From contig CBDATS010000004.1 in NCBI GenBank assembly GCA_965200245.1, forward strand, positions 1,216,001-1,280,000: DNA of 64,000 bases, written 5' to 3'. Of the stretch, positions 1-64,000 are shown piece by piece. Source of the stretch: a bacterium. Its GTDB lineage: Bacteria; UBA8248. The first letter of the stretch is position 1, and each line of letters opens with the position of its first letter. The notes under the pieces were generated by a model. It made no database searches and was not told the DNA's origin. It saw only the letters and a list, made by a program, of their open reading frames with translations. The position numbers and the translations under genes were made by a program.

Positions 1-97
1 TAACCTGTCCAATGCCTCGCCTAGCCAATTGATAGGCGATGGAGCATCCCATCACACCGCCACCTATAATGACGGCATCCGCTGTTTCTTGCGCCAT
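1..97 (-). CDS. FAD-dependent oxidoreductase (DAO/sarcosine oxidase beta-like), N-terminus only; runs off window edge
   Basis: Manual translation from ATG at 97: MAQETADAVIIGGGVMGCSIAYQLARRGIGQV, with a Rossmann GxGxxG motif; not in ORF track. Confidence 0.8.
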   Translation of the reverse strand, partial: MAQETADAVIIGGGVMGCSIAYQLARRGIGQV

Positions 98-105
98 GGC
101 ATTCC

Positions 106-1977
106 TCAGGCATCCACCCAAACGGGACTCGACCAAGCCATTTCCCCGTTGTCCTGGAGCAGGCGAATATAATAATAATCCGACTCTCGTTCCTTCCCCT
201 TCGAATCGACCCATTCAAGAGAGACTGATTCCTGGTTCGGTTCGGTCACATGAATTTCTCTCGCATTTTTGATGATGACGATCTTCAGAACCAGGGAGCA
301 GGCTTCGGCGCAAATCTTGAGCTTTCTTTCCGTCGACACATCCAACTGAATCTCTGAACCCATCGGGGCGTCGTTCAGGAAAAACTCAAGAATAATGCGC
401 GCCCCCGTCGTGCCGTAGCAACGCCGTTCCCAAAGGGCCCTGAATATCCCTTCCCTATCGAAAGTCTTCGCCCATACGCAGGCCAGTCCGCCTTGCCAGG
501 CATTTTTCAGGCGCAATCGATTCGAAAAGCCGGGCTGAGAAGTATGCGTATCTGAACCGGCGATGATGCCCAGGCGGTATCCTTTCTCTAACGCATCCTG
601 AACGCTTTGTCCTTGATAGCGCGCCGGGTTGACCAAAGGTCTTTCACAGCCATGAGCTTCAGAGTTGCCCCAACAAGAATATATCTCCACGAGACGTTGA
701 AACCTGGGATCGTGCCAACGCCAGCGGGTGCCAATCACGGCACTCGCCGAATGATGGGGAATCGTGAGTGCTCGACCCTCGAGACTTTCGAGTCGCTTCC
801 AGAGTTTTTCCGGGTGATTGGACCCTGAACTGCGAGAATCCAGCTTCGGGATTTCCTGGCCATCCAAAAAATAGACGTTTTTGTTCCCGTCTTGCTCAAG
901 CGTGCCAAACCATTCGTAAGCGGGAAGAGACACGTACTTCCCAGCCTCGGAAAAACGATTCGCCGCCTCGACAACCTCTTTCCACTGCGCCTCATCCATT
1001 TGCATGGCCAAGGATGTGCAGGCAGCGAAATCGACTCCTGCGCAGTCTCGTGCATAGGTATGGACGTACTCCACGATTTCACGTGTCGTCGATGGTCTCG
1101 GATATTCCCCCACGCACAACCCGCTCATGCAATGCGGGTCTCCAAAAAGAAGGATGTGCTCCGGGATCTCGTCCAATACCCGGATCGGTGGCGTATGGGC
1201 GGCCGTCAAACCATCCGCCAAGACTTTCAGCCGATGAACACCCTCCATATTCAGCACCACGTCTTCGCATACAAAAATTCCGGGCGATTCCTGATGAAAA
1301 GTTCCTGTGCCCCTGTCAGGCAACACAATTTCCGGTATGGATGCCCCCTTCGTCGCTACATTGTGAAAACAGTCCCTGGCCACTGCACGGACTGTAAACG
1401 CTTGCCCCCGCAACACATGTGCCGGGGCCGTCACCGAAAGAAAAAATGGCTCCTCGGGTGCCACATCGAACCTCGGCGAATCCGGAAGAAGCTCCCAGTT
1501 CCCTTTTCCCGTCGCATCTACGGACAGGGTGAATTCCACAGGCATGGCCAGGACTTGCGCCTGCACACCGGGGATGCCGGATGGCGTCCAGCCATATTCA
1601 ATTTCAATGAAATCGTTTTCCACCAAAGAAGATTCTTGAACTGTTAAATCCAGGCTGGCCGGCAGAAAAGTAAAACCAAGCACGGGCTCAATCAGTGAGT
1701 GTCCCAAAGAAACACGCTCGTTCGAGCATCGGTACCTGCAAAATCCCGGAGCCGTCATATCTTCTAACTGAGGTTTGCTGAATCCATTCGGCGGCGTGAA
1801 GCGAAGGCCGCCACCGTGATCGATTCCACGCGGGCCGACTCGATAGATAATGCGCCATCTACCCATTTTGCCCGCCGTAATCGGGCCTTCGGGCTCTATA
1901 TTCGCTCGGCCCAGATCTTCACCATAAAAATACTCTCGCAACGCGCCTATTCCCCGGCGAGAGGCTTCCATGAACAA
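106..1977 (-). CDS. DUF3604/PHP-like putative metallohydrolase with N-terminal beta-rich domain
   Basis: 623 aa; motifs FGDPH, AYEW, IPHH, VEIYSCWG, IIAGSDTH, YGTTGARI and C-terminal AWSSPVWV typical of the family. Confidence 0.7.
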   Translation of the reverse strand: MFMEASRRGIGALREYFYGEDLGRANIEPEGPITAGKMGRWRIIYRVGPRGIDHGGGLRFTPPNGFSKPQLEDMTAPGFCRYRCSNERVSLGHSLIEPVLGFTFLPASLDLTVQESSLVENDFIEIEYGWTPSGIPGVQAQVLAMPVEFTLSVDATGKGNWELLPDSPRFDVAPEEPFFLSVTAPAHVLRGQAFTVRAVARDCFHNVATKGASIPEIVLPDRGTGTFHQESPGIFVCEDVVLNMEGVHRLKVLADGLTAAHTPPIRVLDEIPEHILLFGDPHCMSGLCVGEYPRPSTTREIVEYVHTYARDCAGVDFAACTSLAMQMDEAQWKEVVEAANRFSEAGKYVSLPAYEWFGTLEQDGNKNVYFLDGQEIPKLDSRSSGSNHPEKLWKRLESLEGRALTIPHHSASAVIGTRWRWHDPRFQRLVEIYSCWGNSEAHGCERPLVNPARYQGQSVQDALEKGYRLGIIAGSDTHTSQPGFSNRLRLKNAWQGGLACVWAKTFDREGIFRALWERRCYGTTGARIILEFFLNDAPMGSEIQLDVSTERKLKICAEACSLVLKIVIIKNAREIHVTEPNQESVSLEWVDSKGKERESDYYYIRLLQDNGEMAWSSPVWVDA

Positions 1978-2055
1978 CCTCCTGTTTCAGGCCGACCCGT
2001 GATTTGGAAACTCGACAATCACTCGAACAATATCAAAGCGAAGAAGCGGGCACTT

Positions 2056-2727
2056 CTATTCCCAGCTGAGCATCGCGGCATATCCATCCCTCGGAACATT
2101 TGCATAAATTGGCAAACCCTTGTGGCGCTTAAACTCCTGAATGGTGATCAAGTGCACATTCGATTCCCACAATATGTGACGGAACGAGCACTCGAGAGTC
2201 TGATAGTACAAATAAGGATCGCTTTCGTCTTTGCGAAAGCCGCTTTCGTGCGCAGGCAGAACGAGATTTTGAAAATAATCTATCACTCGCTCTCCATTCG
2301 CCCATTTTCTGTCAGGCGAATACCTCCTGGGCAATTCCTTTTCCCTTAATCCAGCGAGTGTTTCATTTGACAATACTTCCCGGCACAGAGCGCACGCATC
2401 ATCGAGCGCCGCCAGAACATCGGAAAATTCAGGAAACCGTACCGGGTCCAACATTCTGTCCGCTCCGCCGGTATCCACCAAGGATTTATCCCGCGGCAAA
2501 GAGTCTGGATACAAAACGGGCGGCCAAAATTCCAGGAAAAAAAGATAGGGTATCCAGGCCGTGTGGCTGATTTGTTCCTTGATGGACCAAGCTCCCCAAC
2601 TTTTCTCGGGCAACACCAGTTCATGAAATTCTTCAGGCAGTCCGCTTGTTTCGTCGTGAAACAAATCCGCCAAGTTTATATATTCCGGAAAAACATCCAG
2701 CCCCGGAGTGGATAAGTCTTCAGGCAT
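2056..2727 (-). CDS. DinB/thiol S-transferase-like superfamily protein (paralog 1)
   Basis: WSIKEQISH and RHILWESNVH (three-His pattern); similar to 4275..4958. Confidence 0.6.
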   Translation of the reverse strand: MPEDLSTPGLDVFPEYINLADLFHDETSGLPEEFHELVLPEKSWGAWSIKEQISHTAWIPYLFFLEFWPPVLYPDSLPRDKSLVDTGGADRMLDPVRFPEFSDVLAALDDACALCREVLSNETLAGLREKELPRRYSPDRKWANGERVIDYFQNLVLPAHESGFRKDESDPYLYYQTLECSFRHILWESNVHLITIQEFKRHKGLPIYANVPRDGYAAMLSWE

Positions 2728-2744
2728 ATCGTTTCCTCAAGGTA

Positions 2745-3644
2745 TCAATTTTCGTCCGGTTTCATGGGCAAGTGCTCCGCATACACTTCCGCCGCTTGCT
2801 GCGGCGTCAAGGATTTGTCTCTTTTCTCCAGAGTTTGCTCTGCCAAAGGCGTCGTCGCGAGGTGGGAATAGATGGCCACTGCTCCTTCATGAAACTTTGG
2901 GGTAACACCGGCGGCTTCGAAGGTCTGCGCAATTTGTTTCATCTCGTCGATATACCGCCATGCCACGACGGGAAGACGAGGTGCGCTTGATGCCATCTGT
3001 CTATAATAAGCTTCCTGGCTCGTTTGAAACTCGTGGCTAACCTCTTCGGCGAGACCAAGCGCCTCTGACAGGGTGATAACAGCGGTTTGAAGGGCATGTG
3101 ACCCCTTGGTAAGAGCAGCGTAGCACATCTTGATCCCCGAAGCGCGGCCAACCTCACTCCCAAGCAAACGGACCACAATTCCCTTGCCATCCAACTCCGC
3201 CAGCAATTCCGCCTGTTCACCGCTGAAGTAAAACCTCGTTTTGTTCCGGGCCTCGCTCGGTGGAGGACCCAATATTCCTCCATCAATGAAATCGGATCCG
3301 GCATCTGAAATTCTTCTGGCGATGACTTTCGCCGTTTCAGGCGACACTGCGTTGCAGTCGGCGTAAGGAGGACAACATCCGGTAGCCGACATGCATTCCG
3401 CTACTTCGTCCGCCACCTGCACGGCTGAACCCGGAGGCACTATGGACAGAACCATGTCAGAGCGTTCCAGCATCACGGCCAAATTCGGATAGTCCCTGAT
3501 CCCCCCTTTATCGGCCAAGCGCTTCGTCTGTTCGCTTCTATTCGTGAGGCAAGTCACCACCTCAATGCCATGCAAGCCCAGCATTCGCCCCACGGCGTGC
3601 CCCATATCTCCCGGGCTCAGGATAGCGACAGTTTCAAGGGCCAT
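2745..3644 (-). CDS. NAD(P)-dependent oxidoreductase, 6-phosphogluconate/3-hydroxyisobutyrate dehydrogenase-like (DUF1932 C-terminus)
   Basis: ILSPGDMG, YADCNAVSP, DGGILGPPP, ASGIKMCYAALTKG, AWRYIDEM. Confidence 0.85.
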   Translation of the reverse strand: MALETVAILSPGDMGHAVGRMLGLHGIEVVTCLTNRSEQTKRLADKGGIRDYPNLAVMLERSDMVLSIVPPGSAVQVADEVAECMSATGCCPPYADCNAVSPETAKVIARRISDAGSDFIDGGILGPPPSEARNKTRFYFSGEQAELLAELDGKGIVVRLLGSEVGRASGIKMCYAALTKGSHALQTAVITLSEALGLAEEVSHEFQTSQEAYYRQMASSAPRLPVVAWRYIDEMKQIAQTFEAAGVTPKFHEGAVAIYSHLATTPLAEQTLEKRDKSLTPQQAAEVYAEHLPMKPDEN

Positions 3645-3774
3645 GGAATACCTCCCCCTAACTCGAAATGAGAAATGTCAATTTGTACGTTCCACCTGAC
3701 AGAAACAATGCTCTTCGAAAAAAAGTCCGGCTTTCGGGACTTTGAGTGTAGATGTGCAGGCGTTTCTGCAACAA

Positions 3775-4278
3775 CTATTCTTTCCATACGCATTTCTTAT
3801 CTGATGAAGAATACGACATCACCCCCACGGGATCGCTGGCTGTCGAGTCCCTTGCCATGCGCAGGATAAAAACCAGGAAAACCACATCTTTGGCTCCGGC
3901 GCTTTCAAGCATCTCGCCACCCAGGCGGCAGACCAGCCGCGCCCTTTGTTTTCTCTTCTTGGCGCTCACCTCCGCCCACGGTAACAGAATATCAAGAGAC
4001 AACCTGCCAAGGCTCGCTTCGGATACACGAATCTTCGCACGACTGGTATGCGTGGAAGCATCCAGATATTTCTTGAGCGTGAGTCCTGTGTTTCTGGTGA
4101 TGACTGGCGGAGGTATTCCTTTCCATTTCTTCGCTTCCGCCACCAAGGATGCCTTCACGCCCGTCTCATAAAGAAACAGTGGTTGCGTAAAGAATAAAAG
4201 CAAACCCGCCAAGGCTGCAAACGAAATGAAAAGCAGCCAGAAAAGAAATTTCTGTGTTGGTCTCGGAAGTCTCATCAA
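3775..4278 (-). CDS. Hypothetical protein with N-terminal membrane anchor
   Basis: 167 aa, hydrophobic N-terminal helix; ATGA overlap with the upstream gene. Confidence 0.5.
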   Translation of the reverse strand: MMRLPRPTQKFLFWLLFISFAALAGLLLFFTQPLFLYETGVKASLVAEAKKWKGIPPPVITRNTGLTLKKYLDASTHTSRAKIRVSEASLGRLSLDILLPWAEVSAKKRKQRARLVCRLGGEMLESAGAKDVVFLVFILRMARDSTASDPVGVMSYSSSDKKCVWKE

Positions 4279-4958
4279 ATAATCGGATAGGCGGCAGCAT
4301 AACCGCCCACTGGAGCATCAGGATAGACAAATGGCAACCCCATTGCTTCACGATGAAGCCTGATGGATCGCAAGTGAATCAAATCGTCCCAAAGCACATG
4401 ACGCAAGGTTGCCAGAGGCGTCACCCGAAAACCGTGCGTGTGATTCGGGTCAATCGTAAATCCATCCGGATGACATCTCATGCAACGATTCCACAAATCA
4501 ACGGAACGCTCCTCGCTCGCGCCCACAACCGAGCTATCAGTAAAAACAAACAAGAGCGAGTTTTCTTCCAGGTCTTCCACCGTGCACTTTTCAACTTGTA
4601 ACGCCGCTGCTTCGCATGCCTCGGAAAAGCGCAGATGCAGCCACTCAATATCCGCATATCGCTCGGAGGAAAAACGGCGGTCGTCCTCCCGCGTGTTGAT
4701 GAACGTACCGAACTGGCTCATATCCACAAGCGGCCATGGCAGGCGAGTGGTGCCGTATAAAACCATGAACCACCGCGTCGTGATGTAAGCCATATGGCTA
4801 AGCTGCCTTCTTGGTGACCAGCGCGACCATTCTTCCTCGCCTGTCCTGTCCAGCTGTGCCTCGGAAAAATCAGCGAGTTCACCCAAGGCCCACGTGGGGA
4901 TTTGCCGATAGACATGGGAGATTTCACCAAGCGTGGCCGGATACGAAGATGTTCTCAT
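4275..4958 (-). CDS. DinB/thiol S-transferase-like superfamily protein (paralog 2)
   Basis: WSPRRQLSH and RHVLWDDLIH; translationally coupled to neighbours. Confidence 0.6.
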   Translation of the reverse strand: MRTSSYPATLGEISHVYRQIPTWALGELADFSEAQLDRTGEEEWSRWSPRRQLSHMAYITTRWFMVLYGTTRLPWPLVDMSQFGTFINTREDDRRFSSERYADIEWLHLRFSEACEAAALQVEKCTVEDLEENSLLFVFTDSSVVGASEERSVDLWNRCMRCHPDGFTIDPNHTHGFRVTPLATLRHVLWDDLIHLRSIRLHREAMGLPFVYPDAPVGGYAAAYPII

Positions 4959-5725
4959 GCCCGAGTGCCGCCCCCATCCAGAATCTCACAAAACCTTGCC
5001 GTGTCCTCCAGGGTCGCCAAAAGAAAATCCGGACAAGCGCACGCCAACTCGTATAGCGAATCCCCTCCTGTTGCCACAGCTATCGTCTTCGCCCTGCATG
5101 CCCGGCCCGCTTCTACGTCACGCCACGTATCGCCTATCACCCAACGGGAAACCGTTTTGTCCGGGAATTTCGTACGAATGATTTGCTCGCCTCTCAGAAA
5201 TCCCGCTTCCAGCAATTCCGTCCTGCCTCCAGAGTCAGAACCAAAACCTCCGAACGAAAAGAATCGATTCAACCCGCCGCGCGAAAGTTTGATTCTCGCA
5301 CCCTGCTCGATATTTCCCGTACCCAATCCCATGAGCACGTCATCCCGACTCATCAGGTGCGAAAGCAACTCCGGGATTCCCGGCATAAGGTGGAAGTTTT
5401 TGGAATTCATAACCGTGGCGGGGAGAATTTCCACATATTTCGCCAGAAGATCCTCCACCTCGGACTCACTCCCGCAACGTCCAAGAAGAGAGCGAAACAT
5501 CTCCTGTACTATGAGTTCATCTGTCTTGCCGTGCGGGCGAACATGACGCATCGCATTCGGTACCCCGTATATTCGCTCAAAAGCGATATCGAGAGCTCCT
5601 GCTCCCGCGCCTCCGCTCAGAAGCAAAGTGCCGTCCACATCGAAAAGTAGCAGGTGAATTGAATTCAACGGTTTCTTTCCAACACGCATTCGCGAATGCA
5701 TCCGGGTGAGATGACCTTCTTCCAT
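4955..5725 (-). CDS. HAD-superfamily hydrolase (true start probably near 5668)
   Basis: FDVDGTLL motif I, TGN, IGDTWRD motif IV. Confidence 0.85.
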   Translation of the reverse strand: MEEGHLTRMHSRMRVGKKPLNSIHLLLFDVDGTLLLSGGAGAGALDIAFERIYGVPNAMRHVRPHGKTDELIVQEMFRSLLGRCGSESEVEDLLAKYVEILPATVMNSKNFHLMPGIPELLSHLMSRDDVLMGLGTGNIEQGARIKLSRGGLNRFFSFGGFGSDSGGRTELLEAGFLRGEQIIRTKFPDKTVSRWVIGDTWRDVEAGRACRAKTIAVATGGDSLYELACACPDFLLATLEDTARFCEILDGGGTRA

Positions 5726-5781
5726 GGTATACTATGCAGTAGAATTGAACCAGCGATAGATACAGACAAAGGAGATGGGAA

Positions 5782-6486
5782 TTGCCTGACAAGAAGCTCG
5801 CCGTCGTAACGGGTAGCAACAAGGGTATTGGCCTTGGAATTTGCCGGGCACTCGCCGGGCAAGGGGTGCAAACCATCCTCACAGCGCGAGATGCTTCCAA
5901 GGGTGAAATCGCCAAAGGGCAACCGGAAAGAGAGGGACTGGAAATCATGTTCCATCCCCTGGATGTCACTTGCCGGGACAGCATCAACACTCTGGCCGGT
6001 TTTCTGGCGAAAGAATTCGGACACCTTGATATTCTGATCAACAATGCGGCCATCAGAAAAGACGTAGGTATGATGGGCCTGGATGTCCCTGTCGAAACAT
6101 TGCGCGAAATGATGGAAACCAACCTCTACGGCCCGCTCATGATGTGCCAAACCCTGGCACCTCTTCTGAAAAAAAGTTCAGGCGGCAGAATAGTGAACGT
6201 TTCAAGCGGCATGGCATCCCTGACAAACATGGGGGGAGGCTCGCCCGCATACAGAATCACCAAAACTGCCCTGAATGCGATGACGAAAGTTCTCGCGGAT
6301 GAATTCCGTGGAACCAGCGTTCTCGTAAATTGTTGCCATCCAGGATGGGTGAGAACAGACATGGGCGGCAGGAACGCCGCAAAGTCAATAGATGAAGGCG
6401 CAGATACGCCCGTTTGGCTCGCCCTGTTGCCCGACGGCGGACCTACCGGAGGGTATTTCCAGGACAGAAAACCCATGCCGTGGTAG
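5782..6486 (+). CDS. Short-chain dehydrogenase, carbonyl-reductase-like
   Basis: TGSNKGIG, NNAA, YRITK, PGWVRTDMGG. Confidence 0.9.
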   Translation: MPDKKLAVVTGSNKGIGLGICRALAGQGVQTILTARDASKGEIAKGQPEREGLEIMFHPLDVTCRDSINTLAGFLAKEFGHLDILINNAAIRKDVGMMGLDVPVETLREMMETNLYGPLMMCQTLAPLLKKSSGGRIVNVSSGMASLTNMGGGSPAYRITKTALNAMTKVLADEFRGTSVLVNCCHPGWVRTDMGGRNAAKSIDEGADTPVWLALLPDGGPTGGYFQDRKPMPW

Positions 6487-6540
6487 AAAAATGCATGATT
6501 TCACGACGATGCCCGGGAGCTGTTTTTCAGTGTTTCCACG

Positions 6541-7116
6541 TCAGAGGGAGTTCTTTGCGTAATCCCATCCCGATTGAAACGACTTCACCTCGCCGGTTGA
6601 TTCCTCATATTTAAAGCGCGGTATCTTCGCAAGATTACCGCCATAGACATGAATGCCCACCACGGGTTCAGACGATGCGCAACTTACGCGGTGCACATCG
6701 TTGTCCAACGTACAGCAGACAAAGACATCCCCAGGCCCGGCAATTCGGTGGCCTTTTGGTGTGAGCTTTACACGGGCACCGCTCTCCCGAGGTCCTTCCC
6801 GCAAAAAACTCTCCTCTTTCTCCATTCCACGGTAAATGCCTATCACTCCCCATGTACCGTGATCATGGATCGGAGTGGTCTGCCCTACGTCCCATATCCC
6901 CGCGCCTATCGAGAAACTCTCATCCGGTTCGATATGAATGCGGTTGAGCGTAAAACTCTCTTTCTTTAGCAGGAGTTGCTCCTCGCTCAACAGATTCGGC
7001 TCGTTCAAAACCGGCTCAAGGATCGCTGCTGCCCTGGCGGTTATTTCCTCTTCCGCACCGCCTTCCTTCACGATTCCACGCACCTGATTGACGATCCCGT
7101 TCATGCCCTTTGACAT
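6541..7116 (-). CDS. Thiol dioxygenase (cysteine/3-mercaptopropionate dioxygenase family cupin)
   Basis: TPIHDHGTWG, DVHRV, IHVYG. Confidence 0.8.
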   Translation of the reverse strand: MSKGMNGIVNQVRGIVKEGGAEEEITARAAAILEPVLNEPNLLSEEQLLLKKESFTLNRIHIEPDESFSIGAGIWDVGQTTPIHDHGTWGVIGIYRGMEKEESFLREGPRESGARVKLTPKGHRIAGPGDVFVCCTLDNDVHRVSCASSEPVVGIHVYGGNLAKIPRFKYEESTGEVKSFQSGWDYAKNSL

Positions 7117-7159
7117 TTCTCATCCCCCTGAATCCATTGCGCAACACCAAGCGCAACTC

Positions 7160-7717
7160 TCATCGCTTGAGTTTATGGTTCATTTCATGTGCCAAAAGCG
7201 CCAGCTTGAGCGATGCGCTGCTGGCGAATCCACCGAGCTCGCCCGAGCCCGCGATGACTCGATGTCATGGTATCACAAGAGGCACGGGGTTTCTATGCAA
7301 AGCCTGGCCAACGGCGCGTGATGCTTTCGGGTTTCCGATTTCCTTCGCGACCCACCCATAGGGGCGCGTCTCTCCGTACGGAATTTCTTCTGTCTTCCTG
7401 AGCACTTTGTCCATAAAAGGAGTGAGCGCAGAGAGGTCTGTTCTCAATTTGAAACCTTTCCGCACGCCGCTCAGATATTCTTCTATCTCCTTTGAAGCCC
7501 GGCGGCCCAAAGGTGTGGATTGGTCACTCGTACAATGGGCCACGTGCAGTTTCTCCACTCCATCCAGCATCCTTATTTCCGCAATTCCCCTGTCCGATAC
7601 GAAAACGGAGAATTCCGTACGCACCTTCTTCAGCCAATATGCAACGTGGGCATTGAGCGAGTCCGCGGTTTCATCGAACAACCCGACTTGCCTCCATCCA
7701 CTCAACCAACGCGTCAT
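7160..7717 (-). CDS. ogt: Methylated-DNA--protein-cysteine methyltransferase with predicted selenocysteine (UGA at 7265-7267)
   Basis: IPYGET, RAVGQALHRNPVPLVIP-TGA-HRVIAGSGELGGF...LKLALLAHE; the TGA sits exactly at the catalytic Cys of PCHR and the reading frame continues 34 codons with family-like sequence. Confidence 0.85.
7234..7251 (-). promoter_or_regulatory. Candidate SECIS hairpin of ogt
   Basis: CGGGCTC-GGGC-GAGCTCG, 7-bp stem with one G:U and a G-rich loop, 13 nt after the UGA. Confidence 0.6.
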
Positions 7718-7739
7718 CGCGAAAGCTCCCTGTGCGCTG

Positions 7740-8942
7740 CTAGAACGCCGTGGCCGCGCCTTTCGCATATGCTTGCCCCGTTCTGAGCCGCAGGATTTGA
7801 TTCGTACCGTCTGAATGCAAGAACGTGCTGGCATCGCGGAGGTATTTCTCCATGGGAGCATCGTGCATGATTCCTGCACCACCGAATACCTCCATGCCCA
7901 GACGCGCGCAATCAAAGGCGACTTCAGATGCGAAAACCTTACATTTCCATCCCTGGGTAAAATCATAGGGTTTTTGGTGATCCACCGCCCAGGCGGTACG
8001 CCAGATATACGTGCGGGCAATGTCCAGATTCATCGCCATATCGGCCAGCATGGTTTCTATCGCCTGGTGTTGCCCTATGGGCTTGCCACCCTGGACACGT
8101 TCACGGCTGTAAACCAATGCTTTTTCGAACGCAGCGCGTCCAACGCCCAAGACCGTAGCAGCTGCTTCCGGTTTCCCCATCGCCAGAAGATTGCCCCTGA
8201 TCTCGAACATGTTCCCTTCACCCAGAATCACGTGGTTCTCGGGAACCTCGACATCTTCATAAAAAATTTCCGAATTCATCGAAAGGCGCTGGCCTATTTT
8301 TTCATGTACCTTGCCTATCGATATGCCGGGAGTGTCCCTGGGAACCAGAAATCCGGTCAAGCTTTCTCTCAGGTTTTTATTGAGGTCGGTCCTCGCCGCC
8401 AACACGAACAGGGACGCAACGGGCCCATTGCTGATATAGCGCTTTTTTCCATTGATAATCCATTTGCCGCCTTTTTTCTCTGCATGTGAATAAAGCGCGA
8501 TGGAAGGATCGTCGTAGTATCCTTGATGGTCGGTTCCTGCCCCTTCTTCCGTCATGGAGATCGCAACCAGGAACCTTGGTTCCTCGCACAAGCGCTTTAT
8601 CCAGGAGTCTCTGAGTTCAGGCTCGACTTTTTCCAGAATATGAGACAGTTTCCAGGTTTGATCCAGATTGACCGCAAAACCCAGATCGCCCACGGCAAGT
8701 TCCTCTCCCGCCAGACAACAGGAAAGCACGTCGGCATCCATGCCACCATATTCCTCGGGGTAGGGAAGCTGCCTCAAGCCCAAAGCGCTTGCCTGTTCCG
8801 TTAGATCCCATGGCATCCGTTCTTCCCAGTCCTGTATCCGATCTCGTTCTGGAGCCACCGGAGCCAATTTTTCATAGGAAAATTTTCTGGCGATTTCCTG
8901 AATCCGCAATTGTTTTTCATTCAAAGTGAATTCCACGAACAC
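7740..8942 (-). CDS. Acyl-CoA dehydrogenase family protein (non-canonical, HSDGT in place of YEGT)
   Basis: MTEEGAGTD, NGKKRYISNG, KIGQR, RVQGGKPIGQHQ, FGGAG, EKYLRD. Confidence 0.9.
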   Translation of the reverse strand: MFVEFTLNEKQLRIQEIARKFSYEKLAPVAPERDRIQDWEERMPWDLTEQASALGLRQLPYPEEYGGMDADVLSCCLAGEELAVGDLGFAVNLDQTWKLSHILEKVEPELRDSWIKRLCEEPRFLVAISMTEEGAGTDHQGYYDDPSIALYSHAEKKGGKWIINGKKRYISNGPVASLFVLAARTDLNKNLRESLTGFLVPRDTPGISIGKVHEKIGQRLSMNSEIFYEDVEVPENHVILGEGNMFEIRGNLLAMGKPEAAATVLGVGRAAFEKALVYSRERVQGGKPIGQHQAIETMLADMAMNLDIARTYIWRTAWAVDHQKPYDFTQGWKCKVFASEVAFDCARLGMEVFGGAGIMHDAPMEKYLRDASTFLHSDGTNQILRLRTGQAYAKGAATAF

Positions 8943-9010
8943 TCCTCCCCTGAATCACCCCTTGAAAGCGAGGCGGATGATCCGGTTGTTCTCAAGGAAA
9001 CAAATGCGCA

Positions 9011-9394
9011 TCATGAAGAACCAGACAATGCGCGATTGGCCACATCCATTTCCATGACACCGGGTGGTCTGCCCTCGCCTTCGACAAAAGCAGCATCCGC
9101 CCGTGCCATTTCAAGCCGGAATACGGCCTCGTTCAAATCCGCATCCGGAGATAGCCATATGGCTCGCCTCGCAGGTATCTCCGTTTTGGCGACCTCACCC
9201 ACTTCCCGAAATACTTCGGGTACGCGTATGAATTTATCGAGGTCTGTTTTGTTCACCACACCAACCAGTCGCTTGTCATCAAAAATCGCCGCCCATGGAG
9301 CGTTTATCCTGTTCATCGCCATCCAGACTTCTCTGGTGTCTTCTCCCGCTCCAGCAATCGCTACCGCCTGCAAAAAACACTCCCGAACCTTCAT
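9011..9394 (-). CDS. CBS-domain-like protein
   Basis: MKVRE...LVGVVNKTDL...LSPDADLNEA...GVMEMD, a degenerate CBS pair. Confidence 0.55.
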   Translation of the reverse strand: MKVRECFLQAVAIAGAGEDTREVWMAMNRINAPWAAIFDDKRLVGVVNKTDLDKFIRVPEVFREVGEVAKTEIPARRAIWLSPDADLNEAVFRLEMARADAAFVEGEGRPPGVMEMDVANRALSGSS

Positions 9395-10092
9395 CGAGCG
9401 ATTTTCTCGGCCACCGACAGATGACCAAAGCGCGACATAGCTTCAACTTTCAAAAATGTTGATTTCATCGCTTTTAGTCCCGCCGGTGGTTGCCGGGCAA
9501 TTTTACCGGCCAGATCACACGTTTCCCTCATGAGATTTCTTCTCGATGTGACGCGATTCACCAATCCTAAGCGATATCCCTCTCGCGCATCAAACCTTCT
9601 GCCGGTCAAGACCAGATCCTTCGCGTACGGAACAAGAATTTGCCGTGTCAGACGAACAGTGGCATCTCCTCCAGGAAACACTCCCAGGGCGGTCTCTGGA
9701 TATCCCAAAACGGCACCCTCCACCGCAATACGAATATCACATGAGAGCATCAGGACCATTCCCCAGCCAAACGCGGGCCCATTCACCGCCGCAATGGTCG
9801 GGATGGGCAGTTCACGCAGGGCTGCACTCCATCTCTCGCCCAACAGCATAAAACGAGTTGCCTGTTCTTTCGTATGGGTGATGCTTTCCTTTAAGTCGCG
9901 TCCTGACGAAAAAGAACTTCCGGCACCCGTCACAACAAGGACTTTAATGTTCCGGTTCTTTTCAATTTCATCCATCTCCCGACACATTGCTTTCATCAAT
10001 GACGTGTTGAACGCATTGCGCGTCTCCGGACGATTCACGGTGATGCGCGCAACATGGGACTCAATACGTGTGATGAGGAGGTCTTTCTTCAT
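9391..10092 (-). CDS. Enoyl-CoA hydratase/isomerase (crotonase) family, paralog 2
   Basis: NRPETRNA, FSSGRDL, PTIAAVNGPAFGWG, YPETALG. Confidence 0.9.
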   Translation of the reverse strand: MKKDLLITRIESHVARITVNRPETRNAFNTSLMKAMCREMDEIEKNRNIKVLVVTGAGSSFSSGRDLKESITHTKEQATRFMLLGERWSAALRELPIPTIAAVNGPAFGWGMVLMLSCDIRIAVEGAVLGYPETALGVFPGGDATVRLTRQILVPYAKDLVLTGRRFDAREGYRLGLVNRVTSRRNLMRETCDLAGKIARQPPAGLKAMKSTFLKVEAMSRFGHLSVAEKIAR

Positions 10093-10108
10093 GTTCCGCC
10101 ATAATGGA

Positions 10109-10140
10109 CAAAAAGCCTGCCCCTTGAGGGACAGGCTTGA
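10109..10140 (-). terminator. Intrinsic terminator-like hairpin after crotonase 1
   Basis: Minus strand AAGCCTGTCCC-TCAA-GGGGCAGGCTT followed by a T-run. Confidence 0.6.
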
Positions 10141-10164
10141 TGTTTCCTGGAAATTTTATGCGCC

Positions 10165-10947
10165 CTATTCTCCGGTAAACACAGGTTTCCTCTTTTCCCT
10201 GAACGCAGCCAGCGCCTCAGCGAAATCCCTGGTGTAGTTCAAAGGCAACCTGTGGGCGTTGGAAAACTCGATGGCCTGAGCGAGCGGCATATCGAGTGTT
10301 TGATCGAGCACTTTTTTCGCTCCACGAACTCCAAGGGGACCATTATCCCTTATCTTCTCCGCTATGGCGGTTGCTTCATCCATCAGCGTATCCAGCGGAT
10401 GCGCCTTGTTCACCAAACCGATGCGCTCGGCCTCTTTTCCATCGATACGTTTACTTGTGAAAACCAACTCTTTCGCCTGTCCGGCCGGCATGATTCTTTG
10501 AAGCCAGACTACGCCGCCAGCTCCTGGAAAGATACCCAGACTGCATTCCGGAAAACAAAGGGTTGCTCCTTCCGCGGCCAGCCTGATATCGCACACCAGG
10601 GTAATTTCCACGCCCCAACCGAACGCATGACCGTTGACAGCGGCGATGGTGGGCATGGGCAAGCGTTCCCACAACGAGGTTGCAGCCATCACGTTGCGTT
10701 GGTAACGATCGGCCATCTCTTTCGTATGCGCAGTGCTTTCCTTCAGGTCGCGGCCCGTACTGAAACCACGTCCCTCTCCAGTGAGAATGACAACACGCAC
10801 ATCCTGCGCGTCAGCCAGGGTTTGCGTCAATTCCACGAATTCTTCTGCCATCTTGAAACTGATTGCGTTCAAACTTTCCGGACGGTCGAACTTCACCACC
10901 GCCAATCCATCTTCCTCCGTATAGGACATCGTCTCAAATTCGTGCAC
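10165..10947 (-). CDS. Enoyl-CoA hydratase/isomerase (crotonase) family, paralog 1
   Basis: DRPESLNA, FSTGRDL, AVNGHAFGWGVE, FPECSLG, EKRKPVFTGE. Confidence 0.9.
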   Translation of the reverse strand: MHEFETMSYTEEDGLAVVKFDRPESLNAISFKMAEEFVELTQTLADAQDVRVVILTGEGRGFSTGRDLKESTAHTKEMADRYQRNVMAATSLWERLPMPTIAAVNGHAFGWGVEITLVCDIRLAAEGATLCFPECSLGIFPGAGGVVWLQRIMPAGQAKELVFTSKRIDGKEAERIGLVNKAHPLDTLMDEATAIAEKIRDNGPLGVRGAKKVLDQTLDMPLAQAIEFSNAHRLPLNYTRDFAEALAAFREKRKPVFTGE

Positions 10948-10986
10948 GAACCCCCTCCTGGGAAATGCTTTTGTTTCGGGAACGGA

Positions 10987-11517
10987 TCAACCTTTCAAAT
11001 GGCTGGCCACTTCCTCAACAAACTTGAGTGTCGTTTCTCTCATTTCATCGGGCTGCAAGTTGCTCACCGGATGAGGTAACTGCACATACGGGTGACCTTC
11101 CATTCCCTTTCCACGAAACTGAAAGTCAGCAGCGTTTTTGAACGCCTCGGTAATAATGGTCGTTGCCGGGATACCCCGTTTCTCAAATTCAACCGTGTCG
11201 TGCACACTGCACAACGTGCAGGAACCTCAGCCACCCAAGGCGGCTATCGCCAAATCAATCTCCTGGGCCATATCCTCGATCATTTCATCGGTGGCGGGTT
11301 TGGAATAATGCTCCTTCCGCCGCGAGATGACTCTGGCCACGTCGTATTGTTCACGCAGGGCATTTCCCAGAGTTTCCAAAATGATGTCCGCTTGCTCTTT
11401 CGTGTTGTCCAAGAGCCCTACTACTTTCCCTGAAAGGTCTTCGGGGCGTTGTGCAAGCTCGATTCGTGCAACCGACCCACCCGCTGTCGGATCGATGAAT
11501 CCCATTCCGTTCGCCAT
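10987..11517 (-). CDS. UGSC-family selenoprotein, 176 aa, Sec at codon 97 (UGA 11227-11229)
   Basis: ORFs 11227..11529 and 10987..11214 are in one frame separated by a single TGA: AALGG-U-GSCTLCSVHDTVEFEKRGIP; GGAG RBS before ATG 11517. Confidence 0.9.
11197..11215 (-). promoter_or_regulatory. Candidate SECIS hairpin of UGSC gene 1
   Basis: GTTGTGCA-GTG-TGCACGAC, 8-bp stem starting 11 nt after the UGA. Confidence 0.75.
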
Positions 11518-11717
11518 GGTTTTCTCCATTAGAATTATGTGAATTCAATCGCGTTCGCATCATATCCCGCAATTTAGTCCCTGTCTACGATATCAATGCC
11601 CCTTCAGCCATGGCTCGAAAACACGAATGAAGTTTTTCCCTCTTCTCAGTTTCGCCGAATTTTGACAAAATCAAGCCTACTTCACTCAACTCCTCCAATC
11701 TTTAAGGAGCAAAACAA

Positions 11718-13988
11718 ATGGCCGGTTACGATATCATCGGCAAGTCAAACGTCCGATATGATGCAATCCCGAAAGCGGATGGTTCCATGCCCTATGGAGA
11801 GGACACGATACCCGCAGGCGCCTTGCAATGTGGCGTATTGTTTACGCCCATCCCGGCAGGCCGCTTGAAAAAACTCGACACGTCGAAAGCCGAAAAAATC
11901 CCGGGTGTAGCCGCCATCTTGACCGCAAAGGATATTCCGGGGACTAACACGCGGTTCGGCTCGGGCACGCCGGGCCTCCCGCACCAGCCGGTATTGGTGG
12001 AAGACAAAATCGAATTTACGGGCGATGCCCTCGCAATCGTAGGCGCCGAAAACAGAGAAACGCTTGACGCTGCCATTGCGGCTATTGAGGTGGAAATCGA
12101 GGCGGAAGAAGGCGTGTGGACAACGCGTCACGATGAGTCGAGTGCCGAGAAGCGCCAGGCATGTGACTTCGAGGTCACCCGCGGTGACATCAATACCGCG
12201 TTCGATGAAGCCGACGTAGTAATTGAAAAAACATACACCACTCAGCTTGCCGAGCACGCTTTTCTGGAACCTGCTTCCGGTACTTCCTGGATGGAGGAAG
12301 ACGGCATCATCACCATCCGCGTCGGGACTCAACTCATCGAATACTATCGCGCCATAGCCGCTATTTTGGGAATCTCACAGAGCCGTGTTCGCCACCTCGG
12401 CACTTATGTTGGTGGCGGATTCGGTGCCAAGGGCATGCTGACCGTGGAACCCTACCTCGCATTGCTCACCTGGCATACGCAAAGGCCTGCCGTCATGGTG
12501 CTTGGTCGTGAGCACGGCATCAGAAACACTTCCAAAAAGCATCCCTTCTACATGAAGTACAAAACAGGAGCTACCAGGGACGGGAAACTCCTGGCCGTAC
12601 AAGCGGATATCGTGGGCGACGCAGGCGCTTATCCCTATAAATCCAATTTATTCCTCTTGGGTGCCATGTGCATCGCCGCCGGACCTTACGATGTCCCCAA
12701 CGTAACAATTCGAGCGCACGGCTATCTCACCAACAATCCCATCACCAACGCGATGCGCGGTGTTGGCTCGAACCAGGTCTGCTTTGCTTACGAAAACCAG
12801 ATGAACCTGGTGGCGGACACCATCGGTATTGACAAATACGAATTCAGACGGAGAAATTTCATCCAGAAAGGTCAGGAACTGCCTACAGGGCAGAAAATTC
12901 CCTACGAACCAAACCTGGAAGAATGCCTGGACAGCGCGCTAGAGGCCTTGGGTGCTCCGACAGAACCAGGTCCGGGAAAACGTATCGGACGTGCGGCGGC
13001 GGCGAACATCACCGGCTATGGAAGGCCACATGACGATGCGAATGCAGCGGTTCACCTTGAGCCTGACGGCAGCGCCGTGGTCCGCGTGAGCGCACCGGAC
13101 ATAGGCGCAGGTCAGGGGGCTACGCTTCAAAGCATCACGGCCGAAACCCTGGGGCTCAGGCTCGACCAGGTTTCCACCCGCTTATCCGATTCCGCCACGA
13201 CACCACTCTCGGGCATCACTGCGGGTTCCCGCCAAACGCTTATGGCAGGACACGCCGTTCGCCTTGCTGCAGATGAAGTACGAAAAGCCGTTACCAAAGG
13301 CGCCGCTTCATTGCTCGAGGCAGCGGAAGAGGATATTCGCGTCGGCGGTGGCGAGGCGTGGGTAGCCTCCGCTCCCGAGAGAAGGATTGGCATAGGTGCT
13401 GCAGCTGGAGAAGCCAAGAAAATGGGAGAATCGCTACACTGTACACACGGCTACAACATGCCGGGCCATCAGTATGAGAATCCAGAGCGATACATGAACG
13501 GCATGGGCGGATGGTCGGACTACACATTTGGTGTTCACGCGAGTGAAGTGGAAGTCGACATCGAAACCGGCGAAGTAAATCTATTGAAACACATAGCTTC
13601 GCATGATGTCGGGCGAGCGCTGAACCCTCAAAGCGTGGAGGGGCAATTCGAGGGCGGCGCAGTGATGGGGATTGGCTACGCACTCCACGAGGAAATTACG
13701 ATGGTGGAAGGCGATTGTCGCTCGCAAAGCTTTCATGAATATCTGATCCCTACCTCATCGGACATCGGCGAGGTCGAATCCGTCGTTCTCGAGTGCGGTG
13801 AGGGCGCGGGACCTTACGGTGCGCGCGGCGTCGGAGAACCGCCATGCAACAATGCGCCGGCCGCCGTCGCCCTCGCCATCAATGACGCAATAGGCACTGA
13901 AGTCTACGACCTGCCCATCACGCCCGAGCGCGTCTGCTGGGCGGTCATGAAGAAAAACGGCAAAAGCAACGGTCATCAGGAACCATAA
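11718..13988 (+). CDS. Xanthine dehydrogenase-family molybdopterin-binding subunit
   Basis: GGGFGAKG, AMRGVG, TAGSRQT, HDVGRALNP, GVGEPP. Confidence 0.9.
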   Translation: MAGYDIIGKSNVRYDAIPKADGSMPYGEDTIPAGALQCGVLFTPIPAGRLKKLDTSKAEKIPGVAAILTAKDIPGTNTRFGSGTPGLPHQPVLVEDKIEFTGDALAIVGAENRETLDAAIAAIEVEIEAEEGVWTTRHDESSAEKRQACDFEVTRGDINTAFDEADVVIEKTYTTQLAEHAFLEPASGTSWMEEDGIITIRVGTQLIEYYRAIAAILGISQSRVRHLGTYVGGGFGAKGMLTVEPYLALLTWHTQRPAVMVLGREHGIRNTSKKHPFYMKYKTGATRDGKLLAVQADIVGDAGAYPYKSNLFLLGAMCIAAGPYDVPNVTIRAHGYLTNNPITNAMRGVGSNQVCFAYENQMNLVADTIGIDKYEFRRRNFIQKGQELPTGQKIPYEPNLEECLDSALEALGAPTEPGPGKRIGRAAAANITGYGRPHDDANAAVHLEPDGSAVVRVSAPDIGAGQGATLQSITAETLGLRLDQVSTRLSDSATTPLSGITAGSRQTLMAGHAVRLAADEVRKAVTKGAASLLEAAEEDIRVGGGEAWVASAPERRIGIGAAAGEAKKMGESLHCTHGYNMPGHQYENPERYMNGMGGWSDYTFGVHASEVEVDIETGEVNLLKHIASHDVGRALNPQSVEGQFEGGAVMGIGYALHEEITMVEGDCRSQSFHEYLIPTSSDIGEVESVVLECGEGAGPYGARGVGEPPCNNAPAAVALAINDAIGTEVYDLPITPERVCWAVMKKNGKSNGHQEP

Positions 13989-13992
13989 ACAA

Positions 13993-14026
13993 GAAACAGC
14001 CCCGGCATCTTCGCCGGGGCTGTTTC
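13993..14026. terminator. Bidirectional terminator between convergent genes
   Basis: Perfect 14-bp stem GAAACAGCCCCGGC-ATCTTC-GCCGGGGCTGTTTC. Confidence 0.75.
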
Positions 14027-14156
14027 ATCCGGAGAAATACCCGGACATTCCCGGCTTGATGCAAAAACGGATTTCTGTGGAGAGGAAATCGCGGAGATTC
14101 TTTCACGCCAACAGATGAACCCGGTTTCCCGTTCCTGTCTCTTGCTGAAAAACCTT

Positions 14157-15179
14157 CTACACACTGAATTTTTTGGTCACGGCCCGACATGCTACGGTGA
14201 TTCCATGCATGACCATGCTTGATGGCGATCCTTTGCTTCCCGCGACGATCAGGTGAAGATCTTCGGGATCCCCTACTGCAGGCACGAAGAAATCATCATC
14301 ATGTATATCCACGGGAAACGGCCAGCGATCCGCGCCTTTCTCGCCTCTCCAGATCCCGCCCCGCTTGATATCTCGGATAGTACGACCACCCATTTCCAGC
14401 AATTTTCGGTGTACATCGCTGCGGGCCAAGCCTGCACCGGCGCACAGATGCGCATGTTGCGCGCCCAGGACAACCGCCATGTCAGCTTGCCGATACATAT
14501 TGGGTCCGCCCAGAGCGGACATCATATCGGCAACCGTCGCAAGAAGTCGGTCGGGGGTCAGGCTCGCATCGTCCCATACCTGTACGGGGCCTTCGAGAGG
14601 AATCATGGTCACAACATTGTCGCTTTTGTGAAATCCCTTCGATTCTGCATACGACTCCCAGGGCGATTCCTCCTCGTACTCCATAATGCAAAAGGTGTTT
14701 CGCCAAGGACCCCCAAAACCGCCCAGACAGGTGACTCCGGGGATGCCTCCACCCACATTCATCATGACGAGCCTCACGGCGCGGCCGATGGTCAAGTTTG
14801 CGCGAAAACCAGGACCCATGCAGCCCACGCCGCCGTGCAAACCGATTTCCCTGGCGTAGGGACCATTCACCAACAGAAAAGGCGCACCCGCACTCGTCGT
14901 GGCCTGGATGAGATTTACGTTGAAACGCTCATCAAGAAGCGCCTCCAGACCCGCTATCAAGACCGGCATGTATTCAGGTTTACAACCAGCCATCACGGCA
15001 TGTGCCGCCACGCCCTGGATGCTGAGTTCCCCGCCCGCCGGAGCCACATGACCGAGCACTTCGCCAGGCTCCCTTGCCGTCCCAGAGAGCATCGATGCGA
15101 TCCTGCCTTCCGTCGGTGTCACGACAGGCAAGCCGTCTGACCATTCTTTTTCAAAGAAAAACTCGAACTCATCCATCAA
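14157..15179 (-). CDS. Uncharacterised 'DGLP' family protein (UGSC partner), tandem copy 4
   Basis: WSDGLPVVTPT, AVMAGCKPEY, GCMGPGFRANLTIGRA, LIVAG. Confidence 0.85.
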   Translation of the reverse strand: MMDEFEFFFEKEWSDGLPVVTPTEGRIASMLSGTAREPGEVLGHVAPAGGELSIQGVAAHAVMAGCKPEYMPVLIAGLEALLDERFNVNLIQATTSAGAPFLLVNGPYAREIGLHGGVGCMGPGFRANLTIGRAVRLVMMNVGGGIPGVTCLGGFGGPWRNTFCIMEYEEESPWESYAESKGFHKSDNVVTMIPLEGPVQVWDDASLTPDRLLATVADMMSALGGPNMYRQADMAVVLGAQHAHLCAGAGLARSDVHRKLLEMGGRTIRDIKRGGIWRGEKGADRWPFPVDIHDDDFFVPAVGDPEDLHLIVAGSKGSPSSMVMHGITVACRAVTKKFSV

Positions 15180-15516
15180 TTTGGCGATTATCCTATTGAC
15201 GAAATGGACACAATATCATGCATGAGGTGCCCGACCCACAGGGGAACGCAAGATATCGGGATGCTACATGACGAGCGGGGATGTCTACGACACCATTGCA
15301 TAAAGTGCCAGCACAGATTCCAGCGCCCCTGCATGCTGCCCCTGAGCAAGGGTTCTTGTCCATGAAATCCTTTTTTATCGGGCATCACCTCTTTCTGGTT
15401 TTGGATACAACCCCCTGTATTCTCCTGTGAGTTGGATCTCGGTGCAATATCCTGCGGTTGACTCATTTAGAGAGACAAACACGAATCCATCCTTGAATAC
15501 CAGCCTGACAGAAAGA

Positions 15517-16533
15517 CTATGGTCGATAAGCAGCCGAAACCGCTTCGCTGCCATCCACCCAGCCAGGCATGACGGCCGTCACCGGTCCGGGCGTACCCCC
15601 TGCGACGATCAAAACCAGATCGTCTTCATTTTTGACCGCCGGGACCATGAATGAATCATCTTGCCGCCCCGCGTCAGGCGGCCATTTTGCTATCATTTCC
15701 TCACGCCAATAGCCCGATTTTTTCAGCTCCCCGAGAGGCTTGCACGCAAGCTCCATGATTTGGTGATGGACATCTTCCTTGCTCAAGCCCGCCGCCGCGC
15801 ACATGCGCGCATGATCCGGACCCAATGCGACGACAACCTGTGTTCTCAGCCAAATATTCAGCGACCCCAACGTGGATATCTTGTCCGCCAGCCCGACGAA
15901 AAATGATTCCGGCTCCCTGGAATAATCATCGATATACCCTTGAGGCGCTTCTGCCATCACGGCGGTCACAACATCATCATCTGGATGAAACCCTCTCGTA
16001 ACGGACAATGGCTCCCAGGGGTTTTCCGCTTCATTCTCGGCGACACAAAACGTATATCTGGCAGGTGAACCGAATGTGCTCATGGAGGCGGAAATCGGCA
16101 CACCGCCGCCGATGTTCATAAGAATGAGCCGGATGGCACGACCAATCGTCGCATTCGCCCGAAAACCCGGGCCAAAGCATCCCGTGCCGCCATGCAGGCC
16201 AATTTTTTTCGCGTACGGCCCATTCATGATCAGTAAAGGTGCCGCGCTGTGCATGGTGCCCTGCACACCGTTCAAATTGAGTTTCGGCTCAAGCAGCGTC
16301 TGGAGGCCGGCAATCACAACGGGCAAAAACGAAGGCTCGCACCCCGCCATGACGGCATGCGCGGCAATCGCTTGAACACTGGCCTCCCCCATGAGGGGTG
16401 GCACCAAGCCGATGACTTCCGAAGCCCCAGGTTTTGCGCACGAAAGCATGGCGGACATTCGTTCCTGGGTAGGAGGAACAATCGGCAGGCCATCCGACCA
16501 TTCTTTTTGAAAGAAAAACTCGAATTCATCCAT
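15517..16533 (-). CDS. Uncharacterised 'DGLP' family protein (UGSC partner), tandem copy 3
   Basis: WSDGLPIVPPT, AVMAGCEP, GCFGPGFRANATIGRA. Confidence 0.85.
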   Translation of the reverse strand: MDEFEFFFQKEWSDGLPIVPPTQERMSAMLSCAKPGASEVIGLVPPLMGEASVQAIAAHAVMAGCEPSFLPVVIAGLQTLLEPKLNLNGVQGTMHSAAPLLIMNGPYAKKIGLHGGTGCFGPGFRANATIGRAIRLILMNIGGGVPISASMSTFGSPARYTFCVAENEAENPWEPLSVTRGFHPDDDVVTAVMAEAPQGYIDDYSREPESFFVGLADKISTLGSLNIWLRTQVVVALGPDHARMCAAAGLSKEDVHHQIMELACKPLGELKKSGYWREEMIAKWPPDAGRQDDSFMVPAVKNEDDLVLIVAGGTPGPVTAVMPGWVDGSEAVSAAYRP

Positions 16534-16574
16534 CGAAACTTGGTTTCGCCTTGCCGGTCACGGCATATTCAGCG

Positions 16575-17603
16575 TCAAACTTCATAGACCCCATGTACGG
16601 CGCGGCTCCCGCCGCTCCACCCATGACAGACCGCACTGCCCGATCCCCACCCGCCTGCGACGATCAGGTGAAGGTCGCGGGAATCCTTGATGACGGGGAC
16701 GAAAAAATCCTCATCATCCGGATCTACGTGGATATACATATCCAGAGCACGCTCGCGTCGCCAGTTGCCGCCTTGTTTCAGATCCTTCACCTTATGGCCG
16801 GCCAATTCACACAGACGCCGATGCACGTCAGCGCGCGCCAGGCCACCCTCGGAACAAATCTTTGCATGCTGAGGATTCATGGCGACAACCATATCGGTTC
16901 TTGGCGCGTGCATGTTCCAGGAACCCAAACCCGTCATCGCATCGGCGATGCCGCGGAGCAGCCTCTCGGGCTCCTCGCTTACATCATCAAAGGTCAATCG
17001 CGGGCTTTCCACCATCGCCATGGTAATCACGTTCTCGTCCTTTCCATACCCTCTGGATTCAGCGAGCGTCTCCCACGGGTGAAATGGAAGGTTCTCCGTG
17101 ATGCAGGCCGTATAGCGCAGCGGCGTGGCGAAAATCGTCATGGAGGAAACACCCGGAATGCCCCCGCCCAGGTTCATCAAAATCAGGCGAATGGCGCGCC
17201 CTATGGAAGCGTTGGCCCTGAATCCGGGGCCAAAGCAACCGTTGCCCCCATGAATGCCGATTTCTTCGGAATAGGGCCCGTTCACGATCATGAGTGGCGC
17301 TACGCCGTGCATCGTGCCCTGCACGCCATTCATGTTGAATTCTTCACGGAGCATGAGGGAAGTGGCACCGAGAACAACCGGCAGATATTCGGGCTTGCAA
17401 CCCGCCATTACCGCATGAACCGCCACGCTGTGAACCGTGGCCTCACTCATGGCGGGGGGAACGTGGCCTATCAGTTCATCAGAATTTCTCTTTGTACCGG
17501 CAAGCATGCGCTCAATGCGCTCCCCGGTCGGAGTGACGACCGGAAGGCCGTCCGACCAGGGTTTTTCAAGAAAAAACTCGAATTCATCTTGAGGTTCGTT
17601 CAA
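16575..17603 (-). CDS. Uncharacterised 'DGLP' family protein (UGSC partner), tandem copy 2
   Basis: WSDGLPVVTPT, AVMAGCKPEY, GCFGPGFRANASIGRA. Confidence 0.85.
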   Translation of the reverse strand: MNEPQDEFEFFLEKPWSDGLPVVTPTGERIERMLAGTKRNSDELIGHVPPAMSEATVHSVAVHAVMAGCKPEYLPVVLGATSLMLREEFNMNGVQGTMHGVAPLMIVNGPYSEEIGIHGGNGCFGPGFRANASIGRAIRLILMNLGGGIPGVSSMTIFATPLRYTACITENLPFHPWETLAESRGYGKDENVITMAMVESPRLTFDDVSEEPERLLRGIADAMTGLGSWNMHAPRTDMVVAMNPQHAKICSEGGLARADVHRRLCELAGHKVKDLKQGGNWRRERALDMYIHVDPDDEDFFVPVIKDSRDLHLIVAGGWGSGSAVCHGWSGGSRAVHGVYEV

Positions 17604-17634
17604 ATTTCCTTACCTCTTGAAGGTACGGATATCA

Positions 17635-18666
17635 TCAAGATTCGAATGCGCGCGATACGGAACGGCTGCTCCCGTTCCATCCGTGCATCACGGCCGTAAT
17701 CGGGCCTGGAACACCACCTGCCACGATCAAGATTAGTCTTTGGGCCTCTTTTATCGTCGGAACGAACACTTCGTCATCGTTCAAATCGACAGGAATCGGA
17801 AAACTCTTGACGCGATTTTCCCTGAAATGCCCTCCCGTTTTGAGTTCGCCCACCGTGCGGCCCGCAATTTCGCAAAGGCGTCCGTGGACATCCGCCCTTG
17901 AATACCCCCTCTTTGCGCAAATCGCGGCCTGTTGCGGGCTCATCGCCACCACCAGATCGGTATTGGCCCAACAGTTCCACGAACCCAGGTGCGACATGGT
18001 GTCCGCTATGGAAGGCAACATGCGCTCGGGGTCGTCGCTCACATCATCCCAGGACATGACGGGGCCCTCTACGTGCACGGCGGTTACTACATTCTCCCCG
18101 GCTTCGAAACCCTTCGACTGCGCAAGAGACTCCCAGGGACTCTCCTCCTCGTTCTCTGCGATGCAATACGTGAACCTGCCCGGCTGTGAGAACGTACTCA
18201 TCGAAGTGATGCCCGGTATTCCGCCGCCAATGTTGAGAAGCAAAAGCCTGATGGCCCGGCCGATTGTCGCGTTGGCGCGATTCCCGGGACCGAAACAGCC
18301 GAGTCCGCCGTGTAGCCCGACTTCCCTGGCATAAGGGCCGTTCACGATCAAGAGAGGGGCTGCGCATGAGAGAGTCGCCTGAACGCCACCCACGTTGAAT
18401 TTTTCTTCTAAAACAGCCTCCATCGCCGCGATGAGAACTGGCATATATTCCGGTTTGCATCCGGCCATGACGGCGTGAACGGCTATGGTCCGAACGTCCG
18501 CCTGCCCCAGAAGCGGGGGTATGTCACCGATGATTTCGTCCGGACCGCGGTTCGTCCCCGCTAACATGAGGCCCACACGCTCTTCGGTGGGGGGGATGAC
18601 CGGCAGACCATCCGACCAGGCCATTTCGAAGAAATATTCGAACTCATCCACAGGAGGGGTACTCAC
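17635..18666 (-). CDS. Uncharacterised 'DGLP' family protein (UGSC partner), tandem copy 1
   Basis: WSDGLPVIPPT, AVMAGCKPEY, GCFGPGNRANATIGRA; GGAGG RBS before GTG 18666. Confidence 0.85.
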   Translation of the reverse strand: MSTPPVDEFEYFFEMAWSDGLPVIPPTEERVGLMLAGTNRGPDEIIGDIPPLLGQADVRTIAVHAVMAGCKPEYMPVLIAAMEAVLEEKFNVGGVQATLSCAAPLLIVNGPYAREVGLHGGLGCFGPGNRANATIGRAIRLLLLNIGGGIPGITSMSTFSQPGRFTYCIAENEEESPWESLAQSKGFEAGENVVTAVHVEGPVMSWDDVSDDPERMLPSIADTMSHLGSWNCWANTDLVVAMSPQQAAICAKRGYSRADVHGRLCEIAGRTVGELKTGGHFRENRVKSFPIPVDLNDDEVFVPTIKEAQRLILIVAGGVPGPITAVMHGWNGSSRSVSRAFES

Positions 18667-18821
18667 GAAAGCCTCCGAAACGAATTGTTGGAGCAAAGGA
18701 CACGTTTACCGCCAATCATGCGGAAAATATACACGGGCACTGGACAGATTGCGAGTCCATGTCGTTAGAATGCCACCGCGTCCCGATCCACGATCATCAC
18801 CTCACATACAGGAGCACCTTG

Positions 18822-19214
18822 ATGCCTATTTACAGAAATCTCGCCAGCCAGAACCAGGGGAAAGCGGCCGATTACGTCACCGCAGACGCCAGCTGGGTGG
18901 ACGGCGCACACTCCACCATCGGTTATTTCCGTATGGAGGCGCACGGCCATTCGAATCCGCACTACCACCACGACGAGCAGTTCCTCTATCTCCTGAAGGG
19001 CAGGCTGCGCATCGCCGCAAGGGGCGAGATATTCGAAGCCGAGCCAGGCGATCTGGTACAGTTCGCGCCCGGAGATGTGCACGAGATCATGGCGCAGGAA
19101 GAGCCCGTGGAGCTTTTGCTTGTACGGAGCCCGGCACGGCCCAGTCTCGAGGTGCTCGCGGTGACGCCCGAAGGCGAGGGCGCGAGGAGCGTCCTCCGAC
19201 CTGAATCAAATTAA
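18822..19214 (+). CDS. Cupin-domain protein
   Basis: PHYHHDEQFLYLLKG and GDLVQFAPGDVH; AGGAG RBS. Confidence 0.85.
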   Translation: MPIYRNLASQNQGKAADYVTADASWVDGAHSTIGYFRMEAHGHSNPHYHHDEQFLYLLKGRLRIAARGEIFEAEPGDLVQFAPGDVHEIMAQEEPVELLLVRSPARPSLEVLAVTPEGEGARSVLRPESN

Positions 19215-19536
19215 CGCCTTGCATATCAACAAGATAAACTTTCAGAAATCCCGGTTCTCGGTCACAGCCGTACAGGGAGATAAATCGCGACTGGGGAGGG
19301 AGCAATTAAAAGCTGGAAGGGAATTTCGCGTCGCCCAAAACCGGATCGCCTGTTCCATTTTCCACCCTCCTCGCATCGCCGGGATACTGAATATCACGCG
19401 GGAATTTTCGCCTGTCCCCGAGAAAACCCGATGTAGCATCTGCGGGAAAATGTGGATCGATCTCTCCTAGTGGGAGGGGTTGCACCTTGGGAGTACATTC
19501 CGCAATCACGTCAAACACCCATTCGTGTTTGCTCAC

Positions 19537-19569
19537 AAAAAAACCGCCCCGCTCCGGTAGAGCGGGGCG
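19537..19569 (-). terminator. Intrinsic terminator after bcp
   Basis: CGCCCCGCTC-N5-GAGCGGGGCG with an adjacent A7 run (U-tract on the minus strand). Confidence 0.7.
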
Positions 19570-19589
19570 AGGGGAATGCGGAAACAACC

Positions 19590-20048
19590 CTAGAGTGCCT
19601 TCAGCACGTCCTTCGTATGGCCGGCCACCTTGACGTCCTTGAAAACTTTCTCGATGACGCCCATCTCATCAATGATGTAGGTAGTGCGGTAAATGCCGTT
19701 GAACTTCTCGCCGAACAGCGTTTTCTCGCCGTAGGCCCCGTATTTGGACGAGATGAGGCCGTCGGGGTCCGCCAGCAGGGTGAAGTCCAGGTCCAGTTTC
19801 TCGGAAAACTTCTTGTGGCTGACTTCGTTATCCGGGCTGACACCGATTACAGTCGCGTTCTTCTTGTGAATCTTTCCCAGTTCCCTGTTGAAGTCCCGCG
19901 CCTCCGCCGTGCATCCGGGCGTGTTGTCCTTCGGGTAGAAGTAGAGCACTACCTTCTGGCCCTTGTACTTCGAGAGCTGATGCACTTTGCCGTTTTCATC
20001 CCTCAGGGCGAAGGCGGGGGCTTTCACTCCTTCTTTTAGCGCTGCCAT
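19590..20048 (-). CDS. bcp: Peroxiredoxin, BCP/PrxQ type
   Basis: YFYPKDNTPGCTAEA, GVSPD, RTTYIID; single Cys. Confidence 0.92.
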   Translation of the reverse strand: MAALKEGVKAPAFALRDENGKVHQLSKYKGQKVVLYFYPKDNTPGCTAEARDFNRELGKIHKKNATVIGVSPDNEVSHKKFSEKLDLDFTLLADPDGLISSKYGAYGEKTLFGEKFNGIYRTTYIIDEMGVIEKVFKDVKVAGHTKDVLKAL

Positions 20049-20189
20049 TTCGCCCCCTTGTCGTTGCAGTCCTGTAGATCAAAAAAAACCACGCGCCATG
20101 ATACGCATGTTTGAGATAAAGCGGGAGCAATCGACGCTCGGGGAATTATACTGCCACAAACCGGAACAGACTTCAAGCGCGCCCCGGCT

Positions 20190-21047
20190 TCAGAGCCCCC
20201 AATCACGGGCGTAACGGAAATCGCGGTCTATCGTGCGCTGGCTGAGCTTGGCGATGAGCGGCAGGCGCCTCTTGTACTGGCTGCGCTGGACGAAGCGCTG
20301 GATACCGTCCACGAGTTCGGGCGGGAAGCCCTCGCCCAGGAGTTCCTCGCGCGTGTAACGGCGATCAATCATCCGGTAAAGCACGGCGTCGGCCACCTCG
20401 TAGGTGTAGCCAAGTTCCTGTTCGTCGGTCTGGCCCACCCACAAATCCGCGCTCGGGGCTTTCTCCACCACCTGCGCGGGCACGCCGACATGGCGCGAGA
20501 GTTGGCGTACCTGCGTCTTGAACAAATCGCCGATGGGGTTCACCGCGCTCGCCATGTCACCGAAGAGCGTACCATAGCCGAGCAGGAGTTCTGTCTTGTT
20601 GCTCGTGCCCAGCACCAGCGCGCTGAGCATGGCGGAATGATCATATAAGATCGTCATCCGCTCACGAGCCATCTTGTTGCCCCGGCGCAGGTTGTCCGCG
20701 TCCGGGAAGCGCTCGAAATAGGTGTCCACCTGGGGGGAGATGTCCACTACGTCGAAATGGATGCCGCTCGCTTCTGCCACTGCACGTGCGTCCGCCTCAC
20801 TCTGGGGGTTCGACAGTCGGTAGGGCATGATAACGCCCGTCACGTTCTCAGGCCCCATGGCGCGGGCAGCTAGGAAGGCCGAGAGCGCACTGTCTATCCC
20901 TCCCGAGAGGCCCAGCACGAGTTTCCTTACGCCCACTTTCGAAACTTCATCCCTGATGAAGCCCGAGAGCAAGCCGACGGCAAGATCGCCATCAAGTTCG
21001 AGTTCTGTCATCGCTTCTTCGATGAGTCCTTCATCCAGCAAGGCCAA
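20190..21047 (-). CDS. nadE: NAD+ synthetase, synthetase subunit (no fused glutaminase)
   Basis: [37 protein letters not shown]. Confidence 0.95.
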
Positions 21048-21197
21048 ATCCCCTGAATGAAAAGCGGTATCGCGACGATTTTCCTCGTATCATGCCTCCC
21101 GCCCGCGTGCCGCGCAACGCCTTGGACTCATTGACCGCGTGCGTGGCCCGGGGATACCCTTCCTTCCTCCATCCATTCACCCCTTTTTGGAGTCGGT

Positions 21198-21977
21198 ATG
21201 CCTTACGTGGGAAACATCGAAGACATCAAATGGATCTACGACCAGGAAGAGGCGATGCGCCAAGGCTCACCCATCCTCATCGACACGCCGAATCTGGAAG
21301 TGCGCGTCATCGTACTCCGTCCCGGCGCATACCCTCCCTATCACGCGCATCACGAGGAAATGGACGAGGGCTATCTTATCTATAACGGGCGCGGGATCAT
21401 CCACAACGATGGGCATACCTTCGAGGTCGGAAAGGGCGACGTACTCTTGAACCCGCGCGGGGCGATGCACCACATGAAAAACACAGGGGATGATGAACTG
21501 ATAGAGTTCAACTTCAGGGGCGGCCGGATGCCCTCCGGCTTCCTGATGCCGCCGGGCGACCCGCCGCCCAACCCGGACCCGGAATCGGTACAAAACCCCC
21601 TCGACCCGCCCGTGCCCTACATCAAGGGCGACATTGCCGGGCTCACAGGACCGTTCGACGCAAGCTCTGTCAAGGAAAAGGGACTCGCGCGCGCCATCTC
21701 CACTGAATACCTCGAATGTCAGATCGTCTCCTTCCCCCCGGGCGGAAGGCCACACGTTCACCGCCACCAGGATACGATGGACGAGGCGACGCTCGTTCTT
21801 GAAGGACACATGAACTTCATCATCGAAGGCGAGACGACAGAGGCTTCCCAGGGCGATCTCGTCCACACCCCCGGCGGGGCATGGCATACCGTGCACAACG
21901 TAAGCGACGCTACCGCCGTTCTCTTCAACTTCAGGGGCGGTGCGCTACCCTCCAAAACCGAATGGCGGGATACCTAG
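21198..21977 (+). CDS. Bicupin protein
   Basis: Two cupin repeats: YHAHHEEMDE...GAMHH and HRHQDTMDE...GAWH, each followed by FNFRGG. Confidence 0.85.
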   Translation: MPYVGNIEDIKWIYDQEEAMRQGSPILIDTPNLEVRVIVLRPGAYPPYHAHHEEMDEGYLIYNGRGIIHNDGHTFEVGKGDVLLNPRGAMHHMKNTGDDELIEFNFRGGRMPSGFLMPPGDPPPNPDPESVQNPLDPPVPYIKGDIAGLTGPFDASSVKEKGLARAISTEYLECQIVSFPPGGRPHVHRHQDTMDEATLVLEGHMNFIIEGETTEASQGDLVHTPGGAWHTVHNVSDATAVLFNFRGGALPSKTEWRDT

Positions 21978-22145
21978 AGAGCAATCACCCGCAAGGGTGG
22001 ACTTTCGCCCCCATCCATCTCGATTCGCAAGGCTTTCGCAGGGACGGTTCTCGAACCGTCTCTGGATCAGAAAGCGCGTTCTGGCCATAGGAACAGCTCA
22101 CGACTTTCCCCCAAGGGAACCAGAAAATTTGCGAACAGCACGAGC

Positions 22146-22304
22146 GTGGTCCTCTCCGTGGGCTTTGCCCTGTTCGCCGCCTCGGGCTACGAGGGGATCT
22201 GGATGCTCGGGCTGATGGTGACACTCATGATCAGTCTGGGGCTGCTCACCGACTTCTTTCTTCTGCCGACGCTGCTGATGCGTTTCGATCGGAGGAAACC
22301 ATGA
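22146..22304 (+). pseudogene. C-terminal remnant of an RND/MMPL-family exporter
   Basis: VVLSVGFALFAASGYEGIWMLGLMVTLMISLGLLTDFFLLPTLLMRFDRRKP*, like the last two TM helices, with no upstream gene body. Confidence 0.65.
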
Positions 22305-22964
22305 TCACCCGACTGTCCCTCCTGCTTCCCCTGGTGTGCCAGTACGTTCTGGTTCATCCGCCTGCGCCGGCTTCGCGTGAAGGTTCTGGAGGCGGAAGGG
22401 TGCGGGAACAAGAGCCTGTTCGTCTTCGAACGCCCGCGCGACGTGAAGGGCACGGCCCTGCTCGCCCACTCCCACAGGGACAGGGGCGACGACCAGTGGC
22501 TCTACCTGCCCGCCCTCAAGCGGGTGAAGCGCATCAGTTCGTCGAACCGGTCGGGCTCGTTCATGGGCAGCGAGTTCTCCTACGAGGACATGGGGACCCA
22601 GGAGGTCGAGAAGTTCACCTACCGCTACCGGGGGGAGGAGCCCTGCGGGAAGCTGACGTGCACGGTCGTGGAACGCTTCCCGACGGACAGGCGTTCGGGC
22701 TACACGCGCCAGGTCGTCTGGCAGGACAGGGACGAGCTTCGCGCCTGGAAGATCCAGTACTACGACCGGAAGAACTCGCACCTGAAGACGCTGACGTTCA
22801 GCAAGTACAGGAAGTTTCTGGACAGGTTCTGGCAGTCGCACGAGATGAAGATGGTGAACCACCAGACGGGCAAGAGCACCGTGCTGCGCTGGAAGGACTA
22901 CAAATTCCGCACCGGTCTCAGGGAGAGCGAATTCACGCGAACCGGCCTGAGACGGGTACGCTGA
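22301..22964 (+). pseudogene. Outer-membrane lipoprotein-sorting (LolA-like) protein, 5' part deleted or frameshifted
   Basis: PRDVKGTALL, DDQWLYLPALKRVKRI, SFMGSEFSYED; the coupled ATG at 22301 (MITRLSLLLP) is out of frame with the body. Confidence 0.75.
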
Positions 22965-22979
22965 TGGCGATGCACGCTC

Positions 22980-23110
22980 GCCGACATGGATTATACGATA
23001 CGCGTTCTGAGCGTCGAGTGGAAACGACGCCGACGCCTCTCGGATCGGTGGCCCATGAAGCTCAAGACCATCGCCCTTTCGTCGTCCTGAACCTGACGTA
23101 CAACTTCCAG
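22980..23110 (+). pseudogene. Remnant of the C-terminus of an outer-membrane beta-barrel protein
   Basis: Fragments RVLSVEWKRR..LSDRW and FVVLNLTYNF in different frames. Confidence 0.4.
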
Positions 23111-23743
23111 CGGGGCTCTGTCGAGATACTTCCGGAATCACGACCTTCCTTTCAGGAGCGACGATACCGAAAGTCGGTTTATAGAATTTACAGGCCAAGC
23201 TCACCTTGCCGCCGCTGCAGAAGAAATACTTATGACGCAGTCGGTCAATCTGGTTCTTCTATATCGAAGCGCGCGCTTTCGATTCGCACACCTGCCAGAC
23301 AGTACGGGCACGCCGCCGCGCGAGAAAGTCCTTTCAAGCCCGGCGTTGGATCGTCCGGGAAATAAACCGGCACAGGAGAACATTTCCTGGTATTTGGAGC
23401 TGCGGGAGTCCCGTCCTCAAGAAGCCTCCTGAAGGGTTTTCGCGTTGCGCGATCGTATTCCCTCGGGGATGTTCAAAGAGAACGCCATGCGCGTTTCATG
23501 ACGGGAAATTTCAAATTCGGACTGCATAACAAATTCTGAAAGCATTCATTACACTTGTCGCAAAGCGATACACGGAAGCAGCGGGGCAAAGTCCGTTTCC
23601 GATGCCTCGACCGCAACTCTGCTGGACCAACGAACACGCGTTATACCGCGATCACACCGAAAACGGTCTCTTGCTACAAATGTGCGGCCAAACTGGCACC
23701 CCTGAGCGAATTTTCGGAAAGTACGATTGCGGTCTCCACCGGA

Positions 23744-24820
23744 TCAGTCCTTAACGCGTGTCCCCGTGGAACCCTCGAACAGATGAACGTTTTCCATATC
23801 AAAGAACACCCGGAGATTCTCCCCCACCCGAGCGCGGAAATGACCTTCCTCCTTCACCGTGAGCACCTCTCCCCCGATATCGAGGGCGACGTAGGTATCC
23901 GAACCCAGCGGCTCGACGAGTTCCACCCGACCATCTGCGGAAACGAAGCGCGCCCCCTCTCCCTGAAACCCCAGGTGTTCGGGGCGGAAGCCGAGCGTGT
24001 AGACCTCTCCTTCCCGGCACGCCTCGGGAAGCGGGAAACGCACGACGCCCCCGCCGAGTTCGATATCTCCCTCCGAACGACGGGCACAGCCCTCGATGAA
24101 GTTCATCGCCGGGCTCCCCAGAAACCCCGCCACGAAACGGTTGAGCGGGCGATCGTAAAGCGCGGTGGGAGGTCCCGCCTGCAGTATCTTCCCCTCGTCC
24201 ATGACGACGATACGATCCCCCATCGTCATCGCCTCGGTCTGATCATGCGTGACGTAGATCGAGGTCGTGCCCAAGCGACGCTGGATCTTTCGGATCTCGG
24301 CACGGGCGATCACGCGCAACTTGGCGTCCAGGTTGCTGAGCGGCTCATCGAAGAGAAAGGCCACCGGGTCGCGTACGATGGCCCGGCAGACCGCCACCCG
24401 TTGGCGCTGGCCGCCCGAGAGCTGGCGCGGCTTGCGGGCGAGGAGGTCATCCAGCCCCATGAGAGCGGTGGCTTCCTTCACGCGGCGGTCAATCTCCCCC
24501 GGGGGAATCCGGCGCACGCGCAGACCGAAAGCCATGTTCTCGTATACCGTCATGTGGGGATAGAGGGCGTAGTTCTGAAACACCATGGCCATGTTGCGAT
24601 CCTTGGCCGGAATCTCGTTCACACGCTCACCCGACACGCGTATCTCGCCCCCCGTGGGAAACTCCAGGCCCGCCACCATCCGCAGCGTCGTCGTCTTCCC
24701 GCAGCCCGACGGTCCAACAAGGACGAGGAACTCTCCCTCTTCCACCTCGAGGTTGATTCCGTCCACGGCGCGCACGCTGCCGAAGTGTTTGCTCAGGTTC
24801 TCGAGACTCACGGTGCCCAA
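23744..24820 (-). CDS. CUT1-type ABC transporter ATP-binding protein (MalK/UgpC-like)
   Basis: GPSGCGKT, LSGGQRQR, DEPLSNLD, TOBE C-terminus. Confidence 0.95.
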   Translation of the reverse strand: MGTVSLENLSKHFGSVRAVDGINLEVEEGEFLVLVGPSGCGKTTTLRMVAGLEFPTGGEIRVSGERVNEIPAKDRNMAMVFQNYALYPHMTVYENMAFGLRVRRIPPGEIDRRVKEATALMGLDDLLARKPRQLSGGQRQRVAVCRAIVRDPVAFLFDEPLSNLDAKLRVIARAEIRKIQRRLGTTSIYVTHDQTEAMTMGDRIVVMDEGKILQAGPPTALYDRPLNRFVAGFLGSPAMNFIEGCARRSEGDIELGGGVVRFPLPEACREGEVYTLGFRPEHLGFQGEGARFVSADGRVELVEPLGSDTYVALDIGGEVLTVKEEGHFRARVGENLRVFFDMENVHLFEGSTGTRVKD

Positions 24821-24831
24821 GCCGACTCCCC

Positions 24832-25680
24832 CTACTTCACCGCTCCGGCCGTGAGGGCGCGGACGAGATAACGCTGCATGAAAAAACCCACCAGCAGGGC
24901 GGGCAACATGATGAGCGTCGCAAGTGTGGACATATCCTGCCAGAAAACCTGCATCTCACCCATCGTCTCCGCCAACCGGACGGGGATGGTGCGCGCGTGC
25001 ACGTTCGTCAGCATGAACGCGAACATGAACTCGTTCCAGGCCAGAAGAAAAACGAAAATGGAAGTCGCCGCAATACCCGAGGACGCGAGGGGAAAGGTTA
25101 CCCGCGCCAGGGTGCGCAGCGCACCGCAGCCGTCCAGGGCGGCAGCTTCTTCAAGTTCTTTCGGAATGCCGTCGAAAAACGCCTTCATCAGCCATGTGCC
25201 AAAGGGGATGTTGAGGGCAGTGTAAATAAGGATCAGGATCAACCGCGTGTCGAGTATCTGGAGATAACGAAACAGCAGATAGAGTGGAACTACGGCCGTG
25301 ACGGGCGGTAGCAGACGCGTGGCCAGCATGAAAAACAGAAGATAATTCGACGCCCGGAAGCGATAGCGCGAAAACGCATAGGCTGCAAGGGAAGATACCA
25401 GCAGGGTGAGAAAGGTCGTCACCACCGCGATGAGGGTGCTGTTCCAGATGAAGCGCAAGGCCGACTCGTTTCCGAGCCCCAGGAACTTCTCATATGAGGA
25501 GAAATCAGGACTCACGAAAACCTTGGGCGGGATGCTGAAGATGGCGGTCTCATCCTTCAGCGAAGTGAGCATGATCCACACGATCGGAAACAGGCTGAAC
25601 GCGAGCAGCACCAACATTGCCCCTCGTGCAGCCGGGAAGGAGGGAATTCCGGGCCCGATCTGTTCTTCGCCCCGCGGCAT
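24832..25680 (-). CDS. CUT1 ABC transporter permease (MalG-like)
   Basis: IPKELEEAAALDG EAA motif, AWNEF. Confidence 0.93.
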   Translation of the reverse strand: MPRGEEQIGPGIPSFPAARGAMLVLLAFSLFPIVWIMLTSLKDETAIFSIPPKVFVSPDFSSYEKFLGLGNESALRFIWNSTLIAVVTTFLTLLVSSLAAYAFSRYRFRASNYLLFFMLATRLLPPVTAVVPLYLLFRYLQILDTRLILILIYTALNIPFGTWLMKAFFDGIPKELEEAAALDGCGALRTLARVTFPLASSGIAATSIFVFLLAWNEFMFAFMLTNVHARTIPVRLAETMGEMQVFWQDMSTLATLIMLPALLVGFFMQRYLVRALTAGAVK

Positions 25681-25683
25681 TGC

Positions 25684-26610
25684 CTAGCTATCCCTGTCCT
25701 GAATGAGCCGCAAGTAGGCGACCGCGATTCCCGCACCGAGCACGAGAAGGACAACCGAGGTGGCCGCCGCGTTGCCTACGTCGAAATAGCGAAAATACGT
25801 GCGCTGAACAAGCAGGCCGTAAGGCATGGTGGACGTGCCGGGGCCTCCTTCGGTGAGAATATAGGGAATATCAAACACCCGCAGCTTGAAAATGGTCTGA
25901 AACAGCAGCGCGACTACCAGCGGGGGAAGAATGAGCGGAAAGGTGATCCGCCGGAACACCTGCACGCGGTTCGCGCCGTCCACATGGGCGGCTTCGAACA
26001 CCTCGTTGGGCAGGGCGGTGATGCCCGCCAGGAGAATCATGGTGACGAAGGGCGTTGAACGCCATGCCTCGCAGATCACGATTGCCCAGAAGGCAGGGCC
26101 AGTCTCGGCGAGCCAGTTCACCTTGGCAATTCCCACGAGAGTGAGCAGGAGGTTCACGATGCCAATGTCGCGGTCCCACATGAGCCGCCAGCCGAGGCCG
26201 ACCGCAATGGGAGCGACCATATAGGGGGTCAAGAGAAAAGAGGTCACGAGTCGCCTGCCGCGTACCAGCCCGTAGAGCAGCAGTGCGCTCGCCACACCCA
26301 GTACAAACTCCAGGGCGATGGTGGCCACGGTGAAGCCCAGGCTGAAGCGGGTTACGGGCCAGAAATCGGGGTCGACCGTGAGCAAGCGAATGTAGTTTGC
26401 GAATCCGACGAAGCTGGAGAGATGAGGCGTGGTGAGCCGCCACTCCCACAGCGAGAGATAAATATTGTAGATTGAGGGATAGACCAGTATCCCACCAAGG
26501 ATGGCGAAGGCAGGCGCCATGAGCAGATAGGGCGCCATCGCCTGCTTTCGCGCGGGGGTAAACCACGACCGGCCCCCTCGCGCCGTTTTCTGGGCGGTTC
26601 CAGTACTCAC
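25684..26610 (-). CDS. CUT1 ABC transporter permease (MalF-like)
   Basis: EAAHVDGA, FDIPYILTEGGPG; start set at the GTG with RBS. Confidence 0.9.
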   Translation of the reverse strand: MSTGTAQKTARGGRSWFTPARKQAMAPYLLMAPAFAILGGILVYPSIYNIYLSLWEWRLTTPHLSSFVGFANYIRLLTVDPDFWPVTRFSLGFTVATIALEFVLGVASALLLYGLVRGRRLVTSFLLTPYMVAPIAVGLGWRLMWDRDIGIVNLLLTLVGIAKVNWLAETGPAFWAIVICEAWRSTPFVTMILLAGITALPNEVFEAAHVDGANRVQVFRRITFPLILPPLVVALLFQTIFKLRVFDIPYILTEGGPGTSTMPYGLLVQRTYFRYFDVGNAAATSVVLLVLGAGIAVAYLRLIQDRDS

Positions 26611-26730
26611 GACCCTCTCCGTTTTCTCGTTTGCGGCCGCGCCGCACGTATGACGAGCCCAATCCTCTCCCGGGAGGATGGATCGCCCTCCCGGGGACTC
26701 GTCCATACGTCCAGGCAGTCGAGAGTGGCC

Positions 26731-28005
26731 TTACTTCAAGACCGCACTGATCTGCTTGCAAGCATCCTGCATGGCCTGCTTCGCGCTTTTCTTCTTCTGC
26801 AGGTAGTTGATGACTTCCTTCGAGGTGGCGTCACTGATTTCGGACGCGCGCGGATGCTGCGCCGCGCCGCTTCCCCGACTGATGGCGGTCAGCCACGCCT
26901 TCGCCACCGGAAACTTCTTCAGGTAGTCCGCGTTGTTGTAGACCGAACTGCGAACCGGGCCGTTCGCCCATTGCAGGGCGCCCCGAAGCTGGTTTTTCTT
27001 GTTAGAGAGCGCCATCATGAGCTCCCAAGCCGCCTTCTTGTTCTTGCTCTTCCTGTCCATGACGAGATGCCAGCCGCCGTTCAGGGTGGCGCCGGTATTC
27101 TTGCCATCCAGCGTCGGAACGAGGAACCAACCCAGCTTGTCAGCCGTCTTGGACTTCTTGGGGTTGGTCATCAGGCCCCAATAAGGGGAAAAATAGACCC
27201 CCATGGCCGCGCGGCCCTGCATCATGGCGTTTCGGTATTCGTCCCGGCCCCAGGCCAGCATGTCGGGCGGCGACCAGCCGCTGCGAAAAGGCTTGCCGAA
27301 GACTTCGAGCAACTTGATCGAATCGGCGCGGTCGAGCAAGCAGGTCTTGTTGTCGGCGGAGAGTACGCCGTGGCCCGAACTGTGGAGATAGCGCAGGAAG
27401 TCCTGTTCCACGTGGACGCCCGGTTTTCCGCGCTGAACGACGCCATAGACCTTGCCGGGCTGGTTCAGCTTCTCGGCCGCGGCGAGGAATTCGTCCCACG
27501 TCTTGGGAATCGAGACTTTGGCCGCCGCGAACAGGTCCTTGCGGTAATAGACGATTCCCGTTCCCGTCCGGTAAGGAATCCCGTAGGCGGGCCCACCGGG
27601 CTTTGGGAAGCGGGTAGTACCCGAGAGAGCGGGGATGAGATCTCCATAGTCGTAGTCTGCCGGCGCGCTCTTGATGTAGTTGTCCAAAGGCTCCAAAAAG
27701 CCGATCGTCTCGGGGTTGACCCATGCATCGACCCAAGACACAACGTCGAACTGTCCGCCTCCGGCAGCGAAGGAGAGTACTGCCTTGTCCTTGATCTTCC
27801 CGTAGGGGGTGGTCACCACGGTCACCTTGATGCCCTTTTCCTTATCAAGGTCGGCCACCACGCCCTTCGGCCCCCCAGCCGCCTTGAACAGGGTCGGGTG
27901 GATGAGGAGTGTGACCTTTTTGGCCGCCGCTGCAGGAAGTGCGAGCCCTGCCAACAGGGCGACCACGGCAATAAGGCAAATTAACCAGCGTCCGGAACGT
28001 TTCAT
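26731..28005 (-). CDS. CUT1 ABC transporter substrate-binding protein
   Basis: Signal peptide (…PAAA), YYRKDLF, PKTWDEF, GGWHL. Confidence 0.92.
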   Translation of the reverse strand: MKRSGRWLICLIAVVALLAGLALPAAAAKKVTLLIHPTLFKAAGGPKGVVADLDKEKGIKVTVVTTPYGKIKDKAVLSFAAGGGQFDVVSWVDAWVNPETIGFLEPLDNYIKSAPADYDYGDLIPALSGTTRFPKPGGPAYGIPYRTGTGIVYYRKDLFAAAKVSIPKTWDEFLAAAEKLNQPGKVYGVVQRGKPGVHVEQDFLRYLHSSGHGVLSADNKTCLLDRADSIKLLEVFGKPFRSGWSPPDMLAWGRDEYRNAMMQGRAAMGVYFSPYWGLMTNPKKSKTADKLGWFLVPTLDGKNTGATLNGGWHLVMDRKSKNKKAAWELMMALSNKKNQLRGALQWANGPVRSSVYNNADYLKKFPVAKAWLTAISRGSGAAQHPRASEISDATSKEVINYLQKKKSAKQAMQDACKQISAVLK

Positions 28006-28064
28006 CGTTTCTCCTCCCTTTTCTGGGTGTTCGATCCAAGGCGATGCGAACTCCTAAAGAGCGG

Positions 28065-29450
28065 TCACAAAACCGCTCCATCCTGGCGAAGTTTTTCCCG
28101 CAGCGGTTCTACCGGCAGTTCGCGCGGAGTCATCCTGCGCTCCACGCACATGGACGCCGCCGTACCCGCTGCCTGTCCGATGGTCATGATGTGGGCCTGG
28201 TTGCGCACGGAACCGTTCGCGAAGCGGTCGCTCGATACGGGCCGGCCCGCCACGATGCAGTTCTCGATCTTCCGGGGGATCATGACACCATACGGAATGC
28301 CGTAGGACTCCCCGTCCCTGACGTGTTTGTGCTCAATCACACCGGAAGGCTGGTGTACGTCCAGACAGTAGGCCCCCTGACCGATATCGCGCGGTCCCTT
28401 GCGCGCCTCGACACAGTCTTCATCGGTAAGAGTTTCCTCCCCGATGATGCGGCGCGTCTCGCGCACTCCGATGGCCGAGGCCGAATCCACCACGTAGCAC
28501 TTCTCGAAGCCGGGAACGTATTTGCGGTAGAAATCGCGCACCTTAAATATCTGTTCGCGGCCCTCGATGGCGACCCGGTTCAGATCGTCGTTGTCGACGC
28601 CGCTGTAGCCCAGCATGCTCGTCGAGTTGATGGTGACCACTCCGGGAGTGGCGGTGATGGAAAACACCACGCGCTGGCGGTTCGGGTGAAACTCGCCTCG
28701 CGACTGGGCGAGCTTGACGGCCTCGTAATAGCCGGTAACGAGGGGGTAGTCCTTGTGGGTGCGGAGCCCTGCGGCGATTTCCTCACGGCTCTTGCCAATG
28801 TAGGGATCTTCGCCGAGCATGAAGTTGTAGGGGTTGGCCTTGACGTGCTGGAGGTGGCGATCCAGATCCACGTTTCCCATCCTGGAGAAGAGGCTGATGG
28901 ACATCATCTGGCCCTCTTCGTTCCCGAGATGGAAGGGCGCACCCGCCTGGGCGGCGATGTCTGCGTCGCCGCTCGCGTCGATAACGACGCGTGCGCGGAT
29001 TTCACTCTCCCCACTCTTGTTCACAATTCGAACTCCGGCCACCCGGTCACCGTCCATGACGGGACCGATGGTGTAGGTGTTCAGCACGAGCTCAACGCCC
29101 GCCTCCAGGCAGAGTTTCTGGTTCACGAGCTTGAGCACCTCGCCGTCCTGGGGCGTTACGGAGTAGGAGTTTCCGTAGGCGTTATGGAGATGGCCTTCGG
29201 GAAAAGCGCCGCCCAGCTTGATAAGTTCGTCCACGATTTCCTGGGGAATGCCGTCGCAGATCTGCTCTCCCTTCATGTTGTGGAAAGTAAGGAAGTTGCC
29301 GAGAAGGCCCGCCGTCGCGTTTCCTCCCAGGAAGGCGTAGCGATCCGTGAGGACGGTTCGCGCTCCACCCCGCGCCGCTGCGATTGCGGCGCACACCCCG
29401 GCCATACCAGCTCCGACTACGAGAACGTCAACGTTGCCTCTGTCTGCCAT
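28065..29450 (-). CDS. FAD-dependent oxidoreductase (FAD_oxidored type)
   Basis: VVGAGMAG, LGGNAT, DASGDAD, GVRETRRI, YGIPYG, GQAAGTAA. Confidence 0.9.
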   Translation of the reverse strand: MADRGNVDVLVVGAGMAGVCAAIAAARGGARTVLTDRYAFLGGNATAGLLGNFLTFHNMKGEQICDGIPQEIVDELIKLGGAFPEGHLHNAYGNSYSVTPQDGEVLKLVNQKLCLEAGVELVLNTYTIGPVMDGDRVAGVRIVNKSGESEIRARVVIDASGDADIAAQAGAPFHLGNEEGQMMSISLFSRMGNVDLDRHLQHVKANPYNFMLGEDPYIGKSREEIAAGLRTHKDYPLVTGYYEAVKLAQSRGEFHPNRQRVVFSITATPGVVTINSTSMLGYSGVDNDDLNRVAIEGREQIFKVRDFYRKYVPGFEKCYVVDSASAIGVRETRRIIGEETLTDEDCVEARKGPRDIGQGAYCLDVHQPSGVIEHKHVRDGESYGIPYGVMIPRKIENCIVAGRPVSSDRFANGSVRNQAHIMTIGQAAGTAASMCVERRMTPRELPVEPLREKLRQDGAVL

Positions 29451-29485
29451 TGGTTTCTCCTTTTTCCACCCGCCTGTATGCCCGC

Positions 29486-30520
29486 CTAATCCTGTACAGG
29501 CTTCGTGACCGCCCGCGTCTCACCGTAGGTAGGGAAAAAAAGCGTGTGGCTCCCCGGTCCACCCGCCACGGTGAGGAGAATGCTTTTTGGGCTATCCGCA
29601 ATCGGAACGGCCTCGGGCTCTGAATCGGTGAAGAGTCCCGGCCGCTTGCCCCGAACGCGCTCGGCTATCTCCGGAGAAAAGCTCGCGAGCGAAACCCGAG
29701 CAAGTTCAAAGAGCGCACACTGCACGTCCTTTCGGTCCATGCCGCCCGCTTCGAGGAGACTTTTATGCTGGGGGCTAAGGACGACCAGCACTTCGCCACC
29801 GCCTTGGGCGTTGTTCGAGCCGGGATAGGCCATTGAGCCTGCGATCATGTGCAGCACACTCTCCGCGCTCCCGCTCGCGTAATCGTTCACGTTCACAGGC
29901 GCGTCCGCACCCACCACCGTCACGGCATCTTGATCCGCGCGGAACCCCCGCGCCATATGGAGCGGCTCCCAGCCGCATTCCGCCTCGGCGAAACAGGCGG
30001 AGAACTTCCCTCCGTGGCCGAAAGTGGCCATATCTGTCTCACCGGGAGTCGCCTGCCCCAGCCGCACGGCGACCAGGCGGACGGCGCGCCCGATCGTAGC
30101 GTTCGCCCGAAAGCCCGGCCCAAGGCATCCGCTACCCGAATGTACGTCAAGCCGTTCGGCAAGAGGCCCGTGGACGACAACCAAGGGCGAGGCGAGTTCG
30201 GTGGTCGCCTGAATGGCCAGGAAATTGAATTCGGGCTCCATCACGGCTTCGAGCGCCGCCAGAACCACCGGGAAGTACACAGGTTTGCACCCTGCGGCCA
30301 CCGCGCAGACGGCGGCATCCCCCACAGTCAACTCTTGCATGCCGGGCGGCATGATTCCCAGAACGTGGCCGGGACCCTCCTGCACCGAGGCGAGCATGGC
30401 GTCGATCGCCCGGCGTGTAGGCGGGACGAGGGGGAGTCCGTCACCCGGTCCGTTCTCAAGTGCGGCTTCGAGCGCCGCCTCGGCGCTCGGCGAAATTTCA
30501 CTCAGAAGTGCCCCGGACAT
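29486..30520 (-). CDS. Uncharacterised 'DGLP' family protein (UGSC partner), copy 5
   Basis: GDGLPLVPPT, AVAAGCKP, GCLGPGFRANATIGRA, VAGGPG. Confidence 0.85.
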   Translation of the reverse strand: MSGALLSEISPSAEAALEAALENGPGDGLPLVPPTRRAIDAMLASVQEGPGHVLGIMPPGMQELTVGDAAVCAVAAGCKPVYFPVVLAALEAVMEPEFNFLAIQATTELASPLVVVHGPLAERLDVHSGSGCLGPGFRANATIGRAVRLVAVRLGQATPGETDMATFGHGGKFSACFAEAECGWEPLHMARGFRADQDAVTVVGADAPVNVNDYASGSAESVLHMIAGSMAYPGSNNAQGGGEVLVVLSPQHKSLLEAGGMDRKDVQCALFELARVSLASFSPEIAERVRGKRPGLFTDSEPEAVPIADSPKSILLTVAGGPGSHTLFFPTYGETRAVTKPVQD

Positions 30521-30523
30521 AAC

Positions 30524-32131
30524 CTAGTCGATCTTCCGCGTCACAGAGCGGTGGTTCAGTGCGCCCGGCGCAAGGAGCGAGTTCGGTCCCGCGCCGCCAT
30601 GCACCACGATGGTGATGTCGCTTCGGTCCTCGACGATGGGAAGTGTCGCATTCTCCATCGTATTCACTCCGTAGAGCATCTGCTTCCAGTCGCTCCACCG
30701 TTCGCGCGATTCGGGGGGATAGGCGTGGACGGGAATACGGTAGACTTCACAGAGGAAATCGCGCACGAGCTTTTTGTCGAACCCCGCCTCTGCGACCTTG
30801 TTCGCGTGGGTGGGGCCGAATATAAGCATGATCTCGCAGCGGCCGAACTGCGGTCGAGTGCCGGAGCAAGCGGCCACCGTTCCGAAAGTCCCAAGGATGC
30901 CCTGCGCGGTGAGCGCGCTGTGATCATCTACCATGTGGAGGGGTTCTGCAGTGAACACCGTCACGACACTATCCGTTTCAGCGAAGCCCTTCTCCACATG
31001 GAGCGGCTCCCAGGGGCTCTGTTCGACGTTCTCGGTAATGGCGTCGAAATACTTGGCGAAATGGCCCTGGCAAGTAGCACCCCTGTTTTCGAGGTCGCCG
31101 ATGCAGTTGAACATGATGAACTTGACCGCGCGGCCGATGGAGGCGTTCACTCCCCATCTCTTCTCGCTCAGGTCGCGTCCGTCGCTCATCCCGATCTCTT
31201 GTGCGATGGGGCCGTTCACCACGACGATGGGGAACAGCGTGTGCGCCGTGGTGATGACATGGTTGACGTGATATTCCTCAGCCCCCATGGCTTGCACCGC
31301 TGTCACGAGGATAGGCATGACGCCCGGCTTGCATCCCGCCATGACGGCGTTGGCTGCGATTCGTTCGACAGTGATGTCCGCCATTCTAGGCATGAGGCGG
31401 GCGATGACTTCATCTCCCCTCCGGCCCGAGGCCGCCACAAACCGCTCCACCATCTCCACAGTGGGAGGTATGACGGGCAGCCCGTCGGTCACGCCTAGAT
31501 CGAAGAGCGCTCCGTTGGTGCCAATGGGGTCTGCCTCTATCGAAAGAACTCGCTCGATGGGGTCTTCCGCTGCTGCGGCTTCTCCCCCGTTCGCTGAGTT
31601 CATCCACTCGGAGGCCACAGAATCCACGCCGTTTCGCGCAATGTGCGTCAGAGCGTCGCCGCCTTGGTGGGCCACGGTGTCGTCCACCAGGAGAAGGCGC
31701 AGATTTGGGGATTTATAGGCACGGGCGAAGCTGCGCGCCGCCGTCTCGAAACCGTTTCCCACCACTACGACGGTGGGAACACCGCGTTTTTCGAGTTCCG
31801 CCGAGTCGTGGACACTCCACGACGTGCAACCCCCTCAGACTCCGAAGCCGGTTACCGCCACATCGCAGTTCGAGGCGATCTCGTCGAGCATCTCCTGCCC
31901 GGCACCCTGAGCGGCCCAGCCCTTCTTTCGCACGAAGAGTTCGGCGCCGTGCCGTTCCGCAAAGACCTCCCCGACATGGTTCAGGAATTCACCCGCGTGG
32001 GGCATGTTGTTGTCGAGCAGAGCGATGCGCAGCCCTTTGAGGCCCTTCACGGAGGCGCCTGCGATCGGAGCGTCCTCGACCGCCACGGCGGCGATGGGAT
32101 TGATGATTTCGATTCGAGCGTTCTCGCCCAT
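30524..32131 (-). CDS. UGSC-type selenoprotein domain (UGGC) fused to a 'DGLP' domain, 535 aa, Sec at codon 99 (UGA 31835-31837)
   Basis: ORFs 31835..32233 and 30524..31765 are in frame, joined by GFGV-U-GGCTSWSVHDSAELEKRGVPTVVVV; AGGAG RBS before ATG 32131. Confidence 0.88.
31805..31823 (-). promoter_or_regulatory. Candidate SECIS hairpin of the UGSC fusion gene
   Basis: GTCGTGGA-GTG-TCCACGAC, perfect 8-bp stem 11 nt after the UGA. Confidence 0.8.
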
Positions 32132-32760
32132 ATGTAGACTCCTTCCCCCATACGCGGAAAACGCGAATTTTCGGTGGCTGGCTCGTTCGCAAGCCTGTCC
32201 TCGATTCTGTTCCGATGATTCAACTATAAACAAGAAGCCGATGAGGTGTCAATAATTCCGGATGCGCGTTCAGTGGCAGACCGGAGTGTTCAGGGATTGT
32301 GCGGCGGCGATTCATTGCTTGGGAGTAAAGCCCCGTTCCCCTGCGCGGCGGCACACTCCAGACTGCGTCCGGCTTGGTTCGCGACTGCGGCACCGCTTGT
32401 GCGCCAGGCAATTCTGCCGCCTGTGTGCGTTCGAGTGCCGCAATGGCGGAAGCCCTCCACCTCCAGGTGCACGAGCGCCCGGCACAGGCAACGGAACTAC
32501 TCCTCGATCAAGATCCATACCGCAGAACCCTTCCTCTCCGATAATGTTCCCCACCACCGTAAACGATTCCTACACCCTTCGCTGCAGACAAGTACGACAT
32601 GATATTCGCCAAGGCTAAAGGATATTCGTGCGTACGGGATGGCGATTGCGGCGGTTACCGTTCAAGTGATGGGGATTGGGGGTACGGGTGGCTTCCCCGC
32701 CTGCAGAAGCGAGGGGGGCCAGAATTCATAAAGAGACTCGGGAGGATACGTGAGTTATCC

Positions 32761-32768
32761 CTAAATAT
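32761..32768. repeat. Left target-site duplication CTAAATAT
   Basis: Identical 8-mer at 35153-35160, each abutting a TIR. Confidence 0.85.
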
Positions 32769-34119
32769 GGGAATTATATACTTGACTCCCTTTGCCCCCC
32801 TCAAGGTTAACCAGATATACCACGGCGATAACCTCTACTTCATGTCGGACATGCCAGATGAAAGTATCGATTTGATCTACATCGATCCTCCGTTCGGAAC
32901 ACAGAGTCTCTGGCAATCGAAAGCATTCAGGGAAAAGGTCCAGGAACTGCAGTTTTACGATATCCGGGGCGGCGGGGTGAACGGGTACGTGAATTTCATG
33001 GTGGAAAGACTGAGACGCATGCACCGGCTTCTCAAACCGACCGGCTCCCTGTTCGTTCATCTGGACTGGAGGATGTCGCATTATATCAAAATCGAACTGG
33101 ACGGGATTTTCGGTGTCAGGAGCCCGGCGCAGAACAACACGAATTTCATCAATGAAATTGTCTGGTGTTACACCGATCCGGCCGGACGGAGGAATGCGAG
33201 ATATTACAAGAAAACGCACGATGTGATTTTATGGTATTCGAAAAATCGGAAGAAATACAAAGCCAGTAAAATTGCGAGAGCTCCGTTATCGGAATCAACT
33301 ATCAGGCGGTATGGCCGGTATTTTGACGATAAGGGCCGGATTACCTATGCCAGACTCAAGGAGACGAATCCCGGAGCGTTCAATGGCCTTAAATCGGTCC
33401 CCGAAAACCTGAATGAAATCTGGCTCGATAAAAACAGGGGAACCACGGCATCCGATTGGTGGAGTGATATTACTCCCGTCAAAAGAAAGGGGCGGGCCAG
33501 AAAGCAAAGGAAAAAGTGGAATGGCCAACGAAAAAGCCCCTTTCTCTTTTGGAACGCATCATCGAAACCGTAACGGAAGAAAATGATATCGTTGCGGATT
33601 TTTTCTGTGGTTGCGGTACGACTATCGTTGCCGCCCATCTTCTGAATAGATTATGGATTGGCTGCGATGCCAGCAAAACAGCATGTGATGTTATGAGAGA
33701 CGAGATGCTGGCATATCATTCATTGTTTGTGAATATGGACGTCAAGCCTCTTTCAGGGAAGGATTTCCGGGATCTCCCTCACTTTGAATTCGAGAAGGCC
33801 GCTGTTCGTTATATCGGCGGAGTCACGAATCATGCGCAGGCAGGCGATGGCGGCATTGACGGAAGGCTGGCATTCGATGGAACGCCTATCCAGGTCAGGA
33901 AAGCACGCAGGCCAATAGGGGATACCGACAGTTTCAGGGGGTTCTATCAACCCGTCAGACAGCATGGACGCGGAATATACATTTCGTTGAGCGGCTATAC
34001 CGCCAGGGCCAGAACGGGCGGCAGGATGGGCACGGGAAGGGCTTGATGTTCAGCTATTGACTGTTGACGATGCTCTTGAAGGAAATTTCAGGGAACAGAG
34101 GAAACAAGGCACTAAATAG
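32767..34119 (+). pseudogene. Beta-class N4/N6 DNA methyltransferase fused to an Mrr-like endonuclease domain; two frameshifts
   Basis: DLIYIDPPF, NEIVWCY; after a shift near 33490 WPTKKPLSLLERII, DFFCGCGTT, DGGIDG..IQVRK; after a shift near 34010 QLLTVDDALEG*. Confidence 0.85.
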
Positions 34120-34124
34120 GAAGC

Positions 34125-34616
34125 ATGAACGATTATCTCGACTACCTGATTGAAGCGCTGCATGACGATCTCGACGCAGAGCGTGACGAGATCATGGAAT
34201 CCCCGGATCCATATGATGCCGCATTTGAAATCATGGACGATCTGCTCATCGAGAAGAATGTAGAACCCGGCGATACTGCAATGGGTATATTACCTGGAGT
34301 CATTTACGACTGGTTTGAAAAGGATTTAATTGAAGAGGGCGTCAGATAGGATAACCCCAAGAAAGACAAAAATATAGGGAAACATGCATTCAAAAAACTG
34401 GAAGGACAGGGAGTATCGTTTGTTGATGTTCAACCATTGTTCTGGAAAAATGCCGACTCTGATGTGCATTTTCTGTATGTGGAAGGAAGTTTAGAAAACC
34501 CTAACATGAGAGAACACAGATGGCGATTTCTGGGATGGTGGTTCAACCCCGATACCGAGGAAACGAGATATTATCAGGGCGTTTGTACCGTTAAAAAAGA
34601 GGTTATATTCGTCTAA
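34125..34616 (+). pseudogene. Hypothetical passenger gene interrupted by an in-frame TAG (34347-34349)
   Basis: 74-aa ORF continues 88 codons in the same frame past the TAG to TAA 34614-34616. Confidence 0.55.
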
Positions 34617-34696
34617 TCACGGCGCAAAGGAGAACTGAAAATGGTTACGAAAGGACGTTCAGGCAAAGGCAAAAAAGGGGCAAGAACGATATTATC

Positions 34697-34906
34697 ATGG
34701 GGACAAATGGCTACTTTAAGGGAAAATATTATTATAGCGAAGGGAAAAGATATCTCCGATACCATGATGACATGACCCCCGAAGAAGTGGACAAGTGCAA
34801 GTTGATAAGTCCAACGGAAGCATATGAGCTATACAAGGACGTGAAATGGGAAAAAGGCGTCCTTAAAAAAGGAAGCACTGTAATATATGATCCATCCGAA
34901 GATTAG
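34697..34906 (+). CDS. Small hypothetical passenger protein
   Basis: 69-aa ORF in an AT-rich cassette with coding-like composition. Confidence 0.5.
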   Translation: MGTNGYFKGKYYYSEGKRYLRYHDDMTPEEVDKCKLISPTEAYELYKDVKWEKGVLKKGSTVIYDPSED

Positions 34907-34946
34907 TTTCCACTATAGGCTCCATAAAAAAGCTCTGGTAGAGGGA

Positions 34947-35118
34947 ATGATCACGTCTGACAAGCGGCCAACAGTAAAGCTCGTCAAGCCATCATATCAA
35001 CCGGGCAAGTCCGAATTGAATGCCGACCTGCGGATAAAAGCGACCTTTTGAGCAAGCTATAAAGGCATTGGGAAAGAACGTGAACGTCAAGTATGTGGAC
35101 AGCCCGAAGAACAGCTAG
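34947..35118 (+). pseudogene. Small IS-associated ORF (KPSYQPxKxEL type) with a +1 frameshift
   Basis: MITSDKRPTVKLVKPSYQPGKSELNADLRIKATF / EQAIKALGKNVNVKYVDSPKNS*; extra T in a T4 run; ends next to the right TIR. Confidence 0.5.
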
Positions 35119-35152
35119 GTCTTCCGTTTCGGCACTTTCGTATATAATTCCG

Positions 35153-35160
35153 CTAAATAT
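35153..35160. repeat. Right target-site duplication CTAAATAT
   Basis: Matches 32761-32768. Confidence 0.85.
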
Positions 35161-35400
35161 TATCCAGCATTTACAGGATCTGGCCGTTCGCTTCTTTTCG
35201 GTATCTTCCCTCCTGCCGATATGCAATCAAACGGATACGAACACACAGAATACGAGAGCAAGAGACATAAATATAACGAAAATACAGAAAAAACAAGAGC
35301 ACTAAAGTTCAGTACGTAATAACAATCAGCAACTTTTATAACATGAACGCGGTCCGTCGAACCATTGCGAAACAGGAAGTTTCGTGTTGCGGCTTTTTTC

Positions 35401-35426
35401 GTCATTCCGGTGCATGCCGGAATCCA
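35401..35426. repeat. REP-like palindrome
   Basis: GTCATTCCGG-TGCATG-CCGGAATCCA. Confidence 0.45.
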
Positions 35427-35675
35427 TTTCTTTTGTCTTTTGTTCTGTGATTGGTTCCCGCCAAGACGGGGAGAGAAAAAACCGGAGTATTGTCACTCCA
35501 CTCGGGAATGGATTCCGCAGCCCTTCCTCCCTTGGTCGGGACTGACACCAGAACACTAGCGGTAGTCAACTCCGGGCGAAGAAGGGTTTTTCAGCAACCC
35601 CGTATGCGCCCCCAAATAGCGTCGCCAACCCAATAACGCGCAAGCCTTTCAGAAAAAGATGCCTGCTTCCAGAAC

Positions 35676-36536
35676 TCACACCTCGCGAGAGCGCTGGATG
35701 CGGCGCAACTCCCGCAGCGTAAGGTGTAAATCCTCGTCCCGTAGCGTGGGAGATGCGATGCGCGCGCGCCGCACGTTCGCCGTGTCCACTTCCGTGACGA
35801 GCAACTGCACCTCCGCTCGCTCTGCCTGGGCGAGCGGTTCCCCGCTGGGGGCGAGGATCTCCGATCCACCCCAGAAGTTGATACCATCCTCATATCCCAC
35901 GCGGTTGCTGAATACGACGTGCTGGTTGTAGGCCGCGGCGTAGGTTCTCGTGAGCGACTGCCAGACGCGCTGGATGGAGAGTCCGCCCTTGCCGTTTGCC
36001 TTGTTCACCCCGCGCGCGGGGCTCGCCGAGGGGACGATCAGCAAATCCGCGCCGTCGAGCGAAGCAATGCCCGCCAGGCTCGGATGCCAAGCGTCTTCAC
36101 AGATGAGAATGGCCGCGCGCCCGAATTTGGTGTCGAAGGTACGCACCTTGTCCCCCCGGCCCACGTAGCGGTTCTCATCGAACAGTCCGTAAGTCGGTAG
36201 ATACACCTTGCGGTGCACATGGAGAAGATTGCCGCCCTCGAAATAGGCGGCGGAGTTGAAAAACCCGTGCCTGCCTGACTCTTCCACGAAGCCCACCACG
36301 AGGGAAACCTTGTCGCTCAAGGCGGCAACTTCTTTCATCGGTGCGGTATTGCATCGAACAGCTACCTCGGGAACCATGTCCTTCAGGAAATAGCCGGTGA
36401 GCGAGAGTTCGGGAAAGACAAGGAGATCAACACCTTGCGCTTCGGCCTTTCGCACCTCCTCTACCAGCAATTCGCGGTTCGCATCGAGGTTCCCGAGCCT
36501 CGGGCTTATTTGAGCCGCCGCCGCCAGAAATTTCAT
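35676..36536 (-). CDS. Nitrilase-fold glutamine amidotransferase (likely glutaminase subunit of NAD synthetase)
   Basis: FPELSLTGY, RKVYLPTYGLFDENRY, ICEDAWH (E-K-C triad). Confidence 0.88.
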   Translation of the reverse strand: MKFLAAAAQISPRLGNLDANRELLVEEVRKAEAQGVDLLVFPELSLTGYFLKDMVPEVAVRCNTAPMKEVAALSDKVSLVVGFVEESGRHGFFNSAAYFEGGNLLHVHRKVYLPTYGLFDENRYVGRGDKVRTFDTKFGRAAILICEDAWHPSLAGIASLDGADLLIVPSASPARGVNKANGKGGLSIQRVWQSLTRTYAAAYNQHVVFSNRVGYEDGINFWGGSEILAPSGEPLAQAERAEVQLLVTEVDTANVRRARIASPTLRDEDLHLTLRELRRIQRSREV

Positions 36537-36665
36537 GTTGGCTTCCTGTCAAGATAGAACCGGAGATTCAAACCCTTCTGCGCCCGGCTGCGATGAAACG
36601 CTGCGGGCTCACCATTGCCTAGCACATTATCGGGAACCAAAGGAAACAGGTGCGGGAAATCCGGC

Positions 36666-37040
36666 TCAGACGAAGAGCTTCGTTTCCGCCCCTTTGGTTT
36701 TCCTCATGAACTCGGGCAGGCTGATGATCTCGTCCACGACATCCGCCACATCCTCCACTGCCATTCCCAAAAGTTTTGGCTGCGCGGCGCAAGCGTATAG
36801 TTTCAGTTTCCCCAGTCTCCTTGCGGACTCGATGAGTTCTTCCGCCGAATGCGCCCCGCGTGCGCCCCCTGCTGCGGGAAGCACATTATCAAGATCATCA
36901 TTCACGAATCTCCTGAGCGCGGCAAAAAAAAGAATGACATGCACATCATCTCCGTTCGCGGCTGCACTTGCCGCCAAGGCAGCTATCTGGTGGATGCGCT
37001 CGGCATCGCCGCTGTTGGCGTATATGACAAACTCGGACAT
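36666..37040 (-). CDS. DsrE/DsrF-like protein
   Basis: AASAAANGDDVHVILFF, KLYAC, C-terminal LFV. Confidence 0.7.
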   Translation of the reverse strand: MSEFVIYANSGDAERIHQIAALAASAAANGDDVHVILFFAALRRFVNDDLDNVLPAAGGARGAHSAEELIESARRLGKLKLYACAAQPKLLGMAVEDVADVVDEIISLPEFMRKTKGAETKLFV

Positions 37041-37070
37041 GTGGACCTTAATGGATGCGCCGGGGAAGCA

Positions 37071-37340
37071 TCACTCGAAATCTTTCGGCTTTACGTTTTC
37101 GAAGTCATAATCGGGCAGGTCCGAACGGGCTGGTGGATCGACACCCTCATCCTGCATATAACGGGGTTTCGGTTTCGAGGCCAGAAGGTGGGCGATCAAA
37201 CGATAGAGTCCATAAATCAGGCCAAAAGTCGCGACAAGCCAGAGTGCTCCCGTGAAATCACGGTGATAGAAGAAGTACGCAAGACCCAGCCAGAAAACAA
37301 ATCCGGTGAATTTACCCAAAGCCGATCGATCGTTCTCCAT
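37071..37340 (-). CDS. Small hypothetical membrane protein
   Basis: Two hydrophobic segments; in operon order. Confidence 0.55.
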   Translation of the reverse strand: MENDRSALGKFTGFVFWLGLAYFFYHRDFTGALWLVATFGLIYGLYRLIAHLLASKPKPRYMQDEGVDPPARSDLPDYDFENVKPKDFE

Positions 37341-37376
37341 CGCCAGCCGCCTTCCTCGAATCATTCCCAAGCGCGT

Positions 37377-37823
37377 TCAGTCCGCCTCGGAAGCGGGCGA
37401 CACGGACTCGCTCTCTTCAGTATCCGCTTTCACCGCTTCAGGGTCTTCCTCTGTATCCTCCGCGCTCGCCACCGCGTCTGTTCGATCACCCGTCATGTGG
37501 CAGGCGCCCTCGAACACAGCACCTTCTTCTATATATATGCTCGGCGTGAAAATCTCGCCGCTCACGTGCGAGCCGACTCTCACCTCACATTTTTCACTGG
37601 TTTGTATCTTGCCTTCCATACGGCCCATCACGATTACGACGCCGGCCTTGACGTCCCCCTTCACCTTCGCTGCGGTCCCGATTATAAAAGTGTCGTCCGT
37701 GATGACCTCACCCTCCAGGACACCGTCCACGCGCACGGTTCCCTCGAAGGTAATGACTCCCTTGAATTCGGTGCCTTCCCCCAGAAAGGCGCGAATGCTC
37801 TTCTCGTAGTTTTTCGCCATCAT
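37377..37823 (-). CDS. Bactofilin (polymer-forming cytoskeletal protein)
   Basis: FLGEGTEFKG, VRVDG, IEEGAVFEGACHM. Confidence 0.9.
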   Translation of the reverse strand: MMAKNYEKSIRAFLGEGTEFKGVITFEGTVRVDGVLEGEVITDDTFIIGTAAKVKGDVKAGVVIVMGRMEGKIQTSEKCEVRVGSHVSGEIFTPSIYIEEGAVFEGACHMTGDRTDAVASAEDTEEDPEAVKADTEESESVSPASEAD

Positions 37824-37858
37824 CGACCCTCACGTGATTCCCGATGAGAAAACCGGAG

Positions 37859-38785
37859 CTAACAAAGTCGCTGGAGCAATCCCTCAAGCGTCTCTCTCGT
37901 ATAATACTCTATTTCTATCTTTCCGCTCTCCCCGTCTCCTGAAATTGCGACTTTTGCTCCGAGTGCGCTTCGGAGCCGTTCGGCTGCCTCGCGCAGATAA
38001 AGCGCCTGCGGCCCCGTCGGGCCGCTTTGGGGAGCGAGGCGAGGCGAGGGTTCCCTCTTCTCGCTCCCGCCCTCGAGCGCGCGTCGAATCCGCATCTCAA
38101 GCTGGCGCACCGAGAGTTTCTTCTCCGTGGCGGCACCGGCGTGACTCGCCATCTCTTCTTCCGTGCGCAAGGCGAGGAGTGCCCTGGCATGCCCCATGGA
38201 GAGAAGTCCTGCGGCCACGCTCTCCTGAACCGAGGCGGGCAGATTGAGCAGGCGGACATAGTTCGCGACTGTGGAGCGATCCTTGCCCACGCGAGAGGCG
38301 ACTTCTTCCTGCGTTAGACCCAGGCGTTCCATCATGCTCGCGTATGCTGCCGCTTCCTCCATGGGGTTCAAGTCCGCGCGTTGCACGTTCTCGACGATGG
38401 CGAGTTCGAGCGTTTCGTTTCCCCCGGCGTCGGTCAGGATAACGGGAACCTCTTCGACTTCCGCCAAGCGCGCAGCGCGCCAGCGGCGCTCCCCGGCCAC
38501 GATTTCATGCCCCCCGCTTGCGGTGCGCCGCACGAGAAGGGGCTGGAGCACCCCGTAACGCTTCACGGATTGTGCGAGCCCGGCCAGATCCTCCTCGTCG
38601 AAATCGACGCGCGGCTGGTGAACGCCGGGGCTTAAGTGCTCCGGAGAAAGCCGTAACAGGATTCCTGCGTCCCCGGCGGCAGTTCGCGGAGATTCCAGCA
38701 CCGCTGGCGCGGGTTCCTGTGTCTCATGGGAAGCCAGCAGCGCGTCCAGGCCGCGTCCGAGCACTTTTTTTCTCGTCGTCGTCAT
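37859..38785 (-). CDS. parB: Chromosome partitioning protein ParB
   Basis: LGRGLDALL, QPR, GERRWRAA, ENVQRADL, HTH GKDRSTVANYVRLL. Confidence 0.97.
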   Translation of the reverse strand: MTTTRKKVLGRGLDALLASHETQEPAPAVLESPRTAAGDAGILLRLSPEHLSPGVHQPRVDFDEEDLAGLAQSVKRYGVLQPLLVRRTASGGHEIVAGERRWRAARLAEVEEVPVILTDAGGNETLELAIVENVQRADLNPMEEAAAYASMMERLGLTQEEVASRVGKDRSTVANYVRLLNLPASVQESVAAGLLSMGHARALLALRTEEEMASHAGAATEKKLSVRQLEMRIRRALEGGSEKREPSPRLAPQSGPTGPQALYLREAAERLRSALGAKVAISGDGESGKIEIEYYTRETLEGLLQRLC

Positions 38786-39627
38786 GTCTGGCTATTCATC
38801 CTTTCTTTCGAGCGCGCGATGAACTCGCCTGCAAGCGCGAGGTAGGCCTGCGCGCCCGGCGAGGATATGTCGTAGCCGATCACCGGTTTGCCGTGGCTCG
38901 GCGCCTCGGCCAAGCGCACGTTCCTGGGAATCACGACCCGGTAGATCAAATCCGGCAGATGAGAGCGTAAATCCTCGTTCACCTGACGAGAGAGGTTCGT
39001 TCTCGAATCATACATCGTGAGCAGGATTCCCCCTATTCTCAGGCCCGGATGAGCGCTCCCGCGTATCCGTTCCACCGTCTTCATCAGCCGGGCCAGGCCC
39101 TCAAGGGCGAAATACTCCGCCTGAATGGGGATCAGCACTTCATCCGCCGTCCACAGGCTGTTCAGCGTGAGGAAGCCGAGTGAGGGCGGGCAGTCGATCA
39201 GGATATAGCGGAACTGGTTCCTGAGCGGCTTGATAATGTTACGCAGCCGGCTCTCCCTTTGCGGCAAATCAGCTATTTCGACTTCAGCACCCGCCAGGTC
39301 GATGGAAGAAGGTAAAATTTTAAGTCCTTTTATATCAGTTCTATATAAGGATTTATCGTCTATCGGATCACCCAGAACGAGCGCCCGGTAGAGCGAAGAG
39401 GCAGGAGAAAATATACCGAAACTACTCGTCGCGTTCGATTGTGGGTCCATGTCAACCAGCAGCGTCGGCTGGTTCGCCACAGCAAGGCAGGCTGCGAGAT
39501 TGACGGCCGTCGTCGTCTTGCCGACGCCACCCTTTTGGTTCACGACGGCCACGACCGTACTGTGGCCATCGTTCGTGCTGGCTTCAGGAACGTCGGGGGA
39601 AATGGTTGCTCCGAATGTGGTTTCCAT
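38782..39627 (-). CDS. parA: Chromosome partitioning ATPase ParA/Soj
   Basis: NQKGGVGKTT, DCPPSLG, EAPSHG. Confidence 0.97.
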   Translation of the reverse strand: METTFGATISPDVPEASTNDGHSTVVAVVNQKGGVGKTTTAVNLAACLAVANQPTLLVDMDPQSNATSSFGIFSPASSLYRALVLGDPIDDKSLYRTDIKGLKILPSSIDLAGAEVEIADLPQRESRLRNIIKPLRNQFRYILIDCPPSLGFLTLNSLWTADEVLIPIQAEYFALEGLARLMKTVERIRGSAHPGLRIGGILLTMYDSRTNLSRQVNEDLRSHLPDLIYRVVIPRNVRLAEAPSHGKPVIGYDISSPGAQAYLALAGEFIARSKERMNSQT

Positions 39628-39703
39628 GGTCGGTTATCGGGGCGGATGAATAGGGGTCTTCGTGACAAAAGATTCTCACACCACACCTGAAAATTCAACC
39701 GGA

Positions 39704-39719
39704 TGTTTCACGTGGAACC
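39704..39719. promoter_or_regulatory. parS site (near consensus)
   Basis: TGTTTCACGTGGAACC. Confidence 0.85.
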
Positions 39720-39750
39720 GTATTTTCCTTCGTCATACCTGCCAGAGAAA

Positions 39751-39766
39751 TGTTTCACGTGGAACA
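39751..39766. promoter_or_regulatory. parS site
   Basis: TGTTTCACGTGGAACA (reverse complement TGTTCCACGTGAAACA, the canonical parS). Confidence 0.93.
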
Positions 39767-39924
39767 GTGGGCGAGGCTTGGAGACGTGCCGGGTACACTC
39801 TGGCAGGGACACAGTCTGTTGCTGCGGGGCACAAATGGTTGAATCGTGAGGACAGTGGCGATATCGTAAGGCGAGCTTACAGGATCGGCCCGCGACCCCC
39901 CCTCCCGAATCGAGTAAACTGGGA

Positions 39925-41844
39925 TCACGAAACAGGCAAGGAGGCCTCTTCCCGCGCATTTCCAGTCTGTTTGCGAATGTAGACCTCCAGCACAGCGACG
40001 GCGGCGGGTGTAACGCCCGATATACGGCTCGCCTGTCCGAGAGTCTTTGGACGTATCTGTTCGAGCCTTTGGCGGACCTCGGCTGTCAGGTGGCCCACAT
40101 CAGCGTAGGAGATGCCCTCGGGTATCCTTACCCTGTCGGCCATCCTTAAGTGATATACCTGCCGGTATTCCCTCTCGAAATACTCCTTGTATTTCACCTC
40201 CGCGAGCACGTATCGCCGCGATTCTCCGTCAAGCGCCTCCCAGGTCGCCCCGAAACACCCTCCGCCGACGGAATCAACGCGAATCGCCAGTTCCGGCCCG
40301 GCCTCGGGGCGTCTCAAGATGTCTCCCAGCGTAGCGGGCTTTTTGAGGGGTTTCGAACCCGCTGTCTCCATCGCGTTTCGAACGTCCGGTTTGGGGTTCA
40401 CCGTAGTCGATTCAAGATAGTCAATGGCCTCGCTCGCCCGTTTCGCCTTTTTCTGAAAAGCACTGTAGGTGGCCTCGTCCAGGGATCCGACCTTGCGGCC
40501 CAGTTCCATGAGCCTGAAATCCGCGTTGTCGTGGCGGAGCAGGAGCCTGTGTTCAGCACGGCTGGTGAACATCCGGTAGGGCTCCATCGTTCCCTTGGTG
40601 ATGAGGTCGTCAATCAGAACACCGATGTAGGCTTTTCCCCTGCTCAAAACGACGGGTTCCTCGCCGCGCAGGAAATGAACAGCGTTGATTCCTGCCATAA
40701 TCCCCTGGGAGGCGGCCTCCTCGTAGCCCGTCGTGCCGTTGATCTGGCCAGCGTGGAAGAGACCCGGCAACTTTTTCGTCATCAGATTCGGTCCCAGTTC
40801 AGTCGGCTCCACATAGTCGTACTCCACTGCGTAGCCCGGACGCATCATCTCGGCTCTTTCCAGCCCCTTGATTGTTCTCAACATTCGAATTTGCACGTCC
40901 ACCGGCAAACTGGTGGAAAGTCCGTTCACGTATATCTCACATGTCTCGCGTCCCTCGGGCTCCAGGAATATCTGGTGTTCCTGCTTGTCCTCGAAACGCA
41001 TAATCTTGTCCTCGATGCTCGGACAATATCGCACGCCGGTGGCGTCTATCTGACCGTTGTAGATCGGCGCACGATCGATGTTCTGCCGGATGACATCGTG
41101 CGTCTCAGGGTTCGTATATGTGATCCAGCACGGTATCTGTTCTTGTTCGATAGATCGCGTTCGGTATGAGAACGGAAGGGGTGGATTGTCGCCAAGCTGC
41201 ACTTCAAGTATTTGAAAATTAATGGATTTTGCGTCCAGACGCGGCGGCGTTCCCGTCTTCATCCGGCCGATGGCGAAGCCGAAAAAGACGAGTTGTTTTG
41301 TGATCTCGTTCGCCGAGCCCTCGCCCGCGCGGCCACCCTCGACCTTTCTGTCGCCATAATGGAGAAGCCCGCGCGTAAAGGTACCTGGCGTCAACACGAC
41401 CGCCCTGGCCTCCCAAGTTTCCCCGAAATGATTCTGCAGACCCGCCACAGCACCGTCCTTCACGAGGAGTCTTTGTACCATTCCCTGCTTGAGATCGAGG
41501 TTCTCCTGGCTTTCGACCGCGTTTTTCATGTACACGCGGTAGCGTTGCTTGCCCGCCTGGGCGCGCAGGGCTTGTACGGCGGGACCCTTCTTCGTGTTGA
41601 GCATCCGGAACTGGATGCCCGTTGCATCAATGGCACGAGCCATTTCGCCTCCCAGCGCGTCCACCTCGCGCACAAGAACGCCCTTCGCCAAGCCGCCGAT
41701 GGCCGGGTTGCACGACATGAGACCCACGGTGTCCAGATTCATCGTGAGCATCATGGTGCGCGCGCCCATACGCGCCGCAGCCAACGCCGCCTCGCAGCCA
41801 GCGTGTCCGCCGCCCACAACGACCACGTCATACGGAACCTTCAA
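39925..41844 (-). CDS. mnmG: tRNA uridine-5-carboxymethylaminomethyl modification enzyme MnmG/GidA
   Basis: [45 protein letters not shown]. Confidence 0.98.
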
Positions 41845-42102
41845 GCGAAACCCTCCAGATATTCATAAGGTCAATGGCCAAAATACCAGACAATCCTGTT
41901 TTCCATAATGAGCTCGGTTGCGACCACCAATCCACAATCATACATCATCCCGTAAATACGAGATTATATACTTAACGATAAATACACATTATATAGACGA
42001 AATATATGTATATTGAAACCATATATAGTGGTTTTTATAGTCAGACACACAAATCCCCTTGGCATTCGTGTTTCAGGGAAGATGTAAATACCTCTTTCCC
42101 CC

Positions 42103-43527
42103 TTATTTTCCGATGCAAAACGTGGAAAAAATCTTGTCTAACAATGCCTCTCCGTAGTTCTGGCCCAAGAGTTCCGAGAGTGCGGTTTGTGCTTCGTTCA
42201 GGTGAACTGCCACCAGTTCGTGGAAAAGTTCACCCTCGACCCCCGTCCGGGCACCCTGAACCGCATCCAGACATTTCGCAATCTGGCCATGGTGTCGCTC
42301 TCGTGTGAGCACGGATTCCGCACCCGAAAACGCACTCTCATTCATCAAAACACGCGCCACCTCCTCACGCAACCTGGACAACCCCTCCCCCGTAAGTGCC
42401 GATATGAAAAGCGGCTCCCGCGCATCAGGCGCGTGTTCACGCAAAACCGCGCGGGCGTGCAATTGCGCATCAGTGGAGGATTTGTCTAACTTATTGAAAA
42501 TAAAAATGTTTTTACAGTCGTACGCACAGGCTTCTTTCACCGCCCATCGGATTTCGGCGTCACTTGCCGTTAAATCCGTCACCATCAGGCCGATGTCCGC
42601 TTCACCCGCCGCCTTGCGCGCGCGCTCGGTTCCTTCGAGCTCCACAGGGTCGCCGGTGTCGCGCAGCCCCGCCGTGTCGATGAGCCTTATCGACACACCT
42701 CCAAAGTCGCAATCTTCCTCCACCGTGTCGCGCGTGGTACCCGGCATTTCGCTGGTGATGGCGCGATCCGCCCCCAAAAGGGCGTTCAACAGCGTGGATT
42801 TTCCCGCGTTGGGCCTGCCGAGTATGACGGCGCGTGCGCCTTCTCGCAAAATTCTGCCGGAACGGTAGCTTTCGATTAACTTTTTGAGTGCGTTCTCTGT
42901 CTCTGCGAACAGATCGGCTAGTTCCGTGCTTCCCATCGGAACACCTGAAACCGATGGCCCCGCACCCGGTTCGAACTCATCGGGAAAATCGATCGCCGCC
43001 TCGATATGCGCCCCCGCTTCCACAATCTTTTCCCATATATCTTCCAGGGATTTGGACAGGCGCCCTTCCAGATGATGGAGAGCAGCCTTCGCCGCTTTTT
43101 TGGTCTGGGCACTTACGAGATCGGCCACTGCCTCGGCCTGGAGGAGATCGATCTTGCCTTCCAAAAAGGCGCGACGGGTAAATTCGCCTTCTATGGCCGG
43201 CCTTGCACCCATCCCGCGAGAAAGGCGCAGGATCGCCCCCACAATAGCCGGGCCACCGTGGCAGTGCATCTCGACTACATCCTCGCCAGTAACGGAATCT
43301 GGCGCTTGATAATAAAGCGCGAGTCCCTCATCAAACGCCTGGCCGTTATCCATGAAGCGCCCCAGCACGGGACGACCCCTGGGAAACGCGCTTCGTTCTT
43401 TCTTTGGCGAGAAGATACTCTCAAGAATGGGAAGTGCTTTCGCGCCACTTAAGCGAATGACCGCGATGGCCCCGCGTCCCGGTGCAGTCGAGAGCGCGAC
43501 GATGGTCTCCCTATTGAAATCGCTCAT
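42103..43527 (-). CDS. mnmE: tRNA modification GTPase MnmE/TrmE
   Basis: GEDVVEMHCHGG, GRPNAGKS, GTTRD, DTAG, terminal FCIGK. Confidence 0.98.
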   Translation of the reverse strand: MSDFNRETIVALSTAPGRGAIAVIRLSGAKALPILESIFSPKKERSAFPRGRPVLGRFMDNGQAFDEGLALYYQAPDSVTGEDVVEMHCHGGPAIVGAILRLSRGMGARPAIEGEFTRRAFLEGKIDLLQAEAVADLVSAQTKKAAKAALHHLEGRLSKSLEDIWEKIVEAGAHIEAAIDFPDEFEPGAGPSVSGVPMGSTELADLFAETENALKKLIESYRSGRILREGARAVILGRPNAGKSTLLNALLGADRAITSEMPGTTRDTVEEDCDFGGVSIRLIDTAGLRDTGDPVELEGTERARKAAGEADIGLMVTDLTASDAEIRWAVKEACAYDCKNIFIFNKLDKSSTDAQLHARAVLREHAPDAREPLFISALTGEGLSRLREEVARVLMNESAFSGAESVLTRERHHGQIAKCLDAVQGARTGVEGELFHELVAVHLNEAQTALSELLGQNYGEALLDKIFSTFCIGK

Positions 43528-43832
43528 CCGTTGGCTTTCTCCATCATTTGTGGTTACGCGCGGCCGCTCGGGTCGCGTTCGCCCGTAATGAAACGGATTG
43601 GCGAAGTTATTGCAAGACCAGGCGGGCAGAGGTCCGAGGGGGAGTGTCGCATGCATATGATTCTTGCGGATAATTTCGGCGATCTGGAAAAGCCGACAGG
43701 GATGACCCTAAGCGTCCACACTTTCTTATGCGGTCATATCCGCACGGAGAGAACACAATACCGCAAGGGCCGTTCGCAAACGGTTCCCCACAAGCCTGTC
43801 TCAGGCAAGAACAGAGGAATTGGAAACCACCC

Positions 43833-44864
43833 TCACGTTTCACCTTCACGATCGATCAGTCCACTCAGGAGGGCCGAGCGAGTGAGGACACCGACTACCG
43901 CACCCGTCTCGTCCACCACACGCAGTGGAGATTCGCTCTCCATGGACAAGTGCAGCGCGTCCTGCAGCGCAGCGTCGTGCAAGATGGTCGGGCCGGTCGC
44001 CGCCTCGTCGTCGGGGGGCCGCATGACGTCGCTCGTCTTCAGTATGCGTTCGCGTTTCACTTCGCGCACGAACTCGCGTACATAGTCAGTGGCCGGACGG
44101 AGCAGAATCTCGTTCGGCCTGCCTGTCTGGTCGATCGCGCCGTCTTTCAGGATGGCGACGTGATCGCCCAGATGAAGTGCCTCGTCCAGATCGTGGGTGA
44201 TGAATACGATAGTCTTCTTGAGGTCCCGCTGGAGCGCGATGAGGTGTTCCTGCATCTGTTTGCGGATGAGCGGATCCAGCGCGCTGAAGGGCTCGTCCAT
44301 GAGCAGAATTTCGGAGTTCGTGCACAGGGCGCGCGCCAGCCCCACCCGTTGCTGCATGCCGCCAGAAAGCTGGGCAGGGTAGGCGCTCTCGTAGCCGATC
44401 AGGCCCACATCCTCTATCCACGCCATCGCGCGACGGCGGCGTTCGGCCGGCTCCACTCCCTGGACTTCCAGGCCGTAGCCCACATTCTCGATAACCATCA
44501 TCTGCGGGAATAGCGCGTAGCGCTGAAACACCATGCTCACGGCACTCCTGCGGAAAGCGAGCAATTCCTCGGGCGAGAGTGCGAGAACATCGCGCCCGTC
44601 AACGAGAATCCGGCCCGCCGTTGGATCAATGAGCCGGTTGATGTGGCGTATAAGAGTCGATTTACCCGAACCCGAAAGACCCATAACCACGAATATCTCT
44701 CCCCGCTCGACGGAGAGACTCACGTCCTTCAAGCCCAGTGTGCAACCGGTTTCGAGCAGCACCTTGTTCTTCTCGACTCCCGCACGGGCCAGGTCGAGCG
44801 CGGTGTCCAGCGCGCCCCCGGCTCCGAATATCTTGTAGACGTTTTTTATCTCGATGAGCGCCAC
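43833..44864 (-). CDS. proV: Glycine betaine/proline ABC transporter ATP-binding subunit
   Basis: MGLSGSGKS, LSGGMQQRVGLARA, DEPFSALDPLIR, CBS-like tail. Confidence 0.9.
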   Translation of the reverse strand: MALIEIKNVYKIFGAGGALDTALDLARAGVEKNKVLLETGCTLGLKDVSLSVERGEIFVVMGLSGSGKSTLIRHINRLIDPTAGRILVDGRDVLALSPEELLAFRRSAVSMVFQRYALFPQMMVIENVGYGLEVQGVEPAERRRRAMAWIEDVGLIGYESAYPAQLSGGMQQRVGLARALCTNSEILLMDEPFSALDPLIRKQMQEHLIALQRDLKKTIVFITHDLDEALHLGDHVAILKDGAIDQTGRPNEILLRPATDYVREFVREVKRERILKTSDVMRPPDDEAATGPTILHDAALQDALHLSMESESPLRVVDETGAVVGVLTRSALLSGLIDREGET

Positions 44865-44868
44865 CGCT

Positions 44869-45777
44869 TCAGCTCCTCCCGCCCGTGCGGATAAAGCGCC
44901 CGCCGTAGGCCTGGGTGACACGGTCCATGACGATAGCGAGCAGAACAATCGCCACCCCGGCCTCGAGCGCCCGCCCCACGTTGAGTTGCTGGAGGCCGAT
45001 GAGCACCTCGGTACCGAGGCCTCGGGTTCCGATCATCGAGGCAATGACGACCATCGCGAGCGCCATCATTGTGGTCTGGTTGACACCCTGCATGATGCTA
45101 GGCAGCGCCATCGGTATCTGTACGCGAAGGAGTTTCTGTCTTCGGCTCGCACCCATGGCGTCGGAAGCCTCGATGATTTCCTCATCCACCAAGCGGATGC
45201 CCAGGTCCGTCAGGCGGATCACCGGCGGGATGGCGTAGATCACCGTCGCGAAGACGGCAGGCACCGCGCCGAGCCCAAAGAGCATGATCGCCGGAATGAG
45301 GTAGACGAAGCTTGGCATCGTCTGCATCAGATCCAGCGCCGGCAGCACCATGTCGCGTATCCGGTCGTTCCGCGATATCGTGATACCGACCGGAACGCCT
45401 AAGCCGATGCAGATGACGGTGGAGACGAACATCACCGAAAGCGTCATCATCGACAGATCCCAGAGCCTGGGATCGATGATGCCGATAAAAAACAGGCTGG
45501 CGACTACGATCGCGGTCAAGCCCCATTTGCGCCCGCCAGAAAAGAAGGTGAGCGCACCTACGCCCAAGAAGATGACGAGCCAGGGAAGGTCTCGCAAAAA
45601 GCGCTCAAGGCCGACAAGCAGAACGAGAATGGCGTCTGAGGCCGTCTCGAAGATGATTCCGTAATCCGAGACCAGCCATTCCACGAAATCGTTGGTCCAC
45701 TTGTTGAGCGGCAGGTTCAGCCCCTTGGGCCACTCGACCGCCCATTCGGGGAACAGTCCGCGGAAAAACTTCATCAC
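44869..45777 (-). CDS. proW: Glycine betaine/proline ABC transporter permease
   Basis: LDLMQTMPSFVYLIP, GVNQTTMMALAMVVIASMIG. Confidence 0.9.
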   Translation of the reverse strand: MMKFFRGLFPEWAVEWPKGLNLPLNKWTNDFVEWLVSDYGIIFETASDAILVLLVGLERFLRDLPWLVIFLGVGALTFFSGGRKWGLTAIVVASLFFIGIIDPRLWDLSMMTLSVMFVSTVICIGLGVPVGITISRNDRIRDMVLPALDLMQTMPSFVYLIPAIMLFGLGAVPAVFATVIYAIPPVIRLTDLGIRLVDEEIIEASDAMGASRRQKLLRVQIPMALPSIMQGVNQTTMMALAMVVIASMIGTRGLGTEVLIGLQQLNVGRALEAGVAIVLLAIVMDRVTQAYGGRFIRTGGRS

Positions 45778-45840
45778 GTACGGGCCTCCCCGAAATTATG
45801 GAGCAACATCACGAGAGAAAATATCCCACCCGAGCGCAGC

Positions 45841-46878
45841 TTAAGCCGATTCGAGCGCCTTCTCGACCTTTTTTGCCACGCTGGCCGGAACCCACTTCTT
45901 CCAGACCTTGTTGGTCTTCAGGAAATGGACGGCGGTGACTTTGGCGTCGCCGCCAGCTTCCTTTTCAAGATAGGCCAGAGCCTTCGACACCACGTTTGAG
46001 GGGAGCGTGTACTTCTCGACAAAGGCGACAATCTCAGGATGTTTCGCCGCGAATTTCGACGTGACCGACTTCGGCAATTCCATCGTCCGGTAGGCGGTCG
46101 CCTTCTTGGGATTCCCCATGGCACCGACTCCGCCTTTCTTAAGCGCCTCCACGTGCTTGAGCATCTCGTTCCAGTCAGCCTCGTTCCAGACAGGCTCTTC
46201 GAGTTGCACGAGATCGAGCTGTCCCAGCAACGGCGTCGGTGCCCAGTAATAGGCGAGCACCGGCTTTTTCTTGAGATACGCGCCCTTGATGGCCGCCGCA
46301 AGCGCACCGCCTGAACCGGGCCGGAAATTGGTGAAGTGCTTCTCCAGTCCATAGACCCGCAGCTTCACTGTGTTGATAACTTCGCAAGACCAGCCGGGGA
46401 TGCAGTTCACGAAACGGCCCTTGGAGGGTTCTTCGGGATCCTTGAAGAGATGCTTGTACTTGGGCAGGTCGTACACCGACTTCAGGCCCGGGTTCGCCTT
46501 CTGCACGAAGCGCGGTATGTACCAGCCCTGCGCGCTGTCGGGCGTGTTGACACTCAGCATCTTCACATTGCCGCTCTTGTGCGCTTTGTCGTACTGCTCC
46601 TGCACGTTGTCGTACCAAAGCTCCATGATCAGGTCGTTCTTCCCCTCGTAGTGGGCCGTCATGATCGGAAGCGTGCCGCCGTAGATGAGCCGCACCCGGC
46701 AGCCGTAGCCATGCTCCAGGATAAAGGCGACCACTTGATCGTGAAAGTTGGCACTGTCCCAGTTCAGGTCGCCGATACGGACCCGGCAGGAGGCGTCCGC
46801 CCGGCTCGGCAAGGATGCGAGCGCCGTCGCCCCGATGGCAATAGCCAAAACGAACACAAGAAAGATTCTGGATTTCAT
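45841..46878 (-). CDS. proX: Glycine betaine ABC transporter substrate-binding protein
   Basis: Signal peptide, NWDSA, HGYGC, CIPGWSC, YYWAPT. Confidence 0.85.
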   Translation of the reverse strand: MKSRIFLVFVLAIAIGATALASLPSRADASCRVRIGDLNWDSANFHDQVVAFILEHGYGCRVRLIYGGTLPIMTAHYEGKNDLIMELWYDNVQEQYDKAHKSGNVKMLSVNTPDSAQGWYIPRFVQKANPGLKSVYDLPKYKHLFKDPEEPSKGRFVNCIPGWSCEVINTVKLRVYGLEKHFTNFRPGSGGALAAAIKGAYLKKKPVLAYYWAPTPLLGQLDLVQLEEPVWNEADWNEMLKHVEALKKGGVGAMGNPKKATAYRTMELPKSVTSKFAAKHPEIVAFVEKYTLPSNVVSKALAYLEKEAGGDAKVTAVHFLKTNKVWKKWVPASVAKKVEKALESA

Positions 46879-47208
46879 GGTTGGCCCCCTATTCTCGTTG
46901 TGCGTCCGGTCGATTCGAAAAATGTGTCGGAACCTCTCGCAAGAGAGAGTCCAAGCCCCCTCCCAAGGCCCCGTAGGTTAGCTTGCGGATCGTATCCCTA
47001 GCGCTCCTCAGAGCACCTAACTCCTGGCCAGAACTGACAAGTGTAACGCATAGAGGCTGGAAAACGCAAATTACCCGCTTTCGTCCACAAAAGAGCGTCT
47101 CCGGCCACGGTGTGGTTCCGCAGCGTTTTGTCGAAACTTTCTCGCGCCGAAATTATCGTCCATGCTACATTACTCCGGTGTTTATGCCCGGAAAGAAACG
47201 AGACGCTC

Positions 47209-48525
47209 ATGCCCGAGACGAGATACGATCCCCATCGCGGCGAATGGACGCTCATCGCACCACAGAGACGCACGCGTCCACATCCGGCACATTATACGAA
47301 CGCCTCGCCCTCCAATGAAGATCCATCCTGTCCCTTTTGTCCGGGCAACGAGCACATCACGCCAACAGAAGTCGCCGCCTCGAGGGACAAGGGCGAGGAC
47401 AACGCACCCGGCTGGCGCGCACGTTGCGTGGCGAACAAATACCCCGCCATTGACGGTGGAAAAGCCGAACACGGCGGAGAGGGTGAATTTATTTTCCATA
47501 AAGGCGGTGGATGCCATGAGGTGCTTATCGATTCGTCCCGTCACACGAAGGCCCTCGCCGATCTCGGCGAAGCACACACTGCAGAAGTTCTGGGCCTTCT
47601 GCAGGAAAGGGCACGCGCGCTCATCGAGGCGCCCGGCGTTCGCTTCGTCTTCGCCTTCAAGAACCACGGCGCCATGGGGGGCGCATCCATCCTCCACTCG
47701 CATTTCCAGATACTCGGGCTTCCGTTCGCAACGGGCAGTGTCGAGAATATGCTCGAAAATGAGGTCTCCTTTTATGCAGAACGGAAATGCGCGCTTCTGG
47801 ACCACTTGATAGATGCGGAGCGCGCACAGAAGGTGCGGCTGGTGGAGGCGGGAGCAGAGGGCGCCGTCGTTTATTGTCCATGGGCGTCTCGTTTTCCCTT
47901 TCTCGTCCTTATCGCTCCATGGCCAACGGAAGTCTCCTTCGCCGGGAGCGCGCCTGAAGCCATCGCAGCCGTCGGATCTGCCCTTGCGCGGTGCCTGAGG
48001 CGCTACAAGACGCTTCTCGGCGATCCACCCGTCAACATCTCCTTTCTCGCTGCGGGCGGGATGGAGGGAAACCTCAAGTCGCATCGCTGGCATATCGAAC
48101 TTTTCCCGCGTCTGACGCCCCTGGCCAGCCTTGAGACGGGCTTGGGCGCGCACATCAACGAAGTGGTTCCAGAGCGCGCCGCCGAAATACTGAGAAAGAT
48201 CGACCCCTGTGAATGCGCATCTTCTTCTCCCGGTATCGACAGAGGATCCACCGATGAGCAAGAAAAATACCCCAAAAACTGTATCCTTTCTCACGGGCGG
48301 CGACATCGCGCCAGACAGGGCTTCGGCCAAGGGGATGTTCGGCCGCTTGGGGAAATTTTTCCGAGGCGCCGATTTTTCCTTCGCGAATCTCGAGAACGCG
48401 CTCTCGACGCGCGGCGAACTCATGAAGGGGAAACCGACCAAACACAGGGGACATCCCTCGCTCGTTGCGGGACTGGTGGACGCGGGCTTCGACGCGGTGG
48501 GGATCGCAAACAACCATGCGCTTGA
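47209..48525 (+). CDS. galT: Galactose-1-phosphate uridylyltransferase family; homologous part ends near 48210 and the ORF reads on over the next gene
   Basis: CPFCPGNE, NKYPA, HEV, FKNHGAMGGASILHSHFQ, WHIELFPRL, PERAAEILR. Confidence 0.8.
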   Translation: MPETRYDPHRGEWTLIAPQRRTRPHPAHYTNASPSNEDPSCPFCPGNEHITPTEVAASRDKGEDNAPGWRARCVANKYPAIDGGKAEHGGEGEFIFHKGGGCHEVLIDSSRHTKALADLGEAHTAEVLGLLQERARALIEAPGVRFVFAFKNHGAMGGASILHSHFQILGLPFATGSVENMLENEVSFYAERKCALLDHLIDAERAQKVRLVEAGAEGAVVYCPWASRFPFLVLIAPWPTEVSFAGSAPEAIAAVGSALARCLRRYKTLLGDPPVNISFLAAGGMEGNLKSHRWHIELFPRLTPLASLETGLGAHINEVVPERAAEILRKIDPCECASSSPGIDRGSTDEQEKYPKNCILSHGRRHRARQGFGQGDVRPLGEIFPRRRFFLRESRERALDARRTHEGETDQTQGTSLARCGTGGRGLRRGGDRKQPCA

Positions 48526-49311
48526 CTTCGGGGTTCCTTCCCTGGAGGAAACCATGCTGACGCTGCGACGCGCAGGTGCTCCCTTCACGGGTGCGGGAAT
48601 GGACCTGAGTGAAGCACGCGCACCCGTCGTGCTCGAACGCGGAGCGGGTTCACAATCGGCCTTCTCGCCTACTCGTCCGTGCTGCCGCAGGGCCACGCGG
48701 CAGGCCCCGGGGAGCCCGGCGTGAACCCGCTCCGCGTCAGGACATCCTATACGCCACCCAGAAACCTTGATGAATACCCCGCCTCCGAACCCGTCATCTA
48801 CTCCTGGGCCAGAGCGGAAGACCTCGCACGCATGAAAAAAGAGGTCCGAAGCCTCAAGCGTCGTGCCGATTTCGTCTTCGCCTACCAGCGCTGGGGGGCG
48901 AGCATGCGCCACGAGGTGCACGAACATCAAAGGGAAATCGGCCAGGCGGCGATCGACGCGGGTGCCTGCGCCGTATTCGGCGGACACCAGCACGTGCTCT
49001 CGGCCATCGAGTTCTACAGGGGCCGGCCAATTGTCCATTGCACGGGGAACCTGATATTTGATGAGATTGAACCTTTCTTCACTGACGCGACACTCCAGAC
49101 GTTTCTGCTGGGAGGGCGACTGGACGAGAACGGACTGGACGATTTGCACCTGATACCCTGTCGCTGCGGCGTCGGCGGCGCCCCGAGGCTTCTCTCGCCG
49201 ATGAGCGGTGAGGGTCGCGCGATCGTGGATATGGTAAAAAACCTATCCGCACCTTACGGGACGGAGATCGCCGTCAAGGATGGAGAGGTGGTCGTCTCAC
49301 CGCTCAGCTAA
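48254..49311 (+). pseudogene. CapA/poly-gamma-glutamate synthesis-type metallophosphoesterase, frameshifted near 48641
   Basis: GDI, NLE, ANNHALDFG; after the shift GLLAYSS, QRWG (usually HWG), GGHQHV, GNLIFD. Confidence 0.75.
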
Positions 49312-49315
49312 AACG

Positions 49316-49341
49316 AAAAAAGCCCGCCGAAGCGGGCCTTT
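49316..49341. terminator. Bidirectional terminator
   Basis: AAAAAA-GCCCGC-CGAA-GCGGGC-CTTT between convergent genes. Confidence 0.7.
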
Positions 49342-49368
49342 CCGGGTGGTTCATGCAGTCATCACGTT

Positions 49369-49764
49369 CTATAGTGCGCGCTCCATGAGGCTCCGGATGC
49401 TCGCGATGTCAACATCGCCCGTCGAGCGTCCCTTCTCCTCCGCGCCCTTGAAAGCGATGATCGTCGACTGGAAGCGAACCCTGTACTTCTTGAGAAAGTC
49501 TCCCGGTGAGTCGAATTGCACCATGAATGCTGTTGCGTTCTCAAACTTCTTCTCCTCCATGAGAGATTGCAGAAGCGGCGCCTGCCGCACACATGTCCCT
49601 CACCAGTCCGAGTGAACGGCCACGAAAATCGACTTGCCGTCTTTCTGGGCCTGGGTGAAAGCCTTGGAGTCATAGGGTTTCCACTTTCCTTCGGCGAGTG
49701 CGGCCTGGGGGAGAGCAACTACGGCGAGCAGGAACAGGGCGAACACGAGTATGGGACGTCGCAT
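49369..49764 (-). CDS. Exported thioredoxin-like selenoprotein, 131 aa, Sec at codon 55 (UGA 49600-49602)
   Basis: MRRPILVFALFLLAVVALPQAALA-EGKW...SIFVAVHSDW-U-GTCVRQAPLL...QSTIIAFKG; GGGGAG RBS. Confidence 0.88.
49575..49588 (-). promoter_or_regulatory. Candidate SECIS hairpin of the thioredoxin
   Basis: GCGGC-AGGC-GCCGC, beginning 11 nt after the UGA. Confidence 0.6.
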
Positions 49765-49829
49765 TTACATCACTCCCCTTCTGTTTAGACGGCTTGGAAG
49801 AATCTTATGTGTCGTCTTTTCCATATTCG

Positions 49830-50588
49830 CTAGTGCACGTATTGGCCACCATTCACGTCAATGGTCACACCCGTCACATAGCCCGAGCCGGGTGTTGAGA
49901 AATACCATATCGAATCTGCGATGTCCTCGGGCTCCCCGCCGAAGCCCACCGGCAGGCGCGCCACGATCTCCGGCACGCGCTCCCGGTGCACAAGGCGAAA
50001 CCGCTTGGTGAGGGTCACTCCCGGTGCCACGGCGTTCACTGTGATGCCATGGGAAGCGAGTTCCACCGAGAGCCTCCGCGTGAACCCTTGCATGGCTGAT
50101 TTCGCAGCGCTATAGACAAGAGACACATTCGCCAAGGCATCACGCGCGGAAATAGAGGACACGTTCACGATACGGCCATAGCCCCGGTCTTTCATCGGGG
50201 TCGCCGCCGCCCGGGTGGCAAGGTAGCAACTCGTGAGATTCCAGTCCACGATCTTCTCCCACTCCGCTTCGTCGAGGCCCTCGATGTCGGGCACTTCTAC
50301 AAACCCGCCTGCACAGTTCACCAGAATATCGAGGTGGCCCCATGTGCCAAGCGTACGGGCGAACAGAAGATCGACATCCTCTTTACGGGCAGCATCACCC
50401 TGGACGAATATAGCCTCTCCGTGTGAATCTACTTGGGCCAGGGCTGCTGAGCCGCGTTCGGGGTCGCGACCCATAATGGCTACCTTCGCTCCCTCATCCG
50501 CAAAGCGTATCGCCGTCGCGAGACCGATCCCGTCGGTGGCACCGGTGACGATGGCGACGTGATCCTTGATGGAGGAACGCTCATGCAC
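49830..50588 (-). CDS. SDR oxidoreductase (FabG-like), paralog 2
   Basis: TGATDGIG, NCAGG, YSAAK, DVNGG. Confidence 0.92.
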   Translation of the reverse strand: MHERSSIKDHVAIVTGATDGIGLATAIRFADEGAKVAIMGRDPERGSAALAQVDSHGEAIFVQGDAARKEDVDLLFARTLGTWGHLDILVNCAGGFVEVPDIEGLDEAEWEKIVDWNLTSCYLATRAAATPMKDRGYGRIVNVSSISARDALANVSLVYSAAKSAMQGFTRRLSVELASHGITVNAVAPGVTLTKRFRLVHRERVPEIVARLPVGFGGEPEDIADSIWYFSTPGSGYVTGVTIDVNGGQYVH

Positions 50589-50601
50589 GCGAATGTCCTT
50601 T

Positions 50602-51375
50602 CTAGTGAACGTATCTGCCGCCGTTGACGTCGAGCGTCACGCCGGTCACGTAGCGCGCCTCGGGCCTTGCGAGATACCACACGGCGTCGGCAATGTCCGC
50701 GGCGTCCGCCAGTCGGCCCGCCGGAATTTTCGAGAGTATTTCGGGCAGCCTTTCCTTATGAAGAACGCCAGTTCGTGGGGTAATCACGACACCGGGCGCC
50801 ACTGTGTTCACCGTGACGCCGTGGGGTGCTACCTCAACCGCGAGACGCCTGCAAAAGCCGACCAGGCCCGCCTTGGCCGCGCTGTAGGCGAGACCTGTCT
50901 CGATGATGGCATCGCGTCCCGACTGGGAGGCGATGTTCACGATGCGGCCATAGCCGGCCTTTTTCATAAAGGGCACGACGGCGCGTGAACACAGATAGGC
51001 GCTCTTCAGGTTGAGATCCACGACACGGCGCCACTGCCCCTCCTCCAGGTCCTCGATGGCAGGATTCTCCACGAAGCCGCCTGCGCAGTTCACGAGAATG
51101 TCGATGCGACCCCAAGTGACGAGCGTCTCCTCCACGGCTGCCTCGATCTCATTCGCCGAGGTGGCGTCGGTATTGATAAAGCGCGCTTCCCCGCCTTCGT
51201 CTTGTATCCGACGCGCGGAAGACTCGCCTTGCGCTTCGTCGAGATCGAGCAACGCGATGCGCGCGCCTTCATGCGCCAAGCGCTCGACGATCGCTTCGCC
51301 GATTCCCACCGCGCCCGCCGTGACGAGGGCCACGTGACCTTGAATCGAGGATGTGTTCTCCATCTCTTCCGCCAT
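50602..51375 (-). CDS. SDR oxidoreductase (FabG-like), paralog 1
   Basis: TAGAVGIG, NCAGG, YSAAK, DVNGG. Confidence 0.92.
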   Translation of the reverse strand: MAEEMENTSSIQGHVALVTAGAVGIGEAIVERLAHEGARIALLDLDEAQGESSARRIQDEGGEARFINTDATSANEIEAAVEETLVTWGRIDILVNCAGGFVENPAIEDLEEGQWRRVVDLNLKSAYLCSRAVVPFMKKAGYGRIVNIASQSGRDAIIETGLAYSAAKAGLVGFCRRLAVEVAPHGVTVNTVAPGVVITPRTGVLHKERLPEILSKIPAGRLADAADIADAVWYLARPEARYVTGVTLDVNGGRYVH

Positions 51376-51590
51376 CCCGTCTCCGGGTGTCTTCGCCTAT
51401 GGTCCTCCCCCGGACCGGGAATCATCCAAAAACCCCATAGACGAGCCAGAAAACCACAAAAAGGCCGATCACAAGGCTCCGGTAAAATAGTTGCAGGGGT
51501 GGAAACTCTCCCGTCACGCCGCAACCCATCACCCGTATGGCGCGCTTGCCGAGAGGCAATTATACCGCATTGCCCCTGCCTTGACAGCCG

Positions 51591-52187
51591 CTAGGGGTTA
51601 TGGGCCGAGGCGAAGTAGGTATTGCCGTCGAAGTCGCGCCATCTGGCTTTGCGAAAGCCCGCCTTGCGTAACTCGTCCAGGAGTTCTCGGGGTTCGAACC
51701 GCGCATCAACGGGCGGCCCCATCTCCATGGGTTTCCTGTGCCATTCGATAAGTGTGATGACAGCCTTTTTCCGCATCGCACGCCGCGTCTCCAGGAGCAG
51801 GGGCTGGACATCGGTCCTCCCGTGAAGCACGAAAGCGATGAGAGCGAAGTCAGTGCTTGCATCGGGAAAGGAGACCTTGGGGTTCAGACATTTTCTGGCT
51901 GTCAGGTGGGCATAGCCGCGTTCTTTTGCAGCCGCCCGAAGTTCGGCGATCATCACAGGCGAGGTGTCACACGCAAGCACGCGCCCGTATTTTCCCACGA
52001 TCCTGCAGGCCGGAATCGCGAAATACCCCTGGCCGCAGCCCACATCCAGGAAACTCATGCCACGATTGAGTCCCAGTTCGCGCAGTGTCTTGGCGGGCGG
52101 CATGGCACGTCGCCTTCCCCTGGAGATCAGGAGATGCCGGTTTCGGACGGGAAAGGTCCATTCTTCCCGCAAGACAGGACCGCTCAA
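51591..52187 (-). CDS. Class I SAM-dependent methyltransferase
   Basis: FLDVGCGQGYF, FVLH, IEW..GPP..R. Confidence 0.85.
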   Translation of the reverse strand: MSGPVLREEWTFPVRNRHLLISRGRRRAMPPAKTLRELGLNRGMSFLDVGCGQGYFAIPACRIVGKYGRVLACDTSPVMIAELRAAAKERGYAHLTARKCLNPKVSFPDASTDFALIAFVLHGRTDVQPLLLETRRAMRKKAVITLIEWHRKPMEMGPPVDARFEPRELLDELRKAGFRKARWRDFDGNTYFASAHNP

Positions 52188-53276
52188 GCCTCATCCTCGA
52201 GATAGCTGCCGAGCGCCTCGCGGATGAAGTTCTCGGGATGTCCTTCCCGGATGAGAATAAGACCTTCCGCCAAGCACTCGAGTTTTCTGCGTTCCCTGTC
52301 GAGGCGCGTCTGCCCCTTCCGGCTGAGCAGCCTCTCGACGTCTTCTATAGATGCGCCCTCGACCGCCCACTTCAGGCCCGCCTTGAGAAGGGGTTCCTGA
52401 ATCCATTCGAGACGACCCGCAATCGCTCCGTCCTCCTCGCGCGAGGCAAGACCAGCGAGCTCCACACAAAGGCTGATGATGTCTGCCGTAGCCTGGGCGG
52501 AAGGAGAAAGCCGGACGCCGGGCAGGCACTCGTAATCCGCCTCGCCCTCAGGCAGGAAGGCTACGAGCCTCGCGCGTACGGAATTCTCGCTCAAGCCCTC
52601 AAGTATCGCCAACACGCCCTCTATGGAAACTTCCCTGTTTCTCTCCACTGCACTGAGGCAGGACTCGATTTGCCGGGAAGAGGATCATCTCGGCCTCGTC
52701 CCAAGGCGTCTGGTCCACCAGCATCCTGAGGCCGGTGGAGAAAATCCCGTCCGGACTTCTCTCCAAGGCCGGCTCGAGGGAAAGCAAGCTGTACTGCTCC
52801 ACGCGCGCCGCAAGGAGGGCGATGAGCGCAACTGTCTGCTCGGCCCTGCTGTCAGTTGCGTGATACGCGGATAGTGCTTCCTTGAGCGAGTGATCCAGTG
52901 ACGGAATGGCGTCATCGGCGGGGCCATCGAACGTGATGTCGCCGTAATATTTCATGGCGTAGGCGGTTTGCATCAGTCTCTGTCTCGCTTTGAGGTTTTG
53001 CTCGCCCTGCCCGGAGACAGAGCGCTCCATTTCCTCGCGAATCTGCGCCGCATTATTCGAAGAAACGTTCCTGAGCACCCGCTCGACCACGCGCGCCTCG
53101 GCGTCGCAAAGTGCCAGGGCAAGCGTCTGAACATCCATACGCTCAATGACGCGCCTGAGCGCGCGGCCCGACATTTCCGTTATGGGAGAAAGGTCGGGAT
53201 TCTCGTCCAAAGAAAAATAATGATGGGCCGGATTCTCCATGCCCCCGTCGATCCAGCCGTCGCCTTCAAGATTCAT
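52184..53276 (-). pseudogene. FliG-C-like domain fused to two membrane-less MotA-like repeats; single +1 frameshift near 52678 (real or sequence error)
   Basis: LRRVIERMDVQTLALAL..VLRNVS..AAQIREEME..ARQRLM (FliG-C-like); LLSLE..IFSTGLRMLVD and EGVLAILEG..VRARL, repeated as LLKAGLKWAVEG and EGLILIREGHPENFIREALGSYL. Confidence 0.65.
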
Positions 53277-53364
53277 TCTCTCATCTCCAGGACTTTCGAG
53301 GGCGGGTGGCGTACCGGAGATTCTGGCCGGTTCGTCTCGAAACAGCGGCAGCGCATGTTTCGCG

Positions 53365-54960
53365 TCAGTTCTCCTCGGCCAGCTTGGGTGGCTGCACGGA
53401 TCGGTTCACATAGAACTGCTGGGCGATAGAGAGCAGGTTGTTCACCAGCCAGTATATCACCAGCCCCACGGGCACAGGATAGAATATGAACATGCCGGTG
53501 AAGATGACGGGCATGAACATCATCATTTTTGCCTGTGTAGGGTCGCCCGCGGTGGGCGTCATCTTCTGCTGCAGGAACATCGACGCCCCCATGAGTATCG
53601 TATAGACGTGGTAGGGATCCTGCACCGAGAGATCCTGCACCCAGCCGAAAAAGGGCGCGTTTCGAAGCTCTATCGACACCAGAAGTGCTTCATACAGCCC
53701 GAAGAAAACGGGAATCTGTATCAGCATGGGCAAACAGCCCATCATCGGGTTGACCTTGTGCTCCTTATACAAGGCCATGGTCTGCTCGTTGAGCCTGTTT
53801 TTGTCATTCTTGTAAATTTCACGCAGTTGCATGATGCGCGGCTGGAGTTTCTGCATCTCCTTCATGTTGCGCATGCTGACGTGCGTAAGGGGGTAGAAGA
53901 TGATCTTCACCAGGATAGTCAACAGAATGATGGCCACGCCCCAGTTGCCCACGAGACCATGGAAAAAGCGAATAACCGACATGAGCGGCTTGGCGATAAA
54001 GGAGAACATCCCGTAGTCGAGGGAATCCTCAAGGTTGACATTGAGTCTTTCGAGATGCTCTACCGCCTTTGGCCCCACGTAGACGTCGAAAGCCGCGCTC
54101 ACTTCATTGCCTCGCGCGAATGGTACGATGGCGGCGTACTCGCTGAGGTCGTTGATTTTACCGAGCAGCCGAATCTCCGCCCCACCCGCTCCGCTTCGGG
54201 GAACGAGCGCCGCGATGAAATGTTTCGACTGGAGCGATGTCCACTTGAGACTCGGCCCGTGGTTGATGGCTTTTCCCTCTTCCGGGTAGTCGTATTCGAG
54301 TTCTCCGCCCACGAAGCTCATCGGGCCCTCGATGACGCCGCCGTAGGTGTTGCCGTCGCTCCCACCCACGCGCGGACCCCAGGCGATTCCCATCGCTTCA
54401 TCGCCCGATGGCCGGGTGACGCGGATATTCGTGCGTATGTTGTACTCATTGTAGCGGAAGGTGAGCGCCTTCTCCGCGGAGAGGCCGTCCGTGCCCCGGT
54501 AGATAAAACGAACCGTACCCTCGGGGTTGTCCTTCGAGAGCGAGAGATCGCCGCCCTCGATTTGGTAGGACGCCTCGTTGAGCCGCTGTGCCGTCTTGCC
54601 GCCCCAGAAGAAGAGAGGGCGCACATCCGGGCGGCCCGGGGGCGCCATCTGGACGAATTTCTGCTCACCCTGCTTGTATTCCAGAAGGCGCGCGGACAAA
54701 AATCCCGCGCCCCGGTTGGTCAGCTCATAAACGGCATCGCCCACATCTACCCGGACGCGCCTTCCCGGAGCGGCCCGGGTGGGCGCTTGAAGCGGCGTGC
54801 TCGCAGCACTTGCCTGGCTTTTTTTCTGGGCCGCCACGCGCGCCTTTGCCGCTTTTTCCTTCTGGGCCTGTTCGTCTCCTATCGGCTTTACGACGAGATA
54901 TTGCCAGCCAATGAGTATCGCCATCGACAAGACAGCGGCGAGAATCGCGTTTCTTTCCAT
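53365..54960 (-). CDS. yidC: Membrane protein insertase YidC
   Basis: YVGPK, NWGVAIILLTILVK, NPMMGCLP, IELR.APF, GLVIYW. Confidence 0.97.
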   Translation of the reverse strand: MERNAILAAVLSMAILIGWQYLVVKPIGDEQAQKEKAAKARVAAQKKSQASAASTPLQAPTRAAPGRRVRVDVGDAVYELTNRGAGFLSARLLEYKQGEQKFVQMAPPGRPDVRPLFFWGGKTAQRLNEASYQIEGGDLSLSKDNPEGTVRFIYRGTDGLSAEKALTFRYNEYNIRTNIRVTRPSGDEAMGIAWGPRVGGSDGNTYGGVIEGPMSFVGGELEYDYPEEGKAINHGPSLKWTSLQSKHFIAALVPRSGAGGAEIRLLGKINDLSEYAAIVPFARGNEVSAAFDVYVGPKAVEHLERLNVNLEDSLDYGMFSFIAKPLMSVIRFFHGLVGNWGVAIILLTILVKIIFYPLTHVSMRNMKEMQKLQPRIMQLREIYKNDKNRLNEQTMALYKEHKVNPMMGCLPMLIQIPVFFGLYEALLVSIELRNAPFFGWVQDLSVQDPYHVYTILMGASMFLQQKMTPTAGDPTQAKMMMFMPVIFTGMFIFYPVPVGLVIYWLVNNLLSIAQQFYVNRSVQPPKLAEEN

Positions 54961-54974
54961 AGTTTAATGTGTCT

Positions 54975-55244
54975 TCACCGGAATCGTCTGGGAACCGGAT
55001 CGTCTCCTCCCGGATGAAATGGATTGCAGCGCCCGATGCGGCGCACGGTGAGCCATAATGCGCGGCCGGGCGCGTGGCAGCGAAACGCCTCAAGCGCGTA
55101 ATGTGAACAAGAGGGCGAAAAGCGGCAACTGCCCGGCAATAAAGGAGACAGGATAAGTTGATATCCACGAATCAAAACGATCGCCACAACACGCGCGGCG
55201 ACACTGAGAGGCCCGAACTCTTTTTCAGCGATTCGTTTTTCCAT
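54975..55244 (-). CDS. yidD: Membrane protein insertion efficiency factor YidD
   Basis: [31 protein letters not shown]. Confidence 0.95.
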
Positions 55245-55572
55245 GGAATGCGCCGCAGAACGCCCTTTCAACATCTTCTAGTCTCGCCGTGACGATTGCA
55301 TTTCTCGCCACGGCCACTAGGTCCACCCCCCCGGAGGGAAGGGAACCGTGACGGCGAAACACCTCGCGGAGAAGTCGTTTGGCGCGATTTCTCTGAACGG
55401 CACCGCCCACCCTGCGTGACGCGATGATGCCGAGCCTTGTGCGGTCCCGTGAAGGGTTGGGCAAGATATGCAGCGTGAAGTACGGACACCTGCGCTTGCG
55501 TCCTTCTCTGAGAACGACGGCGAACTCGCTTTCCTTGCGGATTCGCCGAGTCGACGGGAAGCCTTCGTCCAT
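55225..55572 (-). CDS. rnpA: Ribonuclease P protein component
   Basis: [25 protein letters not shown]. Confidence 0.95.
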
Positions 55573-55616
55573 GTCCGTGCCCTCCCAAGACAGGGCCGAA
55601 GTTCCCGACGTACCGT

Positions 55617-55757
55617 CTAGGCCGAAACCCCGAGACGCCTGCGGCCCTTGGCCCGGCGGCGTCTGATGATCGCGCGTCCTCCGGTCGTTTTCATTCGTCG
55701 GCGAAATCCGTGTGCCTTCGCCCGCTTTCTTCTGTTCGGCTGGTAAGTCCGCTTCAC
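55617..55757 (-). CDS. rpmH: 50S ribosomal protein L34
   Basis: [29 protein letters not shown]. Confidence 0.97.
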
Positions 55758-56003
55758 CAAATACTCCGCTCCCGGCCGCAGGGCCGGACGTATCGTTTCG
55801 CACCAAAGTAAGATAGCCTCTTGGAGGCCGAGCATAAAGTAGCCACGAAAACAGCGCTTGTCAAGAACCTATTTTCCTTCGGGGCGCAAACAATTTCATC
55901 GGATCCGCCTGGCCGTGGCGTTACACTTCACACCGCTCGGCTCTCATGTAGAAAGATGTGTTTTCCTCATGATGAAACCAAAAAAGGGGTTTTGCAGCGG
56001 TTT

Positions 56004-56084
56004 TGTGGAAAAACCTTCTTGCGCTTGGCGTGTTTTTGTGGAACACTCCCTGCTCTGTAATTTTTTTTGTCGTTTTGTGGAAAA
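56004..56084. promoter_or_regulatory. Three DnaA-box-like sites upstream of dnaA
   Basis: TGTGGAAAA (56004), TGTGGAACA (56037), TGTGGAAAA (56076). Confidence 0.65.
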
Positions 56085-56150
56085 TATTGGTCGCGCAGTT
56101 TTTCATTCTCCTCCTCTTCCCTCGCGGCCTTTTGTCGTTCGGTTCTTTCT

Positions 56151-57500
56151 ATGATGACTCTTTGGCAACGTTGCGCGGAAAAAATCAGACTGGAAGTCTC
56201 TCCCCAGACTTATGAGCGCTGGTTCGCCGGCATCAAGGAAGTTGGAGCAACTGATTTTTCCTTGGCGATTCAGGCTCCCGATTCGTTCACGGCCAGCACT
56301 TTACGCTCGCGCTACTGGGGAATTATCACAGACATTCTCAGGCAAGAAACCGGGTCGAATATGGCGCTCGATCTCTCTGCTGATGGTACACCGATAAACA
56401 GTTCTGATGCTTTTCATGGATCGGCGGCAACCCCCGCACAAGGGGCTTCAGTGCTCGACGAGAGTCCTTGGCCTTCACCCAAGAAGCCGGATTTCCTGAA
56501 CCCGAAGTACTGTTTCGAGAACTTCGTAGTGGGCAGTTCGAATCGGTTCGCCCACGCCTGCAGCCTCCGCATTGCGGACAGCAAGGCGGGCACCCCCCTC
56601 TTCATCTACGGTGGTGTCGGACTCGGAAAGACCCATTTACTACATGCCATCACCCACCGCATTTTCGACAAACGTCCGCAAACGCGCGCCTTTTATACTT
56701 CCTCGGAGAGTTTCACCAACGACCTCATCGCTTCAATCAGGCAGGACAAGATGACCACCTTCAGAAGCAAATACAGACAAGTTGAAGTCCTGATGATTGA
56801 CGACATCCAGTTTATTGCGGGCAAGGAACGCACACAAGAAGAATTTTTTTATACTTTCAACAAATTACAAGAGTCGAGCAAGCAAATCATCATAACGAGC
56901 GACAAATTGCCCAATGACACACCGGGACTGGAAGATCGGCTTCGGTCGCGCTTCATCTCGGGAATGATAGCGGACATCGGTGCGCCTGATTTTGAAACCA
57001 AGGTAGCCATTCTGCAAAAAAAGGCGATCGAAATGGGTCTTTCTCTCAACCGTGAAGTCGCCCATTATGTGGCCGAGAAGGCTCGATCCAATGTAAGGGA
57101 ACTCGAAGGCTGCCTGACGAAGCTAAGTATTCACACCTCCCTGTATGGTATCGAGATCGATCTTACCGTAGCACAGGAATTACTGCGCGGGATCATCCGC
57201 GACACCACCCGCCATTCCTCGGTGGAAAATATCCAGAAAATCGTCGCCGAGCACTTTCAGGTCCGGGTTTCCGACCTCAAATCAAAGAATCGCTCGCGCT
57301 CCTTTGCCGTTCCCCGCCAGATCGCCATGTTCCTCGCAAGAAAACTCACCCAAGCCTCAACCACCGAGATCGGCCGACGGTTCGGGAAGGACCACTCCAC
57401 CGTAATCCACTCCACCACCAAAATCGAGAACCTGATCAAAACAGACCTCTCACTGCACGCCACCATAGAAACGCTCGAACAAAAAATAGACCTCTCCTGA
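56151..57500 (+). CDS. dnaA: Chromosomal replication initiator DnaA
   Basis: FENFVVG, GGVGLGKTHL, DDIQF, NVRELEG, KDHSTVIH. Confidence 0.98.
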   Translation: MMTLWQRCAEKIRLEVSPQTYERWFAGIKEVGATDFSLAIQAPDSFTASTLRSRYWGIITDILRQETGSNMALDLSADGTPINSSDAFHGSAATPAQGASVLDESPWPSPKKPDFLNPKYCFENFVVGSSNRFAHACSLRIADSKAGTPLFIYGGVGLGKTHLLHAITHRIFDKRPQTRAFYTSSESFTNDLIASIRQDKMTTFRSKYRQVEVLMIDDIQFIAGKERTQEEFFYTFNKLQESSKQIIITSDKLPNDTPGLEDRLRSRFISGMIADIGAPDFETKVAILQKKAIEMGLSLNREVAHYVAEKARSNVRELEGCLTKLSIHTSLYGIEIDLTVAQELLRGIIRDTTRHSSVENIQKIVAEHFQVRVSDLKSKNRSRSFAVPRQIAMFLARKLTQASTTEIGRRFGKDHSTVIHSTTKIENLIKTDLSLHATIETLEQKIDLS

Positions 57501-57720
57501 AACATCCCGTGAAAAGAACTGTGAATAACCACTTGAAAACTGTTATTTCAGTTCCACCCTCAGAAACAATTCACGGCAATCCACTTTTTCCCACAACCGA
57601 TTCCACGTTCTCGTGACCAGATAAAACCAATTGATTAAATTACTTACGTGATTTTCCTCAATTTCAACGCGTCTACTACTACGGTTTTTATATATTCTAT
57701 ACTAGAATCTAGTAACCGGT
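57501..57720. other. Replication origin (oriC) unwinding region
   Basis: TGTGAATAA box, tandem degenerate boxes TTTTCCTCA/ATTTCAACG, CGT spacer, CTACTACTAC trio repeat (57673-57682), AT-rich tract; gene orientation flips around here. Confidence 0.75.
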
Positions 57721-57735
57721 ATTTGAGGATATCCA

Positions 57736-61357
<3,622 letters not shown>

Positions 61358-61403
61358 CGAGGTAGCCCGGGAAAAGGCGGATCCTGTGGAACACTTCCCC
61401 CTT

Positions 61404-61865
61404 TCAGGGGCGCATTTCCTTGTGGCAGTTGAGGCAAGCGGCGTGTAGCGCAGCGAGGGCCTTCACAGTCGCTTCGAGGTTCTTGTTGTTCGCCGCACTT
61501 GCGAGGCTCACGGCAACGCCCTCGGTTTGTCGTGACAGAGCGATCAGCGAAGCGTCTCCCGCGATTCTCTCCGCGCTCGGCAGCGACTTCGCCGCGTCGT
61601 CGATTGCCTTGGCGTTCTTCGCGATTCCATCGAACAACGCATCGCTTATAATTTCCTCTTCAAGCGACGTGACGAAGAGGTCCTTCACGAGAACCTCCAG
61701 GGTTTTCCCCATTTCCTGCATCAGTTCAACAAGATCCCCGTGGGCCTCTCCCCCTTCCTTGTGGGCGTCACTCTCACCCGTTATCGGGTAGGCGGCCAGC
61801 GCCAGCGCGAGCACGAAGAAAGACATTAAACGACCAATGCGGGAGAACCCGGCGAAGATTTTCAT
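61404..61865 (-). CDS. Exported class II cytochrome c (c'-like)
   Basis: Signal peptide, helical body, C-terminal CLNCH. Confidence 0.75.
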   Translation of the reverse strand: MKIFAGFSRIGRLMSFFVLALALAAYPITGESDAHKEGGEAHGDLVELMQEMGKTLEVLVKDLFVTSLEEEIISDALFDGIAKNAKAIDDAAKSLPSAERIAGDASLIALSRQTEGVAVSLASAANNKNLEATVKALAALHAACLNCHKEMRP

Positions 61866-62155
61866 GAGCAACCTCGTTTGAGAGAAGAAAAGCGTCCTGA
61901 AAACAAACGCCACCATTGTCCATGAACGAAACGTCCCGGGCAATCAGGAGTAACCAAAGAACGCTCCCTTGGATCCACGGGGTCCTTCCGGCTGCCGGAA
62001 GAAGCCACAAGCCGTTGTTTTCATTTTCCATCGGAACCGTTTTGTGGTATAAGGTAGTGTTTGAGTTCTGCCCCTCGCCCGGGTCGCCCCCATCCGTTTT
62101 TTGAAGCCAACGAGACAGTCATTGTTCGCGCCGTCGGCAGGAGAGTGTCGGTAGT

Positions 62156-64000
62156 ATGGAAAACCTGAACGAGGTCAGCATCGAGCAGGAAATGAGTGCG
62201 TCCTTCATGGATTACGCGATGAGCGTCATCATCGCGCGCGCGCTTCCTGATGTCCGTGACGGGCTCAAGCCCGTGCAAAGGCGCATCCTCACTACGCTGA
62301 ATGATCTGGGACTCGCGCACAACAGGCCATTCCGCAAGTGCGCGAAGATAGCGGGCGACGTAAGCGGCAACTACCACCCTCATGGCGAGGCGGTAGTTTA
62401 TCCGGCGCTGGCGCGCATGGCGCAGGACTTCTCGATGCGCGGCCTTCTGGTGGACGGACAGGGTAATTTCGGCTCGGTGGACGGAGATCCGCCCGCCGCC
62501 ATGCGCTACACCGAGGCGCGCATGACGCAGCTCGCCGAGAACATGCTCGCCGACATCGAAAAAGACACCGTCGATTTCGTGCCCAACTACGACAACACGC
62601 GAACGGAGCCCTCCGTGCTCCCTTCCCGCGTGCCTAATTTACTGCTGAACGGCTCCACGGGCATCGCTGTCGGCATGGCCACGAACATCCCGCCCCACAA
62701 CCTGGGTGAGCTTTGTGACGCGCTCGTCTGCGTTCTCGAGAAAGAAGACGCAGGCCTTAGGGAGATTCTCGAGATCATGCCGGGGCCGGACTTCCCCACG
62801 GCGGGTGTCATCTACGGGCGATCGGGCATAAGGAACTACTACGAGACTGGCCGCGGCTCGCTGCAGCTGCGCGCCAAGGCGATAGTGGAGATCAACGGGC
62901 GCACGAACCGGCAGTCCATTGTAGTGACAGAGATACCCTACGCGCTCAACAAGGCGAGGCTCATCGAGAAGGTTGCGGATCTGGTGCGCGAGCAGAAAAT
63001 CCGCGAGATATCGGACATCAGGGACGAGAGTGACAGGAATGGCATGCGCATCGTCATTGATCTCAAAAGGGACGCAGTCGGCGGTGCGGTTCTGAACCAG
63101 CTTTACAAACACACCCAAATGCAGACGACTTTCGGGGTCATCCTTCTGGCGCTCGTGAACAACCAGCCGCGCGTGATGGGCCTGAAGGAGATGCTCTTCC
63201 ACTTCCTGCGCTACCGCCGCGAGGTTGTTCTCAGGCGCAGCCGCTTCGAGCTCAAAAAGGCCGAGGACAGGGCGCACATTCTAGAGGGTTACCGCATCGC
63301 GCTCGACAAGATCGAGGAAGTTATCGCGCTCATCCGGGCAAGCCAGGCTCCCGAGGAAGCGCGCACGGGACTCATGCGGAATTTTGGGTTTACCCAGCCC
63401 CAAGCGCAGGCCATCCTCGAGATGCGCCTCCAGCGCCTCACGGGCCTGGAACGCGACAAGATAGAAGCCGAATACAAGGAACTCCAAAAAACCATCGCTC
63501 ACCTGCGCGAAGTGCTCGTGAACGAAAAACTCCAGACTTCCATTATCAAGGACGAGATACTGGAGGTACGGGAGAAATTCTCGGACGAACGCCGCACGGA
63601 AATCGTGGAGGAGACGAGCGAAATCTCCATCGAGGACATGATCGTCGAAGAAGACATGACGGTCACCATATCCAATTCGGGCTACATCAAGCGGAACGCT
63701 GTGAGCCTGTATCGTTCCCAGCGCCGGGGAGGCAAGGGAGTGATAGGTATGGGCACGAAACAAGAAGATTTCGTGGAGCAACTCTTCATCGCCTCCACGC
63801 ATGATTACATGTTGTTCTTTACATCGCGCGGGCGCTGCCATTGGCTCAAGGTTCACGAGATTCCACAGGGCAGCAGGGCGGCGCGCGGCAAGGCCATCAT
63901 CAACGTACTTCAACTGGCGGCGGACGAGTTCGTTTCCGCCGTAATGCCGGTGCGCAAGTTCGAACCTGACCGCTACATCCTTATGGCGACGAAACAGGGC
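62156..64000 (+). CDS. gyrA: DNA gyrase subunit A, truncated by window edge
   Basis: Manual translation: [32 protein letters not shown], GyrA-box QRRGGKG; not in ORF track. Confidence 0.97.

Follow-up and report, generated by a model that had tools for sequence, protein, structure and literature searches.

A UGSC family selenoprotein gene with an in-frame UGA and its probable DGLP partner proteins in a 64-kb bacterial DNA window

UGSC proteins are described, in the passages that the literature devotes to them, as predicted and uncharacterised selenoproteins (PMC2398784, PMC13188914, PMC1976440, PMC5029168, PMC9402790, PMC13326102). According to the pertinent part of an ocean survey they are among its most abundant selenoproteins, with 255 sequences (PMC2398784), and a figure given in PMC9402790 assigns them 8.2% of selenoprotein genes. 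A thioredoxin-like fold was supposed for UGSC in the former paper, whose Fig S1A also contains a domain named “Unknown_1” (Zhang & Gladyshev 2008, PMC2398784). This domain is the one that we refer to as DGLP, a label of the preliminary description and not a name in print, and the fusion of UGSC with DGLP is thus already in print. The passages on UGSC in this literature state no relationship to GrdB, no stand-alone operon with Unknown_1 and no link to thioredoxin reductase.

Judged by its sequence, the product of positions 10987–11517 is a new member of this known selenoprotein family, whose function is unstudied. The joined protein reaches 149.5 bits against the NCBIfam model NF041046 (“UGSC family (seleno)protein”, cut-off 125), its two halves taken separately score 53.3 and 66.6 bits, below this cut-off, and residues 8–175 match Pfam PF24696 (‘UGSC-containing protein’) with 175.6 bits against a cut-off of 25. 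Since the family has already been named in both collections, the protein itself is little new. The gene is ordinary for its family, and what our analysis adds is a probable partner, a likely electron donor, remote links to GrdB and a fold that looks Rossmann-like.

The window, by which we mean the whole 64-kb stretch of DNA that was analysed, carries dnaA, recF and gyrB and therefore looks chromosomal. Translation of the minus strand with table 11 yields two ORFs at the UGSC gene (11227–11529 and 10987–11214), and gene callers routinely annotate it in this way. If the TGA at 11229–11227 is read as selenocysteine, a single protein of 176 aa runs from the ATG at 11517 and contains GG-U97-GSCTLC-SVH. 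The joining of two ORFs through one TGA had been proposed in the preliminary description, and its length and coordinates proved right on the minus strand, with the joined protein passing NF041046. The sigma70-like site upstream of the gene is by itself no proof of a promoter, since the scan saw three such sites where 6.8 were expected. Coordinates of the gene, its local signals and its neighbours are collected in Table 1.

Table 1. Features of the UGSC gene and of its surroundings in the window.
Feature	Position	Strand	Basis or remark
UGSC family selenoprotein CDS	10987..11517	-	176 aa, U97-G-S-C100-T-L-C103; NF041046, PF24696
In-frame TGA, inferred Sec97	11227..11229	-	TGA conserved; Cys in distant homologues
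SECIS-like hairpin, 8-bp stem, GUG loop	11197..11215	-	begins 11 nt past UGA; folds and conservation
Ribosome-binding site GGAG	11524..11527	-	6 nt upstream of ATG 11517, from sequence
Sigma70-like site TAGACA-17-TATGAT	11559..11587	-	consensus match only
Crotonase 1 (enoyl-CoA hydratase family)	10165..10947	-	39 nt downstream of UGSC, own RBS; probably co-transcribed
11-bp hairpin, short U-tract, terminator-like	10113..10138	-	z -5.13, 0/200 shuffles
Xanthine-dehydrogenase-family molybdopterin (Moco) subunit	11718..13988	+	divergent, between UGSC and DGLP cluster
15-bp terminator-like hairpin ending DGLP cluster	13993..14026	-	terminator consensus scan
DGLP paralogue D1, candidate partner subunit	14157..15179	-	no Pfam or NCBIfam match
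DGLP paralogue D2	15517..16533	-	
DGLP paralogue D3, best candidate partner	16575..17603	-	clade abutting UGSC in Betaproteobacteria, Chloroflexota
DGLP paralogue D4, start uncertain	17635..18696	-	
Stand-alone DGLP gene D5	29486..30520	-	directly behind UGSC-DGLP fusion
Second UGSC system: UGGC-type Sec domain fused to DGLP domain	30524..32131	-	TGA 31837-31835, like hairpin

Some further genes of the window were recorded in passing. The Moco large subunit gene has no FAD or Fe-S subunit genes adjoining it and has a 200-bp divergent region in common with UGSC. A DUF1932/6-phosphogluconate-dehydrogenase-like gene (2745–3644, minus strand) lies 7 kb from UGSC, and in Natrinema caseinilyticum a DUF1932-type gene (L089:9462–10334) is found two genes behind DGLP. 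The DNA methylase gene (PF01555; 32599–34046, plus strand) in a lower-GC stretch appears to be split over two overlapping ORFs, as does the PGA_cap gene (48209–49311, plus strand), and a glycine-betaine-type ABC transporter (OpuAC; 43833–46878, minus strand) is located 32 kb from UGSC.

Our comparison of loci links UGSC to DGLP, a family that no Pfam or NCBIfam model matched. A GTDB scan yielded 159 relatives of UGSC, of which the analysis covers the best 80; these loci are related by descent. The closest of the best 80, at 86–94% identity, stem from MAGs labelled Nitrospinota, Nitrospinaceae or ‘bacterium’. DGLP genes are present in 75 of the best 80, and 78 of them have one UGSC domain only in the HMM scan. 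The Moco subunit gene occurs in 25 of the best 80 loci, here called the Moco clade, of which 21 have DGLP; the four without it include only 1.8–4.7 kb of upstream sequence. Among the other 55 of the best 80, DGLP is found in 54 and lies directly adjacent to UGSC in 49 (43 upstream, 7 downstream, one of these both), and 21 of the 55 have two DGLP genes. The same pairing was seen in ten plasmid loci, which were selected for taxonomic spread from 21 matches and include archaea: DGLP is adjacent or fused to UGSC in all ten, and in two haloarchaeal plasmid loci it flanks a single UGSC on both sides. Since relatives of UGSC are nearly always found beside DGLP, UGSC and DGLP are probably parts of a single redox enzyme, and on the strength of gene order DGLP is very probably the partner of UGSC and would bind it. 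The earlier suggestion that UGSC is a selenocysteine subunit for DGLP proteins thus holds for the pairing, and for the sharing of one subunit among several it is plausible.

How many DGLP proteins the one UGSC serves in this genome is a separate matter. The four paralogues D1–D4, with 49–54% identity to D1, are located 2.64–7.18 kb from UGSC, in line with the 2.6–7 kb first estimated. They had been said to have no UGSC of their own, and indeed a six-frame HMM scan found just two UGSC domains in the window, that of the 11517 gene and one at 32119–31592, so that none belongs to D1–D4. D3 groups with the UGSC-adjacent DGLP of Betaproteobacteria and Chloroflexota (63 rows, SH-aLRT 100). This grouping alone was used from the DGLP tree, a quick version with SH-aLRT support only, from which L002–L013 and proteins above 450 aa were left out and in which D5 and the fusion have long branches. 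Furthermore, a D1-like gene abuts UGSC in locus L077, and loci L032 and L039 have only D4-group DGLP within the fetched DNA. We are inclined to think, with moderate confidence, that one UGSC serves more than one DGLP paralogue here, probably D3 together with one or more of D1, D2 and D4 in this lineage. Against sharing, D1, D2 and D4 could be served by further UGSC genes in other parts of the genome. Against the pairing at this locus, UGSC and the DGLP cluster seem to be transcribed separately, with the divergent Moco gene between them, and they probably are, since the hairpin at 14026–13993 closes the DGLP cluster. The arrangement of one UGSC and four DGLP genes offers a direct test of subunit sharing.

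A second UGSC system of the window was absent from the preliminary description. Its UGSC domain (32119–31592) belongs to a protein of 535 aa, has the motif UGGCTSW with Trp for the third Cys and scores 96 bits against NF041046, below the cut-off. Downstream of this fusion and D5 follow an FAD oxidoreductase gene (PF12831) and a sugar-type ABC transporter. Several systems can also lie close together elsewhere, as in L079, where three TGA-type UGSC systems occur within 15 kb, one of them fused to DGLP. A search aimed at longer fusions gave no match, which says little, as fusions are already known from this window and from the representatives.

A likely source of electrons is suggested by the more distant loci. 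A thioredoxin-reductase-like gene accompanies the UGSC–DGLP pair in four of the ten plasmid loci, in one together with trxA, and representative P0235 is a fusion of UGSC with thioredoxin reductase. The genes that recur around UGSC in the 80 close loci include no thioredoxin reductase, and none was found in the window. We consider it fairly probable that the system carries out reductive thiol/selenol chemistry fed by thioredoxin.

Several of these loci merit separate mention. UGSC is fused to or beside thioredoxin reductase in P0235, L083, L085, L086 and L087. The order is trxB-trxA-DGLP-UGSC, with a NifU-like tail on UGSC, in Arthrobacter, and DGLP-UGSC-trxB, with UGSC in its Cys form, in Roseovarius. 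The Neorhizobium locus (L087:6950–9536) has the atypical motif HCSTC, and both the DGLP part and the thioredoxin reductase seem to be divided between two frames. In Paracoccus (L084:6977–8634 and 11949–13724) the annotation breaks UGSC at the TGA into two hypothetical proteins, with selB 4.4 kb away and genes for DsrE, TusA and a cysteine desulfurase nearby. Phosphosulfolactate synthase genes lie near UGSC/DGLP in two of the ten plasmid loci, one from an archaeon and one from an actinobacterium (L082, L085), and DUF6282 genes lie near three haloarchaeal UGSC copies (L082, L089, L090).

Taken as a whole, the model towards which we lean slightly is a two-component, thioredoxin-fed UGSC/DGLP selenoenzyme. 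SelB would bind the hairpin past the UGA, leading to insertion of Sec97. UGSC would act as the small catalytic subunit and the DGLP protein of about 340 aa as the larger subunit of an oxidoreductase, the genomic link between them being observed and their binding predicted. By analogy with GrdB/PrdB, and with the mechanism of PrdB as set out in part of PMC11229817, the selenolate of Sec97 at the start of helix 98–113 would attack a substrate held by DGLP. Cys100 could then resolve the adduct to give a selenenyl-sulfide, which thioredoxin and thioredoxin reductase might reduce again at the expense of NADPH. The neighbours of distant loci, which include TRAP/TTT transporters, CoA transferases, lyases, phosphosulfolactate synthase and PEP-mutase-family genes, hint that small organic acids or acids containing sulfur are broken down. 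They suggest, weakly, that the most likely substrate would be a small organic acid or an organosulfur compound, imported for use in a catabolic route. Among the 55 loci outside the Moco clade (of the best 80 of 159), SDR and ketopantoate-reductase-like genes are the next commonest neighbours, in 16 loci each. As the neighbours differ between lineages, no substrate can be named.

The catabolic surroundings would also suit an alternative that we judge unlikely, namely that UGSC and DGLP together act as a hydro-lyase or isomerase in the breakdown of organic acids, dependent on a metal or on Fe-S, with Sec97 and Cys100 as ligands or activators instead of a redox pair that cycles. Class I (Fe-S) fumarate hydratases are the top Foldseek rows for the D3 model (pLDDT 93.9) with E 2.3e-3 to 1.5e-2, none reaching 0.001; three cysteines (Cys 69, 123 and 167) are kept in all of D1–D5, and UGSC bears NifU-like tails in P0203, P0236 and L085. 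However, D3 and fumarate hydratase differ by an rmsd of 15–19 A with a TM-score below 0.3, the VIA Z of 3.7–4.3 is in the chance range, and Cys123 and Cys167 vary in divergent DGLP members, which leaves the similarity as a lead only. The best Z of any match in the D3 fold search was 5.2, a result that speaks neither against any family nor for a new fold. For D3 every cluster returned by the Atlas search is unnamed, and P0123 gave no usable result. The linkage to thioredoxin reductase, moreover, points towards redox cycling. Sequence searches against solved structures gave nothing significant for UGSC alone, the UGSC profile or the DGLP profile; the match of the DGLP profile to thioredoxin reductase (E 0.036) may stem from the fusion P0235, one of its 89 rows.

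Redox chemistry of a broader kind is the view of the literature, in which UGSC would act on thiols or peroxides in general, as an oxidoreductase with a role like that of thioredoxin. DGLP would then be either a target of UGSC or a redox protein regulated together with it. UGSC resembles thioredoxin-like and peroxiredoxin-like UxxC selenoproteins in its U/CxxC motif at the start of a helix and in its thioredoxin-system neighbours, including thioredoxin reductase. It appears to differ from thioredoxin-fold selenoproteins in that the AlphaFold model (pLDDT 96.9) has five strands alternating with helices in an alpha/beta/alpha arrangement, with the UGSC motif after the third strand and U97 at its end, where helix 98–113 starts. 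The best matches of the fold search are generic Rossmann- or flavodoxin-like domains with Z about 10 and rmsd 2.5–3.4, such as 7te2, with Z 10.3 and an rmsd of 2.5 across 111 residues, and the predicted fold thus looks Rossmann-like. No thioredoxin-fold and no Grd/Prd chain was among the matches listed, a result that excludes no family and establishes no new fold. That UGSC has one almost obligatory partner and lies in catabolic neighbourhoods also suits a dedicated enzyme better, and we regard the role of a general oxidoreductase as quite unlikely.

An acyl-CoA pathway in which UGSC acts with crotonase 1, the DGLP cluster being incidental, is very unlikely. The two genes are 39 nt apart and have a terminator-like hairpin in common, CoA-related genes lie near some haloarchaeal UGSC copies, and crotonase directly follows UGSC in 23 of the 25 Moco-clade loci (best 80 of 159), but it does so in none of the other 55, 54 of which have DGLP. 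Crotonase is thereby rejected as a conserved partner, and the unit of UGSC and crotonase that had been described is real in this genome yet specific to its lineage. The terminator placed after the crotonase at about 10110–10140 is borne out as a hairpin at 10138–10113, which the consensus terminator scan missed because of its short U-tract. It is kept in L001, L002, L005 and L010 and, among the 12 loci shown, not as such in more distant ones. Within the two-component model, crotonase 1 may handle a downstream product.

Translation of the UGA as Sec97 we hold to be virtually certain from the pattern of conservation. TGA is followed by GSCTLC in all of the best 80 of 159 GTDB loci, and in 76 of these exactly 79 residues follow the TGA before the stop. 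The end codon at this usual position is TGA in 42, TAA in 19 and TAG in 15 of the 76 loci, which indicates that TGA remains a normal stop in these genomes and rules out a genome-wide reassignment of TGA. Among the 120 protein matches listed of 1188, 119 stop exactly before the Sec codon and the remaining one has Cys there. Homologues with Cys at the TGA codon, for which the preliminary description had called, are numerous: of the 123 distant homologues that span both halves among 150 representatives listed, 118 have Cys at position 97, 112 keep Cys100 and just 29 keep Cys103. The residues of codons +1 to +3 (G, S, C) are invariant in the best 80 loci and their synonymous variation amounts to 0.51, 0.26 and 0.18, which argues that read-through is required and against two separate proteins. 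That the TGA is a true stop, in a pseudogene, through a sequencing error or between two small proteins (96 aa and a 75-aa ORF from TTG 11214), is extremely improbable: gene callers do see two ORFs, and TTG 11214 is kept in 79 of the best 80 of 159 loci with GAGG 10 nt upstream, but all 80 share the TGA, G-S-C-T is kept between TGA and TTG with synonymous variation at G, S and C, one locus has TTA for TTG with a compensating stem change, the real end codon varies freely, and both halves make up a single confident domain in the AlphaFold model.

Bacterial SECIS elements are described, in the relevant parts of PMC1976440 and bioRxiv 2022.07.06.499078, as stem-loops that closely follow the UGA and have a G in the loop. 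UGSC has such a conserved 8-bp stem, none of whose pairs is broken in any of the 57 distinct sequences, and two double changes occur. The seven codons that underlie the hairpin (+4 to +10) are synonymously frozen, with values of 0–0.013 against 0.10–0.69 for 53 other codons of the related loci, and this conservation is as expected of a putative SECIS element. The folding energy of the 60 nt past the UGA is no better than that of shuffled sequences (z 0.28), and the SECIS call thus rests on conservation. Three TGA forms that are only distantly related (window 31837, L081 and L084) have a matching hairpin past the UGA. As the codon of Cys103 lies inside the hairpin stem, the invariance of this residue in the subfamily may partly reflect an RNA constraint. 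The 64-kb window contains no sel gene among the ORFs scanned and neither a tRNA nor any Rfam match, and no tRNA-Sec was found in the 60 of the best 80 loci that were scanned. Table 2 of PMC13326102 lists 54 selenoprotein genes for the UBA8248 genome of locus L017, whose UGSC is 79% identical with the same gene order, and places it among the ten genomes richest in selenoproteins.

Profile comparisons connect UGSC to the glycine and proline reductase subunits GrdB and PrdB. The GrdB profile TIGR01917 is matched at E<=0.1 by 45 of the 113 aligned UGSC members (best E 2.6e-5), and the GrdF, GrdH, PrdB and TIGR01918 profiles are matched by 14–23 of the 113 each. In a control alignment (A4) of 89 DGLP rows, 5 of the 11 rows that carry UGSC match the GrdB profile and none of the other 78. 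The matches fall in the C-terminal part of the profiles (about 304–414 in GrdB, about 126–187 in PrdB). The single matches are weak, as for this UGSC, which gives E 0.011 with GrdH and 0.091 with GrdF, but they suggest that UGSC is probably a remote homologue of the Sec domain of GrdB/PrdB. UGSC is not a GrdB proper: it scores 16.8 bits against the TIGR01917 cut-off of 602.2, the GRDB domain PF07355 is matched by none of the 113 members at E<=0.1, and no PF09338 partner was found. Specifically, none of the 89 DGLP rows matches this GrdE/PrdA pyruvoyl proprotein family at E<=1, and neither PF09338 proteins nor grd/prd genes are among the window ORFs scanned. Without a PF09338 match in DGLP, nothing visible here corresponds to the pyruvoyl step of Grd/Prd. 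The likeness to GrdB first noted thus survives as probable remote homology, far below family membership; the UxxCxxC spacing on which it was based is present here and in all of the best 80 of 159 loci, and is missing from the many distant homologues without Cys103.

As a tentative possibility, UGSC/DGLP could be an unrecognised third branch beside GrdB and PrdB, in which a minimal Sec domain docks on exchangeable, pyruvoyl-free DGLP subunits that bind the substrate, in carbon-heteroatom cleavage driven by NADPH and thioredoxin reductase. Were this true, its substrates would be imported organic acids or organosulfur compounds outside the Stickland fermenters, one Sec subunit for four specificity subunits would represent selenium economy in this genome, and a function would be found for a selenoprotein family that ranks among the most abundant in the environment. 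Independently of such a branch, a near-obligate partner, a likely electron donor and a remote tie to GrdB/PrdB bring the function of an abundant orphan family within reach of a test. Cultured, non-pathogenic hosts with compact Cys-form operons, such as Arthrobacter and Roseovarius, permit study of the enzyme.

Overall, UGSC has in common with GrdB, GrdF and GrdH (TIGR01917, TIGR01918) and PrdB (TIGR04483) the weak C-terminal profile matches and the UxxCxxC spacing. It differs from GrdB in size, with 176 aa against a profile of 431 positions, and from GrdB/PrdB in its hosts, which include Proteobacteria, Actinobacteria and haloarchaea and among them, we presume, aerobic organisms. With PrdB/PrdA, as described in part of PMC11229817, it shares the organisation of a small Sec subunit with a larger partner. 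Compared with the UGSC family as far as it is treated in PMC1976440 and PMC2398784, the protein has the same U-G-S-C motif, Sec/Cys pairs and stand-alone as well as fused forms, and it passes both family cut-offs. The subfamily here differs in having GG-U-GSCTLC with TGA in all of the best 80 of 159 loci, while distant Cys forms mostly have GD-C-GSC. Moreover, one UGSC gene here faces four DGLP paralogues across the Moco gene, whereas elsewhere it abuts one or two.
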